Shown: positions 1 through 64,000 of the stretch, one piece after another
Position numbering within the stretch: position 1 is the first letter of the stretch
Layout: each line of letters starts with the position of its first letter
Sequence record: OR608733.1
Length of the DNA: 64,000 nucleotides
Direction: 5' to 3' (one strand)
The notes under the pieces: generated by a model
Database searches by the model: none
What the model saw: the letters and a program-made list of their open reading frames with translations, nothing else
Told to the model about the DNA's origin: nothing
Translations under genes and position numbers: made by a program

Positions 1-2069
<2,069 letters not shown>

Positions 2070-2089
2070 CTAAATTTTAAAGTGAGTAA

Positions 2090-4270
<2,181 letters not shown>

Positions 4271-4277
4271 GGAGCGA

Positions 4278-5153
<876 letters not shown>

Positions 5154-5161
5154 GGTGTGTA

Positions 5162-5605
5162 ATGGCTGATACAAGAGCTGAATTAGTAGCTGCTTGGAAT
5201 GTGGCTAATAAACCTAAAGATAATAATGGTAAGCCTAGGGATTTAACTGTTGATGATGTTGAATTTATAGGGACTGATACATTCTTAGCAACTGGTACAA
5301 ATGCCAAAACAACAATGAGAGCGAAGACCAGTTCACTTTATTTTAAAGGTGAGACAGTTATTTACTTTAATAGACGCTCTTTACCAGAGTACTGTCTTGG
5401 TATAAAAGTACCGGGTAAACCAACTGACTATACTGATAATTTAGAAGTAGCTGAAAAATTAAGAGATGTTTACGGTATTCCATTTATTATAGATGAGATA
5501 CAACCGCAACCTATTACTGGGAATACGGTTACGATACATCCATACTTTAATAACTTGTCGTGGATACCAACAATACCAGTAACTCTTGAATTTGAAAGTA
5601 GTTAA
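5162..5605 (+). CDS. Virion structural protein, gp126-like
   Basis: 147-aa ORF with GAGGTG SD; resembles the N-terminal domain of the preceding ORF. Confidence 0.55.
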   Translation: MADTRAELVAAWNVANKPKDNNGKPRDLTVDDVEFIGTDTFLATGTNAKTTMRAKTSSLYFKGETVIYFNRRSLPEYCLGIKVPGKPTDYTDNLEVAEKLRDVYGIPFIIDEIQPQPITGNTVTIHPYFNNLSWIPTIPVTLEFESS

Positions 5606-5627
5606 ATAAAAAAAAATAAAGACATAG

Positions 5628-5649
5628 CCCCTCTCCATGCGGAGAGGGG
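5628..5649. terminator. Bidirectional intrinsic terminator
   Basis: CCCCTCTCC-ATGC-GGAGAGGGG between convergent genes; A-tract on the left, TTTATG on the right. Confidence 0.85.
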
Positions 5650-5669
5650 TTTATGCCATTACTTAATTA

Positions 5670-6302
5670 TTACCATTCAACCTTAAATTCACCGCATTTA
5701 AATGACAGTTTATTAGATCGATGATCTCGCCCAAACCAACATCCTTCCTTGGTAACTGCATCTGCGATTTGTGGTTTAACCATATTGTTTTTGTATGATT
5801 CACGAAGTGCAGTATATAGGGCTTTATGACATGTTTCGAAGAATACCTTATTAATAGGATTCTTATCATTAACTCGTGCTAGTGAATGTTTATCAAGAAG
5901 AGTGTGCATTCCAATTGAATACTTCTGGATAGTTTCTAGATCTTTCTTAAGCGCCCAGATACCATAAGTTACTTTTAGAGAAGTATTAGCTTTGGTTGAT
6001 GGAATAAATGCTGATGGGTCATCAATCATTGGTGCTAATTGCTCAGTGGAATATGGATTATAAGAAAGATATTGTTGGCCATCCCAAATATACATATCCA
6101 TTGTATCTTGAACGACATATAGAACTAGAACTTTACCATTTGCCGGTAGATCACATTTTGTATTTACTTCTACAGTGTCATTAAAATCTGGTTTATAGTT
6201 ACTATAACTATTCATCAATACCACATCATCGAATAGTCCTGCCATATTCACCGTATTTTTGTTTAGTAATTCTTTAAAGAATTTATTCATTTTAGCTAGC
6301 AT
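5670..6302 (-). CDS. Hypothetical protein (gp125 position)
   Basis: 210-aa ORF with AAGGAG SD. Confidence 0.75.
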   Translation of the reverse strand: MLAKMNKFFKELLNKNTVNMAGLFDDVVLMNSYSNYKPDFNDTVEVNTKCDLPANGKVLVLYVVQDTMDMYIWDGQQYLSYNPYSTEQLAPMIDDPSAFIPSTKANTSLKVTYGIWALKKDLETIQKYSIGMHTLLDKHSLARVNDKNPINKVFFETCHKALYTALRESYKNNMVKPQIADAVTKEGCWFGRDHRSNKLSFKCGEFKVEW

Positions 6303-6355
6303 TGTATTACTCCTTTTTTACAATATTTGATTAAACTATACATTACTCATAAATA

Positions 6356-6375
6356 AGCCCCTCCGAAGAGGGGCT
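6356..6375 (-). terminator. Intrinsic terminator after the gp124-like gene
   Basis: AGCCCCTC-CGAA-GAGGGGCT; UUCG loop on the minus strand, followed by TTATTT. Confidence 0.85.
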
Positions 6376-6382
6376 TTCATGC

Positions 6383-8548
6383 TTATTTGATAAGCTTAAG
6401 TAGAACAGCATTATCAACAAGAGCGCCACGAATAACTTGTAGATAAGATCCATCAGCAGTGATAATGTACATTTTGTGGGTACGTGCATCATCTGAATCT
6501 TTAGAGCTATTTAGACGCTTTGCCATTCCCATGATTACTTGAGTAATCTTAGGTTCAGTAAGTTTACTGATAAGCACTGCTTTCTCGGTATAAATATTTA
6601 GGCAGGATAGTTCCTCAAGGCGCCAGCCAGTTTGGAAACGCACTGATAGATCTAGAATAGAATTACCTTCTTCTGGATCAATATTAACACACATACTCCG
6701 TCCAACAATAAACGGAATACTAGCGGTAAATTTATCAGCTACTGACTTACCCTTCTTACCGATCAGATATGCGATAAGGTCACCGATATCTTCACAGAAG
6801 TCATCAATGGTTACCTTCTGACTCATTGAATCAGCCAGGAACTCATTAACTGCACTGGTGAGCCTTTCAACTAGGAACCGATAGTAGCGTTGAGCCAGCT
6901 TACCATCTAGCATTAGTTGCTTAAGGCGCTTTGCAATTAGATGCGGATCGGGTTCTTTTCGAATATCCTCGATCTCATACATGACTTCAGTTGAAGCATC
7001 AAATGGATGGGATGATGCTGCGCGATACTCATGTGCTGGAACTACATCATCTTCGCTTAGCTCAAGTGCTTCACGAACTGCATTGAGTGCACCAGCTTCT
7101 GCTTCAAGATTATTTGCACAAGCAATATAACCTTCTAGGATAACTGGATCATGTTCACGATTATCAGTTAACCCAGCATCATTTGGTGAAAACTCTTCGG
7201 CTACTTCTTTAACCGGTTTGGCATCACCCATAATGGTAGATAGCTTATAACTGGTTGCAGTACGCGCACCACCACCACGATGTGCTTGACGACGGAGATC
7301 ATCTTGAAGCTCATGCTTTAGATAATCCATTTCCATGTGATTCTCCCACTTACGATATACTTCATGTACAGTGTTATCAGGCCATTTAGCAAGGAAGCGA
7401 CAATATACTGCCGGATCCATTAGGATGCTGTATGGATTAGCTGAACTAGCAGTACGTACCCAATCAGGTTTATCTGCAACTAGATGAGCAGGTCGGATTT
7501 CAATGCCACCTGGATTATAGATAACATCCATCGGACGATCTTTATTAATTACAAATCCATTGGGTACATAATAGTTCGGATCGAATACGAGTTCTTTCAC
7601 ATCTTGAGGGATGGGTAGATCCGTATTATCATTAGTTACAGTATTTGCATTTTGTTGTAGTTCAGGTAGAATCATTACATCACCTCCACCAGGGATTGTA
7701 TCATAACTACTATTTGGAGATACTTCAACAGTGGCACCCCAAGAGTCTTTAGGTTGCATGACTGGTTTGTTTTCCAGGAAAGGAGAAGAACCAGGTACGT
7801 CATATGCAGCATTTGCAATTGATGGACCAGTGTCATGATTAGTTGTTGGTGTATATGCCCCTGGAATGTTCAGCTGCGGATTAGCCATGGTAGCCGGTTG
7901 ACCATAGGTCTGTTGGATACCTGCGTTAATTGGAGGTAGTTGTGAACTCATGCCAGGACGACCCATTGCTGCACCCATCCCAGGGAAACTTCCAGGCTGT
8001 ACACCAGGTTGTTGATATCCACCCTGCATCATGGTGTTACCACCCATACGCATCTTTTGGATATCTGATTCAATCTGCCCGATTACACCAAGTGCCTGTT
8101 GGATATTCGGCATTAGATGTTGAACTAGACTTTGTAGCTGCGGGAAGGTTTGAGCACATTTACCAACAAAACCAGACCATACTAGAGATGCAGCTTGCTG
8201 CATTGCCTGCTGTGGGTTATTCACCATTTGACGATGAATAAATAGAAACTCTAGAAAGTCAATAACTTTCTGAGCCCACTGCTGATAATAGTTATTCTGA
8301 AAACCATTACTAGATAGCAGATTATACGCAAATGCATGAAGCTGGGTGGTAGTAGCAGCATTTTGAGCATTCAGCCGGAACAGCCCAATTACACCATTGA
8401 AATATGGTTGTAGTTGAGGATGTTGTTGATGTGGTGATAACTGTAGCGGTAGGCTAAACAGATAATTCCCATTAGGTAGGTTAGGATCGAAAGTACTGGT
8501 ATCTACACTCTCAAAATCGACAGGTAGATTGTACTGTGCATAGTTCAT
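6383..8548 (-). CDS. Conserved hypothetical protein (gp124 position) with Q/G/P/M-rich low-complexity segment
   Basis: 721-aa ORF immediately downstream of the nvRNAP subunit gene. Confidence 0.75.
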   Translation of the reverse strand: MNYAQYNLPVDFESVDTSTFDPNLPNGNYLFSLPLQLSPHQQHPQLQPYFNGVIGLFRLNAQNAATTTQLHAFAYNLLSSNGFQNNYYQQWAQKVIDFLEFLFIHRQMVNNPQQAMQQAASLVWSGFVGKCAQTFPQLQSLVQHLMPNIQQALGVIGQIESDIQKMRMGGNTMMQGGYQQPGVQPGSFPGMGAAMGRPGMSSQLPPINAGIQQTYGQPATMANPQLNIPGAYTPTTNHDTGPSIANAAYDVPGSSPFLENKPVMQPKDSWGATVEVSPNSSYDTIPGGGDVMILPELQQNANTVTNDNTDLPIPQDVKELVFDPNYYVPNGFVINKDRPMDVIYNPGGIEIRPAHLVADKPDWVRTASSANPYSILMDPAVYCRFLAKWPDNTVHEVYRKWENHMEMDYLKHELQDDLRRQAHRGGGARTATSYKLSTIMGDAKPVKEVAEEFSPNDAGLTDNREHDPVILEGYIACANNLEAEAGALNAVREALELSEDDVVPAHEYRAASSHPFDASTEVMYEIEDIRKEPDPHLIAKRLKQLMLDGKLAQRYYRFLVERLTSAVNEFLADSMSQKVTIDDFCEDIGDLIAYLIGKKGKSVADKFTASIPFIVGRSMCVNIDPEEGNSILDLSVRFQTGWRLEELSCLNIYTEKAVLISKLTEPKITQVIMGMAKRLNSSKDSDDARTHKMYIITADGSYLQVIRGALVDNAVLLKLIK

Positions 8549-8583
8549 GTGAATAATACCTATTAAGTAGTTAAAGATTTAAT

Positions 8584-10215
8584 TTATTTTGCACGGAACA
8601 TTAATTGAGCGTTGTCAATTATTTCACGCACTTCTTCACGACGTTCAACTAGTCCAGTTGGACCCACTTTGGTATACATATTAAGCCTACCTCGACCATC
8701 CGGGTTGTTCTTAGGTTGGTTTTTATATTGACCTACCTCAGCAATAGATGCGTGAATAATCCTAGATGAGTCATTGATTAGAGACTTATTATGAGCCTTA
8801 GCTGTTTTAGCGCGATCCTGTGTAACTAGGATAGATGTCCCTTTAATCAACATACTGGAGTTTGGATTACTCATTGTATCGAGTTCACCATGGTCCACTG
8901 TTAATCGTTTAATAGCTGTCTGTAGTTTAAAAGAACGTTTTAAACCTTCGTTTAGCTCTTGTACAGTCCATTCACGATCACGCCTAGACTGGAACATATA
9001 ACCAAACATACTTACAGCATAGTTAAACTCTGACATCAAGTAATGCAGTACTGTTAACCTTTTACCATACATACTAGTTTCATCAATATCAGTAGCATAA
9101 AGATGATGAGCCAAACTAGTCATGATCTCGTAAAGAAGTTCCCAAATAGTACTTACATTGACACCAACTGTTTTAAGTTCTTCAATAGTCATTTCGTCTA
9201 GTGAATTACAGAAACTGTGTAGGTGTGAATCAATGTTTTCCTCTACTTTACCTTGGTGCTCAAAATCACCAAACACCATGTGACCTAGGATAACACGCCA
9301 TAAGTTGGTACTATCTACATATTCAGGTCGAGTAAACCGCATTGGAAATGCATCGACCACATACCAGAAACCAGCGATAAGTCGTGTGGCAAAAATAGAT
9401 TCTTGATGACGAGGTATAACAAGAACCATTTCACCGGTGGGATGTTTGCCTTTTAATGTTGCACTGGAATAAATATTCCACTTTTCACGTGGATATTCTT
9501 CTTCAGGAAAATCAGACAGCAGTCCACACTTAACATCTACATTAGCCCATTGTTTGAAAGTTTGAGTTACTCCAAACTGACAGAAGAAATAATGAGCTAA
9601 ACATGACTCAATATGTGGTCGATTATCCAGATCTCGTTTAGTACGCTTAGCCATTTCATTGTGAATCTGTGACCAGATCACATACATGATTTTACGCTGA
9701 CCATTGCACATGTAATGGTGGTCAGTTTGTTTAAAGGTTAGCTTAGTACGACGAAACGGGATGAAGATGCTATCATTAAGTACAGAGAACCCAACATCAG
9801 TTAATACTGGTGAACCGATATATTTCGCACCATTGATAGTTACCATATTGCCTCTCTTAAAAGCTGGTAACAACATTGGACGAGGATAAAGCATTTCCCC
9901 TTTATAACTAAACATTAGGTCAATCATGTACATGTCAGTTGGAGCAATATTGGCAATACGCTTAGCATTATATTCCCGAGTAATCTCTTCAAAATGCTTA
10001 AGCGGTGTACATGCACGATTGCCTTCATATTTGAAGCCATCGGGAAATAGAACTGAACTGATATCAAATAAAGAATCAATATAACGCCTGGTCATATTAA
10101 CACCAGTATTTGGATCACGAGTCATGGTGTGTTCGACTGTGATACCATTTGCTAGTGTTGGATTCATGCAAGGCGTATTTTCACGAATCTTTTCAATTAG
10201 AAATGGATCCGGCAT
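8584..10215 (-). CDS. gp123: Non-virion RNA polymerase beta-like subunit, N-terminal part
   Basis: 543 aa; C-terminal IIHASIAEVGQYKNQPKNNPDGRGRLN resembles the beta rifampicin-region motif; size and synteny match phiKZ gp123. Confidence 0.85.
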   Translation of the reverse strand: MPDPFLIEKIRENTPCMNPTLANGITVEHTMTRDPNTGVNMTRRYIDSLFDISSVLFPDGFKYEGNRACTPLKHFEEITREYNAKRIANIAPTDMYMIDLMFSYKGEMLYPRPMLLPAFKRGNMVTINGAKYIGSPVLTDVGFSVLNDSIFIPFRRTKLTFKQTDHHYMCNGQRKIMYVIWSQIHNEMAKRTKRDLDNRPHIESCLAHYFFCQFGVTQTFKQWANVDVKCGLLSDFPEEEYPREKWNIYSSATLKGKHPTGEMVLVIPRHQESIFATRLIAGFWYVVDAFPMRFTRPEYVDSTNLWRVILGHMVFGDFEHQGKVEENIDSHLHSFCNSLDEMTIEELKTVGVNVSTIWELLYEIMTSLAHHLYATDIDETSMYGKRLTVLHYLMSEFNYAVSMFGYMFQSRRDREWTVQELNEGLKRSFKLQTAIKRLTVDHGELDTMSNPNSSMLIKGTSILVTQDRAKTAKAHNKSLINDSSRIIHASIAEVGQYKNQPKNNPDGRGRLNMYTKVGPTGLVERREEVREIIDNAQLMFRAK

Positions 10216-10224
10216 TATAAACTC

Positions 10225-11307
10225 CTAAACTTTTGGCAAAATTAAATCCATCAGTGAACCTACAATTTTAATGGATGATACTAGATCAGAGGCAATGGAG
10301 TTTAGATCACCCCATTTTAGACCATGAATCAATACAACATCTTTTGGTTTGAATTCTTTATCAAACGTACCAGCTGCTTTTTCCTGGGCTTCCCTTTCCT
10401 TAATATCAGCTGCTGTTAAGAGCGCAGTCTTAAGACGTTCAATAACTTTCTTATCTTTAATTCCAACCATTGCAGCAGCTTCTTCATGTGTTCTAAAGAA
10501 ACCATTTTCATGGAACTGTTCAGGAGGTATTACATATCTCTTTTCGCCATTATGACTGATACACCCATGCTTACCACGGATATTAACAATAAGACCAGGA
10601 TCTAATGATGGATTATAGATTGACTCAATGGCCATAATTCTGCCAGCCATTACATAAAACAATTTATCTGGTTTATTGATGTCAGTATTATACGTTAAAG
10701 AATATGTTTCATTCCATACTTGATTAGAAAGTGCTTCTTCTTCTGGACTAAGTCCGCTGTAACCAGGAGGACTAATATTTCTATTTGGATAAAATTCAAA
10801 ATACTGACTATACTCAGTTTTAAATACTTGGATACCTAAACTCTGAATCCAACCACCATGATACTGATCTACTAGTTTTGATAAGTCAATTGAATACCAA
10901 ATAGTAATCTCAGATAACTGGTTATTAAACTGATCGAATGTCTGTCGACTAAATGACTGAATATATTCTAACATTTCCTCAGGTGTAAAACCTGGAATAG
11001 ATTTAGCCATAACTTCATAGTTAAAACTATCATCACCACTCCATCGGTAAATGACCTTAACTACCAGTCTATTAGACATTACATACTTACGGGATGTCCC
11101 AATATTGATAGCGTGACCAGACGAATCAACTACAGTAATACGATGAAATGATTCATTCCGATACTCAACAAAACGTGAGACAGGGAGATTCCAATTAGCG
11201 TATGGATCACCCTTAGTGTATGCAGTTCCCGATTTCTTATCATACGGGTGATCGATAGTAGGCTTAACTGATACTTGAGTAAGCCCCGCAATTTTTAGTG
11301 TTACCAT
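10225..11307 (-). CDS. Conserved hypothetical protein (gp122 position)
   Basis: 360-aa ORF between the gp121-like gene and gp123. Confidence 0.75.
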   Translation of the reverse strand: MVTLKIAGLTQVSVKPTIDHPYDKKSGTAYTKGDPYANWNLPVSRFVEYRNESFHRITVVDSSGHAINIGTSRKYVMSNRLVVKVIYRWSGDDSFNYEVMAKSIPGFTPEEMLEYIQSFSRQTFDQFNNQLSEITIWYSIDLSKLVDQYHGGWIQSLGIQVFKTEYSQYFEFYPNRNISPPGYSGLSPEEEALSNQVWNETYSLTYNTDINKPDKLFYVMAGRIMAIESIYNPSLDPGLIVNIRGKHGCISHNGEKRYVIPPEQFHENGFFRTHEEAAAMVGIKDKKVIERLKTALLTAADIKEREAQEKAAGTFDKEFKPKDVVLIHGLKWGDLNSIASDLVSSIKIVGSLMDLILPKV

Positions 11308-11716
11308 TGAAATCTACCTTAATCACAACGGCCTCCAAATCTACAATGTTGGGGAGCCTCTTTTTAGTTTGATGTACGGACCTTCCCTTGAAGGATTCAC
11401 TCTTTTCCTTATTACTTGATTTCTGCCATTTATGCGGGTCACTCGAACAATATAACTTTTCGGTGGCCCGCTTAAACTGTTTTTCTTGAGGGATCTCCTC
11501 AATGTTTTTCTTGGCATAATCTGTAATAAAGTCCTCTAGCCCTTTGGGCATAAAGGCATCCTGAACAGGATGGAATTCTTCAAAGAAAGTATTAATGTAT
11601 TTATCATCATCTACGGTAGACATCTTATTATCTACCATGGTATTTTTTTCTATAAGAGATACCCTCAGGGCATCTTGCCATCTTTCGATGACTTCTGGAA
11701 ATAATTGAACGTTCAT
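11264..11716 (-). CDS. Hypothetical early protein (gp121 position)
   Basis: 150-aa ORF directly downstream of a TATATTAC motif. Confidence 0.65.
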   Translation of the reverse strand: MNVQLFPEVIERWQDALRVSLIEKNTMVDNKMSTVDDDKYINTFFEEFHPVQDAFMPKGLEDFITDYAKKNIEEIPQEKQFKRATEKLYCSSDPHKWQKSSNKEKSESFKGRSVHQTKKRLPNIVDLEAVVIKVDFNGNTKNCGAYSSIS

Positions 11717-11759
11717 TTGGATTAACCTATTTTTAAATTAGAAGATCATGATCATTACT

Positions 11760-11780
11760 GTAATATAGATCTTAAACTTT
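11760..11780 (-). promoter_or_regulatory. phiKZ-type early (virion RNAP) promoter
   Basis: Minus strand TTTAAGATCTATATTAC; TATATTAC is the reported phiKZ early consensus. Confidence 0.7.
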
Positions 11781-11802
11781 TTTTAATGTAATACAACATA
11801 AA

Positions 11803-11822
11803 GCCCTCCCCGAAGGGAGGGC
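11803..11822 (-). terminator. Terminator after the major capsid gene
   Basis: GCCCTCCC-CGAA-GGGAGGGC; UUCG loop on the minus strand, followed by TTTATG. Confidence 0.85.
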
Positions 11823-11912
11823 CTATGTCTGTTACTCTTCTAACTTCCGGGCATTACCGTCTTCCAAATAACGGATAGTCCCATTTTCTAGATAACGGTA
11901 ACCCTTTCCAGC

Positions 11913-14156
11913 TCACGGCTTAAGATCAGCAAGCTTACCGTTGAACTGAGTTTCGCCCATGACTTTCTGGAAGCCAGTGATCTTGAACTCTAGTGCGAAC
12001 GGAATGTTGTTGACGTGTAGGTTGAACGGAATGGCCGCGATTTCGCGAGTAACCTGGTGACCACCACGGGTGATCGGTAGGTCAGCGATAACAGTAGATA
12101 CGTAGAAGAACTGACCCCAGGAGAGGATGTCGTTTTCTTGTTGTACTGCGCGGGTCGGAATTACAACTAGCTTACCATCGAATAGCTGGTTGTTGGTGGA
12201 AACGATATCGTACTTGAGATAAGCACCTAGAGTACGGTCGTCACCTTTAGTCATTAGATAGTTAGCAATCTCTTTGTCGGAGCAGAAGAGATACATCGGA
12301 GTTTCATCCTGGTTACCGGAGATAACACGGAAGGCAGCTTCAATGTTGGAATCACGGTGAGCCGGGAATAGCTCAGCTTTAACACAGTTTAGGATCGCAG
12401 CGCAAACGTCGTCCCAACGATCTTTAGACTTGATGGTGTCGATGACTTTCTCAAGATCTAGTTCTTTGTAACGATAGGTCGGACGCATTACAGCGGATAG
12501 TGCACCTTCGATGATACCAAACTTCGGACGGTTGTAACCATTGTGTACAACTTCACGTAGTTGAGCAAGGTAGTTAAGCATGCGCTTAACAGCGTTGTTG
12601 CTGTTACGGATGTTGGTGTTAACGGTTAGAGCTTTAACAACCTCACCCGGACCTTCATCGGTCATGGTGTCCATCGGTAGAGTTACAGGAGCGTGCATCG
12701 GGATCGGATGACGGAACTGTAGTGCACGGGTCTGTAGTAGGTGACCACGCTGACGACGGTTGGTGTTGGTGAAGCGAGTATCTAGTTCGAAACCGATAAC
12801 AGCTAGGTCAGTTAGCTGATCTAGAATAGCTTTAACAGCCGGGTCAGCATTATCCATTACTTGACCATCTTCGTTTAGAACTTTATCGACGTAAGTGTCG
12901 GTAGCACCAAACTTAGAATCGCCTTTGGATAGGCTGATAGTACCGCCGAAACCAACGCTTAGACGTAGGCTTAGTTTAGCAGTCTTAAGGTCGTTAATAA
13001 CGCCATCAGCTGAACCGTCGATGAAAGTGGTATCGCCACTAACAACAAGGTCATCGCTATCGAAACGGATAACTGCGTTCCGGGTATCACCAACTAGATC
13101 GGGCTGGAACACAGCGCGAGGTAGACGGTCAACCTTGAACTTAACAACTTTACCGCCGAGTAGAACGAATAGGTTCTTTAGACGACCAGCCGGATCAATG
13201 GTGTCAGAAACTTCAAGCATGCCACGCTGAATGAGTAGGTTAGCATTGGAGTTACCCATTAGATCAAGACGTACGTTCGCTTTTAGCGGAGCAGTAGTGA
13301 TAGTTAGGTTCTGCTCGTTCTTGATGGTGTACGGAGGAACAAGAGCCGGGTCTACGAAGAAGTCAGCATTGGAACCAGCCGGATCTAGGGCAGGAATTAG
13401 TGCAATGCTTTCGTCGTCGAGGATGGAAGGATCACGATAGGCTTCTACCATGTTCACTTCTTCGTTATCCATCTTAACGCCGGATACTTCGTGGTAAACG
13501 TCTTTCATTACAGCGATGTAAGGAAGAACCTGAACAACACCACCTTCAATCGGGTTGATAACGGTGGTCGGATAGATACGCTCAGCGAATTCATCCTGAC
13601 GGCTAGCAGCTAGGTTATAACCAATAGTTACAACACGGAAATCACGCTGTGACTTCTCGTTATAGTTCTCTAGGCCAACACCATTTTCGAATACTTGAAT
13701 GCCACCAGCGGGGCCATTGAACTGATGCTGTACAACCTTAACATGATCTTCATTAGAAGCTTTAGCTTTGGTAATACCACGTAGTGCACGGATATATTTA
13801 GTTTCATCAGCACAGGCGATAGCAGCCATGGTAGCAGCGGTGATCTGGTTCTCACGGACACGTTCTTCACGAGCACGTACTTGAGGATCACTGGAACTTA
13901 CTCGTTCGAAACCATAGTCGTTAACGAGCATTTGCATTTTGTTATAAATTGCAGCAGCATCTTGAACGTCGGTAGCTTGTACGGTACCGAAGTTTTCATG
14001 TGAAATGGTGCTAACAAGGGAACGACCTTGACTAACAACGCTGTCATTTAGACCAATTTCACTTTCTAGGCGGCCAATGAAATCTTCCATTGAGAAGACT
14101 TCGTATTTCTTTTCGCCTTTGTGTTTAAACAGTTCTCTTAGGGCATGTACGCTCAT
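11913..14156 (-). CDS. gp120: Major capsid protein
   Basis: 747 aa; N-terminus MSVHALRELFKHKGEKK recognised as the phiKZ MCP; S/G-x-E protease motifs in the propeptide; C-ending codon bias of a highly expressed gene. Confidence 0.95.
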   Translation of the reverse strand: MSVHALRELFKHKGEKKYEVFSMEDFIGRLESEIGLNDSVVSQGRSLVSTISHENFGTVQATDVQDAAAIYNKMQMLVNDYGFERVSSSDPQVRAREERVRENQITAATMAAIACADETKYIRALRGITKAKASNEDHVKVVQHQFNGPAGGIQVFENGVGLENYNEKSQRDFRVVTIGYNLAASRQDEFAERIYPTTVINPIEGGVVQVLPYIAVMKDVYHEVSGVKMDNEEVNMVEAYRDPSILDDESIALIPALDPAGSNADFFVDPALVPPYTIKNEQNLTITTAPLKANVRLDLMGNSNANLLIQRGMLEVSDTIDPAGRLKNLFVLLGGKVVKFKVDRLPRAVFQPDLVGDTRNAVIRFDSDDLVVSGDTTFIDGSADGVINDLKTAKLSLRLSVGFGGTISLSKGDSKFGATDTYVDKVLNEDGQVMDNADPAVKAILDQLTDLAVIGFELDTRFTNTNRRQRGHLLQTRALQFRHPIPMHAPVTLPMDTMTDEGPGEVVKALTVNTNIRNSNNAVKRMLNYLAQLREVVHNGYNRPKFGIIEGALSAVMRPTYRYKELDLEKVIDTIKSKDRWDDVCAAILNCVKAELFPAHRDSNIEAAFRVISGNQDETPMYLFCSDKEIANYLMTKGDDRTLGAYLKYDIVSTNNQLFDGKLVVIPTRAVQQENDILSWGQFFYVSTVIADLPITRGGHQVTREIAAIPFNLHVNNIPFALEFKITGFQKVMGETQFNGKLADLKP

Positions 14157-14228
14157 TTTTTATTCCTACGTAGGATGAGTTTTTGGTTTAAAAATTTGGG
14201 TCTACTAAGCATCTTTTCCGGAATCAAC

Positions 14229-14762
14229 CTAGCAGCTCTCCAAATAATAGGTAAAAATTTGTGTTGACGCCACGGATTCACGTGGGCGGGTGTTCAACAT
14301 TTCATTTATCATACTATCAAAGAAAGTATGGTTAAGTTGAATTGAGACACGTCTAGGATCGCTACTTGCAATGTGCGCACTCTGCTGCACCGCAACCCAC
14401 AGATTCTCATCTACAGGATATAGGTAATAATCGTACACTAAATTACGGTTACCTGCATCCCTAAGTTCATTAGTCGCTAGGCGGCTCTCTAAACGATTGT
14501 GTAAATCCTTCATCTTAAATTGGTCAGGACCGTCTATTTCACCTAGCTCAGCAACTTTGATTATCGGGCTTACTGCTAACTTAATATCTAGTTTTTCTGG
14601 TAATAGAAAGGGGAAAGCAGTTAAAGCCTGATGTATCTCCGCAAGATCATTTACGGAGGTTTCGGAAACTATATAGTTGGTGTCTAACAATTTGTTAAAT
14701 TGTACACCTGCTGTTTTATATGATTCAAAAACAGCTTTTGGCATAACCAGAACTTGGGTCAT
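14229..14762 (-). CDS. gp119: Minor capsid / virion protein, gp119-like
   Basis: 177 aa, directly upstream of the MCP and downstream of the late promoter. Confidence 0.75.
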   Translation of the reverse strand: MTQVLVMPKAVFESYKTAGVQFNKLLDTNYIVSETSVNDLAEIHQALTAFPFLLPEKLDIKLAVSPIIKVAELGEIDGPDQFKMKDLHNRLESRLATNELRDAGNRNLVYDYYLYPVDENLWVAVQQSAHIASSDPRRVSIQLNHTFFDSMINEMLNTRPRESVASTQIFTYYLESC

Positions 14763-14804
14763 TGTGAAAGTACCTATATTGTAACTTTAGGCTTTTGGGA
14801 ACTG

Positions 14805-14845
14805 TCTACATAGCAATATAGCAAATACATTCACTAAAATTACTA
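14805..14845 (-). promoter_or_regulatory. Late promoter (P119L-type), TATG at 14812-14809
   Basis: Minus strand AGTAATTTTAGTGAATGTATTTGCTATATTGCTATGTAGAC matches my recall of the nvRNAP assay template; TATG is the reported late consensus. Confidence 0.75.
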
Positions 14846-14901
14846 GCTATCTAAATGATACACTGTACATCTCTTAATTTCACAATTGGAAATCTATAAA
14901 A

Positions 14902-16449
14902 ATGTCAAGTCCAAAACAATTACTCGTTTCATGTATCACTCTATTATGTTTAGAAAATCGAGAAGATTCTCCTGTGGAACCATCCAATGAATTGGTTACC
15001 GAGATTCTTGATACTCTAAATGATAAGGGTGGTACATTAGATGTAGATCATGGTCGACAAACATTTTTAGATCTTCGTAATCTACTAGTGGATCTAAATA
15101 AGAAACAGAAAGCATATTTCCCAGCTACCCAACAGGTATTACAATCACTACAAGTATGTTGTCGTGAAGAAAGTTATCTATACGATGCTGTTAAAAATGC
15201 GGTAGAAGAAGAATTTCCAAATGGCATGGCATTGGCCATGCGTGTAACTTCATATCGTCGTGATCTAAATAGCTACTTAGCTGATGAGAAGGTAAAAGCT
15301 ATTGTAAAAGAATGTTCATCAAAAATTCTTTTCAATAGGGGCTCTGCTGATATTCCGGCAATCATTAATGAAATGGCAACCAGAGCTGACCCATATATTC
15401 GCGCGCGTGCTGAAGAGAAACACCCAGCTGAAATGGGTGCACTTGATTTTGGTAATCTAGACTCTATTGAAGGCTTCTTCGAAGAAGCTAAAACCATTCT
15501 TTCACCAAATGGTGCTTTCCGAACTGGATGGAAAGGTTTTAACAGGATGCTTGGTGATCTGGGTGCATTAAAACGTGGTGAATTTATTATCGGTGGTGGC
15601 CTACAACATCAATATAAATCTGGCGTTTCTATGAGTCTATTTTGCCATGTGTGTCTATTTAATAAACCATACATGCGTGATATCAATAAGAAACCATTAG
15701 TAATGTTTATTACTCTTGAGAATGAGATTCCGGATAACCTTATTTTCATTTATGAGTATATTTACGAAAATGAAACAGGTATCAAGGTAGATCGTAGTTC
15801 TATTAGTAAAGCTGAAGCAGCTGAATATGTATCAGCTCGTCTCCGTGAAAATGGTTTTGAACCAGTAATGTATCGTTTTGACCCAACTGAATTTACGATT
15901 GCTGGTTTAGTTAACTACCTAGATACATATCAAGCACGTGGTTATGAACTACAATATCTCTGCGTAGATTATCTAAACATGTTGCCTAAAACTGGATTAG
16001 TGACCAGTGTAGCAGGTGATGACGTTCGTCTCCTATTTAGGCGAATGCGTAACTATACTGCACCACGTGGTATCACATTCTTTAGTCCGCATCAGTTAAG
16101 TTCTCAGGCATTAGAACTAATCAGGGATAATATCCCACCAGAAGACTTTGTTAAACAAGTTGCTAACAAAGGTTACTATGATGGTTGTCGTCGACTTGGA
16201 CAAGAACCTGATCTGGAATTCTTCTTCCACATTGTTAAAGTAAGTGGTAAGTATTATCTAACTGTACAACGTGGTAAACACCGTAACGTTGTAAGTGATA
16301 GTAAGCATCACTATTTTGTTATGCCGTTTGATCCAGACCGTATCGGTGGCATTAGATGGGATATCGATAAAGAAGAAAACAATTACATGGATTTCGTACC
16401 AAGTCTTAGTAATATGCAAGCAACTGGTGGAGATGACTGGGGATATTAA
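14902..16449 (+). CDS. dnaB: DnaB-like replicative helicase (gp118)
   Basis: 515 aa; FRTGWKGFNRML, degenerate Walker A GGGLQHQYKS, Walker B VDYL, HQLS and VQRGKHR motifs. Confidence 0.85.
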   Translation: MSSPKQLLVSCITLLCLENREDSPVEPSNELVTEILDTLNDKGGTLDVDHGRQTFLDLRNLLVDLNKKQKAYFPATQQVLQSLQVCCREESYLYDAVKNAVEEEFPNGMALAMRVTSYRRDLNSYLADEKVKAIVKECSSKILFNRGSADIPAIINEMATRADPYIRARAEEKHPAEMGALDFGNLDSIEGFFEEAKTILSPNGAFRTGWKGFNRMLGDLGALKRGEFIIGGGLQHQYKSGVSMSLFCHVCLFNKPYMRDINKKPLVMFITLENEIPDNLIFIYEYIYENETGIKVDRSSISKAEAAEYVSARLRENGFEPVMYRFDPTEFTIAGLVNYLDTYQARGYELQYLCVDYLNMLPKTGLVTSVAGDDVRLLFRRMRNYTAPRGITFFSPHQLSSQALELIRDNIPPEDFVKQVANKGYYDGCRRLGQEPDLEFFFHIVKVSGKYYLTVQRGKHRNVVSDSKHHYFVMPFDPDRIGGIRWDIDKEENNYMDFVPSLSNMQATGGDDWGY

Positions 16450-16458
16450 CAACATAAA

Positions 16459-16478
16459 GCTCTCCCTTCGGGGAGAGC
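16459..16478 (+). terminator. Hairpin terminator after the helicase
   Basis: GCTCTCCC-TTCG-GGGAGAGC. Confidence 0.75.
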
Positions 16479-16503
16479 ACTATAATTTTAATAGGTAATC
16501 TAA

Positions 16504-16872
16504 ATGAGTGCAATTGATAATTTAGTAAATACTTTAAGAAAGAATATTAGTGAATGTAGAAAGTTTAATCGACCCCTATTTGCACGTGTATATGCCGCAT
16601 CACAAAATTACGATAAAATCCGTTATGCTGTAGCAGAAGAAGCCCATTATTTTAAATATGGGAAATATGCAGAGGGTAATAATTTAAACATTGATGAACT
16701 CATCAGTGATCTTTATTTATATTACACTATTTACGTTGATATTATCCGTAAACCATTACCCGATCCTAATGGGGATTTTATCAGTATCGTAAACCAAGAT
16801 CACTATACACACATCTACTGGGATTTAGATCGGTGTGAATCTATTCCAGATGATGTAAAGGAGTTAATGTAA
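16504..16872 (+). CDS. Hypothetical protein
   Basis: 122-aa ORF with TAGGT SD. Confidence 0.7.
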   Translation: MSAIDNLVNTLRKNISECRKFNRPLFARVYAASQNYDKIRYAVAEEAHYFKYGKYAEGNNLNIDELISDLYLYYTIYVDIIRKPLPDPNGDFISIVNQDHYTHIYWDLDRCESIPDDVKELM

Positions 16873-16873
16873 T

Positions 16874-17110
16874 ATGTACTATGGTAATGTTTATATTATC
16901 TTTATTGGTGGTTTATTAATATTTATCCTAGGATTGGTATTTGGAGGAATACTGGGAGAAGAGAACAATAACGTATATAAACTCAAATCCCAACAATTTG
17001 AATACTGCGTTAAAAATAAACAATCAAAAAATAATGACAGTGAAAATATCCAAGTTATTAAAGTATGCGCAGAGTCTATTGTACTCCTATATCCGACTAA
17101 TGAAAAATAA
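16874..17110 (+). CDS. Small membrane protein
   Basis: 78 aa; hydrophobic run VYIIFIGGLLIFILGLVFGGILG; AAGGAG SD. Confidence 0.7.
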   Translation: MYYGNVYIIFIGGLLIFILGLVFGGILGEENNNVYKLKSQQFEYCVKNKQSKNNDSENIQVIKVCAESIVLLYPTNEK

Positions 17111-17118
17111 AGCATTTT

Positions 17119-17140
17119 AGCCCTCTTAGGAGGGCTTTTA
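17119..17140 (+). terminator. Intrinsic terminator
   Basis: AGCCCTC-TTAG-GAGGGCT-TTTA. Confidence 0.8.
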
Positions 17141-17375
17141 TGTCGTATGGCTAATATGCTAGTGAATAACGAATAAAATCGATTATAGAGCAAATTAGAA
17201 GGTATTAAAGGCATAAAGAAAGTCTATCTCTAGACTTATTATTTTTAATTAAAAAAATATAATCTATACTGTGTCTCCTTTTAGGGAGACAGTATGTATT
17301 AGCTAACGCTATTAGAATAATGCTAATATTGTTTATTATTAGAATAAGGATATACCTTCGGTATAGTTTATTATG

Positions 17376-17745
17376 AAATAAAAGCCCCTACGGGGCGATC
17401 CGATTCCTCAGTTCCACATTAGGTAAGATTCATGAGTAATATTTGATTACCAGTATTACTCAATGATACTGGTAATAATATACTAGATTATTAACAATAT
17501 GTATTGATCATTCTGATTAAGTCAAATTAGTTAATAAACAAATCAATTATCAACGAGTGATAACGGGTATTGATTACTAGCTAAAGAGATTAATTAGGAT
17601 ATCTACATGAGGAGTCGCTACCCCATGTATATCGGAGTGTCTCTTTAGCGGGAGACTTAACTCCACTTGGGAGCCGCTTTAGCGGGCGGCTCTCACTTAA
17701 ACAAAAAAAGAATTCAGATAAGTACCTCTCCTAAAGGAGAGGGGT
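17376..17745. ncRNA. Candidate structured non-coding RNA or structured DNA element (strand unresolved)
   Basis: At least seven stems in a region with no credible ORF; two hairpins share the loop TTTAGCGG and a third loop contains the complement CGCTA. Confidence 0.45.
17725..17742. terminator. Hairpin at the 3' end of the 101-aa gene
   Basis: CCTCTCC-TAAA-GGAGAGG. Confidence 0.7.
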
Positions 17746-17751
17746 TGTTTA

Positions 17752-18057
17752 TCATAGGCTTCTCCTTTCGGTTACATAGAACTTCTTCTGATCCATGTCA
17801 GTGTCTGTTACTATAAAATTGTCGAAGGGGTTGATGGATACGGCTAAACTTGCGTTGTTGACGTATCCTATTGTAGGGCCAGCCCAATAACCAATGAAGT
17901 TACCTTTACGATCTCGACATTGGATAACATTATCGGCTTGAGTTTTCGCAACCGACATGCTATGGGTTGATCCATCGGGTCTCTTGAAAAAGAAACCCAC
18001 TTCCTGCATTCTGTGCAGGTCAGGGCTAACATTGTTAGCGGTAACTGGAATTAACAT
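17752..18057 (-). CDS. Hypothetical protein, probably late and highly expressed
   Basis: 101 aa; AAGAGGAG SD; own structured leader starting near TATG at 18125-18122. Confidence 0.8.
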   Translation of the reverse strand: MLIPVTANNVSPDLHRMQEVGFFFKRPDGSTHSMSVAKTQADNVIQCRDRKGNFIGYWAGPTIGYVNNASLAVSINPFDNFIVTDTDMDQKKFYVTERRSL

Positions 18058-18126
18058 GATTGCTCCTCTTGTTAATCCAAGCCCACTTGGGCGAAAATGT
18101 TGAGTATTTTTTACTCAACGGCATAT

Positions 18127-18152
18127 AGCCCTACTGTTGCAGCAGTAGGGCT
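18127..18152. terminator. Hairpin (terminator or promoter-associated)
   Basis: AGCCCTACTG-TTGCAG-CAGTAGGGCT. Confidence 0.65.
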
Positions 18153-18187
18153 AATTCTTTTATTCTTAAATGTTTAACTGAATAAAT

Positions 18188-18209
18188 GCCCTCTCCCGAA
18201 GGAGAGGGC
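18188..18209 (-). terminator. Terminator of the early accessory block
   Basis: GCCCTCTCC-CGAA-GGAGAGGGC. Confidence 0.85.
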
Positions 18210-18222
18210 TTATGTCGTTGAT

Positions 18223-18498
18223 TTATTTAACCAGCGATGTTTCCCTAACACGAGAGATGCATAGATAATTACTATAATCACTAGGGTCGTACTCATCATA
18301 CCCTAGACAACTTGTATGAATATATTCAGTACTGATATTGATCATATCAAGAGTAATGCCATCGCCCCATTTCTTAGTTGCCATCTCGATAATATCTGCA
18401 ATAGTATTAGCTACATAACAATCACCCAAGATATAAAAGGTATCTTCGGTATCATCCGGACGAAAATGACGAATACCATTCTGTGTATATTCACCCAT
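18223..18498 (-). CDS. Hypothetical protein
   Basis: 91 aa; GAGG SD; HTSCLGYDEYDPSDY motif. Confidence 0.75.
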   Translation of the reverse strand: MGEYTQNGIRHFRPDDTEDTFYILGDCYVANTIADIIEMATKKWGDGITLDMINISTEYIHTSCLGYDEYDPSDYSNYLCISRVRETSLVK

Positions 18499-18499
18499 G

Positions 18500-18643
18500 T
18501 TAATTATCCTCTTTTCCTTCTTGAGTATGATGAGTGGGCTCTACCCAGTAAAAATCAATAAACAGATCAACTGGTTTACAGCCAACCATCTCGCTGTCAT
18601 CGGCCCATTTACTTTCATCTACGATAATTTCTTCATTAGTCAT
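18500..18643 (-). CDS. Small acidic protein, 47 aa (not in ORF track)
   Basis: MTNEEIIVDESKWADDSEMVGCKPVDLFIDFYWVEPTHHTQEGKEDN; AAGGAG SD; stop lies 1 nt before the next ATG. Confidence 0.7.
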   Translation of the reverse strand: MTNEEIIVDESKWADDSEMVGCKPVDLFIDFYWVEPTHHTQEGKEDN

Positions 18644-18682
18644 TTGTATTTCTCCTTATTTACTATAGTAAATATTGTTTAG

Positions 18683-18895
18683 TTACATAGTCCAATTAGT
18701 GGCTTCATCAACCATATCAGCTGCTTCTTTATCAGAAGCATTCCAGAGTTTATCAGCCCATTCTTTATCCATTTCATTTTGGATATTTTCAAGACGCATG
18801 TAATTATGCCATGCCTGACCCAGTCGAAGATTCTTATTATTTTTGTAATAAATTCCAAACTCACCACGAACTGATGCAGGAATTGAAATAGTCAC
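18683..18895 (-). CDS. Hypothetical protein
   Basis: 70 aa; GTG start overlapping the upstream TGA; AAGGAG SD. Confidence 0.7.
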   Translation of the reverse strand: MTISIPASVRGEFGIYYKNNKNLRLGQAWHNYMRLENIQNEMDKEWADKLWNASDKEAADMVDEATNWTM

Positions 18896-19053
18896 TTTAT
18901 AATCTCCTTAGTTACTATCTGACGTGCTTCTTTATAAGAAATATTCGGATTATCATTGATGTATTTAAGAACTTTCTGATGTATAATATTCTCTCGCTCA
19001 GTTAGTTCTTTTACTACTCTTTTAAAATAACCTGATGATCGCTTCATAGTCAT
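18892..19053 (-). CDS. Small basic protein, 53 aa, possibly HTH-like (not in ORF track)
   Basis: MTMKRSSGYFKRVVKELTERENIIHQKVLKYINDNPNISYKEARQIVTKEIIK; ATGA and GTGA overlaps couple it to both neighbours. Confidence 0.7.
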   Translation of the reverse strand: MTMKRSSGYFKRVVKELTERENIIHQKVLKYINDNPNISYKEARQIVTKEIIK

Positions 19054-19337
19054 GGTTCTTCGATTAACAAGTTATTTGCCTCGAAAAAGAATGGGGCTGA
19101 CCAGCTATAATCTGGTGCATCAACCAGCTTTACCCTGTTCTTTATTTTGATAATCTTACGATCATCCCGCCAATTTTGTGGTCCATGTTTAGGAATAGTG
19201 TAGTATTCACCATCGGGTAGATTAGTGGCTTTTTCCCATCCGAGTTCTTTAATGCTAAACTTTTTATCAGTTGTCATTTTCTTTATTTCCTTGCTGTCAT
19301 GAAACCACCCGGTGGCCGTATCAAGCTGCGTCCCCAT
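19050..19337 (-). CDS. Hypothetical protein, paralogue of 19633-19896
   Basis: 95 aa; alternative start at 19277 (MTTDKK, AAGGA SD); shared NLPxGxYxTxPxHGP motif. Confidence 0.75.
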   Translation of the reverse strand: MGTQLDTATGWFHDSKEIKKMTTDKKFSIKELGWEKATNLPDGEYYTIPKHGPQNWRDDRKIIKIKNRVKLVDAPDYSWSAPFFFEANNLLIEEP

Positions 19338-19340
19338 GGT

Positions 19341-19625
19341 TTATACTGCACGTGGGATCACTGATATCTCAAGAGTCAGATCAGCCGCGTCCAGTAGGTT
19401 TACCAGGGCGTCCAGAGAGAACTTGTCAATCTTGCCTTTGAGAAGATCATTCAATCTCGGTTGCGTAACATGTAGGCGAGCAGCAGCGTCTTTTTGCGGA
19501 AGATCCCAGCCCTTTATAGTACGGGTGAGAGCCCGCATGAGTTGGGAACGGATACGTAGGTTTTCAGTTTCTTTTGTCGAGTCAACTAGTGTATCCCAGA
19601 CACCGGGAGTGCATTCGTTTGCCAT
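19341..19625 (-). CDS. XRE-family HTH protein, HigA/HTH_37-type antitoxin-like
   Basis: 94 aa; WDTL...LRIRSQLM...QKDAAARLHVTQPRLNDLLKGKIDKFSLDALVNLL; about 49% GC by hand count (140/285); GAGG SD. Confidence 0.85.
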   Translation of the reverse strand: MANECTPGVWDTLVDSTKETENLRIRSQLMRALTRTIKGWDLPQKDAAARLHVTQPRLNDLLKGKIDKFSLDALVNLLDAADLTLEISVIPRAV

Positions 19626-19632
19626 TTATTTA

Positions 19633-19896
19633 TTACCTCTTGAGGTAAATGCTCGGATAATAAACTACATTATATTTAAAGAAATCACTTACCTTGAATT
19701 TTATGTTCGGTGCAGTGATTAGATAACAATAATCACCATCAACCATAACGCGTCGATCATGGCTATATACCCTAGGACCATGTAACGGAGAAGTTACATA
19801 AATCCCATTGGGAAGATTCCGTAAATCGTCTTTATTCAGAAACTTACCATTAGGATTTATAGTTAATGGATAACAACCAGGATTAAGTTTATGCAT
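19633..19896 (-). CDS. Hypothetical protein, paralogue of 19050-19337
   Basis: 87 aa; GAGGTG SD. Confidence 0.75.
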   Translation of the reverse strand: MHKLNPGCYPLTINPNGKFLNKDDLRNLPNGIYVTSPLHGPRVYSHDRRVMVDGDYCYLITAPNIKFKVSDFFKYNVVYYPSIYLKR

Positions 19897-19912
19897 ATTT
19901 CACCTCTTTTAT

Positions 19913-19937
19913 AAACCACCCTATATAAGGGTGGTTT
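19913..19937. terminator. Hairpin terminator
   Basis: AAACCACCCT-ATATA-AGGGTGGTTT. Confidence 0.7.
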
Positions 19938-19941
19938 TTTT

Positions 19942-20217
19942 CTATTGACCAATATACGTGCTGGTGTATAATTCAATGGTTGGTTTATGAATGGTCAGAT
20001 TATATTTCTTAGCTAAATCATCAATATCCCTGGAACAATCAATGAATTTGCCAGTCTCTCGGTAGCGCATCACCCATGAACCCCGAAATGGTGCATCATC
20101 TAATGGATTAATACCATATTCACGACATACCACAATTGCTTCATGTCGTGGAGTAGCACCAGTAGTGACAAAGTGATTTTCATAAACTGGGATCATTGAT
20201 ACATCTTTATTGCTCAT
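19942..20217 (-). CDS. Hypothetical protein, paralogue of 21211-21462
   Basis: Start re-set to MSNKDV (GAGAGG SD), 91 aa; REYGINP...RGSWVMR...TGKFID. Confidence 0.75.
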   Translation of the reverse strand: MSNKDVSMIPVYENHFVTTGATPRHEAIVVCREYGINPLDDAPFRGSWVMRYRETGKFIDCSRDIDDLAKKYNLTIHKPTIELYTSTYIGQ

Positions 20218-20258
20218 AATAACCTCTCTAAAATTACCTGAAGGGATATGCATGATAT

Positions 20259-20756
20259 TTATTTTTGTTTTTGACTGATCATGGAGGCATTGGTGAAGTA
20301 ATATAACGCATGTTTCCAATCTTGAGGGTCATATGTGCACTTATGAGCAACCACATAATCACCATCAATTTTTTTGAACAAGTTTACCATGATCACCTCA
20401 TCCATATCAGTCCCGTTATGCACAGTTTGATAATTCAGTCTCACCAACATGTCATCTACATTGGTTTTCAACTGGAGACCATCTTTGAAGAAATCACGAA
20501 CACCATCCATGATTTGTTCATTGCGAGACAGGATGTTTTCAGAGATCTGTTCGAACATACCCCTTGCACCGATCAAACGTAATTGATCGTAATTGGGTTC
20601 ACCCATGCAGATGGCCTCATCATCACGATTACACATCTTCTCCAGCAGAACGATAGGGTTATAATCCCAAGCAACCCCACCAGTTACAACAGAGGTCAAA
20701 TAGCCATAGAGACTGAGTTCACTGTCACGCTCATTTGCAGGAATCATGCGGTTCAT
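20259..20756 (-). CDS. Hypothetical protein
   Basis: Start re-set to MNRMIP (GAGG SD), 165 aa. Confidence 0.75.
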   Translation of the reverse strand: MNRMIPANERDSELSLYGYLTSVVTGGVAWDYNPIVLLEKMCNRDDEAICMGEPNYDQLRLIGARGMFEQISENILSRNEQIMDGVRDFFKDGLQLKTNVDDMLVRLNYQTVHNGTDMDEVIMVNLFKKIDGDYVVAHKCTYDPQDWKHALYYFTNASMISQKQK

Positions 20757-20791
20757 AATTAACGATCCTCGTATTGGTGTTGCAGCATAGC

Positions 20792-21175
20792 TCAGCAAGT
20801 CTCTTGAGCTTTCTCAAAACTAGCCATCGAGCGGGTGCGCGCACGCTGTAGAATAGACAAGCCGTATTTTTTGAACTTCTTCTTGTGGATGAAACCAAGG
20901 CGTTCGTAGATGAAGTCTTTACGGTCGGCGCGAGGTTTACCATCAGCTACGATACCACGGTCGAAAAGAGCCCAGAACAGAGCGCTTTCATCATGCAGGT
21001 AGTTGGCCATTTCCTGAGGCCACTGAACTGCGCATAGAGCAACGATTTGTTCAAGTAAACCACTATCTGAGATGGCATAGTACTCACGACCCTGAACATA
21101 GTTCATTTTGTCGAAGTTGCACATAGCCAGTCTGCCAGTACCCTGGTTGATTTTCTTTTGAATGTGTTCGTTCAT
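20792..21175 (-). CDS. Hypothetical protein
   Basis: 127 aa; basic C-terminus. Confidence 0.75.
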   Translation of the reverse strand: MNEHIQKKINQGTGRLAMCNFDKMNYVQGREYYAISDSGLLEQIVALCAVQWPQEMANYLHDESALFWALFDRGIVADGKPRADRKDFIYERLGFIHKKKFKKYGLSILQRARTRSMASFEKAQETC

Positions 21176-21210
21176 GGTTTGACCTATTTTCAGATTTGGA
21201 TTAATTATAG

Positions 21211-21462
21211 CTAGACGAAGGTATTGCGTTCGAATTGGATGGAATTACGTTCAACAATATCGTTGAGGTATTTATCATTGTCGATAAATTCCCCAGTGAG
21301 CATGTTACGCAGAACCCAGTTCCCCCGAAGTGGTATACCGCTGTTAGGGTTGATCCCGTATTCACGCATCAAAATCCGACGATTGTGGTCAACACCTGGC
21401 TCCATGTAAGATTCACTGATAAAACATTCCACCATGTTGATAACTTCTTTAGATTCGCTCAT
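21211..21462 (-). CDS. Hypothetical protein, paralogue of 19942-20217
   Basis: 83 aa; AAGGA SD; REYGINP...RGNWVLR...TGEFID. Confidence 0.75.
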   Translation of the reverse strand: MSESKEVINMVECFISESYMEPGVDHNRRILMREYGINPNSGIPLRGNWVLRNMLTGEFIDNDKYLNDIVERNSIQFERNTFV

Positions 21463-21533
21463 TGACTTATTCCTTCTTTTGCAGGTATTATGTAATACGA
21501 TAATGGATTATGGCTTTAACCATCAGATCCTTT

Positions 21534-21956
21534 TCACGCAGTTGGTTTGAATGGATTTGCACTACGACTACGTTTTTGATATGAAATTAGTGCATCCCAT
21601 ACATTATCGGCTGATACATATTCAGGCATAGCTTTTTCATCATTGTAACTGACACGGTATGCCTTAGCCACACCTGTGCTATCTACAATGTGAACTTTTT
21701 CAATGACAAATGCTTTTCCAGAAGGCCCAGGGATATGTAATCCTCTTTTAAAAAGTTCTTCAAGAATGCGTTCTAATGCAATTTTAGCATTAGGGTAATC
21801 ATTATCAAGTGACTTAATACCACCTTTAATTTTATTACCTAGGTCACTGAGTGCCTTTTTAAAAACACTAACATCATGATCAAAACATTCGAGAGTGTGA
21901 TCGAAGTTTTGCATGAGCGCTATTAGTAGACCATTAGGAAATACTACTTTTGACAT
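21534..21956 (-). CDS. Hypothetical protein
   Basis: 140 aa; TAGGTG SD. Confidence 0.75.
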   Translation of the reverse strand: MSKVVFPNGLLIALMQNFDHTLECFDHDVSVFKKALSDLGNKIKGGIKSLDNDYPNAKIALERILEELFKRGLHIPGPSGKAFVIEKVHIVDSTGVAKAYRVSYNDEKAMPEYVSADNVWDALISYQKRSRSANPFKPTA

Positions 21957-21966
21957 ATATCACCTA

Positions 21967-22323
21967 TTAGTAAACAGTTGGGAACGTTTGTAGGAACCAA
22001 TCATTAATACGTGTATTAACACTAGCCCCATGTTCAGGCGCTACTTTAAAACCAGCGATGATGTCCTGTAACTCTTCAGTGAGTTTGTTGTGTACTTTAC
22101 CTTCACAATCGATAAAGTCTTCTGCGGTTGGCATAACCTCAGCGCGAATGACAGAGGCGCGCTTAGAAAGCATTGTAAGAATTTCATTAGACACTGAAGC
22201 AGCATTACGCAACTTATTGATTTTTACATCAATAACAGTTTTATGATAGATTTTACCAACTGCACACATTGTAACTGAACCAACAAAAATACCAAGACAG
22301 AGTGATACTTTATCAATATTCAT
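21967..22323 (-). CDS. Small protein with N-terminal hydrophobic anchor
   Basis: 118 aa; VSLCLGIFVGSVTMCAVG. Confidence 0.7.
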   Translation of the reverse strand: MNIDKVSLCLGIFVGSVTMCAVGKIYHKTVIDVKINKLRNAASVSNEILTMLSKRASVIRAEVMPTAEDFIDCEGKVHNKLTEELQDIIAGFKVAPEHGASVNTRINDWFLQTFPTVY

Positions 22324-22384
22324 TTTGTATACCTATTTACGTTTATTGAAGTGATTAAAAAATAATACGATGTAGAAAATAAAA

Positions 22385-22402
22385 GGGAGTCCGAAGACTC
22401 CC
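22385..22402 (-). terminator. Intrinsic terminator
   Basis: GGGAGTC-CGAA-GACTCCC; UUCG loop and TTTTATTTT on the minus strand. Confidence 0.85.
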
Positions 22403-22410
22403 ATTATCAG

Positions 22411-22851
22411 TTACACATCTGACACATCATCGAACAGATCAAGTTGTTTCCGATTACGTCGTTCTTCTTCTTCGATACGACGATTCTCTTCTTCAATCTC
22501 TTTCTGCCGTTTGACAAGCCTCCTGTGCAGACTCATTTGCCATGCAGTATCATAACGGCATCGCACTGACTCAATATATTTAAGCCCTACTTCATTAATG
22601 CTCTCAAGAAGATCCAGTGACACAAGTGTCTCCTTGGATGCATTAATGCTAGCCTTAAGATAATGGGCCATTGCTGTTGCTGGATGGAACGGTAGTTTAT
22701 CGACATCCATGGTCTTTTGATAAGCTTTCAGTTTATGGATAATAATTCGTCCATAATAGAATTCATAAAGTTTTTCTCTAGAATCCCAAGCAAGCTTACC
22801 GAGTACGGCTCCACTTACCATCCCTAATGTAAGAGATAGCTTAGAGTTCAT
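22411..22851 (-). CDS. Protein with N-terminal hydrophobic segment and charged C-terminal coil
   Basis: Start re-set to MNSKLSLTLG (AAGGA SD), 146 aa. Confidence 0.7.
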   Translation of the reverse strand: MNSKLSLTLGMVSGAVLGKLAWDSREKLYEFYYGRIIIHKLKAYQKTMDVDKLPFHPATAMAHYLKASINASKETLVSLDLLESINEVGLKYIESVRCRYDTAWQMSLHRRLVKRQKEIEEENRRIEEEERRNRKQLDLFDDVSDV

Positions 22852-23158
22852 TGTTAATTGCATCCTTAATCCAGTTACGGATTTTTGATTTAATTCGATG
22901 TTTATCACTGATGGTGTTAAACATATCCAATCCATCATTAATAACGTATATAAGCTCTACTTCAATAAAGTCCGTCATTACTTCCACGGTAGTATTATCT
23001 GAATTAGATTTGATATAATCGGAATAGTCCTTTACTTTTTCACGGATATTCTTTTCTAATTTAATCTCATTATAAACAGTCACACCGACTTCGAACACAT
23101 AGATGGTGCCAGCCAGCATGAGACCAGTTTTTACAACATTACCGATAATGGAAAGCAT
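22841..23158 (-). CDS. Small protein with N-terminal hydrophobic anchor
   Basis: 105 aa; TGLMLAGTIYVFEVGVTVY. Confidence 0.7.
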   Translation of the reverse strand: MLSIIGNVVKTGLMLAGTIYVFEVGVTVYNEIKLEKNIREKVKDYSDYIKSNSDNTTVEVMTDFIEVELIYVINDGLDMFNTISDKHRIKSKIRNWIKDAINNEL

Positions 23159-23202
23159 GATAATATCCTATTAGTTAATGAATGTAGATTTATTTTGATT
23201 AT

Positions 23203-23364
23203 TTAAAACTTGATATTTAGAACACGTTTAGCTATTACAATACCAACATATACTCCTAGTGCTATTTCCGCATATTTGGTGATGACGTTTTTAATCTTCT
23301 TATGTTTAGGTACCTCAGGAACATCCGCGATAAGTTTTTGAAGTTTAACTTTATCAATATTCAT
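23203..23364 (-). CDS. Small protein with C-terminal hydrophobic anchor
   Basis: Start re-set to MNIDKVKLQ (AAGGA SD), 53 aa; YAEIALGVYVGIVIA. Confidence 0.65.
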   Translation of the reverse strand: MNIDKVKLQKLIADVPEVPKHKKIKNVITKYAEIALGVYVGIVIAKRVLNIKF

Positions 23365-23443
23365 TTGTATTTTCCTTTTTACGATTAATTGAAGGTTTAA
23401 CAAACTCATTCAAATATAATTTTATTATTGTAATTATATTTGA

Positions 23444-23466
23444 ATGGGGCCTCACTGAGGCCCTAT
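23444..23466. terminator. Hairpin terminator
   Basis: GGGCCTCA-C-TGAGGCCC core inverted repeat. Confidence 0.65.
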
Positions 23467-23472
23467 CCATTT

Positions 23473-23811
23473 TTACATCTTACGAACTGTATCGAATACT
23501 TGATTCGTATAGTCATCGCCATAAATGATCGACAGCTTATCACGAATTACATCCAGTCGATGTTTTTCAATATTGCTCTCAGCAACAGCACTGTCAGTTG
23601 TCTCAGTCATTGCAGTATTGACGAACATCATGAACTCATCTGATTCGCCATACTCTTTTGAAATACTTTTAAACTGATCCCTGAAACCCATGAGCTTGTC
23701 AAAGTTGGTTTTAGTCTCTTTAGCTTTCTTGTAAACCACATATCCAGTTCCTACCAGAGATGCTGTAGCCAGAAGAAACGATACACCTTTTGCAATTGTA
23801 TTGAATTTCAT
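23473..23811 (-). CDS. Small protein with N-terminal membrane anchor
   Basis: 112 aa; GVSFLLATASLVGTGYVVYKK. Confidence 0.75.
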   Translation of the reverse strand: MKFNTIAKGVSFLLATASLVGTGYVVYKKAKETKTNFDKLMGFRDQFKSISKEYGESDEFMMFVNTAMTETTDSAVAESNIEKHRLDVIRDKLSIIYGDDYTNQVFDTVRKM

Positions 23812-23845
23812 AATAAATACACCTATTTACTAATATTAAAACTAT

Positions 23846-24292
23846 TTAATAGTTTCTGAAACGTTCGCAGGTCGTTACTTCTTTCAGTCGATCGATGATA
23901 TAATCTCGACTTTTATTGAATTGAAGTTTCTTTGCGTCATCCAATTCATCCCATTGTGTAATTCTGGCCCGTTCAGGAACATTGTCATATTTTGCTTTGT
24001 TAAGTTTTTTAATCATGTCCCATACATAGCAACCTTCGATAAACCACAAAAAACTCGTGTATGTATCCCTGTCAATTAAATTTACTCCATAAAGACTAAG
24101 GTCAACCTTGGCTTCTTCTGCCATTTTGATGGTTTTCTTATAACTATCAAATACATTGTGGAGGCTATGCTCTTCGCCACTGCTATCACAGTTTTCAATA
24201 GCTTTCATCAACTCCGGAAATGTATCACTATAGAACTTGATCAATTTACGAGTAATCGCCTCTTGCACTTTCTGCTTTTTAGTCTTTGCCAT
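23846..24292 (-). CDS. Early hypothetical protein (gp105 position)
   Basis: 148 aa; first gene after the early promoter at 24351; GGAG SD. Confidence 0.75.
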   Translation of the reverse strand: MAKTKKQKVQEAITRKLIKFYSDTFPELMKAIENCDSSGEEHSLHNVFDSYKKTIKMAEEAKVDLSLYGVNLIDRDTYTSFLWFIEGCYVWDMIKKLNKAKYDNVPERARITQWDELDDAKKLQFNKSRDYIIDRLKEVTTCERFRNY

Positions 24293-24350
24293 TTTATCTC
24301 CACCTATTTACATTAAGTTGTATGATAATGTTTACAGTATTGTCACAAAT

Positions 24351-24380
24351 GTAATATACTGTTTAAAATGCTTTAAATAT
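24351..24380 (-). promoter_or_regulatory. Early promoter
   Basis: Minus strand TATTTAAAGCATTTTAAACAGTATATTAC. Confidence 0.8.
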
Positions 24381-24390
24381 ACGACATAAA

Positions 24391-24410
24391 GCCTTCCCCT
24401 GAGGGAAGGC
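24391..24410 (-). terminator. Terminator after the macrodomain gene
   Basis: GCCTTCCC-CTGA-GGGAAGGC, followed by TTTATGTCG on the minus strand. Confidence 0.8.
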
Positions 24411-24415
24411 CAATG

Positions 24416-24904
24416 TTAAACCGATGAATCCATCCACGGTGGATAAACAACCACAATCTGGTTAGGCATGTGATTAGACCAGTCTTCAATTATAGTTCTA
24501 ACATCAGAGAAATCTAATCCACCATTAGCACACCCTAGAGGTGGTATGATAATTTTCCAATCTGGATGAATACAGTCTTCTTCATTTTCCGCAGAATCCG
24601 ATACGTTCTCCATCATCCACTCTAGTCCACGTTCAATGAAACTAATTTGAGATGGGTTTCGCCAGTTATCCTTAGTGGGAAACATCATGAAACGTTTACC
24701 ATCGGATGCTTTGTAAATAACCGGATTACCAATAGTAATAATTCTCTTTTTGCAATCGTGTTTGTATCTTTCAAAAAGTTCAGGATACTTTTCTTTAAAC
24801 GATTTAGCTAAACCAGCGCCCATGACGCCAACAACATTAACAGTGATTAGATAAAGATCACCAGGTACATTGAATATATCTTTACCTATAATAAATTCAG
24901 CCAT
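24416..24904 (-). CDS. Macrodomain ADP-ribosyl hydrolase, DarG-like (gp104 position)
   Basis: 162 aa; VNVVGVMGAGLAKSFK, FPTKDNWRNPS and IPPLGCANGGLDF macrodomain motifs. Confidence 0.88.
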   Translation of the reverse strand: MAEFIIGKDIFNVPGDLYLITVNVVGVMGAGLAKSFKEKYPELFERYKHDCKKRIITIGNPVIYKASDGKRFMMFPTKDNWRNPSQISFIERGLEWMMENVSDSAENEEDCIHPDWKIIIPPLGCANGGLDFSDVRTIIEDWSNHMPNQIVVVYPPWMDSSV

Positions 24905-24984
24905 GATAATGGCTCCTTCTACAAGAGTACTAATGAGAAGATCAAAACATAGACCTTCTCATTAGATTGGGTGCATTTCCAGGC

Positions 24985-25377
24985 TTATTGGATTTCTGGA
25001 TTAGCATTGTAGAAGCCAATATAAGCCTTATTAAATTTCAAGTAATAATTATACTCTGAAGGCTCACCAGTTATTTCCCTAAATACCTTAGCAGTTATAA
25101 CTTCGAACTTAGAACGCCGTAGCATTGAGAATAATTTCTTACTGCGAGATAGCTCACACAATCTAATCGAGATAGCTTGATCTTTAAATAAACCTGATTT
25201 AGTAAAGAAGGCACCTTCATGAAGCCATTGAATTACTTCATTAAAGTCTGCGCGCCATTTCCTATGCTCATTTAAAGTTTTACCATTTATAAGATTCCAT
25301 AAAGCTTTAACTTTAGATCCAATAGTGAAAATACCTATTACCATTACTGCTAGACATATAGCAATTATAAATGACAT
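24985..25377 (-). CDS. Membrane-anchored hypothetical protein (gp103 position)
   Basis: Start re-set to MSFIIAICLAVMVIGIF (AGGAGG SD), 130 aa. Confidence 0.75.
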   Translation of the reverse strand: MSFIIAICLAVMVIGIFTIGSKVKALWNLINGKTLNEHRKWRADFNEVIQWLHEGAFFTKSGLFKDQAISIRLCELSRSKKLFSMLRRSKFEVITAKVFREITGEPSEYNYYLKFNKAYIGFYNANPEIQ

Positions 25378-25538
25378 ATGTCCTCCTAAATACCATTGAA
25401 GATTAAAGTTCCTATTAGTGAGAGAATGAATAATACGACTACATGATGAAGTTTTATCCATGTTTCAGGTACTACCGGTTGTTTAGGTTTATTTAGAGGG
25501 ATGTTTTTCATGTATATACTCCACATTAGTTCATATGT

Positions 25539-25556
25539 GTAATATACTGTTTAAGA
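25539..25556 (-). promoter_or_regulatory. Early promoter
   Basis: Minus strand CTTAAACAGTATATTAC. Confidence 0.7.
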
Positions 25557-25973
25557 TCTTTCAAATACACCTTTCCAATTAGTAGGTCTTGGGTAGGACC
25601 TAGGTAGTGATTCAGAATGTATAATGAATCCCTCGATATCCCCTTCTTTTGTTTTAACAGCAACTATATCTTTGATAATACCTTTTATTTGCAATAGGCT
25701 ATTCATAATCTCACGATAGAGTTGATCAAATCTATTTGCAATGATATTAGGATTTATTGGATAACCGCAAATTGATTTATAGAAACTACACATTACATCA
25801 TTGTATCTATCTGGAACACATGTCCAAAAGAAATTATGTCGTTCTTTAATATAAAGAATAATCAGGTAGTTAAGATCATCTTCATCTTTTGCGGTATAAT
25901 TAAAGTATTGTTTTAATTCAGAAAAGAATTGTTGTGACCACCTCACATCAACTCGTATAAATAGTTGTTCCAT
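25551..25973 (-). CDS. Hypothetical protein (gp102 position)
   Basis: Start re-set to MEQLF (AGGTG SD), 140 aa. Confidence 0.7.
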   Translation of the reverse strand: MEQLFIRVDVRWSQQFFSELKQYFNYTAKDEDDLNYLIILYIKERHNFFWTCVPDRYNDVMCSFYKSICGYPINPNIIANRFDQLYREIMNSLLQIKGIIKDIVAVKTKEGDIEGFIIHSESLPRSYPRPTNWKGVFERS

Positions 25974-25989
25974 AATACACCTAAATAAA

Positions 25990-27963
<1,974 letters not shown>

Positions 27964-27967
27964 GGTA

Positions 27968-31023
<3,056 letters not shown>

Positions 31024-31058
31024 TTAAGATCATAAGATCATGGTCTAACAGCATAAAA

Positions 31059-31077
31059 GGGAGCCATGAAGGCTCCC
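31059..31077 (-). terminator. Terminator after the gp97-like gene
   Basis: GGGAGCC-ATGAA-GGCTCCC, followed by TTTTATG on the minus strand. Confidence 0.8.
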
Positions 31078-31088
31078 CGTTATGTTTG

Positions 31089-33539
31089 TTACTTAATGGC
31101 ACGATTCACAGCAGTGTTAATTGCATTGGTAAGAGCTACAATGTAATCAACTAGAATGGTGTGGTTTTCAGCCGATTGGCCAACAACTTCCCATACTGCG
31201 CCAGCTAGTTGCCGGACTTTCTTTTTACCGGCTTTACTATCCATGCTAGCCACTTTAGAGATATCACGGTTAGCTTGGTCAAGACGACGTACACCACGGT
31301 TACCGCTAACTTTTAGAGAGGCATTACCAAGACCAATTAGAACTTTAGAAAGTTTCATTAGTTCAGTAACGTCTTTACGGCTAACTTTAGCAGTACCAGT
31401 ACCAGTAGCACCCCATTCACCAGTTGGAAGTGCAATAGCAGCTAATCGTTCAATATCTTTACTAGTGCGACCAGTTACATCACGTCCAGACTTCTCGAAG
31501 GTAAAACTACCATCTAGTTTTCCACTAATGAATGCGCTTTCAGGATATTTCTTAACAGGTACTTCTAATTTAGTTGCTTCTTCTAGAGCCTTATCAATAG
31601 CTTCTTCACTATCAGCTTCAATAGCAGTTGCTAGATGACCAACTAAACGTTCGATGTATTCACCATCGATTTTAAAGCATTTGTTAATAATATCGCTAAT
31701 ACGACGAACCTCTCCAGCAACACCACGCACTAGATTATCATCACCTTTTAGAATACCATTAATTTTGATTTCTTTACTTTCAAAATTATCAGTGTCTTTA
31801 AGCTTAACTAGAAGTTGGTCAGCTTTAGTATTAGCTGCGGCGAGTTCTTTTTGGTTAGCTTTAACATGGATGGATGCATTTGCACCTTCAGCAATATTGT
31901 CGATAATATTTCGAACAAACTTACCAATAGTGCTATTAAATGATTCTAGTGAAGTAACCATCGCCTTATAGTAATCTTCTAGATTACCATAACCATAATC
32001 TTCCATTGCTGGAATACCAGGTGAATAGACATCAAAGGCATTGTGTAGACGTTCTAAGCAGCTATTAGCATGAACGATGAACTGAGGGCTATACTGTTTA
32101 TGCTCTAGTCCATAATGCAGAATCTCAAGCATTGATTCATTTGATGCCTGCTCTTCAAGTAATTGACCAATGGTCTTCTTACTGTCCTCAACTTCATCTT
32201 CAAGATCATCAGCTTCAGCAACTGCCTCATCAGCAGCTTCATCTGCTTCTTCAACATCATCTTCAGTTACTTCTACATCGACATCTGGAATATCAATTTC
32301 ACCTTCAGCTAGTTTCTCTTCGATGTCATCTTCAGAGACATCATCATCAGCTTCAGCGACAATTGTTTCACTATCATCTTCAACTGCACCTTCTTCAATT
32401 GTTGGTTCAGCAATAGTAGATGCTGTTTCAGTTTCAGCAACTGTTTCTTCAGTTTCAGCTTCATTAATTAATACATCAGTAGAATCACTGTCATCATTAG
32501 TTAATTCTTCTTCAGCTTCATCCCGAACTTCTTCCAATTCACTTAAGCCGTCTTCAGCTACTTCTGCTGTTTCGGCAGCTTCTTCTACAATTGGATCAGT
32601 TACAGCTACTTCTTCATCAACTGCTACGATTTCATCCGGTTCAGCTTCAGCAGGGATACTTTCAGATTCCGTCTCTACTACTTCAGCTACTTCACTATCA
32701 GTTGTATCCGGCGTGTCTTCCACGGTTTCAACAACTTCTGTTTCAGCATCAGCTACAGCTGGTTCAGTAACATCGACTTCTTCAGTTTCAGTAATCTCTG
32801 CATCAGGTTCATCATTGGAACTTTCATCAGCAGTTGTCTGTTCAGCACCGGCTTCTTCCGGTGTCACATCATCATCGATACCAGGAACTGCTTCGCTTAC
32901 AACTTCACCAGCATCTAATACTTCATCCGGTAGTGTATCCATAGTGGATGACACGGGTTCATCACCAGCTGGAAGTTCTTCGGACAGTGGTGCAGGCGGC
33001 GGAGTTTCGTCACCAAGTGGGGTTTCTTCAGTGGGAGTTAATTCCACTGCTGTTTCACCAGGTGCTTCTGCAACAGGCACTAGTTCAGTATCATCAGCCG
33101 CATCTTGTGCAGCTTCAATAATTTCAGTGGTTGAATCTAAAACCTCTTTACCACCTTCAGAAATTGTACCGATTTCTTCAGCGATTTCAGCTTCAGCAAC
33201 TTTAACTGCTTCTTCGCCTTCTTCGACACTAGTAGTAGCTAGCGGTTCAGGAATACTTTCCTCAACAACAGTTTCTTCTGGTACAACTTCTTCAACAATT
33301 ACTGCTGACTTATCAGCAGCATGTGCTGTTTCTTCATGTTCTTCAGCAGAGATAATATCAGTATCTGTTTTAACAGTTTCATTCTCAATAGTTGCAGATG
33401 CATCATTATCTTTCTTTAAATCTTGAACTAGTTCATGATCATCTTTAACAGATGTCTCGACTTTGGATACATCCTGTTCCACAGCCGTACCATCTTGGTT
33501 CTCAAGGCTGGCTACATATTTGTGAATATTTACCATCAT
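31089..33539 (-). CDS. gp97: Inner-body / ejection head protein with very long acidic propeptide
   Basis: 816 aa; about 480 aa of E/D/A/T/V-rich sequence, then a C-terminal domain after TSLES; synteny. Confidence 0.8.
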   Translation of the reverse strand: MMVNIHKYVASLENQDGTAVEQDVSKVETSVKDDHELVQDLKKDNDASATIENETVKTDTDIISAEEHEETAHAADKSAVIVEEVVPEETVVEESIPEPLATTSVEEGEEAVKVAEAEIAEEIGTISEGGKEVLDSTTEIIEAAQDAADDTELVPVAEAPGETAVELTPTEETPLGDETPPPAPLSEELPAGDEPVSSTMDTLPDEVLDAGEVVSEAVPGIDDDVTPEEAGAEQTTADESSNDEPDAEITETEEVDVTEPAVADAETEVVETVEDTPDTTDSEVAEVVETESESIPAEAEPDEIVAVDEEVAVTDPIVEEAAETAEVAEDGLSELEEVRDEAEEELTNDDSDSTDVLINEAETEETVAETETASTIAEPTIEEGAVEDDSETIVAEADDDVSEDDIEEKLAEGEIDIPDVDVEVTEDDVEEADEAADEAVAEADDLEDEVEDSKKTIGQLLEEQASNESMLEILHYGLEHKQYSPQFIVHANSCLERLHNAFDVYSPGIPAMEDYGYGNLEDYYKAMVTSLESFNSTIGKFVRNIIDNIAEGANASIHVKANQKELAAANTKADQLLVKLKDTDNFESKEIKINGILKGDDNLVRGVAGEVRRISDIINKCFKIDGEYIERLVGHLATAIEADSEEAIDKALEEATKLEVPVKKYPESAFISGKLDGSFTFEKSGRDVTGRTSKDIERLAAIALPTGEWGATGTGTAKVSRKDVTELMKLSKVLIGLGNASLKVSGNRGVRRLDQANRDISKVASMDSKAGKKKVRQLAGAVWEVVGQSAENHTILVDYIVALTNAINTAVNRAIK

Positions 33540-33638
33540 GTTAATATACCTTCTGTACAGAGTTTATGAGTTATGCTATTCGTCTTAGTCATAACTCCAA
33601 GCGACGAACGTTAACATTCAAAATATTGCGCTGGAATC

Positions 33639-34754
33639 TTACTTTAGATTTTCATCGCATACATTGAGTATGGCAGTCAAATTACGACATGTTAATTTAA
33701 ATAGGTCGTGATAAGGAATAGCCAACCAATCAACATATGTTTCTACCAATGAAACAAGTTCTTGTATTTCTCTATCAGGTCGCCCTTCATTACGAGCACG
33801 TGTTAGTTCATCTCTAAACCTGATTAATGCACCTTTAAGAGTCCTTAACCGTTCATTTCGACGAGTACGCATTGATGCAGCATTTGCACGATTGATCTTA
33901 TCAACTACCTTAACAACTCGATCAATAATACTTTCAGTAACTTGATGGTTGAAATGTTCAAATTCTATTTCGACTGGTAGTGGTCTAGGGGTTTCTTCAG
34001 ATGGAACTAACCGTGAAGAAATATCCCTACACTGATCATAAGCACTTGCATTCTTATCGGGATTATAGTTAATTACAATTTGATGATTACCTAGCAAATG
34101 CAATGATACAAATCGATTACCTTGATCGCGATAAACAGATGGTGTGGTTATTTTAGTTGGGGCACTATTTAATAGTAGTTCTGCTAAAGCATCTGGACTA
34201 GCATTTGGATTCATATACGAAGGTATGATATTAGCTGGCCTTAGAATCACATTGTCTAATCCATTGATATACCCATCAACTACTGTCTCCAATACGCGTA
34301 AGTGAGATAACAAATTAGCACTATTGGTAATAGGTTTATATCTAACACTTAAGTTCTGAATACGAGTTGTAATTAGAAATGTAGGATTCTTATTTTTACG
34401 AGTTCTAGCACGACTGTTAACTCGTAAGTTTTCTGCTCGAATTGCAACATATTCAGCAGTAGCTGCTAGCACTACTCCACTATCCATCAGTTTCTCAATA
34501 GTGGTAACAAATAGTTTTATAACTCGATCAATAACATGTTTAATAGTATCACTAATATCTTCAGTAGATACAACATCCTCTAATTCTTTGATAACCCCTT
34601 GGATCTGATTATAATCTTCCATACCGCCTAATAGATCCATCACTCGCCTAGCTAACGCTTCATCGCCTGATAATAAATCTGCAAGTCTTTTAGGTTCATC
34701 AAGATCAATAATCATTTCATCTGGAGTATCTTTATAAATATCAATTAATTCCAT
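33639..34754 (-). CDS. Internal head protein, gp96-like
   Basis: 371 aa; VSTEDI motif similar to the paralogue cleavage sites. Confidence 0.65.
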   Translation of the reverse strand: MELIDIYKDTPDEMIIDLDEPKRLADLLSGDEALARRVMDLLGGMEDYNQIQGVIKELEDVVSTEDISDTIKHVIDRVIKLFVTTIEKLMDSGVVLAATAEYVAIRAENLRVNSRARTRKNKNPTFLITTRIQNLSVRYKPITNSANLLSHLRVLETVVDGYINGLDNVILRPANIIPSYMNPNASPDALAELLLNSAPTKITTPSVYRDQGNRFVSLHLLGNHQIVINYNPDKNASAYDQCRDISSRLVPSEETPRPLPVEIEFEHFNHQVTESIIDRVVKVVDKINRANAASMRTRRNERLRTLKGALIRFRDELTRARNEGRPDREIQELVSLVETYVDWLAIPYHDLFKLTCRNLTAILNVCDENLK

Positions 34755-34772
34755 TGCTAACTCCTAACATAA

Positions 34773-34795
34773 GACGGGACTCTTCCGAGCCCCGT
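34773..34795 (-). terminator. Hairpin terminator
   Basis: GACGGG-A-CTC-TTCC-GAG-CCCGTC flanked by CATAA and TATG. Confidence 0.7.
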
Positions 34796-34815
34796 CGATA
34801 TGTCGTCACTTATCA

Positions 34816-36459
34816 TTATTCTGCTTGGAATTTAGTGTTAATTACACTATTATAAAGTCCAGTTGCAGTATTTGCGTAACGCATTGCTTCACGAATAATG
34901 GAGTCATGTTTAGGTGCACTATCTGTAATAATAGATGCTACCTTACGTGATACTTCTTCGATCTGTTCTTTAGAAACATCGTCGATTTTATCACTCTCTA
35001 GTTTCCGTGAAAGTTGATCAACATCATCTTCAAGTTGCTTAATGGCTTTAACAATATTCCGGCCGCCAGTGATAACATCAGCTGCATCATCAACCAGATT
35101 ACGTAGAGCTACCGCTTCTTTCTTAGCTTGACTCTTATCAAAGTTCTTTAAAGTCACTTCAGTGCCAGGTTCTGCGGCTGTCTCATCATCCGTTAGATAT
35201 ACTTGAGTAGCAGTCGTAGTTACAAGCTTATTACCCGGTAAAGTGTTAGATGTACTAGCGTAGTGTTTGAGAGGTCCATCTTGAAGTTTGTCCATCTTCT
35301 CAACTAGTTCACTAGCATCATTACGCTCTGGATCCCAAGCTTTAAGCACAGTACCAATATTCGTTAGGTAGGTAGCATAGTCTTTTGCATATACAGATGC
35401 CATCCATTTAACGATAGGGCCATATCCAACGTTAGCTGAAGGCTGAATGAATTTACCATTAGCAAATACGGGTCCACCATTTTTAACAGGAACCGTTAAT
35501 TCACTGGGTATATTTTCAAACTTAGCATTTTGGATAGCTAAAATGAGTTCATCAACTTTTACACTCACACGCGGTACACTATTCTTAAGACTATCCCATA
35601 CGTGGCTAATAATTTCACGTAGTTTAGCAATAGCTTTCTTGATATAAGCAAGCGCCTTACGACTTAACTCTTTAATATCCTCAGTTGAAATCTTAACTGG
35701 ATATAAATGACTTTTACCACCAGTCGTATAGTTTTCTAATGAGCTAGTTAAAGTATTATCACCAAGTACATGACGATGTGGTAAGAGTGCAGAATGAATA
35801 AATGCAGCTGTACTTTGACTGATACCATTAATACCAGCTTGTCGAACAAGAGCTTTAATCGACTCTAGGGCATATGCGGTATTTAGACCTTGATTAATAT
35901 CTTGCACTGCTGTAGTAACTACTTGTGCATTACCAATGTCCATGAAATCAGTAGGTTTATCCATATCCACTGCAACAGCGATCTGTGGCACCACGCCATT
36001 ATGCGCTAGTGGAATAGAACTATCTTTGGCAGCCTGATCAGCGATTTGCTGAGTTACTGTTTCACCACCTTGTGGTTCCTCTCCTTCGGCACCTGCTGGA
36101 ATAACTGTTTCAACAGCAATATTAGGTTGTTCAGGAATAGGGGGTACTTCTGTTACTACATCTGTTTCAACTACGGTAACTGGTACAGCTGGTTGTTCAA
36201 CTAGAGTAGCAGCTGGAGTCTCAACAATAACGCCATTATTAGGAGTATTAACAATAGTGGTATCTGCATCCACTGGTGCAGTTGGTGTTACACCAACATT
36301 ATTGTCAGTCACATCTTGAATAGTATTTTCAGGGACAGCGTCTTCAGAAATACAATCGCCACTAGTCATGGCTGCTACTTTATCAACTGCTGTTTCAGGA
36401 ATAGGTACCTCAGTATAGTCTTCTAGACTATCTAGATACTCATTGAGTTTAAATGTCAT
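34816..36459 (-). CDS. gp95: Inner-body / ejection head protein
   Basis: 547 aa; ALESI...AGINGIS..TAAF.H...SSLENY...ISTED paralogue motif. Confidence 0.8.
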   Translation of the reverse strand: MTFKLNEYLDSLEDYTEVPIPETAVDKVAAMTSGDCISEDAVPENTIQDVTDNNVGVTPTAPVDADTTIVNTPNNGVIVETPAATLVEQPAVPVTVVETDVVTEVPPIPEQPNIAVETVIPAGAEGEEPQGGETVTQQIADQAAKDSSIPLAHNGVVPQIAVAVDMDKPTDFMDIGNAQVVTTAVQDINQGLNTAYALESIKALVRQAGINGISQSTAAFIHSALLPHRHVLGDNTLTSSLENYTTGGKSHLYPVKISTEDIKELSRKALAYIKKAIAKLREIISHVWDSLKNSVPRVSVKVDELILAIQNAKFENIPSELTVPVKNGGPVFANGKFIQPSANVGYGPIVKWMASVYAKDYATYLTNIGTVLKAWDPERNDASELVEKMDKLQDGPLKHYASTSNTLPGNKLVTTTATQVYLTDDETAAEPGTEVTLKNFDKSQAKKEAVALRNLVDDAADVITGGRNIVKAIKQLEDDVDQLSRKLESDKIDDVSKEQIEEVSRKVASIITDSAPKHDSIIREAMRYANTATGLYNSVINTKFQAE

Positions 36460-36546
36460 GTTATTTCCTCAAGGAATTTCTTTGCGCGCGTTTAACAATA
36501 AACCATAGAATTAGGTACTTAGATAAAAATGAACACTTAGATATAT

Positions 36547-38064
36547 TTATTGGCCATATCTTTCTAATTCCATATTACAAACAGCATTTCGTTGCTTTGC
36601 AATACGTAATAGGTAACTAATTAGTGTTGCGTATTCTGGTGACATATCGGTAATAAAGCCATTAACTAAAGATATAATCTCATTTGCATCATCACGAGCA
36701 CCTTTCCAAATAGCTTTAGACCTACGTAGCTCCATGTCCTCAATGCCCTGTGCAACCTTCTTCAGTTGTTCAAGGACATCTTTTTCAGCTTTAAATAGAT
36801 CACCTAAACGACGAATAGCTTCTTTATTAACTTCTAATGTTTTACGCACTTCAACAGGCGGCCTTGGCTCGATCGTGATTGTATCTGGACCATCACCATG
36901 TTTATCTTCACCAAGTCGTGGAGCATATTTATCTTTCTGGAATATAAGTTTACTATTACCAGGTAGAGAAGTATCTTTTACTTTATCTAACTGATTAGCT
37001 TCACCAATAAATTCAAAAGCCTCTTTAAACTTATCTAGTTCATTATCTTCTAAGTCGTAGTCTTTAATTAATTTAACTACTTTATCAATGTTTGATTTAG
37101 CTATATTTGGCCATTCTTTAGCTAGAAATTGACTAACTTTTGTTTCATTAGTTAAATCGTCTAAAACAAATTCATCACCAATGAATAACATTTTAGGATT
37201 GTCAATCTTAATTGACATATCAAAATCAGGTGTTACCCTTTCATTTGATACGGTTGGCTTATTGATTAAACTTTTCGCTTTTTCAATTAACTCATCAGTT
37301 TTATCTTCAACTGATTTGATTCCAGTTAGTACACGCTGTGCCGCTACTTTAGCTTGTTCAATAACATGGACTATTAAAGCAAGTATCTTTTTACCTATAC
37401 TTTCAATACGTTCTTTTATTTCTTCTTGAGAAATATTTACAAAACGCATAGCGCTGCTAGGGGTTGCATTAAAATCTTCAATACTAATCTTTTCAAAGCC
37501 GATAAGCTTATCAATTGATTCTAATGTAACGTGCATAAAAGCAGCTGATTGTTTAGTAATACCTCTATCACCAGCGGTATTTAATAAATCTATAAAACAT
37601 TCTAAACTAGTACGCGCATGCAGTAATTGATTTAGCTGATATGTCATGTTTTGAGATGGAGGTGCATCATACGCAAAGATATTTAAATGATCATCATCAC
37701 TATCTAAATCTTTACCATCCACTGGTGTAGGTCTATTATCAGGACTTTCTCGGGTATCATGGGGTGATGCTGGATATTCTTCTGATGCGACGTATGTTTT
37801 ACCAAATGAATCAACTTCAGTAACTAAACCACGATCTGATTTCCAATGGATATTAGGTTTATGTGCTTCTTCAACATCTAACCCATTATTAGTTGCTTTT
37901 ACATCATTTGGTAATTCATCAATTAATTTGGCAGCTTCTTCTGGTTCTTTAGATATTTGCTTGTCGTCTGTAGCAGCGTGCTTTAGTTTGGCTTTCGCGA
38001 CTTTTTCTTTTACTTCGACAACACCATAACCTTCTAAACTATCAAGTAATTTATTTAAGTTCAT
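36547..38064 (-). CDS. gp94: Inner-body / ejection head protein
   Basis: 505 aa; SLECF...AGDRGIT.QSAAF.H.TLESID...ISQEE. Confidence 0.8.
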   Translation of the reverse strand: MNLNKLLDSLEGYGVVEVKEKVAKAKLKHAATDDKQISKEPEEAAKLIDELPNDVKATNNGLDVEEAHKPNIHWKSDRGLVTEVDSFGKTYVASEEYPASPHDTRESPDNRPTPVDGKDLDSDDDHLNIFAYDAPPSQNMTYQLNQLLHARTSLECFIDLLNTAGDRGITKQSAAFMHVTLESIDKLIGFEKISIEDFNATPSSAMRFVNISQEEIKERIESIGKKILALIVHVIEQAKVAAQRVLTGIKSVEDKTDELIEKAKSLINKPTVSNERVTPDFDMSIKIDNPKMLFIGDEFVLDDLTNETKVSQFLAKEWPNIAKSNIDKVVKLIKDYDLEDNELDKFKEAFEFIGEANQLDKVKDTSLPGNSKLIFQKDKYAPRLGEDKHGDGPDTITIEPRPPVEVRKTLEVNKEAIRRLGDLFKAEKDVLEQLKKVAQGIEDMELRRSKAIWKGARDDANEIISLVNGFITDMSPEYATLISYLLRIAKQRNAVCNMELERYGQ

Positions 38065-38101
38065 TTACAATTCCTCAAGAATACTTAATTACATAGCATA
38101 A

Positions 38102-38123
38102 GAGGAACCCCGAAGGGTTCCTC
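38102..38123 (-). terminator. Intrinsic terminator
   Basis: GAGGAACCC-CGAA-GGGTTCCTC. Confidence 0.85.
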
Positions 38124-38133
38124 ATTATGTTTG

Positions 38134-39441
38134 TTACTTCTCATCATTCTCAGATGCTTTAGAAGTTTCTTTGCCATATGCAGCTAGTTCATATTTAACA
38201 ATAAATGTATATTGCGCAGCGATGCATTTAGCAATATAGTTAACTAGTGCACTATTGTCAATGCCACCAATATTCAGTGCATCACGTGCTGTTTCTTTTG
38301 ACATACCTGCTTCGTCAGGATTCCAATCAGCTAGGGCCTTTTCAAGATTCTCAGCAATCTTGTAATCAATCTTATTAAAGTCCTGTAGTTTAATAACAAG
38401 ACCTTTAAGAATATTAAGATGTGCTAAGATTTTACTCGGTGCACGGACATCAACTTCAACTTCATGTAGATCCGTTTCCCCATCACCCTCAACAACTTCC
38501 CACTTATTCACACCTGACTTAGAAGAAGTAACTTCTAACTTAACATTACCAGGAGCTTTCTCAACGGCTTTATTAATATCTTCAGCCATCTTAGCTTGTA
38601 AATCACTGGTGACTTGATCAATATCAATAGACTTGTCACCTTTGAGATAACGTACTCCAAGTTCGCCATATTTCCTAAGAGCAGATACATACTGAGTTGA
38701 GAATACAGTCATGAAGTCTGCAATAGTCTTCGGATTATTTGCAATAAAGCCACTACTAGATACCATATACTCAGAAGGAGTGAACTTAATCTCTTCTTTC
38801 TTTAGATCACCGGCTTTGAGTGATTTAATAGCATCAATAGTTTTAGTAATACGCATATCGAGTGCAATCAGCTTAGGATTAAAATCTTTAATCTTCTGCT
38901 TTATCATTGCAACAATCTTCTTGATAATCTCTAAAGCTTTCTTACCTGCTTCTTTTAGTTTCTCTTTGAGATCCTCAAGAGAGATAACTGCTGCTTTCTG
39001 AATAGCGCTGCGTGGAGAAGCATCGTAATTCTCAAGCGCGGCAGTGAGTCCAGATTTTTCAATACCTAGGATACGATCGATTGATTCCATGCCAACATGC
39101 ATGAAGGCAGCTGCTTGACGAGAGATACCATCTTCACCAGCTTGAAGTAAAAGACCTTGGAACTTTTCAAGTGCTTCTTTAGCATCTTCAATTAGGCCTA
39201 ATTCATCTTCAGCTTGAACAATAGTCACTTCAGTATCTAATGCAGTGGGTTGAACAGCATCATCTGCATCAAGAACTTCTTCTACGGGATTATTCTCAAT
39301 CTGATCTACTTCTGCTAAAACGGATGATACATCAGCAGAAGTTTCATTTTCAACGACTAATTCAACATCACCATGAATCGTAGTGCCTTGATCTTCAATT
39401 GATTCAAGTGATAGTTTGTCTAGCATTTTAAGTAGAGACAT
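38134..39441 (-). CDS. gp93: Inner-body / head protein
   Basis: 435 aa; ALEKF...AGEDGISRQAAAF.H.GMESID...ISLED. Confidence 0.8.
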   Translation of the reverse strand: MSLLKMLDKLSLESIEDQGTTIHGDVELVVENETSADVSSVLAEVDQIENNPVEEVLDADDAVQPTALDTEVTIVQAEDELGLIEDAKEALEKFQGLLLQAGEDGISRQAAAFMHVGMESIDRILGIEKSGLTAALENYDASPRSAIQKAAVISLEDLKEKLKEAGKKALEIIKKIVAMIKQKIKDFNPKLIALDMRITKTIDAIKSLKAGDLKKEEIKFTPSEYMVSSSGFIANNPKTIADFMTVFSTQYVSALRKYGELGVRYLKGDKSIDIDQVTSDLQAKMAEDINKAVEKAPGNVKLEVTSSKSGVNKWEVVEGDGETDLHEVEVDVRAPSKILAHLNILKGLVIKLQDFNKIDYKIAENLEKALADWNPDEAGMSKETARDALNIGGIDNSALVNYIAKCIAAQYTFIVKYELAAYGKETSKASENDEK

Positions 39442-39446
39442 GTTAA

Positions 39447-40769
39447 TTACCTTACCTGGGAGGGATTATTTACTTGTTCTTGCGTAGGTCTTTGAATTGG
39501 ACGCTGGTAAGCTTTTAATTCTAACTCGGTCACGAATACTAGTCGACCCATTACTCTGACTAAACCAGCAAGAGCATTACTAAAATCTGTTACAACGCGA
39601 CTTACATTATTGATCATTAATGTAATTGAATTAATGATATTTGAGATAGCAGGGATGCCATCAGGTGCATCAGGATCTTGAACTTTTGCTTGACGATTTC
39701 GCATATTAGATTGTTGTGCCCGAATCCTACCAGCTTGTTGACGATTAGTCTCGGCTAACTGCATTAACCTACCAAATTCAAAATCTAGTTTAGTTGCATA
39801 ATCTTTTCTAGCATCTATACGTTTAGCCATTTCGCTTAATAATACTAACCGTCTTCCAATTGAACTCGTATCATTAACCTTAAAGGTATTGTTACCTTCA
39901 GGTGCATCCTTCATAGTAGGAATAGTATAAAACTTAAAGGCAAAATCACGGACAGTATTTACTAAAAAATCCCAATCCCTGATCTCTTCAGTCTGTGTTT
40001 CAGTTGGCCCTGCGCCAAATAAAGTCTTATTACCTTGAACTGGCATACTACGATAAACTGTAGAACTTACTCTAAATCTATCATCTTTCTTAATAGGTAC
40101 TGCACCCTTCATCCAGTTCTTAACATTAAACTTACTAAAGTCTTGTGCAGCTCTATCAGTCCATTTTTCATCAAATGATAATTTCCTAAGGATATCCGCT
40201 ACAGATTGGATATACAAGAGTAGGGATTTATCATAGAAAGCTATCAAGTTGTTAACTTGCATGAGTATCGGATCAACTGTAGTCGGTTCGAATTTACCAT
40301 CAATACTAAATCGTTTAGTATTTTTAAATTTTAATTCTTGCTTAAATGGCTCATGCTTAATATTTTCAGCTCTTTCTAAAAGCATGTTTATTCGTTCAAG
40401 AGTACGTTGATTACCTTGTGTAATAACACGTGCATACTCTTTTAACTCATCTCGATGCTTTGCTTGGGATTTTTTCATTTCATCCCAGGTATTTCGTGCT
40501 GTCTTAGATAGGTCTTCTAATGACACATTCTCAGTTTTTAGAATGTGTTCACTAACAACATCTTGGTTATCTGCATATTTTTGAAATAAGCCATCGGTAT
40601 AGGTTTTAACTAAAATGTCTTTTTCAGTGCATTCTAATCTACTTTGAATATCTTCAATTGATGGCAATAATTCTTTTAGATATCCATCGCATGTAGCGAT
40701 CATATCGACGGGGCTGTCCCCGTCGATTGATTCAAGTAAGACCGAATGACTAAGTGAATTATTAGTCAT
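39447..40769 (-). CDS. Internal head protein, gp92-like
   Basis: 440 aa; VSLEDL motif; synteny. Confidence 0.65.
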   Translation of the reverse strand: MTNNSLSHSVLLESIDGDSPVDMIATCDGYLKELLPSIEDIQSRLECTEKDILVKTYTDGLFQKYADNQDVVSEHILKTENVSLEDLSKTARNTWDEMKKSQAKHRDELKEYARVITQGNQRTLERINMLLERAENIKHEPFKQELKFKNTKRFSIDGKFEPTTVDPILMQVNNLIAFYDKSLLLYIQSVADILRKLSFDEKWTDRAAQDFSKFNVKNWMKGAVPIKKDDRFRVSSTVYRSMPVQGNKTLFGAGPTETQTEEIRDWDFLVNTVRDFAFKFYTIPTMKDAPEGNNTFKVNDTSSIGRRLVLLSEMAKRIDARKDYATKLDFEFGRLMQLAETNRQQAGRIRAQQSNMRNRQAKVQDPDAPDGIPAISNIINSITLMINNVSRVVTDFSNALAGLVRVMGRLVFVTELELKAYQRPIQRPTQEQVNNPSQVR

Positions 40770-40778
40770 AGATAGTCC

Positions 40779-41324
40779 TCAGTCCTTATCTATTACTTCT
40801 ACAGATCCAAATAGTAGATGTAGGGTATACATTAGATCATTCATACCGTTTTTGTGTTTAACCCAATTCTGGATCATTGAAACAGTATCTAGATCTAATT
40901 TTAACTCATTAAAGAGAGTAGCAATTTCAGCGCGCGGTTCAATGAGTTGTGCACCAGCATCTGGTTCAGTAGCTAGTAACATTGGCCATTGGGTAATTGA
41001 AATACGTCGATGACCCGTAGCAATGTATCGAACAGTATCTAATAGGAATTGATAATTATAACTATCAATATTACTATTATTGTCCTGTAGAATAAACCAA
41101 TTATAGTTTCCGCTAAAAAGACGAATAGCACAAGCTAGAACTTTCTTATGGAATTCCCAATATGCAGTTTGTGCAGGAAAGTTGGTAAAGATAAGATATA
41201 GTTCTTCAACTTGAGGATCACCGGGACGAGCAGTGAACCGTGAAATGGCCTGTTGTTGACCACCTGAGTAATTACGACCAAATGGGCGTACAGCATTAGT
41301 TGCTGGCATATCAATGCCCTCCAT
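40779..41324 (-). CDS. Minor capsid / virion protein, gp91-like
   Basis: 181 aa; alternative start at 41309 with GGAGG SD. Confidence 0.65.
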   Translation of the reverse strand: MEGIDMPATNAVRPFGRNYSGGQQQAISRFTARPGDPQVEELYLIFTNFPAQTAYWEFHKKVLACAIRLFSGNYNWFILQDNNSNIDSYNYQFLLDTVRYIATGHRRISITQWPMLLATEPDAGAQLIEPRAEIATLFNELKLDLDTVSMIQNWVKHKNGMNDLMYTLHLLFGSVEVIDKD

Positions 41325-42256
41325 TAGTGACCAAGAGATAGTAGATCACGATGGTTAGCAAAGAACTCAGATGCGCGATCTTGGATCATACCTAGGCGAT
41401 AGTTATAATCAGAGATACGAATTTCATACTCTTTAATAAGCTTCTGTAGGCGTGCATCCACTTTACCATTACTTTGCATTTCCCGCATTTCTTGTAAACG
41501 TAGTTGAAGTGCAAGGAATTCTTGCTCAGCTTCTTTAAAACGTTCAACCTGATACTCAGCTAAGAACTTGCCAAATAGCACGAACGGGTTCTGACGAGGT
41601 GAGAAGCCATCCATGTTAAGTGGATCACGTTGAGCTATAGAGAGAGCACTCACAGCTACATCATAAGTACCTTCATTGACTTCAGCACTAGATGCACGAC
41701 TTAAGCGTTGTTTCAGTTCATTAGTCTTAAGACTCATTGCTGGATACAGAGTAATGAATTGCGCCATATTAGTGTATAGCCATTCTTTCTCAGCACGAGA
41801 TGATTTTAATTCTGTAGCCTTACCTAATTTCATTGCTTCTTGTGCAATTAGATTTAGTAGTAGTTTACGGCCATAACGAATATAGAAACTAAGACCATCA
41901 ACAAAACGTAACATGTTTGCACGGTCAAAGGTTAGATTAGAGTTAGTAAACTGAATAGCAAATAAACGCCGGATTTCGCTTTCGATCATATCAAAGCTAC
42001 CACGAATATTTGAAAGAGTATCCAGTACTAGTTTAATCGGTTCAGTATTAAAACTAATCGCTCGCCGTAGTTCAGTAGATAACCGCATACCTAAATCTGA
42101 TTTAAGTTGCATATTACCAAATACTTCACCTACATCGTCAATAATTGGTGCGAGAGTTGCATCATATTCTTCACGTAATGAACGGATTTGATTTAATAGT
42201 TCACGACGTTCAGTAACTGGTGCGAGTTCACGTACATAATCAATAATTCTCATCAC
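41324..42256 (-). CDS. gp90: Inner-body protein
   Basis: 310 aa, helical; size and synteny. Confidence 0.7.
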   Translation of the reverse strand: MMRIIDYVRELAPVTERRELLNQIRSLREEYDATLAPIIDDVGEVFGNMQLKSDLGMRLSTELRRAISFNTEPIKLVLDTLSNIRGSFDMIESEIRRLFAIQFTNSNLTFDRANMLRFVDGLSFYIRYGRKLLLNLIAQEAMKLGKATELKSSRAEKEWLYTNMAQFITLYPAMSLKTNELKQRLSRASSAEVNEGTYDVAVSALSIAQRDPLNMDGFSPRQNPFVLFGKFLAEYQVERFKEAEQEFLALQLRLQEMREMQSNGKVDARLQKLIKEYEIRISDYNYRLGMIQDRASEFFANHRDLLSLGH

Positions 42257-42263
42257 TCAGTCC

Positions 42264-43427
42264 TTAAATATTGGTAGACATGGTTTTATTCATCATTTTA
42301 AAGATCTCAGTGATATCCGGACCTTTATTCTTTTCAGCCATTTTAATTTCATCAAGTCGGTGAGATGTAGATAGATCAACCCCACGATGATAAATAGTTA
42401 CTCGCTCATAACGGTCATCAATAACAACAAGCATCATTAGATAGCTATTGTCAAAGATCTTTTGCCGAGTGGCGAAATCATCAATACGACCATAAAGAGA
42501 ATTAGAAGCAGCTTTAAGAGTTGAAGTTGATACAATCGCGATATTTGATGCATCTGCTAATGAAACCGTACCACTGCGAACTGATTGTTTCCAGTTGTTA
42601 CGGCGGCGATCGGTGATTTGTTTATAAACACCTGATTTATCATTCATTAGAATGCGATAATGTTCATCGATCATATCTTGACCTAGAACGAAGTCACGCC
42701 AGAATTTAATTTGACCAGTTTTTACTAGAAATAGGCGATGTAGCCAAGTATCTCGTCCACCAGCACTAAAGATGTGCGCAATAATCTGAGGACTAACAGC
42801 GGCTGGAATTAAACGGATCATAACAGGAATTTTAGCTTTCTGCTTTCCTGATTTAACATCAACGTTAACCAGCTTACCAACGGCAAGGTTTTCAACTTCA
42901 TAAATCTTTTGTGTATCACCACTAGAAATACTTTGTGCACTTGTACTTTCGTCATTCGCTTCCATTGAAGCTACCCAACGCTCATGTGAGTGTTCAGCGA
43001 CGATATTTGGTAAATGCACAGGCTTCTCAAAAGACTCTAATGAAGGAAGACCATCAGAATACTCTTCGGCAGAGAATACACTAGTGCGAGTTACACCTGT
43101 ACGGTTAGGATTAATAGTATCGAATACTTTTAAAGTATCAATCTTATCCACACCTAGAAGCATATTAACAGCTTGTAGATAATAACCAGTAAAAGACGAT
43201 GAAACAAATTTCATAACGTCTTTCATGTAAGGTTGATCAACTAAGGTTTGGTCTACGATGACCAATGGTTCAACACGAGTTGGACGTGCTAGATCGGTTA
43301 GAGAAGAAATCTCTACACCATTTTTAGTGGCTTGTAGGACAGTCTGCATTAGACCACGTACACCTTGATCAGCAGCAACAGTCATCAGAGCAGAACTTAC
43401 TGCTCCGGCGATTACAGGTAATGGCAT
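42264..43427 (-). CDS. gp89: Inner-body protein
   Basis: 387 aa; FSAEE, PSLES and ASMEA cleavage-type motifs; size and synteny. Confidence 0.7.
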   Translation of the reverse strand: MPLPVIAGAVSSALMTVAADQGVRGLMQTVLQATKNGVEISSLTDLARPTRVEPLVIVDQTLVDQPYMKDVMKFVSSSFTGYYLQAVNMLLGVDKIDTLKVFDTINPNRTGVTRTSVFSAEEYSDGLPSLESFEKPVHLPNIVAEHSHERWVASMEANDESTSAQSISSGDTQKIYEVENLAVGKLVNVDVKSGKQKAKIPVMIRLIPAAVSPQIIAHIFSAGGRDTWLHRLFLVKTGQIKFWRDFVLGQDMIDEHYRILMNDKSGVYKQITDRRRNNWKQSVRSGTVSLADASNIAIVSTSTLKAASNSLYGRIDDFATRQKIFDNSYLMMLVVIDDRYERVTIYHRGVDLSTSHRLDEIKMAEKNKGPDITEIFKMMNKTMSTNI

Positions 43428-43463
43428 TTTTCTCTTCCTATATGGGTTTGCAGAGAGTTATAA

Positions 43464-47435
<3,972 letters not shown>

Positions 47436-47443
47436 GGTCATAA

Positions 47444-47463
47444 GCCCTCCCCTAGGGGAGGGC
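47444..47463. terminator. Bidirectional terminator
   Basis: GCCCTCCCC-TA-GGGGAGGGC between convergent genes. Confidence 0.85.
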
Positions 47464-47476
47464 ATTATGTTGTATT

Positions 47477-48766
47477 TTACATTGCATAACCACGTTTAAA
47501 GTCATCGATGACTTTATCAAATCGACGCTGCCATTCGCGAATAGCATCATTGAAGCCATGGATCTTATAATCTTCACTAACTACTTGTGCACACTTACCA
47601 TAATAGTTAAGTACGCAACTAGCTGCTAGATATTGTGCTTGAGAATATTCAAACATCGTATCAGTAATACGACGCATACCTTCAAGGGAAGTGTTGATTA
47701 ATTGAACAGACTCACCAATAGCATCAATAGTTTCTTGACTATAATTACGTGATAGTTGCTTTAACTTACGTAGAGTATCACTGCTATTGCGATATGCTTT
47801 TAACAAATCATCAAGTGGTGCGACAAAACGATCTTTTAACAGATGTGAGTTTTTCCAGAAATTCTTATCAGGGAAATCTGGAATGCTTGAACGATCAGGA
47901 TACACTGTAGATAGTTCATTGCACCGGGTAGCTAGTTTACCAATCTCACGGATATTAGCGATAGGCATAAGTGCACGATAATCATCACCATTGTAATTAA
48001 CATATTCAATGATAGTGCCAACTAGCTTTTCCATTGTACCTAGTTCAGTACGTGCTTCATTATTAATATTAATGATTTCTTTCTGGTAGTATACACTACC
48101 AAATGCAGCAGCATATACACGACTAGCTAGGATTTTAGGATCATCAATGATTGATTGTGCAATTGCATCAAACTTTTCTAGTAGCGCATCCTTTCGATTA
48201 CCTAATCGATTTTTAACTAGTAACTCTTGAAAGAGAGTACGTGCTTGATCAACTGCCCGGACAATCTTTCCATAACGAGTTGCTACAACAACATCGCGCT
48301 TCTTAAAATCACTAATCCAACGCATCAGCTTAGCAAATAGTTCCATTAGTTTCTCAAACCAAGTCTTAAGAGTATTAATGATGGTAGCCATCACTGCCTC
48401 TTGAGAAATAGTCACATTAAGAGTACTACGGGTTGGTGTAAACATAGAAGCATATTGCTCAAGTGAAGCTACTGCTTTCTTAGGAGCTTCAAACCCTTCA
48501 GTGCTCATGCGCTTAACTAATGCTCGAATACCATCAACATCTGGTTTTGATACGCCTTCAAGTTTAGTGATTGCATAAATATCAGATAGCTGATGAATCG
48601 CTTCGACAGCTACACACATCTTAGCTAAAATTTCAGGAGCCGAGGCACTTGAAACAGTCTCTTCTTCGCCTTCAACCATCTCTGGTTGGTTCTCATCAAA
48701 GAAAAGTTTTTCCTCTTCGACATCTACTTCTTTAACATGAGACATGGGTTTAACCTCACTCATCAA
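47477..48766 (-). CDS. Head / minor capsid protein, gp86-like
   Basis: 429 aa; acidic N-terminus; ASLEQ and ISQEA motifs. Confidence 0.65.
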   Translation of the reverse strand: MMSEVKPMSHVKEVDVEEEKLFFDENQPEMVEGEEETVSSASAPEILAKMCVAVEAIHQLSDIYAITKLEGVSKPDVDGIRALVKRMSTEGFEAPKKAVASLEQYASMFTPTRSTLNVTISQEAVMATIINTLKTWFEKLMELFAKLMRWISDFKKRDVVVATRYGKIVRAVDQARTLFQELLVKNRLGNRKDALLEKFDAIAQSIIDDPKILASRVYAAAFGSVYYQKEIININNEARTELGTMEKLVGTIIEYVNYNGDDYRALMPIANIREIGKLATRCNELSTVYPDRSSIPDFPDKNFWKNSHLLKDRFVAPLDDLLKAYRNSSDTLRKLKQLSRNYSQETIDAIGESVQLINTSLEGMRRITDTMFEYSQAQYLAASCVLNYYGKCAQVVSEDYKIHGFNDAIREWQRRFDKVIDDFKRGYAM

Positions 48767-49205
48767 TACTACCGATTAATTGATTTAATGCATTACCCAT
48801 GTCTGCTTGGATACGGTTATAATCTGGGCCATTAACAACGGCAGAGACAATATTGATATCATCGACAGTTAGATAATCATTAGCGGTATCAGATGTCAGT
48901 ACAGCTTTGACAAGACATGGATCAGTAATACCGTTGATAAGACTTTGGCGAATGCGAAGAATATTGTTAAAATATGTTACGGCTAGTTTAGTATCAACTG
49001 CAATATTCTCATTAACTTTACTTAAGATTTTCTTAAATTTAGCAACAGCTTTATCCTGTTGTTCATTGAAATCAAGTAAAATCTCAAATGGAATCTGTAA
49101 TGCCACCGCATTAGCTAGGAGCATTGCGCGGGTTTTACGATCAGAACCACCTAAGTTAGGCAGTTGCTTTAGAATACGGGAAAGTTCAAAACCTAATTGT
49201 TGCAT
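48756..49205 (-). CDS. Minor capsid / virion protein, gp85-like
   Basis: 149 aa; synteny. Confidence 0.6.
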   Translation of the reverse strand: MQQLGFELSRILKQLPNLGGSDRKTRAMLLANAVALQIPFEILLDFNEQQDKAVAKFKKILSKVNENIAVDTKLAVTYFNNILRIRQSLINGITDPCLVKAVLTSDTANDYLTVDDINIVSAVVNGPDYNRIQADMGNALNQLIGSIDE

Positions 49206-49216
49206 GATTTTTCTCT

Positions 49217-50458
49217 CTATTTAGTTAAGCGGTAGGCTCTTACAAATAAGTCATTATTTAATAGACTTTCTAAAGTATCTTCTAATTCAGTAGCCCGTTT
49301 ATCTTTACGACGCTGGGGACTAAGGAAATCTAAAATTTTATCAAAAATGGTCCACTCATTAGCTAAATCATTTATCAATGAATCAATTACTTTAATGTCA
49401 TCATCAATTCCTGGTTTTAGTGATGAGTCCTTTACCCATTTAAGTTGTGCTACTAGATCTTGTTTAATTTTCATTAAACGTTGTCGTTGTTTGTCATAAC
49501 GTGAACTAATTGGATCATATCCAACTTTTAAATTACCGGCAATGATACCTAGCGTAACAGGTAAACCAATGATCATAAATAGACCTTTGAATACCTCAGC
49601 AGTAATATGGCTAGAAACAGATTTATATTCACGGTCATTATAATACCGACCTGATTTAGTTAATGCCGTTGCCAGTGGCCTTCCATAACCTAATCGAGTG
49701 GCGAATAAATCAGCTAATTGTTCATCGCGTTTACGTGATTGAACATCACCAGTTAAATGCGGACGTTGCGCTTTCTTAAATGATGATAGAATGACTTTAC
49801 GAATATTTCCTTCAGTCCTATCATTAGCAAACTTCTCATAATCGGCTGGATCAACGTTTTTCTTTAACCATGTTTCATCCAATAATTGAATCTTATACTT
49901 ATTAGCTTTCCTACCCTGTAAGATAAGTATACCTTCAGTAAGTGCATAGTTAAGATAGACGTAGTCACCCATTGTAGCCAGTGTTTCCCAACAATGCCCA
50001 ATTTCATGTAATGTAATGGCAGTAGCTTCTGCTATACTAACACGGTTAATAGCCGATAATAAACCAATAGATAAACCGACCTTGTATTTAAAAGTTGAAA
50101 CAGCCTCACCCGTAACTTTTAAATTTGTTAAATCAATATTAATGAATGTATTGACACCTTGCTCAGTTGCTAAAGTAACTCGATTAATATTGTCAAATTT
50201 ACTACCAGTATGTCCAACTGTAAAGGATGTGTATGCACCACCCATTATACCCTGATCATCCAGGTGTGTAAACTCTATATTCATATTGAGGATCTTAGAA
50301 ACATCATCACTCAGTGACCTAAAATCATTAATATCTATTCTCTGTTGATTATCTAATTTATCACGAATCTTGGTTAGATGTTCTTCGATCAATGGACCTA
50401 AGTCACGCTTAACATTCACATCTAACACTTCATTAGAGATTTCTATCGTATGTAGCAT
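49217..50458 (-). CDS. Virion protein with HEXXH zinc-metallopeptidase motif, gp84-like
   Basis: 413 aa; ITLHEIGH, then DEQLADLFATRLGYG; hydrophobic helix FKGLFMIIGLPVTLGIIAG. Confidence 0.7.
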   Translation of the reverse strand: MLHTIEISNEVLDVNVKRDLGPLIEEHLTKIRDKLDNQQRIDINDFRSLSDDVSKILNMNIEFTHLDDQGIMGGAYTSFTVGHTGSKFDNINRVTLATEQGVNTFINIDLTNLKVTGEAVSTFKYKVGLSIGLLSAINRVSIAEATAITLHEIGHCWETLATMGDYVYLNYALTEGILILQGRKANKYKIQLLDETWLKKNVDPADYEKFANDRTEGNIRKVILSSFKKAQRPHLTGDVQSRKRDEQLADLFATRLGYGRPLATALTKSGRYYNDREYKSVSSHITAEVFKGLFMIIGLPVTLGIIAGNLKVGYDPISSRYDKQRQRLMKIKQDLVAQLKWVKDSSLKPGIDDDIKVIDSLINDLANEWTIFDKILDFLSPQRRKDKRATELEDTLESLLNNDLFVRAYRLTK

Positions 50459-50559
50459 TTTATATCTCTACCAGTATTAATTTATAATCATAAAGATAAG
50501 GCTGCGTTGTATAGAATTCAATCTTATGCACTACGTATTATAAAAGAGGCGCACACAAA

Positions 50560-52074
50560 ATGTTTGAGTTATTGTTGTCTTCTGGACTAACAAATACGCC
50601 TATATATTCCGATCCTTATCCAGGTCCTAAAACACTGATAGCTGGGACAAGGGAATTAGGTTTGTATGGTGAAACAACATCTTCAGAATTATTTGGTTAT
50701 GATGATGCAGCTAAATTAGTTAATATGACATTTGGAACAGTAATCAATGATGGACAACCATGGTTAAAGTTCTCTAATAAAAATGTTACTTGTTACATAC
50801 CAAAGAAACCAGCTCGTAAATCAATACAAAAATCACGGCTTAATAATGCCGGACTCCGTAATGGTGACTATGAAGTTAGATTTATGGGGAACATTTATAA
50901 ATTTGGTTTATTAACAATGGCTGGTGCCACATCAGAATGGCAAAGGTTACTTTATAATGTTCACGTATCTAATTTAAATGGTGCTAACTGGCCTTATAAA
51001 TTTACAGATAATGACTTAGGTATTAACCAAGCGGTCGCTGGTGGTATTAGCACTGATGGTACTACTAACTGGGGAAGAGACCCAGGTAGTGATCCAGTTA
51101 ATGACCAGCTCTATCGTGGCTACTATGCGATTGATATAACTAGCTCGTCAAGTAGTGAAACGGGTGCTGCAACCCAAGGTTGGCGTCCAGTGGTTTATGC
51201 TAGTGGTACATATCCATTCGTTAAAGATAATGTTATTAAACTTACTGATTTTGAAACTGATAACGAAATGGCAGCAGGTGCCCAAATAGGTAACTTAGTC
51301 TATTATTACGGTGGTAAGAATAATGCTAATACTGCTCTACGTACATTGAATTTAGCCACGGGTAAGTTAACAACATTACAACCAACTGGTACACCTATAG
51401 CAGTTAAACAATGCTCGGCTGTTGCATTTAATGGTAAAGTATATTTCTATGGTGGTGAAAGTGCCACAGATGGTGTACTCACTAAAGGTATGCAGTGTTA
51501 TGATCCTGCAACTAATACATGGGAAATAAAATCACCAGGTACAATAGCTTGCCGGTATGCACGTGGAACTAGTCTTAATGGGTTAATCTACATATTAGGT
51601 GCAGCTGATACAACTGCAACAAATAATCGTGGATTTACATTAATGTACAATCCAACTACAGATACATATACCAGTGGTGCAGCATTTAATGATACTGGGG
51701 TATATACCCAAGATTATTCAGTGAGTGTTTATAATAATAGCGTATGTGTTATTGGTGGTACGGTTGGTGCTGGTGTTAATACTGGAATCATATCGTACAA
51801 TCAAACCAACAATAATTGGTCTAAGCCAATAACTACAGGTATACCTCTTGGTGCAGCTATTAATATACGCCCATCTGGTGAACTTTATGTAATCGCTGGT
51901 GAAAATCAAAATAATGCACCAATTAAGTATTATGAACCACGATTAGCACGATGGATAAATTTAGGTAATTTAGAAACTGATCTAGTAGATGCAGGTTTTG
52001 CTAATACGTTTAATAATGATGGTAAGATTTATGTTCTAAACGGTAATCAGAATTTAAAATACCAAATTAGTTAA
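50560..52074 (+). CDS. Tail-fibre-family protein (MFELLL N-terminus) with C-terminal Kelch propeller, gp83-like
   Basis: 504 aa; repeats VYYYGG, VYFYGG...YDPATNTW, IYILGA...YNPTTDTY, VCVIGG, LYVIAG, IYVLNG. Confidence 0.75.
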   Translation: MFELLLSSGLTNTPIYSDPYPGPKTLIAGTRELGLYGETTSSELFGYDDAAKLVNMTFGTVINDGQPWLKFSNKNVTCYIPKKPARKSIQKSRLNNAGLRNGDYEVRFMGNIYKFGLLTMAGATSEWQRLLYNVHVSNLNGANWPYKFTDNDLGINQAVAGGISTDGTTNWGRDPGSDPVNDQLYRGYYAIDITSSSSSETGAATQGWRPVVYASGTYPFVKDNVIKLTDFETDNEMAAGAQIGNLVYYYGGKNNANTALRTLNLATGKLTTLQPTGTPIAVKQCSAVAFNGKVYFYGGESATDGVLTKGMQCYDPATNTWEIKSPGTIACRYARGTSLNGLIYILGAADTTATNNRGFTLMYNPTTDTYTSGAAFNDTGVYTQDYSVSVYNNSVCVIGGTVGAGVNTGIISYNQTNNNWSKPITTGIPLGAAINIRPSGELYVIAGENQNNAPIKYYEPRLARWINLGNLETDLVDAGFANTFNNDGKIYVLNGNQNLKYQIS

Positions 52075-52081
52075 CGAAATA

Positions 52082-52104
52082 AACCCTCCCGTAATGGGAG
52101 GGTT
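52082..52104. terminator. Bidirectional terminator
   Basis: AACCCTCCC-GTAAT-GGGAGGGTT, followed by TTATG. Confidence 0.85.
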
Positions 52105-52177
52105 TTATGATGTGTCGAAGTTTATATTAGCAGTAATGATCAATTGATAATATTTAATTAGGAATACCTTCCATTTT

Positions 52178-52558
52178 TTAATATCCTTCATTGAGTAGTT
52201 CTGCTAGAGCACGTGCCTGTGAAATATCAGTAGAAGCAAAAACATCAGAAAGATAGTTATCATGCTCTTTTGCATTCTGACGCAATTCATCCATTAGATG
52301 TTTATTAGATATCGCCCAAACTTTCCACAGATTTTTATAATCATCATATTTGGGATTATATCCGTCTAGTGGTGGTTTTCCTTTACCAGCTTTCCAATGG
52401 TTGGAGTATATCCGATATCCTTTACAATCTAACTGCCAAGCTTCCTCAATTGTTCTGCCATCAGGAAGCCTTGCGTAAAGAGCCGAGAATCTTTTGTCAC
52501 CAACAGATGAACATTCATATCCTCCTCGGCGCTTCCACTGATATATTACTTTGGGTTC
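52178..52558 (-). CDS. Hidden 126-codon frame with no ATG/GTG/TTG near its 5' end; candidate -1 frameshift extension of the DNA polymerase subunit; possibly NADAR-like
   Basis: EPKVIYQWKRRGGYECSSVGDKRFSALYARLPDGRTIEEAWQLDCKGY...SQARALAELLNEGY*; bounded 5' by an in-frame TAA at 52561-52559. Confidence 0.7.
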   Translation of the reverse strand, partial: EPKVIYQWKRRGGYECSSVGDKRFSALYARLPDGRTIEEAWQLDCKGYRIYSNHWKAGKGKPPLDGYNPKYDDYKNLWKVWAISNKHLMDELRQNAKEHDNYLSDVFASTDISQARALAELLNEGY

Positions 52559-54462
52559 TTATAGGTATTAATAAACTTCTCTAGCAGGGTGTCCATTTTA
52601 GGAGCACCCATGATCTTCTGTGTGATTTCAATAGCATTAACCCTACCACCTGTTAAGTTTACGCCAACTTCACGGCGATGGTGTTCACTAATTCCTTCCA
52701 TCATTGAGAATTCCATCACACATGTTTCACGTGCAATATTTAGAATCTGACTAACGTTAGGATATGTCGACACGATGTCAAGGTCGGCGATATGACAGAA
52801 GATTAAGGTTTTATAATTCGGTAAATCTTTAACACACTGCAATCCATTTGGACCTGCCATGTATGATGGTAGTGTAACAATCCAATCATTATGGCCAATA
52901 ACATATTGATCAAGTTCATGCACCATCTGATCTGAACTTGAACCAATGACACATGGCTCTGGTCTATTCAAATACCAGAAGTGCATATCGTCACATAGTC
53001 GTTTTGGGTTAGAACTAAAGTTCTTATAGTCAGATGCCTTAGAGAATAGACTTATAGAGCGACCAAGGTCATTTACTTGTTCATCAAGTTGTTCTAGTCG
53101 AATGGAGTCGATGATGTTATAAAGACCATATTTGATTTTATGCTTAGTCTGCATCTCACGGTGCCAATCGATACCACCAAGATGTGCAGTTTCTTTAAAG
53201 GTTAACTTACCAAATTCCATTACATATCTAATAGAATCACCATAGGTAAAGTTATCATTTAATATAAAATCATCCACCGGTACCCATTCATTACTACCTA
53301 CATTTTTAATATATTTAGTAATAACACCACCAGGGCGGTCTACCAATTGTTTATTAAAACCTTCAATAAAATCTTCTAAGTCCTTATCATTTTTAATGGT
53401 CGTAGATTTATCGATGTTTAGTTCTTTTCTAAGAATAGACTCTAACCGATAGTTAGGATCACGTCCTTTAGCTAATCGAGTTACTCGATAAGTTGACATA
53501 GAATCGATGCATTGAAAACTAGCGGGTGCTGTAATCCAATGCCATTGATCCTCTGGTCCTTTAGATTTAGTGACCCCAGATGCAGTGGTGGTCATAGGCT
53601 CATCAATCTTAAAATGGAAATACCTATAATTCTTAGGTACCGATGGATCAGAAAAAATATCAGCTGGATTAACGCCATAGTGTTCTAATGTTTTTAAGAT
53701 TCTGCCAATGTCGAAGCTAATATTCCAGAATGCGAAGAAATCTGGTTTCCAGGTATGTAGTCGTTTAAAACATTCAATAATAATATCTACTGGTGTTTCA
53801 ACAACCATTACTTCAATATCTAGACCACGTTCTTTAATTAGATGTGATAGTACCTCTTCTTTTTGTGCTTGTTCTAATGTCTCTTTCACTGGATCTTCAA
53901 TATCACTAACCCATCGTTTTAAATAGGCTAGGAAAGCTTTGTTCTTATGTGTAACTGACATACAGATAATCTGGCCATCGTTCTCAGCTTCATAAACGTT
54001 GGTTTCGATGTCACCGCCAGCAACAGTGTTTAGAGAGATTAGACCAGGATAACGTTCTTGATAATCATGCTTCAGATAACAGGTTGAACTAACATCACTG
54101 CCATATAGGTAAGGACTACGCGCTAGTTGACGAAGAGATCTAGCCGAATAGTCACCTAGGATTTTACTAATCTTACGTTTCATGTCAATTTGAGTTGACA
54201 TGTATTTAACTAAGTTACGCTCATATTCGTAATCTTTCTTTTCTTTATGGTTACGCATTCCTTTTGCGGTAATCCAAAAAGGACGCTGGTAGTTTTCCCA
54301 CATCCTTAAATTATTTGCAGTTGTACCATCTTCAAAATGAATTCGTTCTTTAACGAAATGTGCATCTGTAAACTTACCAAATTGATCAGTACAATAAGTA
54401 ATATGTTTGGCTTCAATGCCCTTAATCTTTTTCTTATTTGTAACCTGTTGTTCATTAGACAT
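52546..54462 (-). CDS. gp82: Split family-B DNA polymerase subunit (3'-5' exonuclease plus motif A)
   Basis: 638 aa; Exo I GDIET, Exo II WNISFDI, Exo III YNIIDS; motif A DLDIVSTYP; motifs B and C absent. Confidence 0.85.
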   Translation of the reverse strand: MSNEQQVTNKKKIKGIEAKHITYCTDQFGKFTDAHFVKERIHFEDGTTANNLRMWENYQRPFWITAKGMRNHKEKKDYEYERNLVKYMSTQIDMKRKISKILGDYSARSLRQLARSPYLYGSDVSSTCYLKHDYQERYPGLISLNTVAGGDIETNVYEAENDGQIICMSVTHKNKAFLAYLKRWVSDIEDPVKETLEQAQKEEVLSHLIKERGLDIEVMVVETPVDIIIECFKRLHTWKPDFFAFWNISFDIGRILKTLEHYGVNPADIFSDPSVPKNYRYFHFKIDEPMTTTASGVTKSKGPEDQWHWITAPASFQCIDSMSTYRVTRLAKGRDPNYRLESILRKELNIDKSTTIKNDKDLEDFIEGFNKQLVDRPGGVITKYIKNVGSNEWVPVDDFILNDNFTYGDSIRYVMEFGKLTFKETAHLGGIDWHREMQTKHKIKYGLYNIIDSIRLEQLDEQVNDLGRSISLFSKASDYKNFSSNPKRLCDDMHFWYLNRPEPCVIGSSSDQMVHELDQYVIGHNDWIVTLPSYMAGPNGLQCVKDLPNYKTLIFCHIADLDIVSTYPNVSQILNIARETCVMEFSMMEGISEHHRREVGVNLTGGRVNAIEITQKIMGAPKMDTLLEKFINTYKNPK

Positions 54463-54538
54463 TGCTATAACCTCAGCACATATTGATATTTATCTACGTA
54501 CTATATTAGTGCCTAGTAAAAGTAATAATCAGCATAAA

Positions 54539-54556
54539 GCCTCCCCTAGGGGAGGC
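54539..54556 (-). terminator. Intrinsic terminator
   Basis: GCCTCCCC-TA-GGGGAGGC, followed by TTTATG on the minus strand. Confidence 0.8.
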
Positions 54557-54563
54557 AATATGT

Positions 54564-55985
54564 TTACATACCAGCTTTCTGCCGGAAGAAGTGTAGAACG
54601 AGTTGCCGCTTACCTTCAGGGATGAAACGTGCAAGATAGTTAATATCTACCTGATAAAGCGCATCTGATACATCACTAGTAAATAGGCAGAATAGAGTAA
54701 GAAGATTAATGTGTGCTTCTTGACGGTTATTCTGAGTAGGTAGAGTAGCAACAAAGCGAAGTGCGTTAGATTCACTAAATAGAGTATTACGATTTTTCTT
54801 AACGAAATCAAAGATAATATCCATGCCTGATTTAAAGCCTTCAATATCTTCGATTGTCATTACGTAGTTGAATACATCATCTAGTTTCTTTTGTGCATCG
54901 CCACCACGTTCGATAGTGATATAGTCACCAGGTTTAGCACCAGTGGCAAACTGCTCTAGACGAGATTCGATAAATACTTGGTTCATTTTGGTCATACCTT
55001 TACGAAGTACAGGTTCATTAGATGTTGATTCACTATTCAAGATTTTAACTTCCCCGGTTGGTTTAATATCATCTTTACCAGAGAATACTTTCCATTGTTC
55101 AACAATAGTTTCAATATCTTGACTAGTGGTAGGTAAGAATAAGCGATCGCGTAACTCAATAGCAATTTTAAAATCTTTTATCAGATTACTATTTTTAATA
55201 AGTCCTTCAGCCCAGTCTTCAAGCTCTGCTGTCGTCCAATCGGTAGGTGGAGCATTATCACGAATAACACTATTGACCCAACTACCACGTAGTGTTTTTG
55301 GTGGAGTAATACCTTGTTTAACAAAATCAACCACTTCTTGGGTAGACCAATCTAGTGGAATATTACTAGTGTGAATACGCAGTTGCTTGACTAATTCTTC
55401 AAGCTTGATACTGTCTTCAGTATTGCGAATATCTTGTTTCAGAGTATCTTCATTAACTACCGGTACAATTACTTCCTCAGTAGTCTCATTCTCTTTAGCC
55501 CGTTTAGTTAAAATATCATCAGCAATATCTGCGATATCATTAACTACACCAGTTAGACGATGGTTAGCAGCATCGATTAGTTCATCATCTGACCATTCAT
55601 CATAAGGACGATATTTACGGGTTGGGTCAAATACAAAGCTACCGAGTTCAGTTTTACCTTTAGCAATGCCATCATTGGTAAACCATTCAATGACATTTTC
55701 ATCTGTCCATGTTTCAGGAATATCATAGCCAGTACGCAGTGCATCTACGTTAACTTTAGCTAATTCTGAAGTATCGTTAACTGCATTAACTGATGAATTA
55801 ATATCATCTGCTGTAGCATATACTTCCTCAGGAGATACTAATTCAATATTTGTTAATCCTCGACCAATTTCAGAAGTTGGCTTTTCTTCAGTTTCTTCTG
55901 ATAAAACTTCGTCTTTGACAATGGGTTTTTCAGGTAAACGATTGAGTTGAGGAAACTTTCCAAATCGTTGATTCTTTTTAGACAT
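54564..55985 (-). CDS. Conserved hypothetical protein (gp81 position) with internal duplication
   Basis: 473 aa; two copies of an approximately 60-aa unit. Confidence 0.75.
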   Translation of the reverse strand: MSKKNQRFGKFPQLNRLPEKPIVKDEVLSEETEEKPTSEIGRGLTNIELVSPEEVYATADDINSSVNAVNDTSELAKVNVDALRTGYDIPETWTDENVIEWFTNDGIAKGKTELGSFVFDPTRKYRPYDEWSDDELIDAANHRLTGVVNDIADIADDILTKRAKENETTEEVIVPVVNEDTLKQDIRNTEDSIKLEELVKQLRIHTSNIPLDWSTQEVVDFVKQGITPPKTLRGSWVNSVIRDNAPPTDWTTAELEDWAEGLIKNSNLIKDFKIAIELRDRLFLPTTSQDIETIVEQWKVFSGKDDIKPTGEVKILNSESTSNEPVLRKGMTKMNQVFIESRLEQFATGAKPGDYITIERGGDAQKKLDDVFNYVMTIEDIEGFKSGMDIIFDFVKKNRNTLFSESNALRFVATLPTQNNRQEAHINLLTLFCLFTSDVSDALYQVDINYLARFIPEGKRQLVLHFFRQKAGM

Positions 55986-56047
55986 TACTAGTTCCTTTCT
56001 GGTTATAATCTAAATAATGGAGAAGCTGAGTAACTTCTCCATCTATT

Positions 56048-57397
56048 TTAACTGATGCGATCGCGATAAGACCATTTAACAGTCTTAAGAACAGCACTGT
56101 GCATTTTAGACATGAAGATGGATAGGAATCGACCACCAACACCTGCCGCTGCTGCTGGGATGCCATTAGGGTTCTCTGACATTTGTTTACCCATACAGAC
56201 AGCGCATACGTTCTTACCTCTACCTATTACACCATTAGCTGGATCACCACCGGCCTTACATGTCATTGGACCACGTAGTTCAATCTCAGTGCCAACTAGT
56301 TCATCAATGTTAGTTTCTTCAATAAGGATAGATTTCCCATTCTTAACATAAGACAAGCCAATGAAATCTTTCTTATTAAATTGGTGAACAGTAGTTGGAA
56401 TACCTATCCATGTGTTGCAGTCTTCCATAATAATCCTGACTGTACCAACCATTCGATAAATCGTTTTAGTTGACTCACCGCCAAGGGCTGTTTGTGCACC
56501 ACGGTTATATGAGCCATAACGTAATGAGTTATTCATTACTGGCATATGGTCAGTGTCAATGCCTTCTTCCAATGATTTACCGATATATTCAACTGACGTA
56601 CCATCTTGGAATGGCGCTTCCCCACCAAACATACCAAATACTTTCTTACGCACGCCACCAAATAATTTACTATGTTTAGTGTCATAGAACTCATAAGAAG
56701 GATCGTCTTTTAGATAGTCCTCATCTAGCTTGATTAATGCATTACCCATCTCTGCAATAACAGCCGGATCATCTAACCGATCTTTATATTTCTCTTCTAG
56801 TTCTTTGCGTAACTTATCTCTGTCTGGTGCAGAGGTCATTGATTTCTCAGTAATGGATGTTACCAAGGTACTAGCATATGCTGGCAATGCTAAACAATGA
56901 TCTGCAAACATCCGATATTGCCATACATATAACTTACCATCAGTTGCACGCGGTGGATTATCATCATCAATTGGATCATCGATCATGCGGTTAAGAATTT
57001 CTTTCTCAACTTTACCAATATCGAAATAACCAGATTGGAATGGGAACAGATCACCGAAAGGTAAACATAATACTAAATGGTTAACAAAAACGTTACCATA
57101 AGTTGTTCTTAATGCACCTGGTCCTTTATAGTTTTCAATTTCACCAGGTTGTAAAATGAATTCATCTCGAAATGCTAATGGTTGTTTACCTTCAATATAA
57201 TCGTCGATATAAACAACTTCATCATTAGAATCGCCTTCTTTATAGAAGAACATTTTACCATCTTTGAAATATGGCTTGTATAGATATTCACCACCATCAT
57301 TTGGGTTATAAACGATATTAAATAAAACGTTAACCCATGCTCGTTTCTTATCTAATCCAGCATTGATACCCATTAGAAAATAATCACGTAATTTCAT
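56048..57397 (-). CDS. gp80: Virion RNA polymerase beta'-like subunit, C-terminal part
   Basis: GSYNRGAQTALGGE bridge helix, TVRIIMEDC, CKA...CAVCMG zinc site, trigger-loop-like FMSKMH; start re-set to MKLRDY (TAGGTG SD). Confidence 0.85.
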   Translation of the reverse strand: MKLRDYFLMGINAGLDKKRAWVNVLFNIVYNPNDGGEYLYKPYFKDGKMFFYKEGDSNDEVVYIDDYIEGKQPLAFRDEFILQPGEIENYKGPGALRTTYGNVFVNHLVLCLPFGDLFPFQSGYFDIGKVEKEILNRMIDDPIDDDNPPRATDGKLYVWQYRMFADHCLALPAYASTLVTSITEKSMTSAPDRDKLRKELEEKYKDRLDDPAVIAEMGNALIKLDEDYLKDDPSYEFYDTKHSKLFGGVRKKVFGMFGGEAPFQDGTSVEYIGKSLEEGIDTDHMPVMNNSLRYGSYNRGAQTALGGESTKTIYRMVGTVRIIMEDCNTWIGIPTTVHQFNKKDFIGLSYVKNGKSILIEETNIDELVGTEIELRGPMTCKAGGDPANGVIGRGKNVCAVCMGKQMSENPNGIPAAAAGVGGRFLSIFMSKMHSAVLKTVKWSYRDRIS

Positions 57398-58241
57398 TAG
57401 TATCACCTATGCTATTTAAAATCTTTTTAGCTTCATTTTCCATAATAGATCGTTCAATATTGTTAGATGTGAAATCATCTATAATACCCATTACCGTTCT
57501 ACTAATTTCATTCTGTTCAGTATTTGAAATTAATACCAATCCGACAATTTCTTTAGCAACTTCAATAGGCGTCATAGCATCTAATGGGCCAAATGAAATT
57601 TGTAATAGGTCATCAATATTCCTTTTACCAACACGTAATCCTGCATTAACTAGTTCCATAGCTAACTTAAATGATGCGCGCGTATGAATACGAATAAGGC
57701 GATTAATTAAATTAATCCGTTCAACATTACTTACATTGCCATATGCTTGACCACGGGTAGTAAGTACTGACTGAATAAATGATGTAATATTACTAATAAG
57801 TGTTGGTGATACACTTTCAATTAAGTCAATGATATTTAAGAAATCTACACTTGTATCGATAAGTTCTACCAGATGTGCTAACGTCTCTTCGGGTGAATAT
57901 TCGGCTAACAGAATATCATTCACTTCATCTGGAATAATGTAATCTTCTAAACTAAGGAGTGTATTAACAACAGCTTGCCGTTCAGCCTGAGTTGCTTCAT
58001 CACTAATTTTAATAAGATGTTCATTTAGAATTTCATCTTGTGCAATGCGAATGATATCATCAATGCGAGAAAGAAGCATTGCATTATCTGAGATACCTGA
58101 TTGAATCTGACATACTGTATTTAGTTCATCTAGAGCTGCAACATAATTGATCTTTTCAAAAGATGCTACGCAGTCTAGGATAACTTCTTTACGCTCTTCA
58201 TGTATAAGAGGCGTAAGATAACTATCAATGAAATCTTTCAT
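57384..58241 (-). CDS. Virion-associated / hypothetical protein, gp79-like
   Basis: Start re-set to MKDFID (AAGGA SD), 285 aa, helical. Confidence 0.7.
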   Translation of the reverse strand: MKDFIDSYLTPLIHEERKEVILDCVASFEKINYVAALDELNTVCQIQSGISDNAMLLSRIDDIIRIAQDEILNEHLIKISDEATQAERQAVVNTLLSLEDYIIPDEVNDILLAEYSPEETLAHLVELIDTSVDFLNIIDLIESVSPTLISNITSFIQSVLTTRGQAYGNVSNVERINLINRLIRIHTRASFKLAMELVNAGLRVGKRNIDDLLQISFGPLDAMTPIEVAKEIVGLVLISNTEQNEISRTVMGIIDDFTSNNIERSIMENEAKKILNSIGDTNEIT

Positions 58242-58324
58242 GACGATATCCTTTTTATACGGAATTATTAACATAGGGTTGGACAGATAGTTATTCTTTA
58301 ATATAGTGTAAAATTACCAAATGT

Positions 58325-58340
58325 GTTAAATATATGTTGA
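58325..58340 (+). promoter_or_regulatory. Candidate late promoter (TATG 58333-58336)
   Basis: TATG in the AT-rich divergent intergenic region upstream of the gp78/gp77-like genes. Confidence 0.45.
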
Positions 58341-58414
58341 ACTAATCATTTTTTTTTCATTTGTCAATTTATATTGGCAAATATTAAATTAAGCCTCTAT
58401 CGGAGTATAACAAG

Positions 58415-58909
58415 ATGTCAAATAAAGCTAAAGAACCAACTCTAACTAAAGAACAGGAAAAGACTCTACGTCTATTTGAACGTGCAGTTGGAGCATCAGC
58501 TGCCGCAGCTGATCATATTCTTAACCGTGATGGTTGGGATGTTGTCAATGTACTAGCAGGTTCTGTAGGTAAGCGTATTCTACAAACTGAAGTATTCATT
58601 AATCCAGTTATCAATAAGATCAATGAAATCATTCCGACGTTATCTGATCCTACTGGATTCCAAAAGAACCTACAAACAGTTATTGCTGACCTTAATCGAC
58701 TAACTAAAATTATCAGTGTCCTATATGCACAACATCAAGGTAAGGCTGGTCCAGCAAATAATGAAGATGAACTAAAACTCATCAGTGAACTTGTTACTAA
58801 ATACACTGGTATTGAAGGTGCTATTGAACGCGGTATTGATGGTGTAATCCTAGCGATGATCGGCACTCTTCGAGAAGCTGGTTGGGACGAAAAACTAATT
58901 CAACAATAA
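58415..58909 (+). CDS. Hypothetical protein (gp78 position)
   Basis: 164 aa; GGAG SD. Confidence 0.75.
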   Translation: MSNKAKEPTLTKEQEKTLRLFERAVGASAAAADHILNRDGWDVVNVLAGSVGKRILQTEVFINPVINKINEIIPTLSDPTGFQKNLQTVIADLNRLTKIISVLYAQHQGKAGPANNEDELKLISELVTKYTGIEGAIERGIDGVILAMIGTLREAGWDEKLIQQ

Positions 58910-58920
58910 TGGAGTTTTAA

Positions 58921-60522
58921 ATGGCTACTGCTGACTTCGATAATGAGTACGATGATACTCCAGAAGAGAATTTACTAGATCAAATTGATGAGATCAATGC
59001 GCAACACGATCCTGACTCTAGTATTGAAAATAATGACGAGGTGGAAACTCCACCTTTCGTTCCTGATCAAAAAGAAATTAAACTACGTATTCCACGTAAT
59101 GCTAAAACTGGAAATATCCGGGATGCTTCTGAACCGGTTATTAAAGATAGTGCTAGCATTCTTACTTTGCTACGTGAGAACCCCCAGACTGTTTATAATT
59201 TCCTGGATCACAATAAAGAACTATTTAAAGCATTTGCTGATAATAAAATAGATGACACTAGTGACGGTGTAAAGTGGACAGCTGCTATTCTGGAAGGCTT
59301 AGCTCACTCTATTGTTGAAGATGCACCAATCGGTGCAACTGCCCGAGAAGGTTCTGAATGGTCTAGTGAAATTCCTTATGGTGAAAAGATCATTCGACCA
59401 GGCCGACCTGTATTTAATACCAATGGTCGTAAAATGACCGATGATGAAACTCTAGTTTTCCTAACACGTAAAGCTAACATCGGTACGCCATATGATACTT
59501 TCCTACCTCATTCAGGTATTTGGGTAAAACTACGTGCACCCACTGGTACTGAAGTAGCTGCCCTACAAGCACGTCTAGCACAATTAAAGATCCGGCTAGG
59601 TGCTGAATCAAAAGGTATGCTGTTCTCAAACATGGCAGCTGTGTTACTTAACATGGTTAGTAGTTTAGCACTTGCATGTGTTATTCAATCCAACTATAAG
59701 TTCAACACTCCAACTGACCTAGAGCATGTTATCTCAGTAGCTGATGAACCATTCTTACATCATGCACTAGCAGCGACTATGTATCCAGATGGATTTAATT
59801 ATAGTTATCCATGTATTGCAGATGCCAATACATGTAACCATATTGAAACAGCGAAACTTAATATGTCAACGCTTGTTCAATATGATCTACTGGCATTCTC
59901 AGAAGAACAAAAGAAATATATTGCACGTAAGTTTAATGCATGTACTGAATCTGATCTTAAGACTTATAAAGAAGGATTCCGTATTGAAACTCAAGTAACT
60001 GAAATGTTTGGTGACGTTGGTGTTGTTCTTGAGATGTGCACAATTGCTGATCGCCGAGAGTCTGGTGATAGTTGGATTAACTCAATTATCGATATGACTC
60101 AAGGTAGTTTTAATGAACCAGTCGATGGTCCGCAACGTTCTCAGTATATTGCACGTTTACAAAAGATCTCTATTGCCCGTCAGTTCTCACATTTTGTTAA
60201 AGAAATTAAAGTACGTGAAGATGACGATGGTGAAAGTTCTGAAGACAATATTCGTACTGCAACCACTAATCGTGAAACTATTGAAAAGTTCTTAACTAAT
60301 ATTCTATCCACACCGGAATATAATGACCGCTTTATTAATGCGGTGAGTAACTTCATTGATTCACAACTAATTGGAATGATTGCAATTACAAGTTGGAATT
60401 GTCCAGTATGTGAGTCACCTGCCGCTACTAAATTTAAAGAACGTTTCCCACACCTAATCCCTATTGACATGCTGTCAACTTTTTTTACTTTGGCGGCCTC
60501 GAAGTCAAACCGGATGGTGTAG
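58921..60522 (+). CDS. Tail/baseplate assembly chaperone-like protein (gp77 position; T4 gp26/gp51-like)
   Basis: 533 aa; PYDTFLPHSGIWVKLRAP, YPC...CNH and WNCPVCES...STFF resemble myophage hub-assembly chaperones. Confidence 0.6.
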   Translation: MATADFDNEYDDTPEENLLDQIDEINAQHDPDSSIENNDEVETPPFVPDQKEIKLRIPRNAKTGNIRDASEPVIKDSASILTLLRENPQTVYNFLDHNKELFKAFADNKIDDTSDGVKWTAAILEGLAHSIVEDAPIGATAREGSEWSSEIPYGEKIIRPGRPVFNTNGRKMTDDETLVFLTRKANIGTPYDTFLPHSGIWVKLRAPTGTEVAALQARLAQLKIRLGAESKGMLFSNMAAVLLNMVSSLALACVIQSNYKFNTPTDLEHVISVADEPFLHHALAATMYPDGFNYSYPCIADANTCNHIETAKLNMSTLVQYDLLAFSEEQKKYIARKFNACTESDLKTYKEGFRIETQVTEMFGDVGVVLEMCTIADRRESGDSWINSIIDMTQGSFNEPVDGPQRSQYIARLQKISIARQFSHFVKEIKVREDDDGESSEDNIRTATTNRETIEKFLTNILSTPEYNDRFINAVSNFIDSQLIGMIAITSWNCPVCESPAATKFKERFPHLIPIDMLSTFFTLAASKSNRMV

Positions 60523-60983
60523 TTAATGATCTGAGATATAGTCGTCTTGAGGCCACTTTCAAGGAAGATAGTGGTCACATCCTACATCCAAACTTTGGTT
60601 ATGATAAGTTAACTGAAGATGATACACACTTAGATAGACTATTATCGACAGTAGGGGCAGTAAGACCGTCTACAGCAGCACGTTTAACAAGAGAAGCATA
60701 TCTACTTGATTACGATATCGGTTCACCAGAAAACGGACCCATGTGGTTAAATAAGGTAAATCCTAAAGAGGACTTTATCGAAGGTGGGTTGAGAAGGAGA
60801 CTGACTAGAGATTTCTTCAAGTATAAAGTAGGTAGCTTATCTAATATGTCATTAACTGAATTCTTTGAATTAGCTTATTCTGAGGTAGAATACATAATTG
60901 AATTATGTAGAAATATTACCCATAATGAAGCTGTTAATAACAATAACCAGTTAAATGAATTAAACAAGCCGTTAACTAAATAA
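60480..60983 (+). CDS. Candidate -1 frameshift extension of the gp77-like gene (GT-type)
   Basis: Frame open from 60468 to 60983 with no ATG/GTG/TTG until 60741; begins at a T7 run; the ORF track shows only the last 80 aa. Confidence 0.7.
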   Translation, partial: FFYFGGLEVKPDGVVNDLRYSRLEATFKEDSGHILHPNFGYDKLTEDDTHLDRLLSTVGAVRPSTAARLTREAYLLDYDIGSPENGPMWLNKVNPKEDFIEGGLRRRLTRDFFKYKVGSLSNMSLTEFFELAYSEVEYIIELCRNITHNEAVNNNNQLNELNKPLTK

Positions 60984-60999
60984 AAAAAATAAAGACAGG

Positions 61000-61021
61000 C
61001 CCCTCTCCACATGGAGAGGGG
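61000..61021. terminator. Bidirectional terminator
   Basis: CCCCTCTCC-ACAT-GGAGAGGGG between convergent genes. Confidence 0.85.
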
Positions 61022-61032
61022 TTTATGTCGCC

Positions 61033-61176
61033 TTACTTACGTGCAAAGCTAGCTACAAGACCTTTGATAGCTAGAGCGACCATCCAGGCCGTTAACCCCT
61101 TCATTGGGCGGATATCAACCCGTTCTTCGATATCCAGATTGCCCTCACTATTGATTACCTCAATTCGTACTTGCAT
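61033..61176 (-). CDS. Small protein, 47 aa (not in ORF track)
   Basis: MQVRIEVINSEGNLDIEERVDIRPMKGLTAWMVALAIKGLVASFARK; AAGGAG SD. Confidence 0.75.
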   Translation of the reverse strand: MQVRIEVINSEGNLDIEERVDIRPMKGLTAWMVALAIKGLVASFARK

Positions 61177-61235
61177 GGTCTACTCCTTATCAGGGTGGGA
61201 TATGATATTCAAAAGTCTTTTGATATAAAGATGGC

Positions 61236-61268
61236 ATATTACCCCACCAATAAAAGGCGGGGTAATAT
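61236..61268 (-). terminator. Hairpin after the membrane-protein cluster
   Basis: ATATTACCCCACC-AATAAAA-GGCGGGGTAATAT; G-U pair on the minus strand. Confidence 0.7.
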
Positions 61269-61271
61269 TTA

Positions 61272-61466
61272 TTAAACCATCAGATATCCTAATGGGAATA
61301 AAGCAAAGAAGCCATATAAAACAACAAGCAGTGTCTTTTGGCGAACATACCGGGATTTAATACTATCTTTATCTAAGTCAAACTTGACATAAAGATAAAT
61401 CTGATAACTTTTATATCCCATACTAGCCACAAGGGCTATTACTATAAGTTGACACAAAAAGACCAT
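61272..61466 (-). CDS. Small two-TM membrane protein
   Basis: 64 aa with two hydrophobic segments. Confidence 0.7.
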   Translation of the reverse strand: MVFLCQLIVIALVASMGYKSYQIYLYVKFDLDKDSIKSRYVRQKTLLVVLYGFFALFPLGYLMV

Positions 61467-61521
61467 AGTGGGATGCTCTTATTATTAGAGAACAATGATC
61501 AATTGTTCTTACATAGCATGT

Positions 61522-61713
61522 CTATTTAATATGCATGATTATCATATTAAATAACCACAACCCTAACATAAGGGTAAACATACTGCAAATCAAGCCACTT
61601 ACAATCATTGCTTTTTGTTTGATTGTTTTAGCAGCAGCAAGAAATATAATTGAAGTTATTAATCCACTAAATGCAATTAATAGTGGTACTAAAAATAACA
61701 ATACCCGAGCCAT
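61522..61713 (-). CDS. Small two-TM membrane protein
   Basis: 63 aa; GAGGTG SD. Confidence 0.7.
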   Translation of the reverse strand: MARVLLFLVPLLIAFSGLITSIIFLAAAKTIKQKAMIVSGLICSMFTLMLGLWLFNMIIMHIK

Positions 61714-61725
61714 ATAGACACCTCA

Positions 61726-61983
61726 TCAAAATAGATAAGTTGTACATGTCAGTGAATAGTTAGTCCAGCAACTAACAATAGTACTTACCCATATGGTAAC
61801 TAATACAATGCTTACGGAGAGAAAAAGCATAGCGTACTGGCATGCACTTTTATTAAAGATATCTTTAAACTCAAGATATGTTTTAATAATAAATATCAGC
61901 ATGCATGTTAGAAGAATATCAACTAAGATCAAAGTACTGACTAGAAGCCATGTTGCACCAAAGATCTGATCAACTGTATACAT
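61726..61983 (-). CDS. Small multi-TM membrane protein
   Basis: Start re-set to MYTVDQ (TAATG overlap, GGAG SD), 85 aa. Confidence 0.7.
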   Translation of the reverse strand: MYTVDQIFGATWLLVSTLILVDILLTCMLIFIIKTYLEFKDIFNKSACQYAMLFLSVSIVLVTIWVSTIVSCWTNYSLTCTTYLF

Positions 61984-62048
61984 TATTTCCACTCCCATAG
62001 TTTATAAGCTATAACTACAATTGTAATCATAATCAATTTTTTCTTCAT
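61983..62048 (-). CDS. 21-aa hydrophobic micropeptide (not in ORF track)
   Basis: MKKKLIMITIVVIAYKLWEWK; AGGGT SD; first ORF after the early promoter; TAATG-coupled to the next gene. Confidence 0.55.
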   Translation of the reverse strand: MKKKLIMITIVVIAYKLWEWK

Positions 62049-62077
62049 TGTAAATACCCTATAGTTTTATCACATTT

Positions 62078-62106
62078 GTGATATACTGTTTAAAATGCTT
62101 TAAATA
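62078..62106 (-). promoter_or_regulatory. Early promoter (TATATCAC variant)
   Basis: 26 bp identical to the promoter at 24354-24379. Confidence 0.8.
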
Positions 62107-62127
62107 CAAAAAATAAAAAAAAGCATA

Positions 62128-62151
62128 ATCCCTCCCAACTAAGGGAGGGAT
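62128..62151 (-). terminator. Terminator after the SF2 helicase
   Basis: ATCCCTCCC-AACTAA-GGGAGGGAT, followed by TATGCTTTTTTT on the minus strand. Confidence 0.85.
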
Positions 62152-62166
62152 CATTTATGCCATTTA

Positions 62167-63705
62167 CTATAAACGCATCATGCGCATACTTTTAGTTTTA
62201 CCCATGAAATGATTTTCTTTATTTCTAGCGTATCTGCAATGATGAGGTATGTTATTACAAACCATGAATGTTAACCTTGGTATTACATCAGGCCAGTTCT
62301 TCAATGGTCTTAGTCGTCCAAGAATTTGGATGCTGTCCTTTTTAGAGTCAGTTGCTTGTAATAGAATAACTTCCCTTAAATTCCTAATATCAACACCAGT
62401 ACCAGATGATTTAATAGTTGATACAGTGATATCATTAGTCATTAATCTATCATACGGACTACCCGAAACATGTCTATTAATCTGAAGATCTGGATATTGT
62501 TTCTTAAGATAAGCTGTCAGTACATCGATAAAGTTTACAGTCGCGCATAATAGCAAACATTTCTGACCTTCAATACGATCCTTTATATAAACGCCATCTA
62601 CAATACGTTTAACCATCTTTAAATAGAAGTCTAGTCGCCTAGGATTCTTCATCATTACTGTTTCATAACGAGCATGGTTATATGTATTTTTAAATGGAGT
62701 TAAATAGTCCTTAGGTTTAATAGTTGGTTCACTATACAACAAGCCAATAACATTGATGTATGAGTCATATGCAGGTAACCTACACTTTGTAGTAGCAGGT
62801 AGCATGACATCAATCATTTTAGTAACAAACTGATTACCAGTGTATGGGGTAGCTGATAAATAGATTTGTTTATTGACATTGGTATATAGATCAGTACGAA
62901 ATACTAATCCTGGATCTTCTTGAATCTCATCATTGATCTGCCAACCTGCTCCAATAACCTCATGGAATCTAGGTGGTGGTACATTAAATCCAACTACATC
63001 GATTTTTTCACCTAATCGTTCAAAAGTATCGATATATGCACGGTATGTTGTAGAACTAATGAGAATAATTTCAACACCCTCTAAATCATTCTCTAGGCCG
63101 CGATTAATTAGATTCTGTAATTCAGCAGATCCTGATACTTTTAAATATTTTATACCTAGCTGATCTTCATAACCAACAAATGTTTCTTTTAATGCTTTCT
63201 CCCAAATACCGAAATATTTAGGTGGAATCATAACAACACCACGTTCTTTCATTACTGCAACTGAAGCTAAACTAGTTAAGGTTTTACCTTTACCAGTCTG
63301 TAAATCAACACGTGCTGAATGTAAATGTGGTCTTAGAATATCTTCGCGGATGGTTTCCTGATAATCCCTTAGAACATAATGTTCAAATAAAGTATAGTCT
63401 ACTTTAACAGCTGCTGGTACAGGAATATCTACAATTTCAATTCTAGTAGATGGTATATTCTTATCGGCCAGATAATTAATAAGTTCTTGAAGACATTCAC
63501 GATGGATGAATACAGATTTACCATCTTCTGTTTCACCATAATATTTTTTCTTTATTTCCATTATGGTGCGTTGACCAGGTATCTTCTTAGGTTCTTTTAA
63601 AACCAGTTTATTAAGATATCCAGTCATCTTTAAGTATGTTTCCCGATCGTAACCGGATAAACGAACACCATGGGTGTATCGTTCTGCTGTAAGAATCGGT
63701 TTCAT
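62167..63705 (-). CDS. SF2 DNA helicase (UvsW-like), gp75
   Basis: Walker A LQTGKGKT, Walker B NDEIQ, motif III LSATP, motif VI QILGRLR; start uncertain (ATG 63705 or GTG 63780). Confidence 0.85.
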   Translation of the reverse strand: MKPILTAERYTHGVRLSGYDRETYLKMTGYLNKLVLKEPKKIPGQRTIMEIKKKYYGETEDGKSVFIHRECLQELINYLADKNIPSTRIEIVDIPVPAAVKVDYTLFEHYVLRDYQETIREDILRPHLHSARVDLQTGKGKTLTSLASVAVMKERGVVMIPPKYFGIWEKALKETFVGYEDQLGIKYLKVSGSAELQNLINRGLENDLEGVEIILISSTTYRAYIDTFERLGEKIDVVGFNVPPPRFHEVIGAGWQINDEIQEDPGLVFRTDLYTNVNKQIYLSATPYTGNQFVTKMIDVMLPATTKCRLPAYDSYINVIGLLYSEPTIKPKDYLTPFKNTYNHARYETVMMKNPRRLDFYLKMVKRIVDGVYIKDRIEGQKCLLLCATVNFIDVLTAYLKKQYPDLQINRHVSGSPYDRLMTNDITVSTIKSSGTGVDIRNLREVILLQATDSKKDSIQILGRLRPLKNWPDVIPRLTFMVCNNIPHHCRYARNKENHFMGKTKSMRMMRL

Positions 63706-63726
63706 AAAAAAATCAACGATCGGTAA

Positions 63727-63743
63727 GGGGAGCAGTGCTCCCC
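63727..63743 (-). terminator. Hairpin between gp74 and gp75
   Basis: GGGGAGCA-G-TGCTCCCC. Confidence 0.6.
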
Positions 63744-63763
63744 AAACCTCACGTCCTCCACGT

Positions 63764-64000
63764 CTATCGCAGTTTACCACCTTTAACTAGTAAGTCATAT
63801 GGATGGTCATTCCTCATCTTGTTAAGGAAACTGCCTGGGTTATTTAGTGGCTCATGCTGCTTTTCGAAAGCCATCGCACCACCTAAACTACGACATTGCA
63901 TTAGTCTATTATATTTTTCAAATTGACCATTAATGCCGGGTTTAGGTAAACGATAGTCTCGATATTGAGCTGAACGGATCATCATAGCGTATATCAAGAT
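63764..64000 (-). CDS. gp74: Non-virion RNAP beta'-like subunit, C-terminal end (partial; starts beyond the right edge)
   Basis: RSLGGAMAFEKQ resembles the beta' C-terminal xGFLSAASFQET motif; synteny with gp75. Confidence 0.75.
   Translation of the reverse strand: MLIYAMMIRSAQYRDYRLPKPGINGQFEKYNRLMQCRSLGGAMAFEKQHEPLNNPGSFLNKMRNDHPYDLLVKGGKLR

Follow-up and report, generated by a model that had tools for sequence, protein, structure and literature searches.

The window analysed here is the whole 64,000-nt stretch taken from sequence record OR608733.1. It comes from a phiKZ-type jumbo phage, and the part treated here is 98.5-100% identical to phiKZ-type genomes. The hairpin-rich spacer described below (locus 1) has the same flanking genes as in phiKZ, being located downstream of PHIKZ117.3 and upstream of PHIKZ_p40; it is 98.5% identical to phiKZ 114663-115324 over 661 nt and 100% identical to phage 6B. 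The features of this spacer, in window coordinates, are the following.

17451-17500, + strand: promoter P060, with TACT at 17481-17484 and TATG at 17498-17501; class "middle" in phiKZ
17501-17698, + strand: the whole ncRNA 5'UTR_p40/TU089, 197-198 nt; published phiKZ TSS and TTS mapped over via locus L001
17506-17603, + strand: domain 1, a long imperfect AU-rich hairpin predicted by folding, whose tip (17547-17563) lies inside the northern-probe site 17539-17567
17580-17589, + strand: segment GCTAAAGAGA, a perfect 10-nt complement of 17640-17649 (B1 5' strand and most of its loop), possibly forming an alternative helix
17604-17629, + strand: hairpin A, stem 17604-17609/17624-17629 (TACATG/CATGTA) with inner GG/CC; the loop carries AGTCGC(TA)
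17634-17664, + strand: hairpin B1, outer stem GGAGT/ACTCC (17634-17638/17660-17664) and inner stem GTCTC/GAGAC (17639-17643/17652-17656)
17668-17695, + strand: hairpin B2, 3'-terminal, 17668-17677/17686-17695; GC-rich stem of 10-12 bp, loop TTTAGCGG at 17678-17685
17725-17757, usable on both strands: terminator hairpin of the canonical phiKZ type (CCTCTCC...GGAGAGG, then GTTGTTTAT), which separates the 3' end of the ncRNA from the stop codon of ORF101
17752-18057, - strand: ORF101, a 101-aa ORF (PHROG 25431) with a strong Shine-Dalgarno sequence

Hairpins A, B1 and B2 are the 3' half of a published phiKZ ncRNA, earlier named 5'UTR_p40 (Gerovac et al. 2021, mBio, PMC8545117) and also reported as TU089, with 3' end T053 (Putzeys et al. 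2024, Microlife, PMC10914365; preprint supplement Table S7). The phiKZ TSS of P060, 114922(-), and the TTS T053, 114725(-) (Putzeys supplement, PMC10914365), correspond to window positions 17501(+) and 17698(+), so that the RNA starts at the G of TATG and ends 6 nt past hairpin B2. The published P060 upstream sequence matches 17451-17501, save two letters absent from the machine-read supplement text; the phiKZ middle-promoter motif is that of Wicke 2021. The northern probe JVO-18831 (Gerovac supplement) is the exact complement of + strand 17539-17567. Since the probe complements the + strand and the published ends map to it, the ncRNA lies on the + strand. This settles a point that an earlier sequence-only reading had left open and removes its minus-strand option; the TATG at 17372 and the hairpin at 17725, which it had offered as RNA ends, are replaced by 17501 and 17698. 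Its proposal of a structured non-coding RNA with a discrete transcript is borne out by the phiKZ northern blot, TSS and 3' end, and by the 198-nt RNA folding far better than its shuffles (z = -5.5). It knew of no description of the element, which the two papers cited above supply.

In phiKZ, the northern band is at about 180 nt and the RNA is present 10 min after infection; in Grad-seq it is abundant, sediments in low-molecular-weight to 30S fractions and is partly found with RNA polymerase fractions (PMC8545117). No convincing small ORF was found in it by Gerovac et al. (PMC8545117), and the published descriptions give a "two-stemmed" fold and suggest premature termination (PMC8545117, PMC10914365). 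It is one of just two phiKZ ncRNAs from Grad-seq later confirmed by long-read transcriptomics. The window and phiKZ copies differ at 4 positions in 198 nt (17630-17632, in the linker, and 17638), and from B1 to the 3' end only 17638 differs; the fold energy of the phiKZ copy (-65.1) equals the value in Table S7 of Putzeys (-65.10). The expression data come from phiKZ alone, and this near-identity suggests that the source phage also makes an RNA of about 180-200 nt. The ncRNA itself is therefore already known and is not a new kind of RNA. What is new is the shared-loop motif and the two-hairpin module described below. The shared loop, the loop complementarity, the paralogous module and the doubt about p40 and p39 are absent from both ncRNA papers (PMC8545117, PMC10914365), and a literature search that included the octamer and PHIKZ_p40 found no description of the module or the loop motif.

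On the opposite strand, ORF101 is intact in all 47 Phikzvirus records and annotated in 9 other genomes, and 9 of its 11 differences from PaSz-1 fall at third codon positions; it appears to be coding. The alternative + strand CDS, p39, has an in-frame stop in the window. Probably neither of the RefSeq CDSs p40 and p39 is a gene, and the name "5'UTR" is therefore a misnomer. A minority read-through transcript of 715 nt, TU088, has been reported in phiKZ (Putzeys, PMC10914365) and is, from its sequence, antisense to ORF101. The phiKZ ONT tables list no sense TSS for ORF101, so this antisense relation may have no target under laboratory conditions.

Three hairpins at the end of the RNA

The three hairpins are all present where the sequence-only reading had placed them, as are the further stems at 17384-17396, 17446-17476, 17541-17575 and 17725-17742. 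Their loops are all predicted to be exposed. The loop of A contains AGTCGCTA (17613-17620), and that of B1 is the same TTTAGCGG (17644-17651) as in B2, again as proposed. In phiKZ B1, a G-to-T change removes the G17639-C17656 pair.

The two B stems had also been called unrelated, and this did not survive comparison: the two hairpins form a tandem duplicate of 34-nt period, with 13 of 15 bases identical across the loop and the 3' strand. Two of their five inner pairs differ, both by compensatory double changes, and we infer that B1 is the duplicate of B2. For this reason the comparison of B1 with B2 is by itself no proof of selection on the loop (p ~0.07, by our own count). Covariation is no test at this locus either, because the 12 aligned Phikzvirus genomes are nearly invariant, varying only at 17508, 17530, 17564, 17630-17632 and 17638.

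Hairpin B2 is followed by TCACTTAAAC, with no U tract, so it does not qualify as an intrinsic terminator, and our terminator scan did not pick it up. Neither B1 nor B2 fits the canonical phiKZ terminator motif (CCYCCCC-loop-GGGRRGG-YTTAT; Putzeys 2024, PMC10914365), whereas the hairpin at 17725-17757 does. With a good canonical terminator only 30 nt downstream, B2 is not obviously needed.

A 13-codon ORF at 17607-17648 (AGGA-N7-AUG) runs across hairpin A into the loop of B1, where it stops, and was considered as the leader peptide of an attenuator. Transcription of phiKZ takes place inside the ribosome-free phage nucleus, which makes coupling to a leader peptide implausible.

The same loops at a second locus

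Hairpins with the TTTAGCGG loop occur three times per genome. Two are B1 and B2, and the third, CCCCATTGG-TTTAGCGG-CCAATGGGG, is found at a second locus (locus 2), where none of the five inner pairs is that of B1 and the loop is kept without change. A complete Phikzvirus genome (279.5 kb) has 8-9 exact octamers, and 3 of them sit in the loop of a hairpin whose stem is 5 bp or longer; among octamers with 1-2 mismatches the share is 1.3% (genome-wide, the chance level). Outside hairpins, the octamer has the frequency expected by chance genome-wide.

At both loci, a hairpin with an AGTCGC loop lies upstream of the TTTAGCGG-loop hairpin, and this A-then-B module is found at exactly two loci per Phikzvirus genome. 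The locus 2 module is located at phiKZ T003 (12,011, minus strand) and is also present in PA1C-like phages. Its AGTCGC-loop hairpin A', whose loop reads AGTCGCGAAT, has a stem unlike that of A, and hairpin B' follows 4-6 nt after. As at locus 1, the two hairpins are succeeded by a mapped 3' end: T053 lies 6 nt past B2 and T003 lies 4-6 nt past B'. Neither has a normal U tract or is called intrinsic by ARNold (Putzeys supplement). Both loci are, moreover, small-ORF cassettes with antisense transcription across them. The promoters on the module strand at locus 2, P005 (middle) and P004 (unclassified), are by coordinates inside and antisense to an ORF024-like frame; ORF101 and ORF024 have paralogous 5' leaders, and BLASTP shows no similarity of ORF101 to the PA1C ORF024-like protein. 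The loci differ in that locus 2 has only one B hairpin, with stems wholly unlike those of locus 1, and is followed by a TTTTAT tract; its module forms the 3' end of a 377-nt antisense RNA, whereas the module of locus 1 sits in a 5' leader.

Between the paralogous B hairpins, all five inner pairs are changed on both sides, and 96.7% of cells are paired. B' of OMKO1, PA7-Y12 and SL2 carries a compensatory T-A to C-G change, and the A-to-G changes in the A' stem are compatible with pairing on the module strand alone, where they give G.U. Taken together, the one compensatory pair and the two G.U changes at locus 2 are not significant as covariation (51 of 500 shuffles were as good). B' is absent from T2P, U5 and phi9_PA9 and degraded in NK1 (loop TTTAGCAG and stem mismatches); locus 2 can therefore do without the module.

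The recurrence of the loop on an unrelated stem at a second locus argues that this loop is under selection. The sequence-only reading had drawn the same conclusion from B1 and B2, that is, from one loop on different stems; the argument holds by way of the third hairpin and fails for that pair.

The PA1C-like phages do not have the ncRNA at locus 1, where the shared part is only 17331-17388. An inverted hairpin loop is seen near locus 1 in PA7, SL2 and 30-1, and the "second places" in some BLAST records are probably this inverted loop and not a second copy. As for more distant relatives, a protein-anchored IMG/VR scan with the PHIKZ117.4 homolog gave only phage PA7. A further IMG/VR scan, for two TTTAGCGG octamers 20-32 nt apart, is informative solely as a background rate, and returned no pair with both octamers in hairpins among the 164 matches listed.

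Possible roles of the two-hairpin module

We favour, with a probability of about 0.55, the reading in which the A and B hairpins jointly form or stabilise RNA 3' ends and their loops are read by a putative partner. Hairpin B would form or protect the 3' end, either by stopping the phage RNA polymerase or by blocking the 3'-to-5' trimming of transcripts that have terminated at the canonical terminator, 30 nt further on. End formation at B would then set the ratio of the short ncRNA to the antisense read-through, and the invariant loops would serve as recognition surfaces for the putative partner. A protein is the likelier partner of the B loop than loop A is, because the B loop is fixed while the A loop changes at a pairing position.

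A stronger form of this reading, which we consider unlikely, takes the AGUCGC-loop and UUUAGCGG-loop hairpins as a cis-acting RNA signal of phiKZ-like phages, read by a dedicated phage or host factor. Through that factor, the non-canonical phage RNA polymerase might form 3' ends at the signal or, alternatively, RNA might be sorted between retention in the phage nucleus and export; contact between the loops might belong to the shape that is read. If this were true, the antisense silencing of small late-promoter ORF cassettes (ORF101, ORF024) in the middle phase would be gated by the module.

The sequence-only reading had instead centred on kissing loops, with loop A (UCGCUA) pairing with the B1 or B2 loop (UAGCGG) either within one molecule, in a tertiary fold that is compact or can switch, or between molecules, in multimers. 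The complementarity itself is real: the CGCTA of loop A complements TAGCG exactly, and the match extends over 6 bp, five Watson-Crick and one G.U, with a duplex energy of -6.8 kcal/mol at locus 1 that was equalled by 86 of 5000 random loops (1.7%; 14-nt, same composition). The loops would be accessible for it, and in OMKO1 a C-to-U change in loop A' keeps the pair as G.U. The paralog, however, speaks against kissing and multimerisation. There, the AGTCGCGAAT loop places a central G-A mismatch in the helix, and the duplex falls to -4.6 kcal/mol (-2.7 in OMKO1 and -2.2 in NK1) with loop B unchanged. As A' changes while the B loop stays, pairing with A does not explain the conservation of the B loop. 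Furthermore, the complementarity was chosen post hoc among several loops, the gap of just 4 nt between A and B1 seems awkward for an intramolecular kiss, locus 1 offers no usable covariation, and no discrete multimer has been reported for this RNA of the low-molecular-weight to 30S fractions (PMC8545117). We therefore regard kissing as doubtful. It is rather improbable that the hairpins have no dedicated function and are duplicated terminator-like remnants in a recombination-prone AT-rich spacer, the RNA being a by-product of attenuated antisense transcription. Such an origin would suit the recent tandem duplication of B1 and B2, the hairpin at 17271-17293 that has the B1 stem with another loop, the inversion of a neighbouring hairpin loop in some phages, the loss of B' in others and the absence of the whole ncRNA at locus 1 in PA1C-like phages. 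It accounts poorly for an 8-nt loop that is identical on a fully different stem at locus 2 and in PA1C-like phages, for the enrichment of the octamer in hairpins (3 of 8-9 against a 1.3% background), and for the position of both modules at mapped 3' ends.

A conformational switch, in which 17580-17589 (GCUAAAGAGA) leaves domain 1 and pairs with 17640-17649, reshaping the 3' half and altering read-through or accessibility, seems improbable. The complement is perfect over 10 bp, the same segment can also form 7 bp with the B2 loop, and forcing this helix costs only 3.1 kcal/mol relative to the MFE (the alternative fold takes up about 5% of the ensemble), while with longer flanks it is itself the MFE; but B2, the actual 3'-end hairpin, is unaffected (P = 0.999), the equivalent at locus 2 is only 5 bp, and comparative variation is absent at locus 1. 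Moreover, about 0.02 such 10-mer complements are expected by chance in 198 nt, and this one was found post hoc. Distinctly improbable, in our view, is a trans-acting base-pairing sRNA whose exposed loops are seeds on phage or host mRNAs. One example is the gp119 mRNA, where an exact 18-mer at 14472-14489 is the complement of loop A (8 nt) joined to the B2 3' strand (10 nt), the 10-mer occurring only twice per genome, and the RNA is abundant and partly found with 30S subunits (PMC8545117). In the ncRNA, on the other hand, the two complementary pieces are 65 nt apart and one of them is sequestered in the stem of highest stability; chance alone would give about 0.3-1 composite 8+10 matches per genome (our own estimate), and the octamer is at chance frequency outside hairpins. 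Finally, we give very little credence to an element acting at the DNA level, such as a replication origin or priming signal or a protein site by the DnaB-like helicase gene; the hairpins would then work in single-stranded DNA, or the middle transcript would be a primer, as at T4 origins. The spacer is AT-rich (28% GC at 17200-17599), has many inverted repeats, lies 650 bp from the helicase gene and gives an untranslated middle-promoter transcript, which would all fit. Nevertheless, the hairpin marks the end of a discrete and abundant RNA, the changes in the locus 2 stem allow pairing on one strand alone, as G.U, no replication genes lie near locus 2, and the change in GC skew merely tracks gene orientation.

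If the module controls read-through, it would provide an example of antisense gating in a nucleus-forming phage. A fixed 8-nt loop at 3' ends that lie outside the terminator rules is also a handle for pull-downs and for loop-mutant assays with the phiKZ RNA polymerases. The points made here on the module and on the annotation are modest and incremental.

Relation to known RNAs

No Rfam family reached the gathering threshold in the window, and searches at E values up to 10 gave nothing but noise for 17200-17800 and phiKZ locus 2; ARAGORN found no tRNA or tmRNA. Three identities were considered and dropped: an RsmA/CsrA sponge, suggested by several GGA motifs (most GGAs are in stems and none is in the paralogous A' loop), a tRNA-like D-loop/T-loop arrangement (no model support), and a replication origin called from the GC skew.

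The phi29 pRNA, to which the sequence-only reading had likened the element, is also a structured phage RNA with two potentially pairing loops, and the resemblance is in possible mechanism only. The spacer has no match to the Rfam pRNA model; the source phage is an unrelated jumbo myovirus, and the RNA is driven by a middle promoter and is seen at 10 min of infection. The ncRNA has no known link to packaging, and its loop pairing is not kept in the paralog. With CopA/CopT and RNA I/RNA II it shares hairpin loops as possible sites of first contact and an antisense relation, here between the read-through and ORF101. The hairpins lie, however, outside the overlap with ORF101 (which ends at 17752), no role in replication is known, and the ONT-cappable-seq tables list no opposite-strand TSS or TTS across 17501-17698, where a CopA-like control would have its target transcript.

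In the lambda nut site, where boxB is bound by the N protein, and in HK022 put, hairpins act on the polymerase or recruit a factor. The likeness to the present module is no more than an analogy and lies in the tandem leader hairpins, whose loops are conserved while the stems vary, and in the partial sedimentation of the ncRNA with RNA polymerase fractions; there is no sequence similarity, and the ncRNA hairpins coincide with 3' ends, not with antitermination. As compared to the sRNAs that bacteria and phages derive from 5' leaders by attenuation (29 candidates, Putzeys 2024), the ncRNA is set apart by a downstream "gene" that is probably no gene, by a read-through that is antisense to ORF101, and by a terminator hairpin without a U tract. 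It has in common with them that a short stable RNA is freed at a hairpin, with partial read-through beyond it.

A previously mapped structured RNA

The 661-nt spacer around the hairpins matches Pseudomonas phages 6B, 124.01 and others at every base (100%), and phiKZ NC_004629 114663-115324 (phiKZ minus strand) at 98.5% identity; on the basis of this 98.5-100% identity to phiKZ-type phages, the window belongs to a Phikzvirus jumbo phage. All three hairpins claimed by the sequence-only reading were found in their places, within a 640-bp spacer running from PHIKZ117.3 (plus strand, end at 17110) to the next gene:

17604-17609 / 17624-17629 plus GG/CC, + strand: hairpin A, loop contains AGTCGCTA
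17634-17664, + strand: hairpin B1, loop TTTAGCGG at 17644-17651
17668-17695, + strand: hairpin B2, loop TTTAGCGG at 17678-17685

The sequence-only reading knew of no description of this element, which has in fact been published. Grad-seq gave two phiKZ ncRNA candidates, one of them the "first 180 nt of the 5' UTR of p40", which a northern blot at 10 min of infection confirmed, showing a longer species of about 880 nt as well (Gerovac et al., 2021, PMC8545117). The northern probe of that study, JVO-18831, is perfectly complementary to plus strand 17539-17567 of the window. Putzeys et al. (preprint 10.1101/2023.10.13.562163; published as PMC10914365) list in their supplement promoter P060 (TSS 114922, minus strand, 'middle promoter' class, also seen by Wicke 2021), the 3' end T053 (TTS 114725, minus strand, no intrinsic-terminator call), TU089 (197 nt, without genes) and the read-through unit TU088 (715 nt, end at T051); Table S7 of the supplement links P060, T053, TU089 and TU088 to the Gerovac RNA. 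Mapped through the phiKZ locus L001, the TSS falls on the last base of TATG (17498-17501), the G at 17501, and the TTS at 17698, six bases 3' of B2. Since the probe complement, the mapped TSS and the mapped 3' end agree, the strand, previously left unresolved, is plus, and neither the TATG at 17372 nor the hairpin at 17725 marks an end of the RNA.

From its 5' end the RNA folds into a long AU-rich hairpin (17506-17603, with the probe site at or around the tip), followed by A, B1 and B2. The fold of the phiKZ copy has an energy of -65.1 kcal/mol, matching the value in the Putzeys table, and the 198-nt RNA of the window compared with shuffles gave z = -5.5; together with the published discrete transcript, this supports a structured ncRNA. 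In the RNAfold structure two U.G pairs, which only the plus strand can form, close each B loop and leave UAGC open. B1 and B2 share their loop, as had been claimed, but their stems are not unrelated: the two hairpins are a tandem duplicate with a 34-nt period, identical at 13/15 bases across loop and 3' strand, and three of the five inner pairs are alike, the other two each differing by compensatory changes. Because they are tandem duplicates, the identity of the two loops is by itself a weak argument for selection.

Recurrence of the shared loop

The octamer TTTAGCGG occurs at one further site in the Putzeys terminator table, T003 (phiKZ 12,011, minus strand; hereafter locus 2, with hairpins A' and B'). 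Here GACAGTGT-AGTCGCGAAT-GCACTGTT precedes CCCCATTGG-TTTAGCGG-CCAATGGGG, and 4-6 nt separate the second hairpin from the RNA 3' end. The T003-type module is carried also by PA1C-like 300-kb phages. In the complete 279.5-kb genome of PaSz-1 (both strands) the octamer has 8-9 copies, about the chance expectation; three of them are found in the loops of hairpins whose stems measure 5(+5), 10 and 9 bp, against a background hairpin rate of 1.3% for octamers with 1-2 mismatches. There are exactly two places where a TTTAGCGG-loop hairpin comes immediately after an AGTCGC-loop hairpin. When the B hairpins are aligned in register, all five inner pairs are changed on both sides and 96.7% of cells are paired. 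An identical loop on so changed a stem bears out the earlier claim that the loop is under selection, as judged from sequence comparison.

Among the locus 2 orthologs, one T-A pair of B' has become C-G, a compensatory change, and the A-to-G changes in A' leave pairing intact on the module strand alone, as G.U; the overall covariation score of these orthologs was not significant. The NK1 module is decayed (TTTAGCAG plus stem mismatches). B' is lost in T2P, U5 and phi9_PA9, so that the module is dispensable at locus 2 in these phages; A' is kept there only up to AGTCGCGAAT, with unrelated sequence beyond.

Other sites resemble parts of the module. The unrelated viral contig IMGVR_UViG_3300045918_000051 contains GCGCCTTG-TTTAGCGG-CAAGGCGT at about 5100-5150, an 8-bp hairpin with the octamer in its loop; in so large a collection, this may well be chance. 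In the window, AGTCGCTAGGCGGCTCTC (14472-14489, plus strand, antisense within the gp119 gene) joins 8 nt of the A loop exactly to 10 nt of the B2 3' strand. It can itself fold (AGTCGC-TAG-GCGGCT) and lies exactly at the mapped phiKZ RNA 3' end T055 (117934, minus strand); its 10-mer occurs only twice per genome. This site could be chance, a third module relative or a pairing target. The hairpin CTGTGTCTCC-TTTTA-GGGAGACAG (17271-17293), just 3' of an AT-rich TATAAT-like stretch, has the GTCTC/GAGAC stem of B1 with a different, shorter loop and may be another decayed B copy.

Upstream spacer and probable antisense genes

Of the whole spacer, PA1C-like 300-kb phages conserve only 17331-17388 (about 90%), which contains the UUCG-loop hairpin ATACC-TTCG-GGTAT and then TTTATTATG. 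From its sequence, the latter resembles a phiKZ-type terminator that overlaps a TATG promoter motif; the searchable phiKZ tables list no TSS or TTS at 17331-17388. In the loop (17457-17471) of hairpin 17446-17476, 30-45 nt 5' of the TSS, the 15-nt centre is reverse-complemented in phages 30-1, SL2 and PA7 (TATTACTCAATGATA to TATCATTGAGTAATA), a palindrome-centre inversion just upstream of P060.

Downstream, RefSeq places two tiny plus-strand CDSs, PHIKZ117.2 (p40) and 117.1 (p39), in conflict at 17752-18103 with the overlapping minus-strand 101-aa ORF, ORF101 (PHROG 25431). In the window p39 has an in-frame stop. ORF101 (17752-18057) has a strong Shine-Dalgarno sequence, is intact in 47/47 Phikzvirus records, differs mainly at third codon positions and is an annotated gene in nine other genomes. 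Given these signs of coding and the p39 stop, the read-through transcript probably runs antisense to a genuine gene, and the name "5'UTR" is a misnomer. No sense TSS for ORF101 is present in the ONT tables.

PHIKZ024.1/024.2 and the old ORF024 at locus 2 probably present the same conflict. On the module strand, promoters P005 (middle) and P004 (unclassified) lie, by coordinates, inside the ORF024-like frame and antisense to it, and either T004 or the module (T003) forms the 3' end of the transcripts. ORF101 and ORF024 have visibly paralogous 5' leaders (window 18058-18170; phiKZ 12,170-12,262, L004 1670-1762), both of which run from a terminator hairpin through TATG and a pair of hairpins, differing by compensatory changes, to a Shine-Dalgarno sequence; BLASTP gave no similarity between the two proteins.

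Loop pairing, 3' ends and known elements

The kissing or multimerisation proposed between loops A and B is weakly supported. The complementarity itself is genuine: CGCTA of loop A is complementary at every position to TAGCG, a terminal G.U extends the duplex to 6 bp with an energy of -6.8 kcal/mol, and an equally good match is reached by 1.7% of random 14-nt loops. Locus 1 is almost invariant among 12 genomes, varying only at 17508, 17530, 17564, the A-B1 linker (17630-17632) and 17638. In the paralog, however, the A loop reads CGCGA and the resulting G-A mismatch weakens the duplex to -4.6 kcal/mol (-2.7 in OMKO1 and -2.2 in NK1), although the B loop is unchanged, which indicates that the B loop is held by a constraint other than pairing with A. 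Loop A also has a competitor, 17580-17589, a perfect 10-nt complement of the B1 5' strand and loop; the alternative fold that it allows lies only 3.1 kcal/mol above the MFE, and a conformational switch was considered as well.

We propose, as the most likely mechanism, that the B hairpin would define or protect the 3' end of middle-phase transcripts, at locus 1 fixing the share that stops as the 198-nt species against that continuing as antisense RNA, with the invariant loops serving as possible recognition surfaces for a partner. This 3' end could equally arise by trimming to a stable hairpin, because B2 lacks a U tract and is followed, 30 nt downstream, by a canonical phiKZ terminator (17725-17757). 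A trans-acting seed RNA, a non-functional duplication and a DNA-level element were also considered. A 13-codon ORF (MRSRYPMYIGVSL, 17607-17648, plus strand, AGGA-N7 before the start) spans hairpin A and stops at the TAG of the B1 loop; leader-peptide attenuation through it is formally possible and implausible, since phiKZ transcription occurs in a ribosome-free nucleus.

Overall, the sequence-only reading is partly supported; the ncRNA is already known, and the shared-loop module with its unusual 3' ends is a small new lead. Comparison with Rfam gave zero matches, to pRNA or to any other family. Besides TTCG-loop terminators, PaSz-1 has one hairpin repeated about 6-7 times per genome, in which the GCCCTCC stem is constant and the loop reads CGCAATG or CGTAATG; this hairpin recurs whole, whereas the B hairpins vary in their stem.

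What the first reader, a model, noticed from the sequence alone, without database searches (positions are those of the whole stretch)
52460..52560. Candidate programmed -1 frameshift that fuses the DNA polymerase subunit to a hidden domain
On the minus strand gp82 ends AAC CCA AAG TAA. C_CCA_AAG (52555-52549) is a canonical X_XXY_YYZ heptamer ending in A_AAG, the most shift-prone tetramer in bacteria. Six nt downstream a multi-helix structure begins: ATCAG/CTGAT plus GAAGC/GCTTC (52542-52531 with 52469-52460), then GCCGAGGA/TTCTCGGC (52530-52523 with 52489-52482). The -1 frame opens only at 52558 (TAA at 52561-52559), right at the heptamer, has no ATG/GTG/TTG near its 5' end, and runs 123 further codons to 52178 with protein-like sequence. 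The predicted products are 638 aa and a 761-aa fusion. Heptamer, spacer, stem and start-less frame all coincide at one stop codon, which is unlikely by chance. I am not aware of this being described.
Basis: partly seen in the sequence, partly recalled or inferred. Interest (0 to 1): 0.9.

Follow-up and report, generated by a model that had tools for sequence, protein, structure and literature searches.

The report
Frameshift-extended DNA polymerase subunit in phiKZ
In the giant Pseudomonas phage phiKZ, ribosomes very probably slip back one base at the last codons of a DNA polymerase subunit gene, so that a fraction of the protein carries an extra conserved 123-residue domain; I found no published description of this.

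Summary
The window is a phiKZ-type jumbo phage. On the minus strand the gp82 gene (DNAP-N, the exonuclease and part-palm half of the split B-family polymerase) ends AAC CCA AAG TAA. A 123-codon ORF in the -1 frame follows, with no ATG, GTG or TTG before codon 85.

That ORF is a real, widespread protein family (phrog_9995) under purifying selection (dN/dS 0.03-0.30).

Fourteen diverged relatives keep C_CCA_AAG in the polymerase frame, 0-3 nt before its stop. The flanking sequence varies and synonymous sites are saturated. The codon before CCA is one of eight different codons, all ending in C.

The codon where stand-alone homologues start is ATG or GTG in some relatives but ATA, ACA, GAA or GTA in others. 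Noxifer has A_AAA_AAG instead. Two phiKZ-like metagenomic contigs encode the same polymerase-plus-domain fusion in one frame.

All 47 phiKZ-type records match without an indel, which rules out a sequencing error.

The domain's function is unknown.

Verdict: a well-supported and apparently undescribed -1 programmed frameshift, still without experimental proof. A second similar candidate lies at gp77.

The parts
52546..54462 (-). Zero-frame gene: phiKZ gp82 = DNAP-N, 638 aa. [quoted passage not shown]
   Evidence: ORF list. PHROG phrog_3011 'DNA polymerase', E = 4.5e-242. Annotated DNA polymerase / PHIKZ082 in relatives. Role as DNAP-N taken from bioRxiv 10.64898/2026.09.30.755723.
52549..52555 (-). 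Slippery heptamer C_CCA_AAG in the polymerase reading frame; the proposed site of tandem -1 tRNA slippage (CCA->CCC, AAG->AAA).
   Evidence: Sequence. Invariant in 14 diverged lineages while the flanks vary. Described as highly shift-prone in E. coli in PMC5009743.
52546..52548 (-). Zero-frame stop codon TAA, directly 3' of the heptamer. It ends the 638-aa product.
   Evidence: In relatives a stop follows 0 or 3 nt after the heptamer.
52178..52549 (-). The -1-frame extension: 123 sense codons (VIYQWKRRGGYECSS...LNEGY) plus the stop at 52180-52178. It encodes a phrog_9995-family domain.
   Evidence: Translation. phrog_9995, E = 1.7e-55, covering profile positions 2-123 of 124. 98 phage records by tblastn. 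556 clusters by HMMER. dN/dS 0.03-0.30. AlphaFold2 pLDDT 96.8.
52544..52546 (-). ATA codon at the position where stand-alone family members have their Met. It overlaps the stop (TAATA). It is the candidate site for the rival explanation, weak non-canonical reinitiation.
   Evidence: The same position is ATG, GTG, ATA, ACA, GAA or GTA in relatives.
52473..52538 (-). First hairpin of the 113-nt minimum-energy fold. Possible but unproven 3' stimulator.
   Evidence: z = -3.2; z = -2.3; 8% of controls reach this; no covariation; the helix is not kept in relatives.
52438..52471 (-). Second hairpin of the minimum-energy fold (GGCUUCCUG...UGAGGAAGCU).
52178..52294 (-). The only part annotated in GenBank phiKZ (PHIKZ082.1, 38 aa from the internal ATG). 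This is a truncated call covering the last third of the domain.
   Evidence: phrog_33573 matches residues 85-122 only.

Best explanation
gp82 of this phiKZ-type phage is decoded in two ways.

Most host ribosomes read AAC CCA AAG and terminate at TAA. This gives the 638-aa DNAP-N subunit.

A fraction of ribosomes slip back one nucleotide. With tRNA-Pro on CCA and tRNA-Lys on AAG, the two tRNAs re-pair with CCC and AAA. The ribosome then reads GTA ATA TAT CAG TGG ... for 123 further codons. The result is a 761-aa DNAP-N with a C-terminal phrog_9995 domain.

The extension leaves the subunit at the split inside the palm-insertion domain. A sub-stoichiometric share of polymerase complexes would therefore carry this accessory domain as a tethered module.

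Shown here:
- the sequence anatomy;
- the coding status and folding of the extension;
- nucleotide-level conservation of the shift site;
- the absence of start codons in many lineages;
- natural in-frame fusions.

Inferred:
- that slippage actually happens, and how efficiently;
- what stimulates it (the adjacent stop codon and/or a lineage-specific downstream hairpin);
- what the domain does.

My working guess on function is an enzymatic or nucleotide-binding accessory that acts on DNA at the replisome. Fusion to an imported subunit could also carry it into the phage nucleus. This guess has low confidence.
For: 1. Anatomy is exactly as described.

2. The extension is a genuine protein.
- phrog_9995, E = 1.7e-55.
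- 98 phage records and 556 clusters at 50% identity.
- AlphaFold2 mean pLDDT 96.8. The strand at residues 3-5 is part of the fold, so translation from the internal ATG (codon 85) cannot give the domain.

3. Purifying selection holds even between lineages that both lack a start codon (IMGVR_a/ERR110 0.17, IMGVR_a/SRR156 0.10, window/PhiPA3 0.028).

4. CCCAAAG is the only fully conserved block at the junction in 14 lineages. Between the main groups, 0.71-0.84 of synonymous sites differ. The codon before CCA is AAC, CCC, TCC, CTC, GCC, GAC, ACC or GTC: eight amino acids, always with C in the third position.

5. In all 14 lineages the domain ORF is in the -1 frame and open from the heptamer.

6. 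The codon at the family's start position varies.
- ATG: 2 lineages.
- GTG: 4 lineages.
- ATA: phiKZ, ERZ27268034 and PS119XW (PS119XW has a GTG one codon upstream).
- ACA: 3 lineages. GAA: 1. GTA: 1.

7. Noxifer lacks CCCAAAG. It has the classical A_AAA_AAG in the polymerase frame 36 nt before the stop, an open -1 frame and no start codon.

8. Natural in-frame fusions exist.
- P0110, 698 aa: a DNAP-N homologue plus the domain, next to a PhiKZ_MCP gene.
- P0100: the polymerase C-terminus plus the domain, read ...S E P K D K P L Y T W... through CCC AAA G.

9. 47 independently deposited phiKZ-type genomes match with no net indel.

10. C_CCA_AAG is reported as highly shift-prone in E. coli (PMC5009743).
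Against: - There is no direct evidence of the trans-frame protein. No mass-spectrometry or Ribo-seq data could be found.
- Recombinant 638-aa gp82 plus gp50 already forms an active polymerase, so the long form is not required for basic activity.
- The 3' structure is not conserved. In phiKZ it is only marginally more stable than controls.
- phiKZ has no SD-like element upstream of the site.
- Six lineages have an ATG or GTG at the domain's normal start. RVTF4 and Psa21 express the domain from their own GTG or TTG in the +1 frame with no heptamer. Fusion is therefore not obligatory for function.
- The tRNA-Lys repertoire of Pseudomonas aeruginosa, which affects how slippery A_AAG is, was not examined.
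Confidence: 0.8

Rival explanations
1. Termination-reinitiation at a non-canonical codon. Ribosomes finishing gp82 at TAA restart on the overlapping ATA (TAATA, 52548-52544) and make a free 122-aa protein. No fusion is made.
For: - PhiPA3 and one metagenomic relative have TAATG at exactly this place, the classical coupling arrangement.
- The family is mostly a stand-alone protein of about 125 aa that starts at this codon.
- RVTF4 and Psa21 use their own GTG or TTG.
Against: - ACA, GAA and GTA occupy the same position in five lineages whose ORF is still under purifying selection.
- No SD precedes the ATA.
- This reading does not explain why the heptamer, including three synonymous positions, is invariant in 14 lineages.
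- It does not explain why the ORF is always in the -1 frame and open from the heptamer.
- It does not explain Noxifer's A_AAA_AAG or the in-frame fusions.
- It may coexist with frameshifting at a low level in phiKZ.
Confidence: 0.1
2. The downstream ORF is a dying gene in phiKZ. It lost its ATG (ATG->ATA) and is no longer expressed, and the heptamer is a coincidence.
For: - A single G->A change separates PhiPA3's ATG from phiKZ's ATA.
- Annotators call only fragments of the ORF.
Against: - The ORF is intact in all 47 phiKZ-type genomes.
- dN/dS between window and PhiPA3 is 0.028.
- Several other start-less lineages also keep the ORF intact.
Confidence: 0.03
3. The frame change is made at the RNA or DNA level (transcriptional slippage), or it is an assembly or sequencing error.
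For: None specific. Homopolymer errors are common in phage assemblies.
Against: - CCCAAAG contains no run longer than three bases.
- 47 records from many laboratories match the 91-nt and 801-nt junction queries with no net indel.
- Diverged relatives keep the same two-frame layout.
Confidence: 0.02

Closest known systems
Phage tail assembly chaperone G/GT-type -1 frameshift (lambda G-T and its many analogues)
   Same: An X_XXA_AAG-type heptamer near the end of a phage gene. The short product is the major one, and a minor product is extended at the C-terminus by an additional domain in the -1 frame. The downstream ORF has no start codon of its own. The shift is conserved by position rather than by sequence across diverged phages. 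(This comparison rests on my own knowledge of the system and on PMC5009743.)
   Different: A different gene class: a replicative DNA polymerase subunit, not a virion assembly chaperone. The added domain also exists widely as a free protein. Some relatives have it as a separate gene or as a true in-frame fusion.
E. coli dnaX tau/gamma
   Same: A -1 frameshift on a heptamer ending in A_AAG yields two forms of a replicase subunit that differ at the C-terminus (PMC5009743).
   Different: In dnaX the shift truncates the protein (gamma), occurs mid-gene at about 1:1, and uses a strong upstream SD-like element plus a 3' hairpin. Here the shift extends the protein and occurs at the last two codons. 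phiKZ has no upstream SD-like element and no conserved hairpin.
E. coli copA C_CCA_AAG frameshift (CopA(Z))
   Same: The same heptamer, C_CCA_AAG. (This is my recollection of the primary paper. One search confirms only that the heptamer is highly shift-prone in E. coli.)
   Different: In copA the shift leads to immediate termination and a short chaperone. Here it opens a 123-codon domain.
Translational coupling by overlapping stop/start (TAATG)
   Same: PhiPA3 and one metagenomic relative have exactly TAATG at this junction.
   Different: The window has TAATA. Other lineages have TAACA, TAGAA or TAGTA, which cannot serve as starts.

Membership tests
-1 programmed ribosomal frameshifting, tandem-slippage (X_XXY_YYZ) class | Slippery heptamer in the correct register of the zero frame | tested here: met
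   C_CCA_AAG at 52555-52549, in register with the gp82 frame.
-1 programmed ribosomal frameshifting, tandem-slippage (X_XXY_YYZ) class | The -1 frame is open from the shift site and encodes a selected protein | tested here: met
   123 codons; phrog_9995; dN/dS 0.03-0.30; confident fold.
-1 programmed ribosomal frameshifting, tandem-slippage (X_XXY_YYZ) class | The downstream ORF has no independent initiation signal | tested here: met
   In the window there is no ATG/GTG/TTG before codon 85 and no SD. Seven other lineages also have no start at the domain's N-terminus (Noxifer, Phabio, HPP-Temi, IMGVR_3300034158, ERZ27268034, SRR15674956, ERR11042041). Seven lineages do have an ATG or GTG at or next to that position (PhiPA3, IMGVR_3300041405, 201phi2-1, Viktualia, SRR6464573, ERZ1755726, and PS119XW one codon upstream).
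-1 programmed ribosomal frameshifting, tandem-slippage (X_XXY_YYZ) class | The shift site is conserved beyond what the encoded amino acids require | tested here: met
   The heptamer is invariant in 14 lineages. Eight different preceding codons all end in C. 0.71-0.84 of synonymous sites differ between the main groups.
-1 programmed ribosomal frameshifting, tandem-slippage (X_XXY_YYZ) class | A 3' stimulatory RNA structure 5-9 nt downstream, or a 5' SD-like stimulator | tested here: inconclusive
   Structures exist in each lineage: z from -0.05 to -4.5 against dinucleotide shuffles and -0.6 to -4.1 against synonymous resampling. They differ between lineages and show no covariation. The phiKZ value is reached by 8% of control segments. 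An SD-like element is present in the 201phi2-1 and PS119XW groups and absent in phiKZ.
-1 programmed ribosomal frameshifting, tandem-slippage (X_XXY_YYZ) class | A trans-frame protein is detected or reporter frameshifting is measured | not testable with these tools
   No proteomic or Ribo-seq evidence was found in the searchable literature.
phrog_9995 protein family (function unknown) | Full-length match to the family profile | tested here: met
   E = 1.7e-55; residues 2-122 match profile positions 2-123 of 124.
NADAR (YbiA-like, PF08719) superfamily, for the appended domain | Sequence or profile similarity to NADAR | tested here: not met
   No Pfam hit for any of 67 family members. hhalign against YbiA and against a 31-sequence NADAR profile gives probability below 1%.
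NADAR (YbiA-like, PF08719) superfamily, for the appended domain | Shared fold | tested here: inconclusive
   Foldseek finds only weak matches: YbiA 2b3w TM 0.53, NADAR 8bau TM 0.43, all with E > 0.1. Many NADAR and DUF4326 models appear among the weak viral hits.
Stop/start translational coupling | A canonical start codon overlapping or adjacent to the upstream stop | tested here: not met
   TAATA in the window. TAATG occurs only in PhiPA3 and one metagenomic contig.

The most novel reading that the evidence does not exclude
phiKZ-like nucleus-forming phages use -1 ribosomal frameshifting repeatedly (gp82 and probably gp77) to attach accessory modules to imported core proteins.

Under this reading the replicative polymerase exists as two isoforms. 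The minor isoform carries a tethered enzyme of an uncharacterised, widespread family. That family is distantly NADAR/DUF4326-like in fold, and elsewhere it is fused to SLOG, DUF488 and DUF4326 domains. It would remove or sense a DNA or nucleotide modification at the fork.

Fusion would serve both to fix the stoichiometry and to carry the domain through the phage-nucleus shell.
Probability: 0.15. Interest if true: 0.85.

Novelty: new member of a known kind. Interest (0 to 1): 0.66.

Why it matters
phiKZ is the model nucleus-forming jumbo phage. Its split DNA polymerase was reconstituted and solved by cryo-EM only in 2026, using the 638-aa gp82.

If the frameshift is real, the native enzyme population includes a 761-aa isoform with an extra domain. 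That domain is missing from all current annotations, structures, interaction screens and knock-down interpretations.

The finding also assigns a first physical partner, a replicative polymerase, to a very widespread protein family of unknown function (556 clusters at 50% identity).

It adds a replication-gene example to phage recoding, which is best known from tail genes.

It also shows that gene callers systematically truncate or miss this gene in dozens of deposited jumbo-phage genomes.

Tried and rejected
- **Sequencing error.** Rejected. 47 records show no indel.
Not supported. There are no compensatory changes, and the inner helix is replaced by a different hairpin in PhiPA3-type relatives.
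- **An upstream SD-like stimulator.** Absent in phiKZ.
- **The zero-frame ATG at 52517 behind GAGGAGG** (a 29-codon ORF annotated in some records). Rejected as a by-product of the R-R-G-G-Y-E codons. It is not conserved in PhiPA3.
- **Known RNA elements.** There is no Rfam family at the site and no tRNA gene in the window.
- **Function of the domain.**
  - No Pfam hit.
  - No significant PDB sequence hit; the best is E = 0.012, to ribosomal protein uL3.
  - Foldseek gives only weak NADAR/DUF4326 matches.
  - hhalign against YbiA and a NADAR profile is negative.
- **Literature.** Nine searches and five papers were read for any mention of frameshifting in gp82, PHIKZ082.1 or chimalliviruses. None was found. 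One supplement search for PHIKZ082.1 was empty.
- **A frameshift in RVTF4 and Psa21.** Considered. No plausible +1 site was seen, and I treat these as separately initiated genes. Their strong local RNA structure (z = -4.6 and -3.2) remains unexplained.
Full report
**What the window is.** The 801 nt around the finding are 99-100% identical to 40 Pseudomonas phage genomes of the species Phikzvirus phiKZ and 95-99% identical to seven more. The 638-aa minus-strand ORF 54462..52546 is phiKZ gp82 and matches phrog_3011 'DNA polymerase' with E = 4.5e-242. [quoted passage not shown] The split lies inside a palm insertion. Neither preprint mentions frameshifting.

**Check of the observation.** All coordinates are right.
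- gp82 ends AAC CCA AAG TAA.
- CCCAAAG lies at 52555-52549 in the register C_CCA_AAG.
- The -1 frame is closed by TAA at 52561-52559 and then runs to the stop at 52180-52178.
- That frame has no ATG, GTG or TTG until the ATG at 52294 (codon 85).
- The stated helix arms are complementary as written.
- GenBank phiKZ annotates only the last 38 codons (PHIKZ082.1). Other records call two small fragments or nothing.

**The hidden ORF is a real protein.**
- Counted from the ATA at 52546, it matches phrog_9995 over the whole profile (E = 1.7e-55; residues 2-122 on profile positions 2-123 of 124).
- tblastn finds it in 98 phage records. These include stand-alone genes in N4-like Achromobacter and Delftia phages and in Sphingomonas phage PAU.
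- HMMER against 1.84 billion representatives finds 556 clusters. The word-indexed search finds hundreds of free proteins of about 125 aa.
- With a 67-sequence alignment, AlphaFold2 gives mean pLDDT 96.8. A strand at residues 3-5 belongs to the fold. The N-terminal residues must therefore be translated.

**Comparative test at the junction.** I read the junction in 14 lineages that have a polymerase gene upstream. These were phiKZ, PhiPA3, 201phi2-1, Viktualia, PS119XW, HPP-Temi, Phabio and seven metagenomic contigs.
- All 14 keep CCCAAAG in the register C_CCA_AAG of the polymerase frame.
- A stop follows 0 or 3 nt later.
- The domain ORF is always in the -1 frame and open from the heptamer.
- In an ungapped alignment anchored on the heptamer, those seven bases are the only fully conserved block.
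- The polymerase tails differ: KNPK, QPPK, ESPKL, ELPK, NSPK, PAPK, QDPK, ETPK, QVPK.
- The codon before CCA is AAC, CCC, TCC, CTC, GCC, GAC, ACC or GTC. That is eight amino acids, always with C in the third position, which is the first X of the heptamer.
- Between the main groups, 0.71-0.84 of synonymous sites differ. Lack of divergence therefore cannot explain why three synonymous positions never change.

**Start codons.** The codon at the position where stand-alone homologues have their Met is:
- ATG in PhiPA3 and one contig;
- GTG in the 201phi2-1 group and in ERZ1755726;
- ATA in phiKZ, ERZ27268034 and PS119XW (PS119XW has a GTG one codon earlier);
- ACA in three lineages, GAA in one, and GTA in Phabio.

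The ORF is nevertheless under purifying selection in pairs where neither member has a start codon (dN/dS 0.10-0.30). Between the window and PhiPA3 the value is 0.028.

Noxifer lacks CCCAAAG. It has A_AAA_AAG in the polymerase frame 36 nt before the stop, an open -1 frame and no start codon.

RVTF4 and Psa21 are the exceptions. Their ORF is in the +1 frame, overlaps the polymerase 3' end, starts with GTG or TTG at the conserved position, and has no heptamer.

**Natural fusions.** Among the 150 best HMMER hits, two also match gp82.
- P0110 (698 aa) is a DNAP-N homologue with the domain at residues 561-676. It lies on a contig next to a PhiKZ_MCP gene.
- P0100 joins a polymerase C-terminus that is 53% identical to gp82 residues 550-630 to the domain. 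It lies next to a PhiKZ_gp85-like gene.
- At its junction the DNA reads TCA GAA CCC AAA GAC AAA CCT TTA TAT ACA TGG, translated S E P K D K P L Y T W. CCCAAAG is read there in the register that phiKZ ribosomes would adopt after slipping.

**Error and chance.**
- All 47 phiKZ-type records match the 801-nt and 91-nt queries without net indels, and 40 are identical across the 91-nt junction.
- In the window, -1-frame continuation after a stop is common: nine of 46 long frames show it, because neighbouring genes often overlap in that frame.
- Only two of those have a heptamer in the overlap.

**RNA structure.**
- In 113 nt the minimum-energy fold keeps GCCGAGGA/UUCUCGGC. Here z = -3.2.
- Against synonymous-codon resampling, the window gives z = -2.3, 201phi2-1 gives -3.0, Phabio gives -4.1, and five other lineages give -0.6 to -1.5.
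- 8% of 51 control coding segments from the window reach -2.3.
- In-frame fusions and stand-alone genes show no structure (z from -0.6 to +1.1). RVTF4, Psa21 and Noxifer show strong structure.
- RNAalifold finds no compensatory pair. The consensus hairpin of the PhiPA3 type is broken in phiKZ.
- An upstream SD-like element is strong in the 201phi2-1 and PS119XW groups and absent in phiKZ.

I conclude that a local structure may help, but it is lineage-specific and unproven. The stop codon directly after the heptamer is an alternative stimulator (the 'shifty stop' idea, which is cited in PMC5009743).

**Mechanism.** C_CCA_AAG is listed as highly shift-prone in E. coli (PMC5009743). The conserved first C argues for tandem slippage of tRNA-Pro and tRNA-Lys rather than slippage of tRNA-Lys alone. 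I did not check the tRNA-Lys repertoire of the host. The efficiency of the shift is unknown. The short form is enough for polymerase activity in vitro.

**Function of the domain.**
- No Pfam family matches it.
- Elsewhere the domain is fused to DUF4326 (three proteins), a YAcAr SLOG domain and DUF488-N3a. It also sits inside very long proteins that have no Pfam hits.
- Foldseek gives only weak matches, but these are enriched for NADAR and DUF4326.
- Profile comparison with YbiA and with a NADAR profile is negative.

Its function is therefore unknown. An enzymatic or nucleotide-related accessory role at the replisome is a guess.

**Novelty.** Full-text searches found no description of recoding in gp82, PHIKZ082.1 or chimalliviruses. 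The mechanism is classical. The instance appears to be new: a phage replicative polymerase subunit extended by a domain that is free, fused or frameshift-linked in different relatives.

**Seen in passing.** A second start-less -1 ORF follows gp77, with a T_TTT_TTT run. The arrangement is conserved in PhiPA3, Phabio and PS119XW, while Psa21 and D6 have an ATG. Group I introns interrupt the gp82 homologues of PhiPA3 and HPP-Temi.

Noticed in passing
window 58921-60983, + strand (phiKZ gp77 and PHIKZ076.4): A second candidate -1 frameshift.

- The 533-aa ORF 58921..60522 contains T_TTT_TTT (60480-60486) in its own frame, 33 nt before its stop.
- The -1 frame is open from 60468 to 60983. Its first ATG is only at 60741 (the annotated 80-aa PHIKZ076.4).
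- The start-less 75 residues upstream of that ATG are conserved at about 40% identity in PS119XW, PA1C, Psa21, D6, PhiPA3 and Phabio.
- PhiPA3, Phabio and PS119XW show the same layout: a T6 or T5C run, the -1 frame, and no start before the conserved part. Psa21 and D6 have an ATG there.
- The peptide after the shift (FY.GGPES.P.G) looks better conserved than the zero-frame tail.
   Followed up: partly
L004 184-489 (PhiPA3) and L017 854-1189 (HPP-Temi): Group I introns (Rfam RF00028; 71.7 and 59.2 bits) interrupt the gp82-homologous DNA polymerase gene just after the ADLD motif. In HPP-Temi an annotated HNH endonuclease ORF (locus 1-905) runs into the 5' part of the intron match. The annotated PhiPA3 polymerase CDS therefore stops early and misses its last exon.
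   Followed up: partly
L019 2920-3090 (GCA_009771185.1, contig WPCG01120037.1): In this phiKZ-like contig the DNAP-N gene is itself split into a 482-aa ORF and a 236-aa ORF (TGA, 2 nt, then ATG; -1 frame relation). The split lies about 20 residues before the ADLD motif. The second ORF carries the in-frame fusion to the phrog_9995 domain.
   Followed up: no
L014 (RVTF4) and L015 (Psa21), about 1470-1585: In the two relatives where the domain gene has its own GTG or TTG and overlaps the polymerase 3' end in the +1 frame, the first 114 nt of the domain gene are unusually structured (z = -4.6 and -3.2 against synonymous resampling). This may reflect translational coupling. It remains unexplained.
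   Followed up: no
proteins P0007, P0012, P0017 and about 40 others: The phrog_9995 domain also occurs inside very long predicted proteins (1,500-6,100 aa). The three that I scanned have no Pfam hit at all. Their origin was not examined: giant viral or cellular multidomain proteins, or merged gene calls.
   Followed up: no
window 52428-52517, minus strand: A 29-codon ORF in the gp82 frame starts at an ATG just behind GAGGAGG. It is annotated as 'hypothetical protein' in several phiKZ-type records. It is a by-product of the R-R-G-G-Y-E codons of the -1-frame domain and is not conserved in PhiPA3. It is most likely a spurious gene call.
   Followed up: yes

Follow-up and report, generated by a model that had tools for sequence, protein, structure and literature searches.

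A 123-codon open frame that follows the gene for gp82 (PHIKZ082), a replicative DNA polymerase subunit, is a real coding region in the window analyzed here, a 64-kb stretch of DNA from a phiKZ-species jumbo phage. The frame encodes a compact NADAR-like domain. We consider it probable that this domain belongs to the NADAR superfamily in a reduced form, nearest to the DarT1-associated (DarG1 / BC4488) branch, and that it is made as a frameshift fusion to gp82, which would act as a NADAR-type ADP-ribose eraser at the replication fork.

A coding frame behind the polymerase gene

Phages 124.01, 2PS, and 6B share 100% identity with the window, and phiKZ about 99%. All features of this locus are located on the minus strand. 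The ORF listing places PHIKZ082 (gp82; 638 aa) at 52546..54462, TAA included. Public records annotate gp82 as PHIKZ082 / DNA polymerase, and it matches phrog_3011 (DNA polymerase) with an E-value of 4.5e-242; it has been identified as DNAP-N, one of the subunits into which the B-family replicative polymerase is split (10.64898/2026.09.30.755723). In all searches, gp82 and the -1 frame were used as separate sequences.

The 123 codons, from Val to Tyr, occupy positions 52181..52549, in the -1 frame relative to the 3' end of PHIKZ082 (translated from position 52558), and are followed by a TAA stop at 52178..52180. The frame opens just three codons upstream of the gp82 stop. The original prediction had placed a hidden domain at 52178-52549, which is exactly the interval from the codon after the slippery site up to and including this stop; the motifs that it had quoted (GDKRFSALYA, TIEEAWQLDCKG, LWKVWAISNKHLMDELR, LSDVFAS, and SQARALAELL) are all found in the -1 frame and in the same order.

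The first ATG, GTG, or TTG codon in this frame is the internal Met85; therefore, no ORF of at least 40 aa is listed for the domain. Public records annotate it only as fragments of 38 and 29 aa. In the phiKZ record, PHIKZ082.1 (52178..52294; 38 codons) is the C-terminal fragment of the domain that starts with Met85, and phrog_33573 covers only domain residues 85-122. Gene callers systematically shorten or overlook the domain gene in chimalliviruses.

The frame matches phrog_9995, a large and strongly conserved phage family without annotation, from end to end (E-value 1.7e-55). At least 500 homologues of the domain were found, with identities of about 55-87%, and a search of 1.84 billion representatives with the domain profile returned 871. 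The dN/dS values among chimallivirus copies of the domain, pairs of start-less copies included, range from 0.02 to 0.24, and the value for phiKZ versus PhiPA3 is 0.024. The frame is intact in 47/47 phiKZ-like records, with protein identities of 97.6-100%. The full-length match, the number of homologues, and the low dN/dS values show that this is not a chance open frame.

Relationship to NADAR proteins

Direct sequence comparisons did not connect the phiKZ-type family to NADAR. In Pfam, neither the window protein nor any of the 114 phiKZ-type members had a NADAR match, and searches of Pfam, NCBIfam, and PADLOC with the window protein returned nothing significant. In hhalign comparisons, the probability for the phiKZ-type family was 0.1-0.2% against YbiA-type NADAR alignments, including those widened with 18 viral NADARs, and 0.3-0.6% against T4 gp30.3 (AdfN). 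A scan of IMG/VR for gp30.3 relatives recovered only near-identical copies, which were of no use as a profile. With the phiKZ-type family as query, neither sequence nor profile searches of the PDB retrieved a NADAR; hits to L3 and mS48 (E > 0.007) were judged to be due to chance.

The AF2 model of the phiKZ type (pLDDT 96.9) has only NADARs as global matches in the PDB: the TM-scores are 0.53 for 2b3w and 0.43 for 8bau, with all others below 0.25; the Foldseek E-values of these matches are 5-6. In a viral structure library, the weak matches of this model were enriched for NADAR.

One transitive step, through a sister subfamily (the Lacusarx type), links the phiKZ type to NADAR. The two subfamilies align in hhalign with a probability of 99.8% (E-value 1.7e-27). 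PF22397, the 'DarT1-associated NADAR antitoxin' family, was matched by 104/114 sister members at E <= 1; the best E-value was 9.3e-7, and most members scored under the Pfam gathering score (P0389, for example, had 11.9 bits versus a cut-off of 27). The sole sequence match of the sister profile in the PDB was 8bat (E-value 1.5), with collinear motifs. This structure, a NADAR from G. lovleyi, was also the top PDB match of the sister model (pLDDT 95), with an E-value of 1.9e-3, a probability of 1.00, a TM-score of 0.68, and an rmsd of 3.7; it was followed by 8bau (0.47) and a remainder at or below 0.31. The NADAR-like fold originally proposed by eye thus holds computationally by way of this bridge, and the proposed pairing of motifs essentially equals the pairing in the profile alignments. 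Weak Foldseek and Pfam signals had raised DUF4326 and DUF488-N3 as the true family; these proved to be separate, fused partner domains, and in P0121 the DUF488-N3a match sits between two copies of the domain.

The order of core elements, compared via the sister subfamily, is the same as in DarG1 and other DarT1-associated NADARs (PF22397; 8BAT; E. coli C7). The alignments also offer candidates in the domain for their conserved Glu-Lys pair on the first core helix and for the Asp that they have where YbiA has E125. However, DarG1-type NADARs are 219-254 aa in length, whereas the domain has about 122 aa. DarT1-associated NADARs have an N-terminal beta-beta-alpha extension, which was proposed to form a basic groove for ssDNA (PMC11543638); the domain has no such extension, and its first strand is at residues 3-5. 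In contrast to the DarG1 type, the domain is phage-encoded and attached to a polymerase. In the phiKZ type, the Gln and the Lys are one residue further apart, and this type falls below the detection level of the PF22397 model. With YbiA and the Phytophthora NADAR (PF08719; 2B3W, 8BAU), the domain shares collinear FSxF and [ST]xE..[YF]Q..K motifs, a G-[KR] loop, and the C-terminal helix; however, it is about 40 residues shorter, of the END-x-YWG loop it keeps only D-x-F-[AG], and the similarity has no profile significance.

Candidate active site and substrate

Residues were numbered from Ile1, the ATA codon, and conservation was counted over 257 family members. Glu34 (52445..52447; Glu in 255/257) is the candidate catalytic Glu, corresponding to E48 in YbiA and E88 in E. 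coli C7; hhalign and HMMER align it with the NADAR Glu through the sister subfamily. Lys42 (52421..52423; Lys in 254/257) is the candidate phosphate-binding Lys, corresponding to K55 in YbiA and K95 in C7. It aligns with K40, which is invariant in the sister subfamily, where E33 and K40 have the exact E-x6-K spacing of NADAR; the phiKZ type carries a one-residue insertion, so that Glu34 and Lys42 are spaced by x7 instead of x6. Asp101 (52244..52246; Asp in 256/257) is the candidate for the Asp that replaces E125 of YbiA (D171 in C7). It directly follows strand 98-100 in the AF2 model; its invariant counterpart in the sister subfamily, D95, falls on the 'TD' of 8bat in an HMMER segment below threshold. 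Together with Q38, these three residues are conserved in 254-256 of the 257 members. The basic loop Gly54-Lys55-Gly56-Lys57 (52376..52387; K55 in 256/257, G56 in 247/257) is paired at G54-K55 with G78-R79 of NADAR in a greedy hhalign alignment and is a candidate for binding the ADP-ribose pyrophosphate. The roles of the NADAR Glu, Lys, and Asp (E88, K95, and D171 in C7) have been described, and an Asp at the YbiA E125 position is the signature of the DarT1-associated (BC4488) branch (PMC11543638).

With Glu34, Lys42, Asp101, and the basic Gly-Lys loop as its active site, the domain would most likely hydrolyze ADP-ribose off bases, guanine being the best guess, in the single-stranded DNA of the phage. 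Phage NADARs (AdfN) remove DarT1 marks (PMC11825919). AdfN of T4 (gp30.3) is likewise an orphan NADAR-superfamily protein of a phage, and the role proposed here is the same, erasure of DarT1 marks during replication; the phiKZ domain adjoins gp82 and not a DarT1 toxin gene. The two differ in several respects: T4-like NADARs have a His at the E125 position, whereas the domain family has an Asp; E36 and K43 of AdfN are spaced as E-x6-K, compared to x7 in the phiKZ type; and AdfN is initiated at a start codon of its own and made as a free protein. The activity of the domain is a prediction.

A guanine-directed mini-eraser would complement the thymine-specific macrodomain AdfM (gp104) of the same phage. 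The macrodomain at 24416 had been taken to be of the type that reverses DarT2 modification, and this assignment proved correct. The sequence at 24416..24904 (minus strand) lies under PHIKZ104 with 98.6% nucleotide identity, and its product is DarG2-like: it matches Pfam Macro (4.8e-7), PADLOC DarG (3.6e-39), and the PDB entries 5m3i (8.2e-25) and 5m31 (3.2e-19), and it contains the Asn23 reported in PMC13309987. Experiments showed gp104 to be AdfM, an anti-DarT2 factor that phiKZ requires within its nucleus against DarT2 (PMC13309987, 2026). The logic of an antitoxin-like eraser acting inside the phage nucleus would be the same for both proteins; however, AdfM has a macrodomain fold, is a free protein imported through PicA, and is experimentally proven.

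The domain might also be related to NADAR but act on a different substrate, such as ADP-ribosylated RNA or primers, cytidine-ADP-ribose, a signaling nucleotide, or another N-glycosidic conjugate of ADP-ribose or NAD, or it might cleanse the pool of nucleotides or templates that the polymerase uses. We regard this as unlikely, though the company that the domain keeps gives it some weight. The domain is fused to DUF4326 (18/88), SLOG (8), and RNase H (3), and also to an AlkB-like domain and an SF1 helicase; it occurs inside N4-type virion RNA polymerases and polyvalent proteins; and its neighbor genes encode SLOG, NUDIX, NAMPT, Macro, DUF4326, guanylate kinase, dUTPase, and dCTP deaminase. Among these, SLOG, DUF4326, NUDIX, NAMPT, guanylate kinase, dUTPase, and dCTP deaminase speak for small-molecule nucleotide and NAD metabolism as much as for DNA repair. 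The surroundings of the domain also support the preferred reading, as they correspond to the NAD/ADP-ribose network, of which NADAR is a usual member (PMC9503650, PMC7824862). The RNase H fusions and the RNase H partner of the gp82 polymerase fit a link to RNA or primers, the DNA-binding N-terminal extension of DarG1 is missing from the domain, and passages in PMC11543638 and PMC12945103 describe NADARs that act on riboflavin intermediates and on cytidine-ADP-ribose. In contrast, the nearest structural and Pfam relatives belong to the DarT1-associated branch, with the Asp at the E125 position as its signature, and the fusions to a DNA polymerase, an AlkB-like domain, a helicase, and virion RNA polymerases point to nucleic acid. 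In 185,579 species genomes only 13 domain loci were found; ART and DarT were absent among the neighbor families listed for these 13 loci.

Junctions between polymerase and domain

The gp82 gene ends with the slippery heptamer C_CCA_AAG (52549..52555), in X_XXY_YYZ register with codons Pro637 and Lys638, and the zero-frame TAA (52546..52548) follows directly 3' of it. CCCAAAG occurs twice in the 64-kb window; the second copy (11542-11548) is out of X_XXY_YYZ register with its ORF. A stop also directly follows the heptamer in PhiPA3, PS119XW, Phabio, and the loci L013, L015, and L016, and it comes one codon later in 201phi2-1. Stop codons beside a slippery site ('shifty stops') can stimulate slippage, and by analogy the TAA next to the heptamer is a candidate stimulator.

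The domain follows a gp82 homologue in 16 of 80 viral loci. At its N-terminus, ATG, GTG, and TTG are absent in 14/16 of these polymerase-adjacent loci, compared to 0/62 elsewhere (Fisher p 1e-13); copies without a start are spread over six or more divergent lineages, with a slippery site in each. Each of the 13 junctions in the -1 class carries, precisely where the domain begins, an X_XXA_AAG heptamer in frame: C_CCA_AAG in seven lineages, G_GGA_AAG in one, and A_AAA_AAG in five distinct junctions (seven loci). By chance, about 0.9% of independent gene ends would carry such a heptamer. An in-frame TAG joins polymerase and domain in L068, L069, and L085, and a single ORF encodes a direct fusion in P0222 / L124, beside a PhiKZ_MCP gene, and in P0146 / L125. 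The claim in the original prediction that the domain is tethered to the replicative polymerase is strongly supported by this comparative genomics of start loss, slippery sites, TAG codons, and fusions.

Not all chimalliviruses have lost the start. The ATA codon at 52544..52546, which overlaps the gp82 stop (TAATA), marks the site of the lost start; the corresponding codon is ATG in PhiPA3, in a classic TAATG overlap, and GTG in 201phi2-1. In RVTF4 and Psa21 the domain lies in the +1 frame and has its own GTG or TTG. Judging by these four phages, the domain evidently also functions in free form, and most members of the family outside the chimalliviruses are separate genes that have an ATG. ATA is a weak near-cognate start codon and could act as such here. 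A free protein of 122 aa would then be produced through re-initiation at the overlapping ATA after the gp82 TAA, and the heptamer would be kept only for the Pro-Lys end of gp82. We think that re-initiation is quite improbable. The homologous codon is ACA in L013, ACT in L016, GTA in Phabio, and GTT in L015, none of them a plausible start. In the A_AAA_AAG class, there is no start and no nearby stop that would allow coupling, and the gp82 frame overlaps the coding region of the domain by 31-103 nt. Ahead of CCA, the third codon base is always C, whether the codon is for Asn, Pro, Ser, Ala, or Val; its constancy across five amino acids suggests selection at the nucleotide level. The direct in-frame fusions and the in-frame TAG codons elsewhere also argue against a free product.

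No downstream RNA structure at the slippery site was conserved or unusually stable (z-scores mostly 0 to -2; -1.3 for phiKZ), an Rfam search at the junction found no frameshift element, and no consistent SD-like stimulator was found upstream; the adjacent zero-frame stop is the sole recurrent feature of the CCCAAAG and GGGAAAG classes. A GGAGGA/TCCTCC hairpin in PhiPA3-like sequences was rejected as a stimulator; some 23 nt separate it from the site, and phiKZ has not kept it. Genome-wide recoding of TAG was rejected for the loci with an in-frame TAG, since long neighboring ORFs have no internal TAG. Transcriptional slippage is unlikely, as the CCCAAAG class has no run of A.

Similar X_XXY_YYZ heptamers ending in A_AAG are found in dnaX (tau/gamma; A_AAA_AAG), in IS3-family transposases, and in the tail chaperone G/GT; some gp82 relatives use the E. 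coli dnaX heptamer itself. Known -1 frameshifts yield two products in a set ratio from one mRNA, and the same is predicted for gp82. However, the shift in dnaX shortens the product, whereas the shift in gp82 would extend a polymerase subunit with an enzyme domain, and in place of a downstream hairpin or a consistent SD-like stimulator the gp82 site has the adjacent stop only.

In phiKZ, the domain could be made only as a C-terminal extension of DNAP-N. In the preferred reading, some ribosomes would slip back one base on C_CCA_AAG, with the adjacent stop assisting, and continue in the -1 frame, giving a predicted fusion product of 638 + 123 = 761 aa that consists of gp82 and the domain. Attached to the polymerase, the eraser would enter the phage nucleus and be positioned at the fork in a fixed, sub-stoichiometric ratio. 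No report of, or proteomic evidence for, the trans-frame protein was found in the literature searched, and the 2026 cryo-EM study of gp82-gp50 (10.64898/2026.09.30.755723) does not mention a fusion. More tentatively, we put forward as a possibility that Pseudomonas chimalliviruses arm a set fraction of their polymerase, by a -1 frameshift at any of three interchangeable heptamers, by TAG read-through, or by fusion, with a guanine-specific DNA-ADP-ribose eraser, a partner of AdfM, that is smuggled into the nucleus and clears the template at the fork.

phiKZ is a model nucleus-forming jumbo phage, and its -1 frame went unmentioned in the 2026 studies on the polymerase structure and on AdfM. If our reading is correct, the polymerase would exist in two forms, one of which bears an enzyme. 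Counter-defense against DNA ADP-ribosylation would be wired directly into the replisome, and recoding would be a route for cargo into the phage nucleus. A testable function would be gained for over 800 sequence clusters, comprising the phiKZ type, which has no Pfam model, and the sister subfamily of similar size. If the more tentative possibility also holds, this would be the first known programmed frameshift that extends a phage replicative polymerase, and the domain would be the founding member of a large, unrecognized family of 'mini-NADARs' that also occur within polyvalent proteins and injected virion RNA polymerases of the N4 type.

Loss of catalysis, with the ancestral NADAR fold retained in a structural or regulatory role on the polymerase (such as binding the little-finger (LF) insertion or another protein of the replisome), seems very unlikely to us. 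The domain is far smaller than characterized NADARs, and the spacing of the Lys has changed in the phiKZ type. The chimalliviruses listed with an LF domain coincide with the Pseudomonas phages in which the NADAR-like domain follows gp82, and the authors of the cryo-EM study proposed an unknown LF partner that is restricted to LF-bearing phages (10.64898/2026.09.30.755723). However, E34, Q38, K42, K55, D101, and Q110 are near-invariant in stand-alone, fused, and giant-protein contexts, as is typical of an enzyme, and P0222, the homologue with a direct fusion, has no LF segment.

That the frame is decaying and unexpressed, left over from a gene after the loss of its ATG, as the change from ATG to ATA relative to PhiPA3 and the annotation of mere fragments might suggest, is hardly credible given the intact frame in all 47 phiKZ-like records, the low dN/dS relative to PhiPA3, and the slippery site that accompanies the start-less copies in every one of the divergent lineages.

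The frame hidden behind the polymerase gene

The window comes from a jumbo phage of the phiKZ species; over the tested stretch, it is 100% identical to phages 124.01, 2PS, and 6B and ~99% identical to phiKZ. It encodes gp82 (PHIKZ082, 52546..54462, minus strand), a 638-aa ORF that matches the DNA polymerase family phrog_3011. This protein is DNAP-N, the N-terminal subunit of a split B-family replicative polymerase, and comprises the NTD, the exonuclease, and a portion of the palm; gp50 is the other half (10.64898/2026.09.30.755723). Shifted back by one base relative to gp82, the minus-strand translation is open from 52558 to a TAA at 52178-52180, and becomes open just three codons upstream of the gp82 stop. 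All the motifs quoted in the original prediction are present in this translation. No ATG, GTG, or TTG occurs in the frame before an internal methionine (Met85, counted from an ATA codon); public records therefore show only two fragments, PHIKZ082.1 (38 aa; 52178-52294, minus strand; 3079-3195 in the fetched locus L001) and a 29-aa ORF (52429-52518, minus strand; L001 3330-3419). In phiKZ-like records, the small "hypothetical proteins" 3' of gp82 correspond to parts of this domain with internal or other-frame starts, and phrog_33573 rests solely on the 38-aa fragment.

Beginning at the ATA codon, 122 residues match phrog_9995 (function unknown, 124 positions) end to end with an E-value of 1.7e-55. 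A search of 5.8 billion proteins returned at least 500 matches; those listed were mostly stand-alone proteins of 120-130 aa with 52-87% identity, and none of the listed homologues carried a Pfam domain. The domain profile had 871 matches among 1.84 billion cluster representatives. The dN/dS values between chimallivirus copies are 0.02-0.24, including pairs in which both sides lack a start codon, and an alignment of 114 members has 19 invariant columns. The hidden frame is a real coding region; its conservation excludes a pseudogene.

A perfect GC-rich hairpin (CCCTCCC ... GGGAGGG, 52084-52102) with A and T runs on either side lies between the hidden frame and the convergent gene at 50560-52074 (plus strand). 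Judged from its sequence, it is likely a bidirectional terminator common to both.

Junctions between polymerase and domain

The gp82 frame ends in AAC CCA AAG TAA and contains, in register, C_CCA_AAG, a canonical slippery heptamer of the X_XXY_YYZ type; a -1 slip on it enters the hidden frame directly. CCCAAAG occurs twice in the window, the second copy being out of this register with its ORF. The homologue in PhiPA3 (gp084) starts with an ATG that overlaps the stop of the polymerase gene (TAATG), and that in 201phi2-1 (gp143) with GTG. Despite these start codons, both phages retain the heptamer in frame and the domain at -1. The codon corresponding to the PhiPA3 ATG reads ATA in phiKZ, GTA in Phabio, and ACA, ACT, or GTT in metagenomic relatives.

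Among 80 viral loci retrieved for the domain, it was directly 3' of a gp82 homologue in 16. A start codon at the domain N-terminus was absent from 14 of these 16 loci, compared to 0 of the 62 scorable loci in other contexts (Fisher p 1e-13), where the domain is a stand-alone gene (nearly all ATG, few GTG or TTG) or part of a long ORF. C_CCA_AAG followed by a stop was found in phiKZ, PhiPA3, L013, 201phi2-1, L016, PS119XW, and Phabio, and G_GGA_AAG followed by TAG in L015. In Noxifer/L055, L020, L021, L024, L041, and L056/L058, the dnaX heptamer A_AAA_AAG is located 31-103 nt 5' of the polymerase stop. In all -1 cases the heptamer is at the domain boundary, 1 to ~15 residues ahead of the conserved first strand. 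The base preceding CCA is C without exception, even though the preceding codon specifies Asn, Pro, Ser, Ala, or Val; fewer than 1% of genes are expected to have X_XXA_AAG in frame in the 35 codons nearest the gene end. In a further class (L068/L069, L085) an in-frame TAG precedes CTA or CTG; in another (RVTF4, Psa21) the domain lies in the +1 frame with its own GTG or TTG. Two more distant relatives, P0146 and P0222 (698 aa, encoded next to a PhiKZ-type capsid gene), combine gp82 homology and the domain in a single uninterrupted ORF. Given these junction classes and fusions, evolution has joined polymerase and domain in at least four ways.

Production of a free-standing domain through re-initiation at the ATA codon is disfavoured: the homologous codon of relatives cannot initiate, and both the A_AAA_AAG class and the direct fusions speak against it. 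A conserved stimulatory RNA structure was not found at the polymerase-domain junctions, nor did the putative frameshift site match an Rfam element. Only one candidate stimulator of slippage recurs, the adjacent zero-frame stop, whose role would follow from the "shifty stop" literature. The literature searched makes no mention of a frameshift onto this domain.

The TAG class consists of three metagenomic chimallivirus loci (TAG at ~2995-2998 in L068/L069 and ~2980-2983 in L085) in which the domain follows in the polymerase frame without a start codon. Reassignment of TAG was rejected, since the long ORFs nearby contain no internal TAG and these genomes give no other sign of it; the single TAG looks like stop-codon read-through. 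In RVTF4 and Psa21 (L008 and L009, junction ~2480-2525) the GTG or TTG start precedes the polymerase stop by 24 nt, and the junctions have no slippery heptamer; these phages apparently make only the free domain protein. In one NCBI metagenome contig (L125, 1550-3711), gene calling divides the gp82 homologue at 2998/3001 into adjoining ORFs of 482 aa and 236 aa, and the second runs from the polymerase tail into the NADAR-like domain without a change of frame.

In PhiPA3 (L012 2420-2765), ~345 nt without homology interrupt the gp82 homologue right behind the catalytic Asp region (query residues 562/563); the last 69 residues resume in another frame, and the public annotation stops the polymerase at the interruption. 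L068/L069 have a similar ~370-nt gap in the same place (2304-2674). Such an interruption may be an intron or another kind of intervening sequence. The gp82 insertion called the "little finger" (residues 350-415; ~53218-53415, minus strand) is reported in Pseudomonas chimalliviruses only, and the cryo-EM authors suggest a binding partner restricted to those phages (10.64898/2026.09.30.755723). The phages listed with it (Noxifer, Psa21, PS119XW, Phabio, PhiPA3, 201phi2-1, and phiKZ) are those with the NADAR-like domain after gp82. The direct fusion P0222 has no such insertion.

Relationship to NADAR proteins

The original prediction had tentatively proposed a NADAR-like fold for the domain. Direct tests of the phiKZ-type family (X1) failed to recover this relationship: X1 had no significant match in Pfam, NCBIfam, PADLOC, or PDB sequences, and hhalign probabilities were 0.1-0.2% against the YbiA-type alignment, also with 18 viral NADARs added, and 0.3% against T4 gp30.3 (AdfN). 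The X1 AF2 model (pLDDT 96.9) had E. coli YbiA (TM 0.53) and a Phytophthora NADAR (0.43) as its only global PDB matches, with Foldseek E-values of 5-6 and all others below 0.25. In a viral structure library, its weak matches after the X1 family itself were enriched for NADAR proteins. A greedy profile alignment of X1 and NADAR is collinear and places invariant on invariant residues (FSA[LF]/FSNF, Glu34/E48, Gln38/Q52, Gly54-Lys55/G78-R79, and the C-terminal helices).

The fold assignment was upheld through a sister subfamily (X2), first detected as weak tblastn matches and typified by LAV_00070 of Sphingobium phage Lacusarx. X2 is clearly homologous to X1 (hhalign 99.8%, E 1.7e-27) and carries the exact NADAR spacing [ST]-I-E-x2-Y-Q-x2-K-x-F plus a D-x-F-G loop. 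Pfam PF22397 ("NADAR-DarT1, DarT1-associated NADAR antitoxin") is matched by 104 of the 114 X2 members at E<=1, the best at 9.3e-7. Against the whole PDB, the X2 profile had a single match, the Geobacter lovleyi DarT1-associated NADAR (8bat, E 1.5), collinear over LE.SSK, FSAF, S[IV]E..[YF]Q..KVFE.G, and D..F...CQA. The same structure was the top PDB match of the X2 AF2 model (pLDDT 95; E 1.9e-3, probability 1.00, TM 0.68, rmsd 3.7 A), followed by the Phytophthora NADAR; all remaining TM values were <=0.31.

In the DarT1-associated NADAR of E. coli C7, the residues defined as catalytic are E88, K95, and D171; the BC4488/DarT1 branch has Asp in place of YbiA E125, and T4-like phage NADARs have His (PMC11543638). 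The candidate catalytic residues of X1, Glu34, Lys42, and Asp101, are each kept in 254-256 of 257 sequences, and Asp101 directly follows a strand. From the X2 bridge and these conserved residues, we assign the phiKZ domain, by a transitive link, to the NADAR superfamily, probably nearest the DarG1 branch. Unlike DarT1-associated NADARs, X1 is miniaturised (~122 aa) and does not have their N-terminal DNA-binding extension; it also departs from the NADAR spacing by a one-residue insertion ahead of Lys42. A rival reading of low probability is that the domain serves as a non-catalytic polymerase appendage.

Possible function and genomic partners

The macrodomain at 24416-24904 (minus strand; PHIKZ104, gp104; Pfam 4.8e-7) is of the DarG type, matching PADLOC DarG (3.6e-39) and the DarG macrodomains of M. 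tuberculosis and T. aquaticus (PDB 5m3i and 5m31). Its prediction as a DarT2-reversing type was correct and already known: gp104, named AdfM, enters the phage nucleus by import and strips DarT2 ADP-ribose from DNA, and is required because some DarT2 gets to phage DNA past the nuclear shell (PMC13309987). The AdfM paper does not mention a chimallivirus NADAR (PMC13309987).

The coding frame, family, fold relationship, and recoding architecture are established computationally; a mechanism can be proposed on them. A minority of ribosomes would slip -1 on C_CCA_AAG to yield gp82 fused to the domain, and this fusion would carry the domain into the phage nucleus and close to the fork, at a set ratio. 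The domain may hydrolyse ADP-ribose off a base of single-stranded phage DNA, guanine being suggested by analogy with DarG1 and AdfN (PMC11825919). Orphan phage NADARs, -1 frameshifting, and AdfM were known already. As far as the searched literature shows, three points are new: that this family is NADAR-related, that it lies hidden in phiKZ, and that recoding would join it to the replicative polymerase. The reading is directly testable in a model phage.

A NADAR with another substrate is a fairly plausible rival, given the SLOG, NUDIX, and NAMPT context and the missing DNA-binding extension; candidates are RNA or primers, cytidine-ADPr, and small molecules derived from NAD. Among 88 mid-size proteins, the domain is fused to DUF4326 in 18, SLOG in 8, and RNase H in 3; other fusion partners are DUF488-N3a, an AlkB-like oxygenase, guanylate kinase, and an SF1 helicase. 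Adjoining genes include SLOG, NUDIX, NAMPT, Macro, and DUF4326. These partners belong to the NAD/ADP-ribose network, which helped to keep the NADAR reading in play.

The domain is also embedded in giant proteins (38 of 1.3-6.1 kaa among P0133-P0266; also L111, L115, L116, L119, and L120), among them N4-type virion RNA polymerases and others that carry the polyvalent-protein domain LPD38 or HExxH motifs; this embedding suggests delivery together with injected DNA. Giant ORFs of several cyanobacterial genomes contain it as well. In Bacillus phage SP-15 (L127 909-1953), the X2 gene adjoins a YpsA-type SLOG gene, with stop and start overlapping, and in Rhizobium phage TM30 (L128 1-1833) it lies ~1.3 kb 3' of a NUDIX hydrolase gene.

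Follow-up and report, generated by a model that had tools for sequence, protein, structure and literature searches.

A probable -1 frameshift is conserved in a core gene of unknown function in the nucleus-forming jumbo phages

Results

The gp77 locus and its overlapping reading frame

We studied a 64,000-nucleotide stretch of DNA from sequence record OR608733.1 (the window), which comes from a phiKZ-type phage. Near its end lies a homologue of phiKZ gp77, which is core gene cg18 of the Chimalliviridae and is listed as hypothetical. Its neighbors are gp78, the head protein gp79, a subunit of the virion RNA polymerase (gp80), small ORFs, and the gp75 helicase, and the same context is seen in relatives. 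The features of the locus are collected in Table 1. Near the end of gp77, the codons read ACT TTT TTT ACT, so that a run of T's forms a slippery heptamer in the phase of the ORF, and a long -1 frame is open across it. If ribosomes shift at the heptamer, then the predicted products are the 533-residue protein and a protein of 522 + 165 = 687 residues.

Table 1. Features of the gp78-gp77 region, with positions in the window
Position	Strand	Feature	Support
58415-58909	+	gp78 homologue (164 aa), upstream gene of the same unit; the order gp78-like, gp77-like, -1 ORF is kept in all annotated relatives	PHROG 14050; Shine-Dalgarno -6.1 kcal/mol
58921-60522	+	gp77 / cg18, 0-frame ORF (533 aa, stop TAG 60520-60522); the short product	PHROG 4585 (E 1.8e-195); AlphaFold2 pTM 0.81; Shine-Dalgarno GGAG, -5.9 kcal/mol
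60464-60478		Small upstream hairpin TTGACA-TGC-TGTCAA	Present but not conserved
60468-60983	+	Extent of the open -1 frame	Reading-frame analysis
60468-60522	+	Overlap in which both frames are open (dual coding); the 0-frame tail after Phe-Phe is 11 codons	0-frame third positions vary at 0.20 per codon, against 0.46-0.56 outside the overlap
60480-60486	+	Slippery heptamer T_TTT_TTT, covering Phe521-Phe522 and the last base of the preceding Thr codon	Homologous T5-T8 runs in 72/72 lineages
60486-60983	+	-1-frame extension, 165 codons plus stop (TAA 60981-60983)	PHROG 12109 (E 7.7e-24); homologous in 18 lineages; AlphaFold2 model
60495-60554	+	Proposed downstream pairing of GGCCTCGA (60495-60502) with TTGAGGCC (60547-60554)	Present and complementary, but not supported as a stimulator
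60531		CTG in the -1 frame	SD-like GGATGGTG upstream (-7.0 kcal/mol)
60741-60983	+	ORF annotated in phiKZ/KTN4 as PHIKZ076.4 (80 aa from ATG 60741); on our reading only the C-terminal half of the extension, not a separate gene	Shine-Dalgarno only -2.6 kcal/mol; protein conservation extends 85 codons upstream of this ATG
61000-61021		Terminator-like GC hairpin that scores on both strands, just after the -1 stop; marks the end of the gp78-gp77-extension unit	No terminator-like site between 60522 and 60983

The original prediction described this arrangement from the sequence alone, and every statement that it made about the sequence is correct. It also considered the absence of ATG, GTG, or TTG from the first 91 codons of the -1 frame to be unlikely by chance. 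At the base composition of the window, the probability of this is about 0.013, which is modest on its own. The decisive evidence comes from comparisons between phages rather than from within the window. The length of the run was a concern because an eighth T would have joined the two frames into a single ORF, but the run length is real: all 47 phiKZ-type GenBank assemblies align across the junction, 181 nt to 181 nt, without gaps.

Conservation of the proposed slip site and of the -1 frame

We compared 72 de-replicated junctions from isolates and from IMG/VR, whose GC content at the locus ranges from 31% to 60%. In 70 of 71 untruncated copies, the -1 frame runs for 149-180 codons (median 165) from the same Phe-Phe run of T's, while the +1 frame has a median of 10 codons. 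The length of the extension is constant only when it is measured from the heptamer.

The slip site is conserved at synonymous positions beyond what the protein requires. The first Phe codon is TTT in 71 of 72 lineages, although TTT is just 30% of the Phe codons elsewhere in the same ORFs, and 8 loci have no other TTT (log10 P about -43 if the lineages were independent). The preceding codon ends in T in 51 of 72 lineages, against a background of 0.28 (P 5e-14), even though it is one of 15 different codons. Counts by alignment column show that the three 0-frame third positions inside the heptamer are the most conserved synonymous sites in the neighborhood. In all, 51 of 72 lineages have T_TTT_TTN and the rest have N_TTT_TTY or an equivalent tetramer. 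In the 21 lineages in which the first base of the heptamer is not T, only the A-site tRNA can re-pair perfectly. Nevertheless, every variant that we saw (T_TTT_TTY, N_TTT_TTY) belongs to motif classes that were measured as shift-prone in E. coli, and UUUUUUU is otherwise avoided in genes (PMC4066793).

The extension does not appear to have its own start. The first canonical start codon lies anywhere from codon 8 to codon 136 of the -1 frame (median 34, and beyond codon 50 in 17 lineages). Shine-Dalgarno strength at these starts is at background (mean -1.9 kcal/mol, p 0.81), as compared to -5.8 kcal/mol at the starts of gp77 (p 1.5e-9). Also, the stretch before any start evolves like coding sequence in the -1 frame: differences at codon positions 1, 2, and 3 are 0.25, 0.19, and 0.46, with amino acid identity of 0.70, against 0.32, 0.22, and 0.56, with identity of 0.62, after the starts. 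A tblastn search with the -1 piece matches relatives from residue 1, and the closest sister lineage (L108) is similar from its first residues. Some clades are exceptions, as Centimanus and YongMS31 have a start with a good Shine-Dalgarno sequence soon after the 0-frame stop, so independent initiation may contribute there. In the window itself, neither CTG 60531 nor its context is kept in L108.

We also looked for natural in-frame fusions of the two parts. None appears among the best 150 of 545 clusters that carry the extension domain. The search gave one candidate (P0087), on a short read-assembly contig (L109) that carries both parts in one frame, but this contig has two frame changes and an internal stop relative to its nearest relative. 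It looks error-ridden, and we rejected it as evidence.

RNA structure

The original prediction pointed to a possible downstream hairpin. A stimulatory RNA structure 5-9 nt downstream is usual at -1 frameshift sites of this class but not obligatory. In the window, the 90 nt after the heptamer fold no better than shuffled sequence (z = -0.2), and the closest sister lineage lacks the pairing. Across lineages there was no family-wide signal (mean z -0.64, against -0.28 for controls, p 0.10), and most groups have no consensus fold. Only the Psa21-like subgroup has one, weakly, with one compensatory pair.

Similarity to known proteins

Searches of Pfam, NCBIfam, and PDB profiles with both pieces returned nothing, and PHROGs returned only families of unknown function. 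A search of a large protein collection with the -1 piece alone found one partial protein, because gene callers rarely call it, and a profile built from 18 such pieces found 34 truncated ORFs. In the AlphaFold2 model of the extension, the N-terminal ~100 residues have low confidence, as the usable homologues do not cover them, while a confident helical domain is predicted at roughly residues 100-160. A fold search with this model recovered only the protein's own family.

The original prediction suggested that gp77 is a tail assembly chaperone of the G/GT type. This identity is not supported by position, size, or fold. The gene does not lie between the tube and tape-measure genes and is not next to either, and it is about four times larger than a G-type chaperone. 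Neither piece matches any chaperone family in Pfam, PHROGs, or NCBIfam. Foldseek found no chaperone in the PDB, and in the viral library it found only the protein's own family, apart from one "putative tail assembly chaperone" at E 1.5, which is noise. The prediction also likened the end of the extension to the T-domain motif, but none of our searches returned such a hit.

The suggested likeness to the T4 baseplate hub assembly proteins gp26 and gp51 (Pfam PF12322) is only weakly supported. T4 gp26 and gp51 hit PF12322 at E 1e-52 to 1e-64, whereas gp77 has no hit at E <= 1. Foldseek against BFVD matched the gp77 model to five proteins named "Baseplate hub assembly protein, T4-like" at E 8e-5 to 5e-3, with TM of 0.51-0.56 on the target but just 0.29-0.31 on the query, and no solved structure of the family was returned from the PDB. 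The Foldseek matches at ranks 13-18 are more distant fold relatives outside Chimalliviridae. Profile-profile comparison with hhalign gave a probability of 11% with 20 sequences and 34% with 72 sequences, over only 20-24 columns around a CxxC hairpin. Using gp26, gp51, and gp28 from NC_000866 and an alignment of the gp51 family, we found no significant profile match, and the -1 extension shows no similarity to gp26, gp51, or gp28.

Discussion

We propose that gp77 is decoded in two ways. In this view, most ribosomes read Phe521-Phe522 normally and stop 11 codons later. A fraction of them would slip back by one base while the two Phe-tRNAs sit on the heptamer and would continue in the -1 frame, which would give a longer protein that comprises residues 1-522 of gp77, a stretch of uncertain structure, and a small helical domain. 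The arrangement itself, its conservation, the coding-type evolution of the -1 frame upstream of any start, and the lack of independent initiation signals are all apparent from the sequences and their comparison. On the other hand, we have only inferred that the long protein is made, that the slip is ribosomal rather than made during transcription, the ratio of the two products, and their function. We found no proteomic or ribosome-profiling report of the product. Because no stimulatory RNA structure is conserved, the shift is probably of low to moderate efficiency, with the long form as the minor species. Overall, we put the probability of a -1 programmed ribosomal frameshift at about 0.72. 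The interpretation in the original prediction is partly supported: the reading as a -1 frameshift at the run of T's, with the two predicted products, is strongly supported, but the downstream hairpin, the G/GT identity, and the T-domain likeness do not have support.

The most serious alternative, although an unlikely one, is transcriptional slippage. If the phage's RNA polymerase adds an extra U within the run in a fraction of transcripts, then ordinary translation of those mRNAs would give the same long product. Runs of 7-8 T's occur in 44 of 72 lineages, the enrichment for T at the end of the preceding codon lengthens the run, and the survey of E. coli attributes the genome-wide avoidance of UUUUUUU partly to transcriptional slippage (PMC4066793). 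The phage also has its own multisubunit polymerases, whose slippage behavior is unknown. However, 27 of 72 lineages have only 5-6 T's, which is short for polymerase slippage in bacterial systems. What all 72 lineages keep is a T immediately before an in-phase TTY or TTG codon, and in 70 of them this is the A-site tetramer T_TTY of ribosomal slippage.

It is less likely still that the downstream ORF is a separate gene, translated from ATG 60741, from CTG 60531 or another non-canonical codon, or by re-initiation after the gp77 stop, with the relation of the frames being a historical accident. Annotators do call it as a separate gene, and in 201phi2-1 and RP12 a start overlaps the stop. But no start is conserved, coding-type conservation extends upstream of every start and into the overlap, and the choice of TTT at the slip site has no explanation under this model. 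Finally, although homopolymer runs are error-prone, a miscall in the assembly or a recently broken gene is contradicted by the identical run length in 47 independent assemblies, by the same two-frame arrangement in 70 of 71 divergent lineages with 15-35% amino acid identity, and by purifying selection on both frames.

We found no report of this frameshift in the nucleus-forming jumbo phages in the literature that we could search, in agreement with the original prediction, which did not know of one, and no record that we inspected annotates it. Papers that mention "gp77" all refer to the numbering of other phages, and we found no papers on PHIKZ077, 078, or 076.4. A transposon study of PCH45 does not name this gene in its main text.

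Most core genes of the nucleus-forming jumbo phages have no known function: the core-genome study counts 53 of 72 as hypothetical. If we are correct, then one of these, cg18, should be re-annotated across the whole family as a gene that makes two proteins, and the small and inconsistently called ORF downstream is a conserved C-terminal domain. This domain is missing from the published core-gene table because gene callers cannot see an ORF that has no start. The frameshift is a specific prediction that can be checked in proteomics and ribosome-profiling studies of phiKZ, phiPA3, 201phi2-1, Goslar, RAY, PCH45, and SPN3US-type phages. It would also add a conserved recoding site outside of the classical tail-chaperone and capsid cases, and one that appears to work without a conserved RNA stimulator. 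Genome annotation of phages used in therapy studies is affected as well, as spurious small ORFs are currently called across this region.

As for function, the best lead is a non-virion assembly factor that is distantly like gp26 and gp51, with the extension supplying a second interaction module in a fixed ratio. Besides the weak fold matches, both have a conserved CxxC hairpin, gp51 is annotated as a chaperone in the T4 record, the cg18 homologue is not named in the main text of the Goslar virion paper, and the Goslar hub is reported to resemble that of T4 closely. T4 gene 26 also gives two nested products, 26 and 26', but as annotated the second is a nested CDS inside gene 26 and not the result of a frameshift. 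Also, gp77 is more than twice as long. A more speculative possibility, which we consider unlikely, is that the short and long forms of gp77 are the chimallivirus counterpart of the G/GT pair, built on a scaffold of the gp26/gp51 type, and that their frameshift-set ratio couples hub or tape-measure assembly to a second partner. If so, then frameshift-controlled stoichiometry would be a feature of T4-type hub assembly as well, and a family-wide core gene would have its first function.

Among the known frameshifts, the G/GT pair of lambda-like phages (whose role is described in PMC5009743) also has two products that share their N-terminal part through a conserved -1 shift, and its arrangement is conserved across very divergent phages while its sequence is not; for gp77, this likeness holds at the sequence level only. 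But gp77 has 533 residues instead of about 140. Gene 10A/10B of phage T7 also has a -1 shift near its 3' end that adds a C-terminal extension to a minor fraction of the product, with no ordinary adjacent stimulator but a long-range 3' effect (PMC5009743). That is a capsid protein with a short extension and a different class of motif, while gp77 is apparently non-structural and its extension has its own conserved domain. In bacteria, OrfA/OrfAB of the IS3 family and dnaX of E. coli usually carry strong stimulators, such as a downstream hairpin or pseudoknot and sometimes an upstream SD-like element, and none is conserved at gp77. These systems do shift to the -1 frame on X_XXZ_ZZN heptamers, and U_UU.U_UU.C is among the motifs used by IS elements (PMC4066793).

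The gp77 locus and its two reading frames

The window matches phiKZ-type Pseudomonas jumbo phages, with 100% identity to phages 124.01, 2PS and 6B. The main features of the locus are listed in the table. All of the coordinates in the original prediction were correct, and both of the hairpins that it described, one downstream of the T-run and a smaller one just upstream, do exist. A terminator-like hairpin lies just after the stop codon of the -1 frame, and no such site lies between the two stop codons, so both frames appear to sit on a single transcript. This GC-rich hairpin separates the gp78-gp77-extension unit from the convergent small ORFs of the minus strand (PHIKZ076.1-076.3), so it is probably a shared bidirectional terminator.

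Features of the gp77 locus (window coordinates)
Feature	Coordinates	Strand	Description
gp78	58415-58909	+	164-aa ORF upstream of gp77
gp77 (PHIKZ077)	58921-60522	+	533-aa ORF in the 0 frame
gp77 residues C298, C305, C494 and C497	about 59812-60411	+	four nearly invariant cysteines, including the CxxC
Open -1 frame	60468-60983	+	first ATG/GTG/TTG at codon 91 of the open stretch
T_TTT_TTT	60480-60486	+	in phase with the 0 frame, which reads ACT TTT TTT ACT
Inconsistently annotated region	60523-60983		no joined CDS in any record
CTG	60531	+	preceded by an SD-like element
PHIKZ076.4	60741-60983	+	annotated 80-aa ORF; Shine-Dalgarno at ATG 60741, -2.6 kcal/mol
Terminator-like hairpin	61000-61021	both	GC-rich; scores on both strands
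Equivalent of Churi_gp258	about 61033-61176	-	47-aa ORF (5635-5778 of locus L001, phage Churi)

Conservation of the -1 frame and of the T-run

When we used the -1 piece alone as a tblastn query, it hit phiPA3-, PA1C-, Psa21-, Phabio-, Noxifer- and 201phi2-1-type phages at 32-41% identity, and most of these matches start at residue 1, directly after the T-run. The gp77 family extends across the nucleus-forming jumbo phages of Erwinia, Serratia, Salmonella, Klebsiella, Ralstonia, Xanthomonas, Vibrio and Aeromonas. It is core gene cg18 of the Chimalliviridae (Goslar gp081, RAY gp267) and is listed as hypothetical. The downstream ORF is absent from that core table.

In 19 annotated lineages, the downstream ORF is always in the -1 frame, and that frame is always open from upstream of a T5-T8 run that encodes a conserved Phe-Phe. 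We then added 71 loci from IMG/VR and de-replicated the junctions into 72 clusters, with locus GC of 31-60%. In 70 of the 71 untruncated copies, the -1 frame runs for 149-180 codons from the heptamer (median 165), while the +1 frame has a median of 10 codons. The single exception is Pseudomonas phage RVTF4, whose -1 piece is interrupted by one frame change and whose remainder is annotated as a separate CDS. This could be a sequencing error or real decay.

The site is conserved beyond what the protein needs. The first Phe codon is TTT in 71 of 72 lineages, even though TTT makes up only 30% of the Phe codons elsewhere in these same ORFs, and eight loci have no other TTT. The preceding codon varies among 15 codons and 9 amino acids, yet it ends in T in 51 of 72 lineages, against a background of 0.28. 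Column counts show that the three 0-frame third positions inside the heptamer are the most fixed synonymous sites in the neighborhood. All of the variants that we saw (T_TTT_TTY and N_TTT_TTY) fall in motif classes that were measured as shift-prone in E. coli, and UUUUUUU is otherwise avoided in genes (PMC4066793).

Initiation signals and coding potential of the -1 frame

The downstream ORF has no initiation signal of its own in most lineages. Its first canonical start lies anywhere from codon 8 to codon 136 (median 34), whereas its length as measured from the heptamer is nearly constant. Shine-Dalgarno strength at these first starts is at the background level (mean -1.9 kcal/mol, p 0.81), as compared to an average of -5.8 at the gp77 starts (p 1.5e-9). 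The exceptions are Centimanus and YongMS31. In the window, CTG 60531 does have an SD-like element, but neither is kept in the closest sister lineage (L108, which is 53% identical in gp77). That lineage nonetheless has the heptamer, a 163-codon -1 piece that is similar to the window's from its first residues, and its first start at codon 66.

The pattern of substitution implies that the stretch before any start is translated. Across 88 pairs of relatives, the region after the 0-frame stop and before any start shows differences at -1-frame codon positions 1/2/3 of 0.25/0.19/0.46, with an amino acid identity of 0.70. The rest of the extension has the same shape (0.32/0.22/0.56, identity 0.62). 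In the overlap, variation at 0-frame third positions drops to 0.20, as expected for dual coding. The 0-frame tail is itself conserved: in an alignment of 20 sequences, Phe521, Phe522 and Leu524 are invariant and Thr523 is nearly so. In the predicted structure, the tail also forms the end of a confident terminal helix. So the short form appears to be a complete, functional protein and not a by-product.

We also looked for natural in-frame fusions and did not find any. Of 545 representative clusters that carry the extension domain, the best 150 are ORFs of 71-175 aa. One called protein of 312 aa (P0087) carries the end of a gp77-like protein and the start of the extension in one frame, but it lies on a 1.6-kb read-assembly contig (L109, a Logan contig from SRR24775682). 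Relative to SPAsTU-type relatives, this contig has two frame changes and one internal stop, so it looks error-ridden rather than like a natural fusion, and we do not count it as evidence.

RNA structure downstream of the heptamer

We did not find evidence for a stimulatory structure. The 90 nt after the heptamer are not significantly more structured than controls from within the ORFs (mean z -0.64 against -0.28, p 0.10), and the window itself has z of -0.2. The pairing that had been proposed in the window is absent from the sister lineage L108. Only the Psa21-like subgroup (seven loci, L031-L034, L039, L078 and RVTF4) has a consensus fold. This recurring predicted stem structure lies 4-70 nt after the heptamer and has 19 pairs, of which 12 are invariant, 1 is compensatory and 6 include broken pairs. 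It could be a lineage-specific stimulator, but nothing comparable occurs in the other groups.

Proposed mechanism and comparison with known systems

The reading that is best supported is tandem -1 slippage of the two Phe-tRNAs on T_TTT_TTY, which would give products of 533 and 687 aa, with the long form probably the minor one. The arrangement of the frames and its conservation are seen directly in the sequences, while the slippage, the long product and its abundance are inferred from them. Slippage by the polymerase within the run would give the same protein, and we cannot exclude this for lineages with runs of T7-T8. However, it fits the 27 lineages with runs of T5-T6 poorly. Independent initiation alone does not explain the codon choice at the site, the constant length from the heptamer, or the coding signal upstream of the starts. 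A sequencing error is ruled out, as all 47 phiKZ-type records align 181 nt to 181 nt without gaps across the junction.

The mechanism is of a textbook kind, namely -1 programmed frameshifting on a canonical heptamer, and the architecture resembles the G/GT chaperone pair. The original interpretation was only partly supported: a frameshift at this site is the best reading of the data, but gp77 does not qualify as a G/GT-type tail assembly chaperone by its position, its size, or its similarity to other proteins. What appears to be new is the site itself, as literature searches found no report of it. None of the 22 annotated genomes that we inspected has a joined CDS, and the annotators' calls for the downstream ORF disagree widely. 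For example, it is called as 80 aa in phiKZ and KTN4, as 45 aa in Churi, as 134 aa in phiPA3, as 153 aa with a TTG that overlaps the stop in 201phi2-1, and as an ORF that overlaps gp267 by 136 nt in RAY. Several phiKZ-type records instead have small minus-strand ORFs across the region. We believe that the site is of interest because it is family-wide, lies in a core gene, reveals a hidden conserved domain, and can be tested directly with existing kinds of data.

Predicted structure and possible role of gp77

The predicted structure of gp77 is confident (pTM 0.81), but we found no relative among solved structures (best E 1.9) and no family in Pfam or NCBIfam. Against predicted structures of viral proteins, gp77 finds its own family and, more weakly, five proteins named "Baseplate hub assembly protein/chaperone, T4-like" (E 8e-5 to 5e-3, TM about 0.5 on the target). 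We compared it with gp26, gp51 and gp28 of phage T4 (NC_000866), of which gp26 and gp51 are paralogues in PF12322. Profile-profile comparison with an alignment of gp51 and gp26 matched only the CxxC hairpin, at a probability of just 11% with 20 sequences and 34% with 72. The extension matched nothing in these comparisons.

The model of the extension has low confidence over its N-terminal ~100 residues, which the usable homologues do not cover, and contains a confident helical domain of about 60 residues. A fold search with this model returned only uncharacterized chimallivirus proteins and no chaperone, nor any model like a T-domain, which the original prediction had suggested. The record for 201phi2-1 flags the neighboring gp138 as identified by mass spectrometry, but not gp135-137. 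The main text of the Goslar virion paper does not name the cg18 homologue, although it states that the hub resembles that of T4 closely. A role as a non-virion, T4-type hub-assembly factor is therefore a reasonable lead and nothing more than that.

The four nearly invariant cysteines of gp77 suggest a structural metal site. The relatives of T4 gp51 and gp26 also have four invariant cysteines, but with a different spacing. Downstream of the locus, a 47-aa ORF is labeled "baseplate hub protein" in phage Churi (Churi_gp258), but the equivalent ORF has no functional name in the records for phiKZ, KTN4 and 6B, so this label looks spurious. Finally, the upstream gene gp78 is not in the published core-gene table, but it keeps its position before the gp77 homologue in all relatives, and it is noted in the KTN4 record (KTN4_104) as a "putative virion-associated protein".
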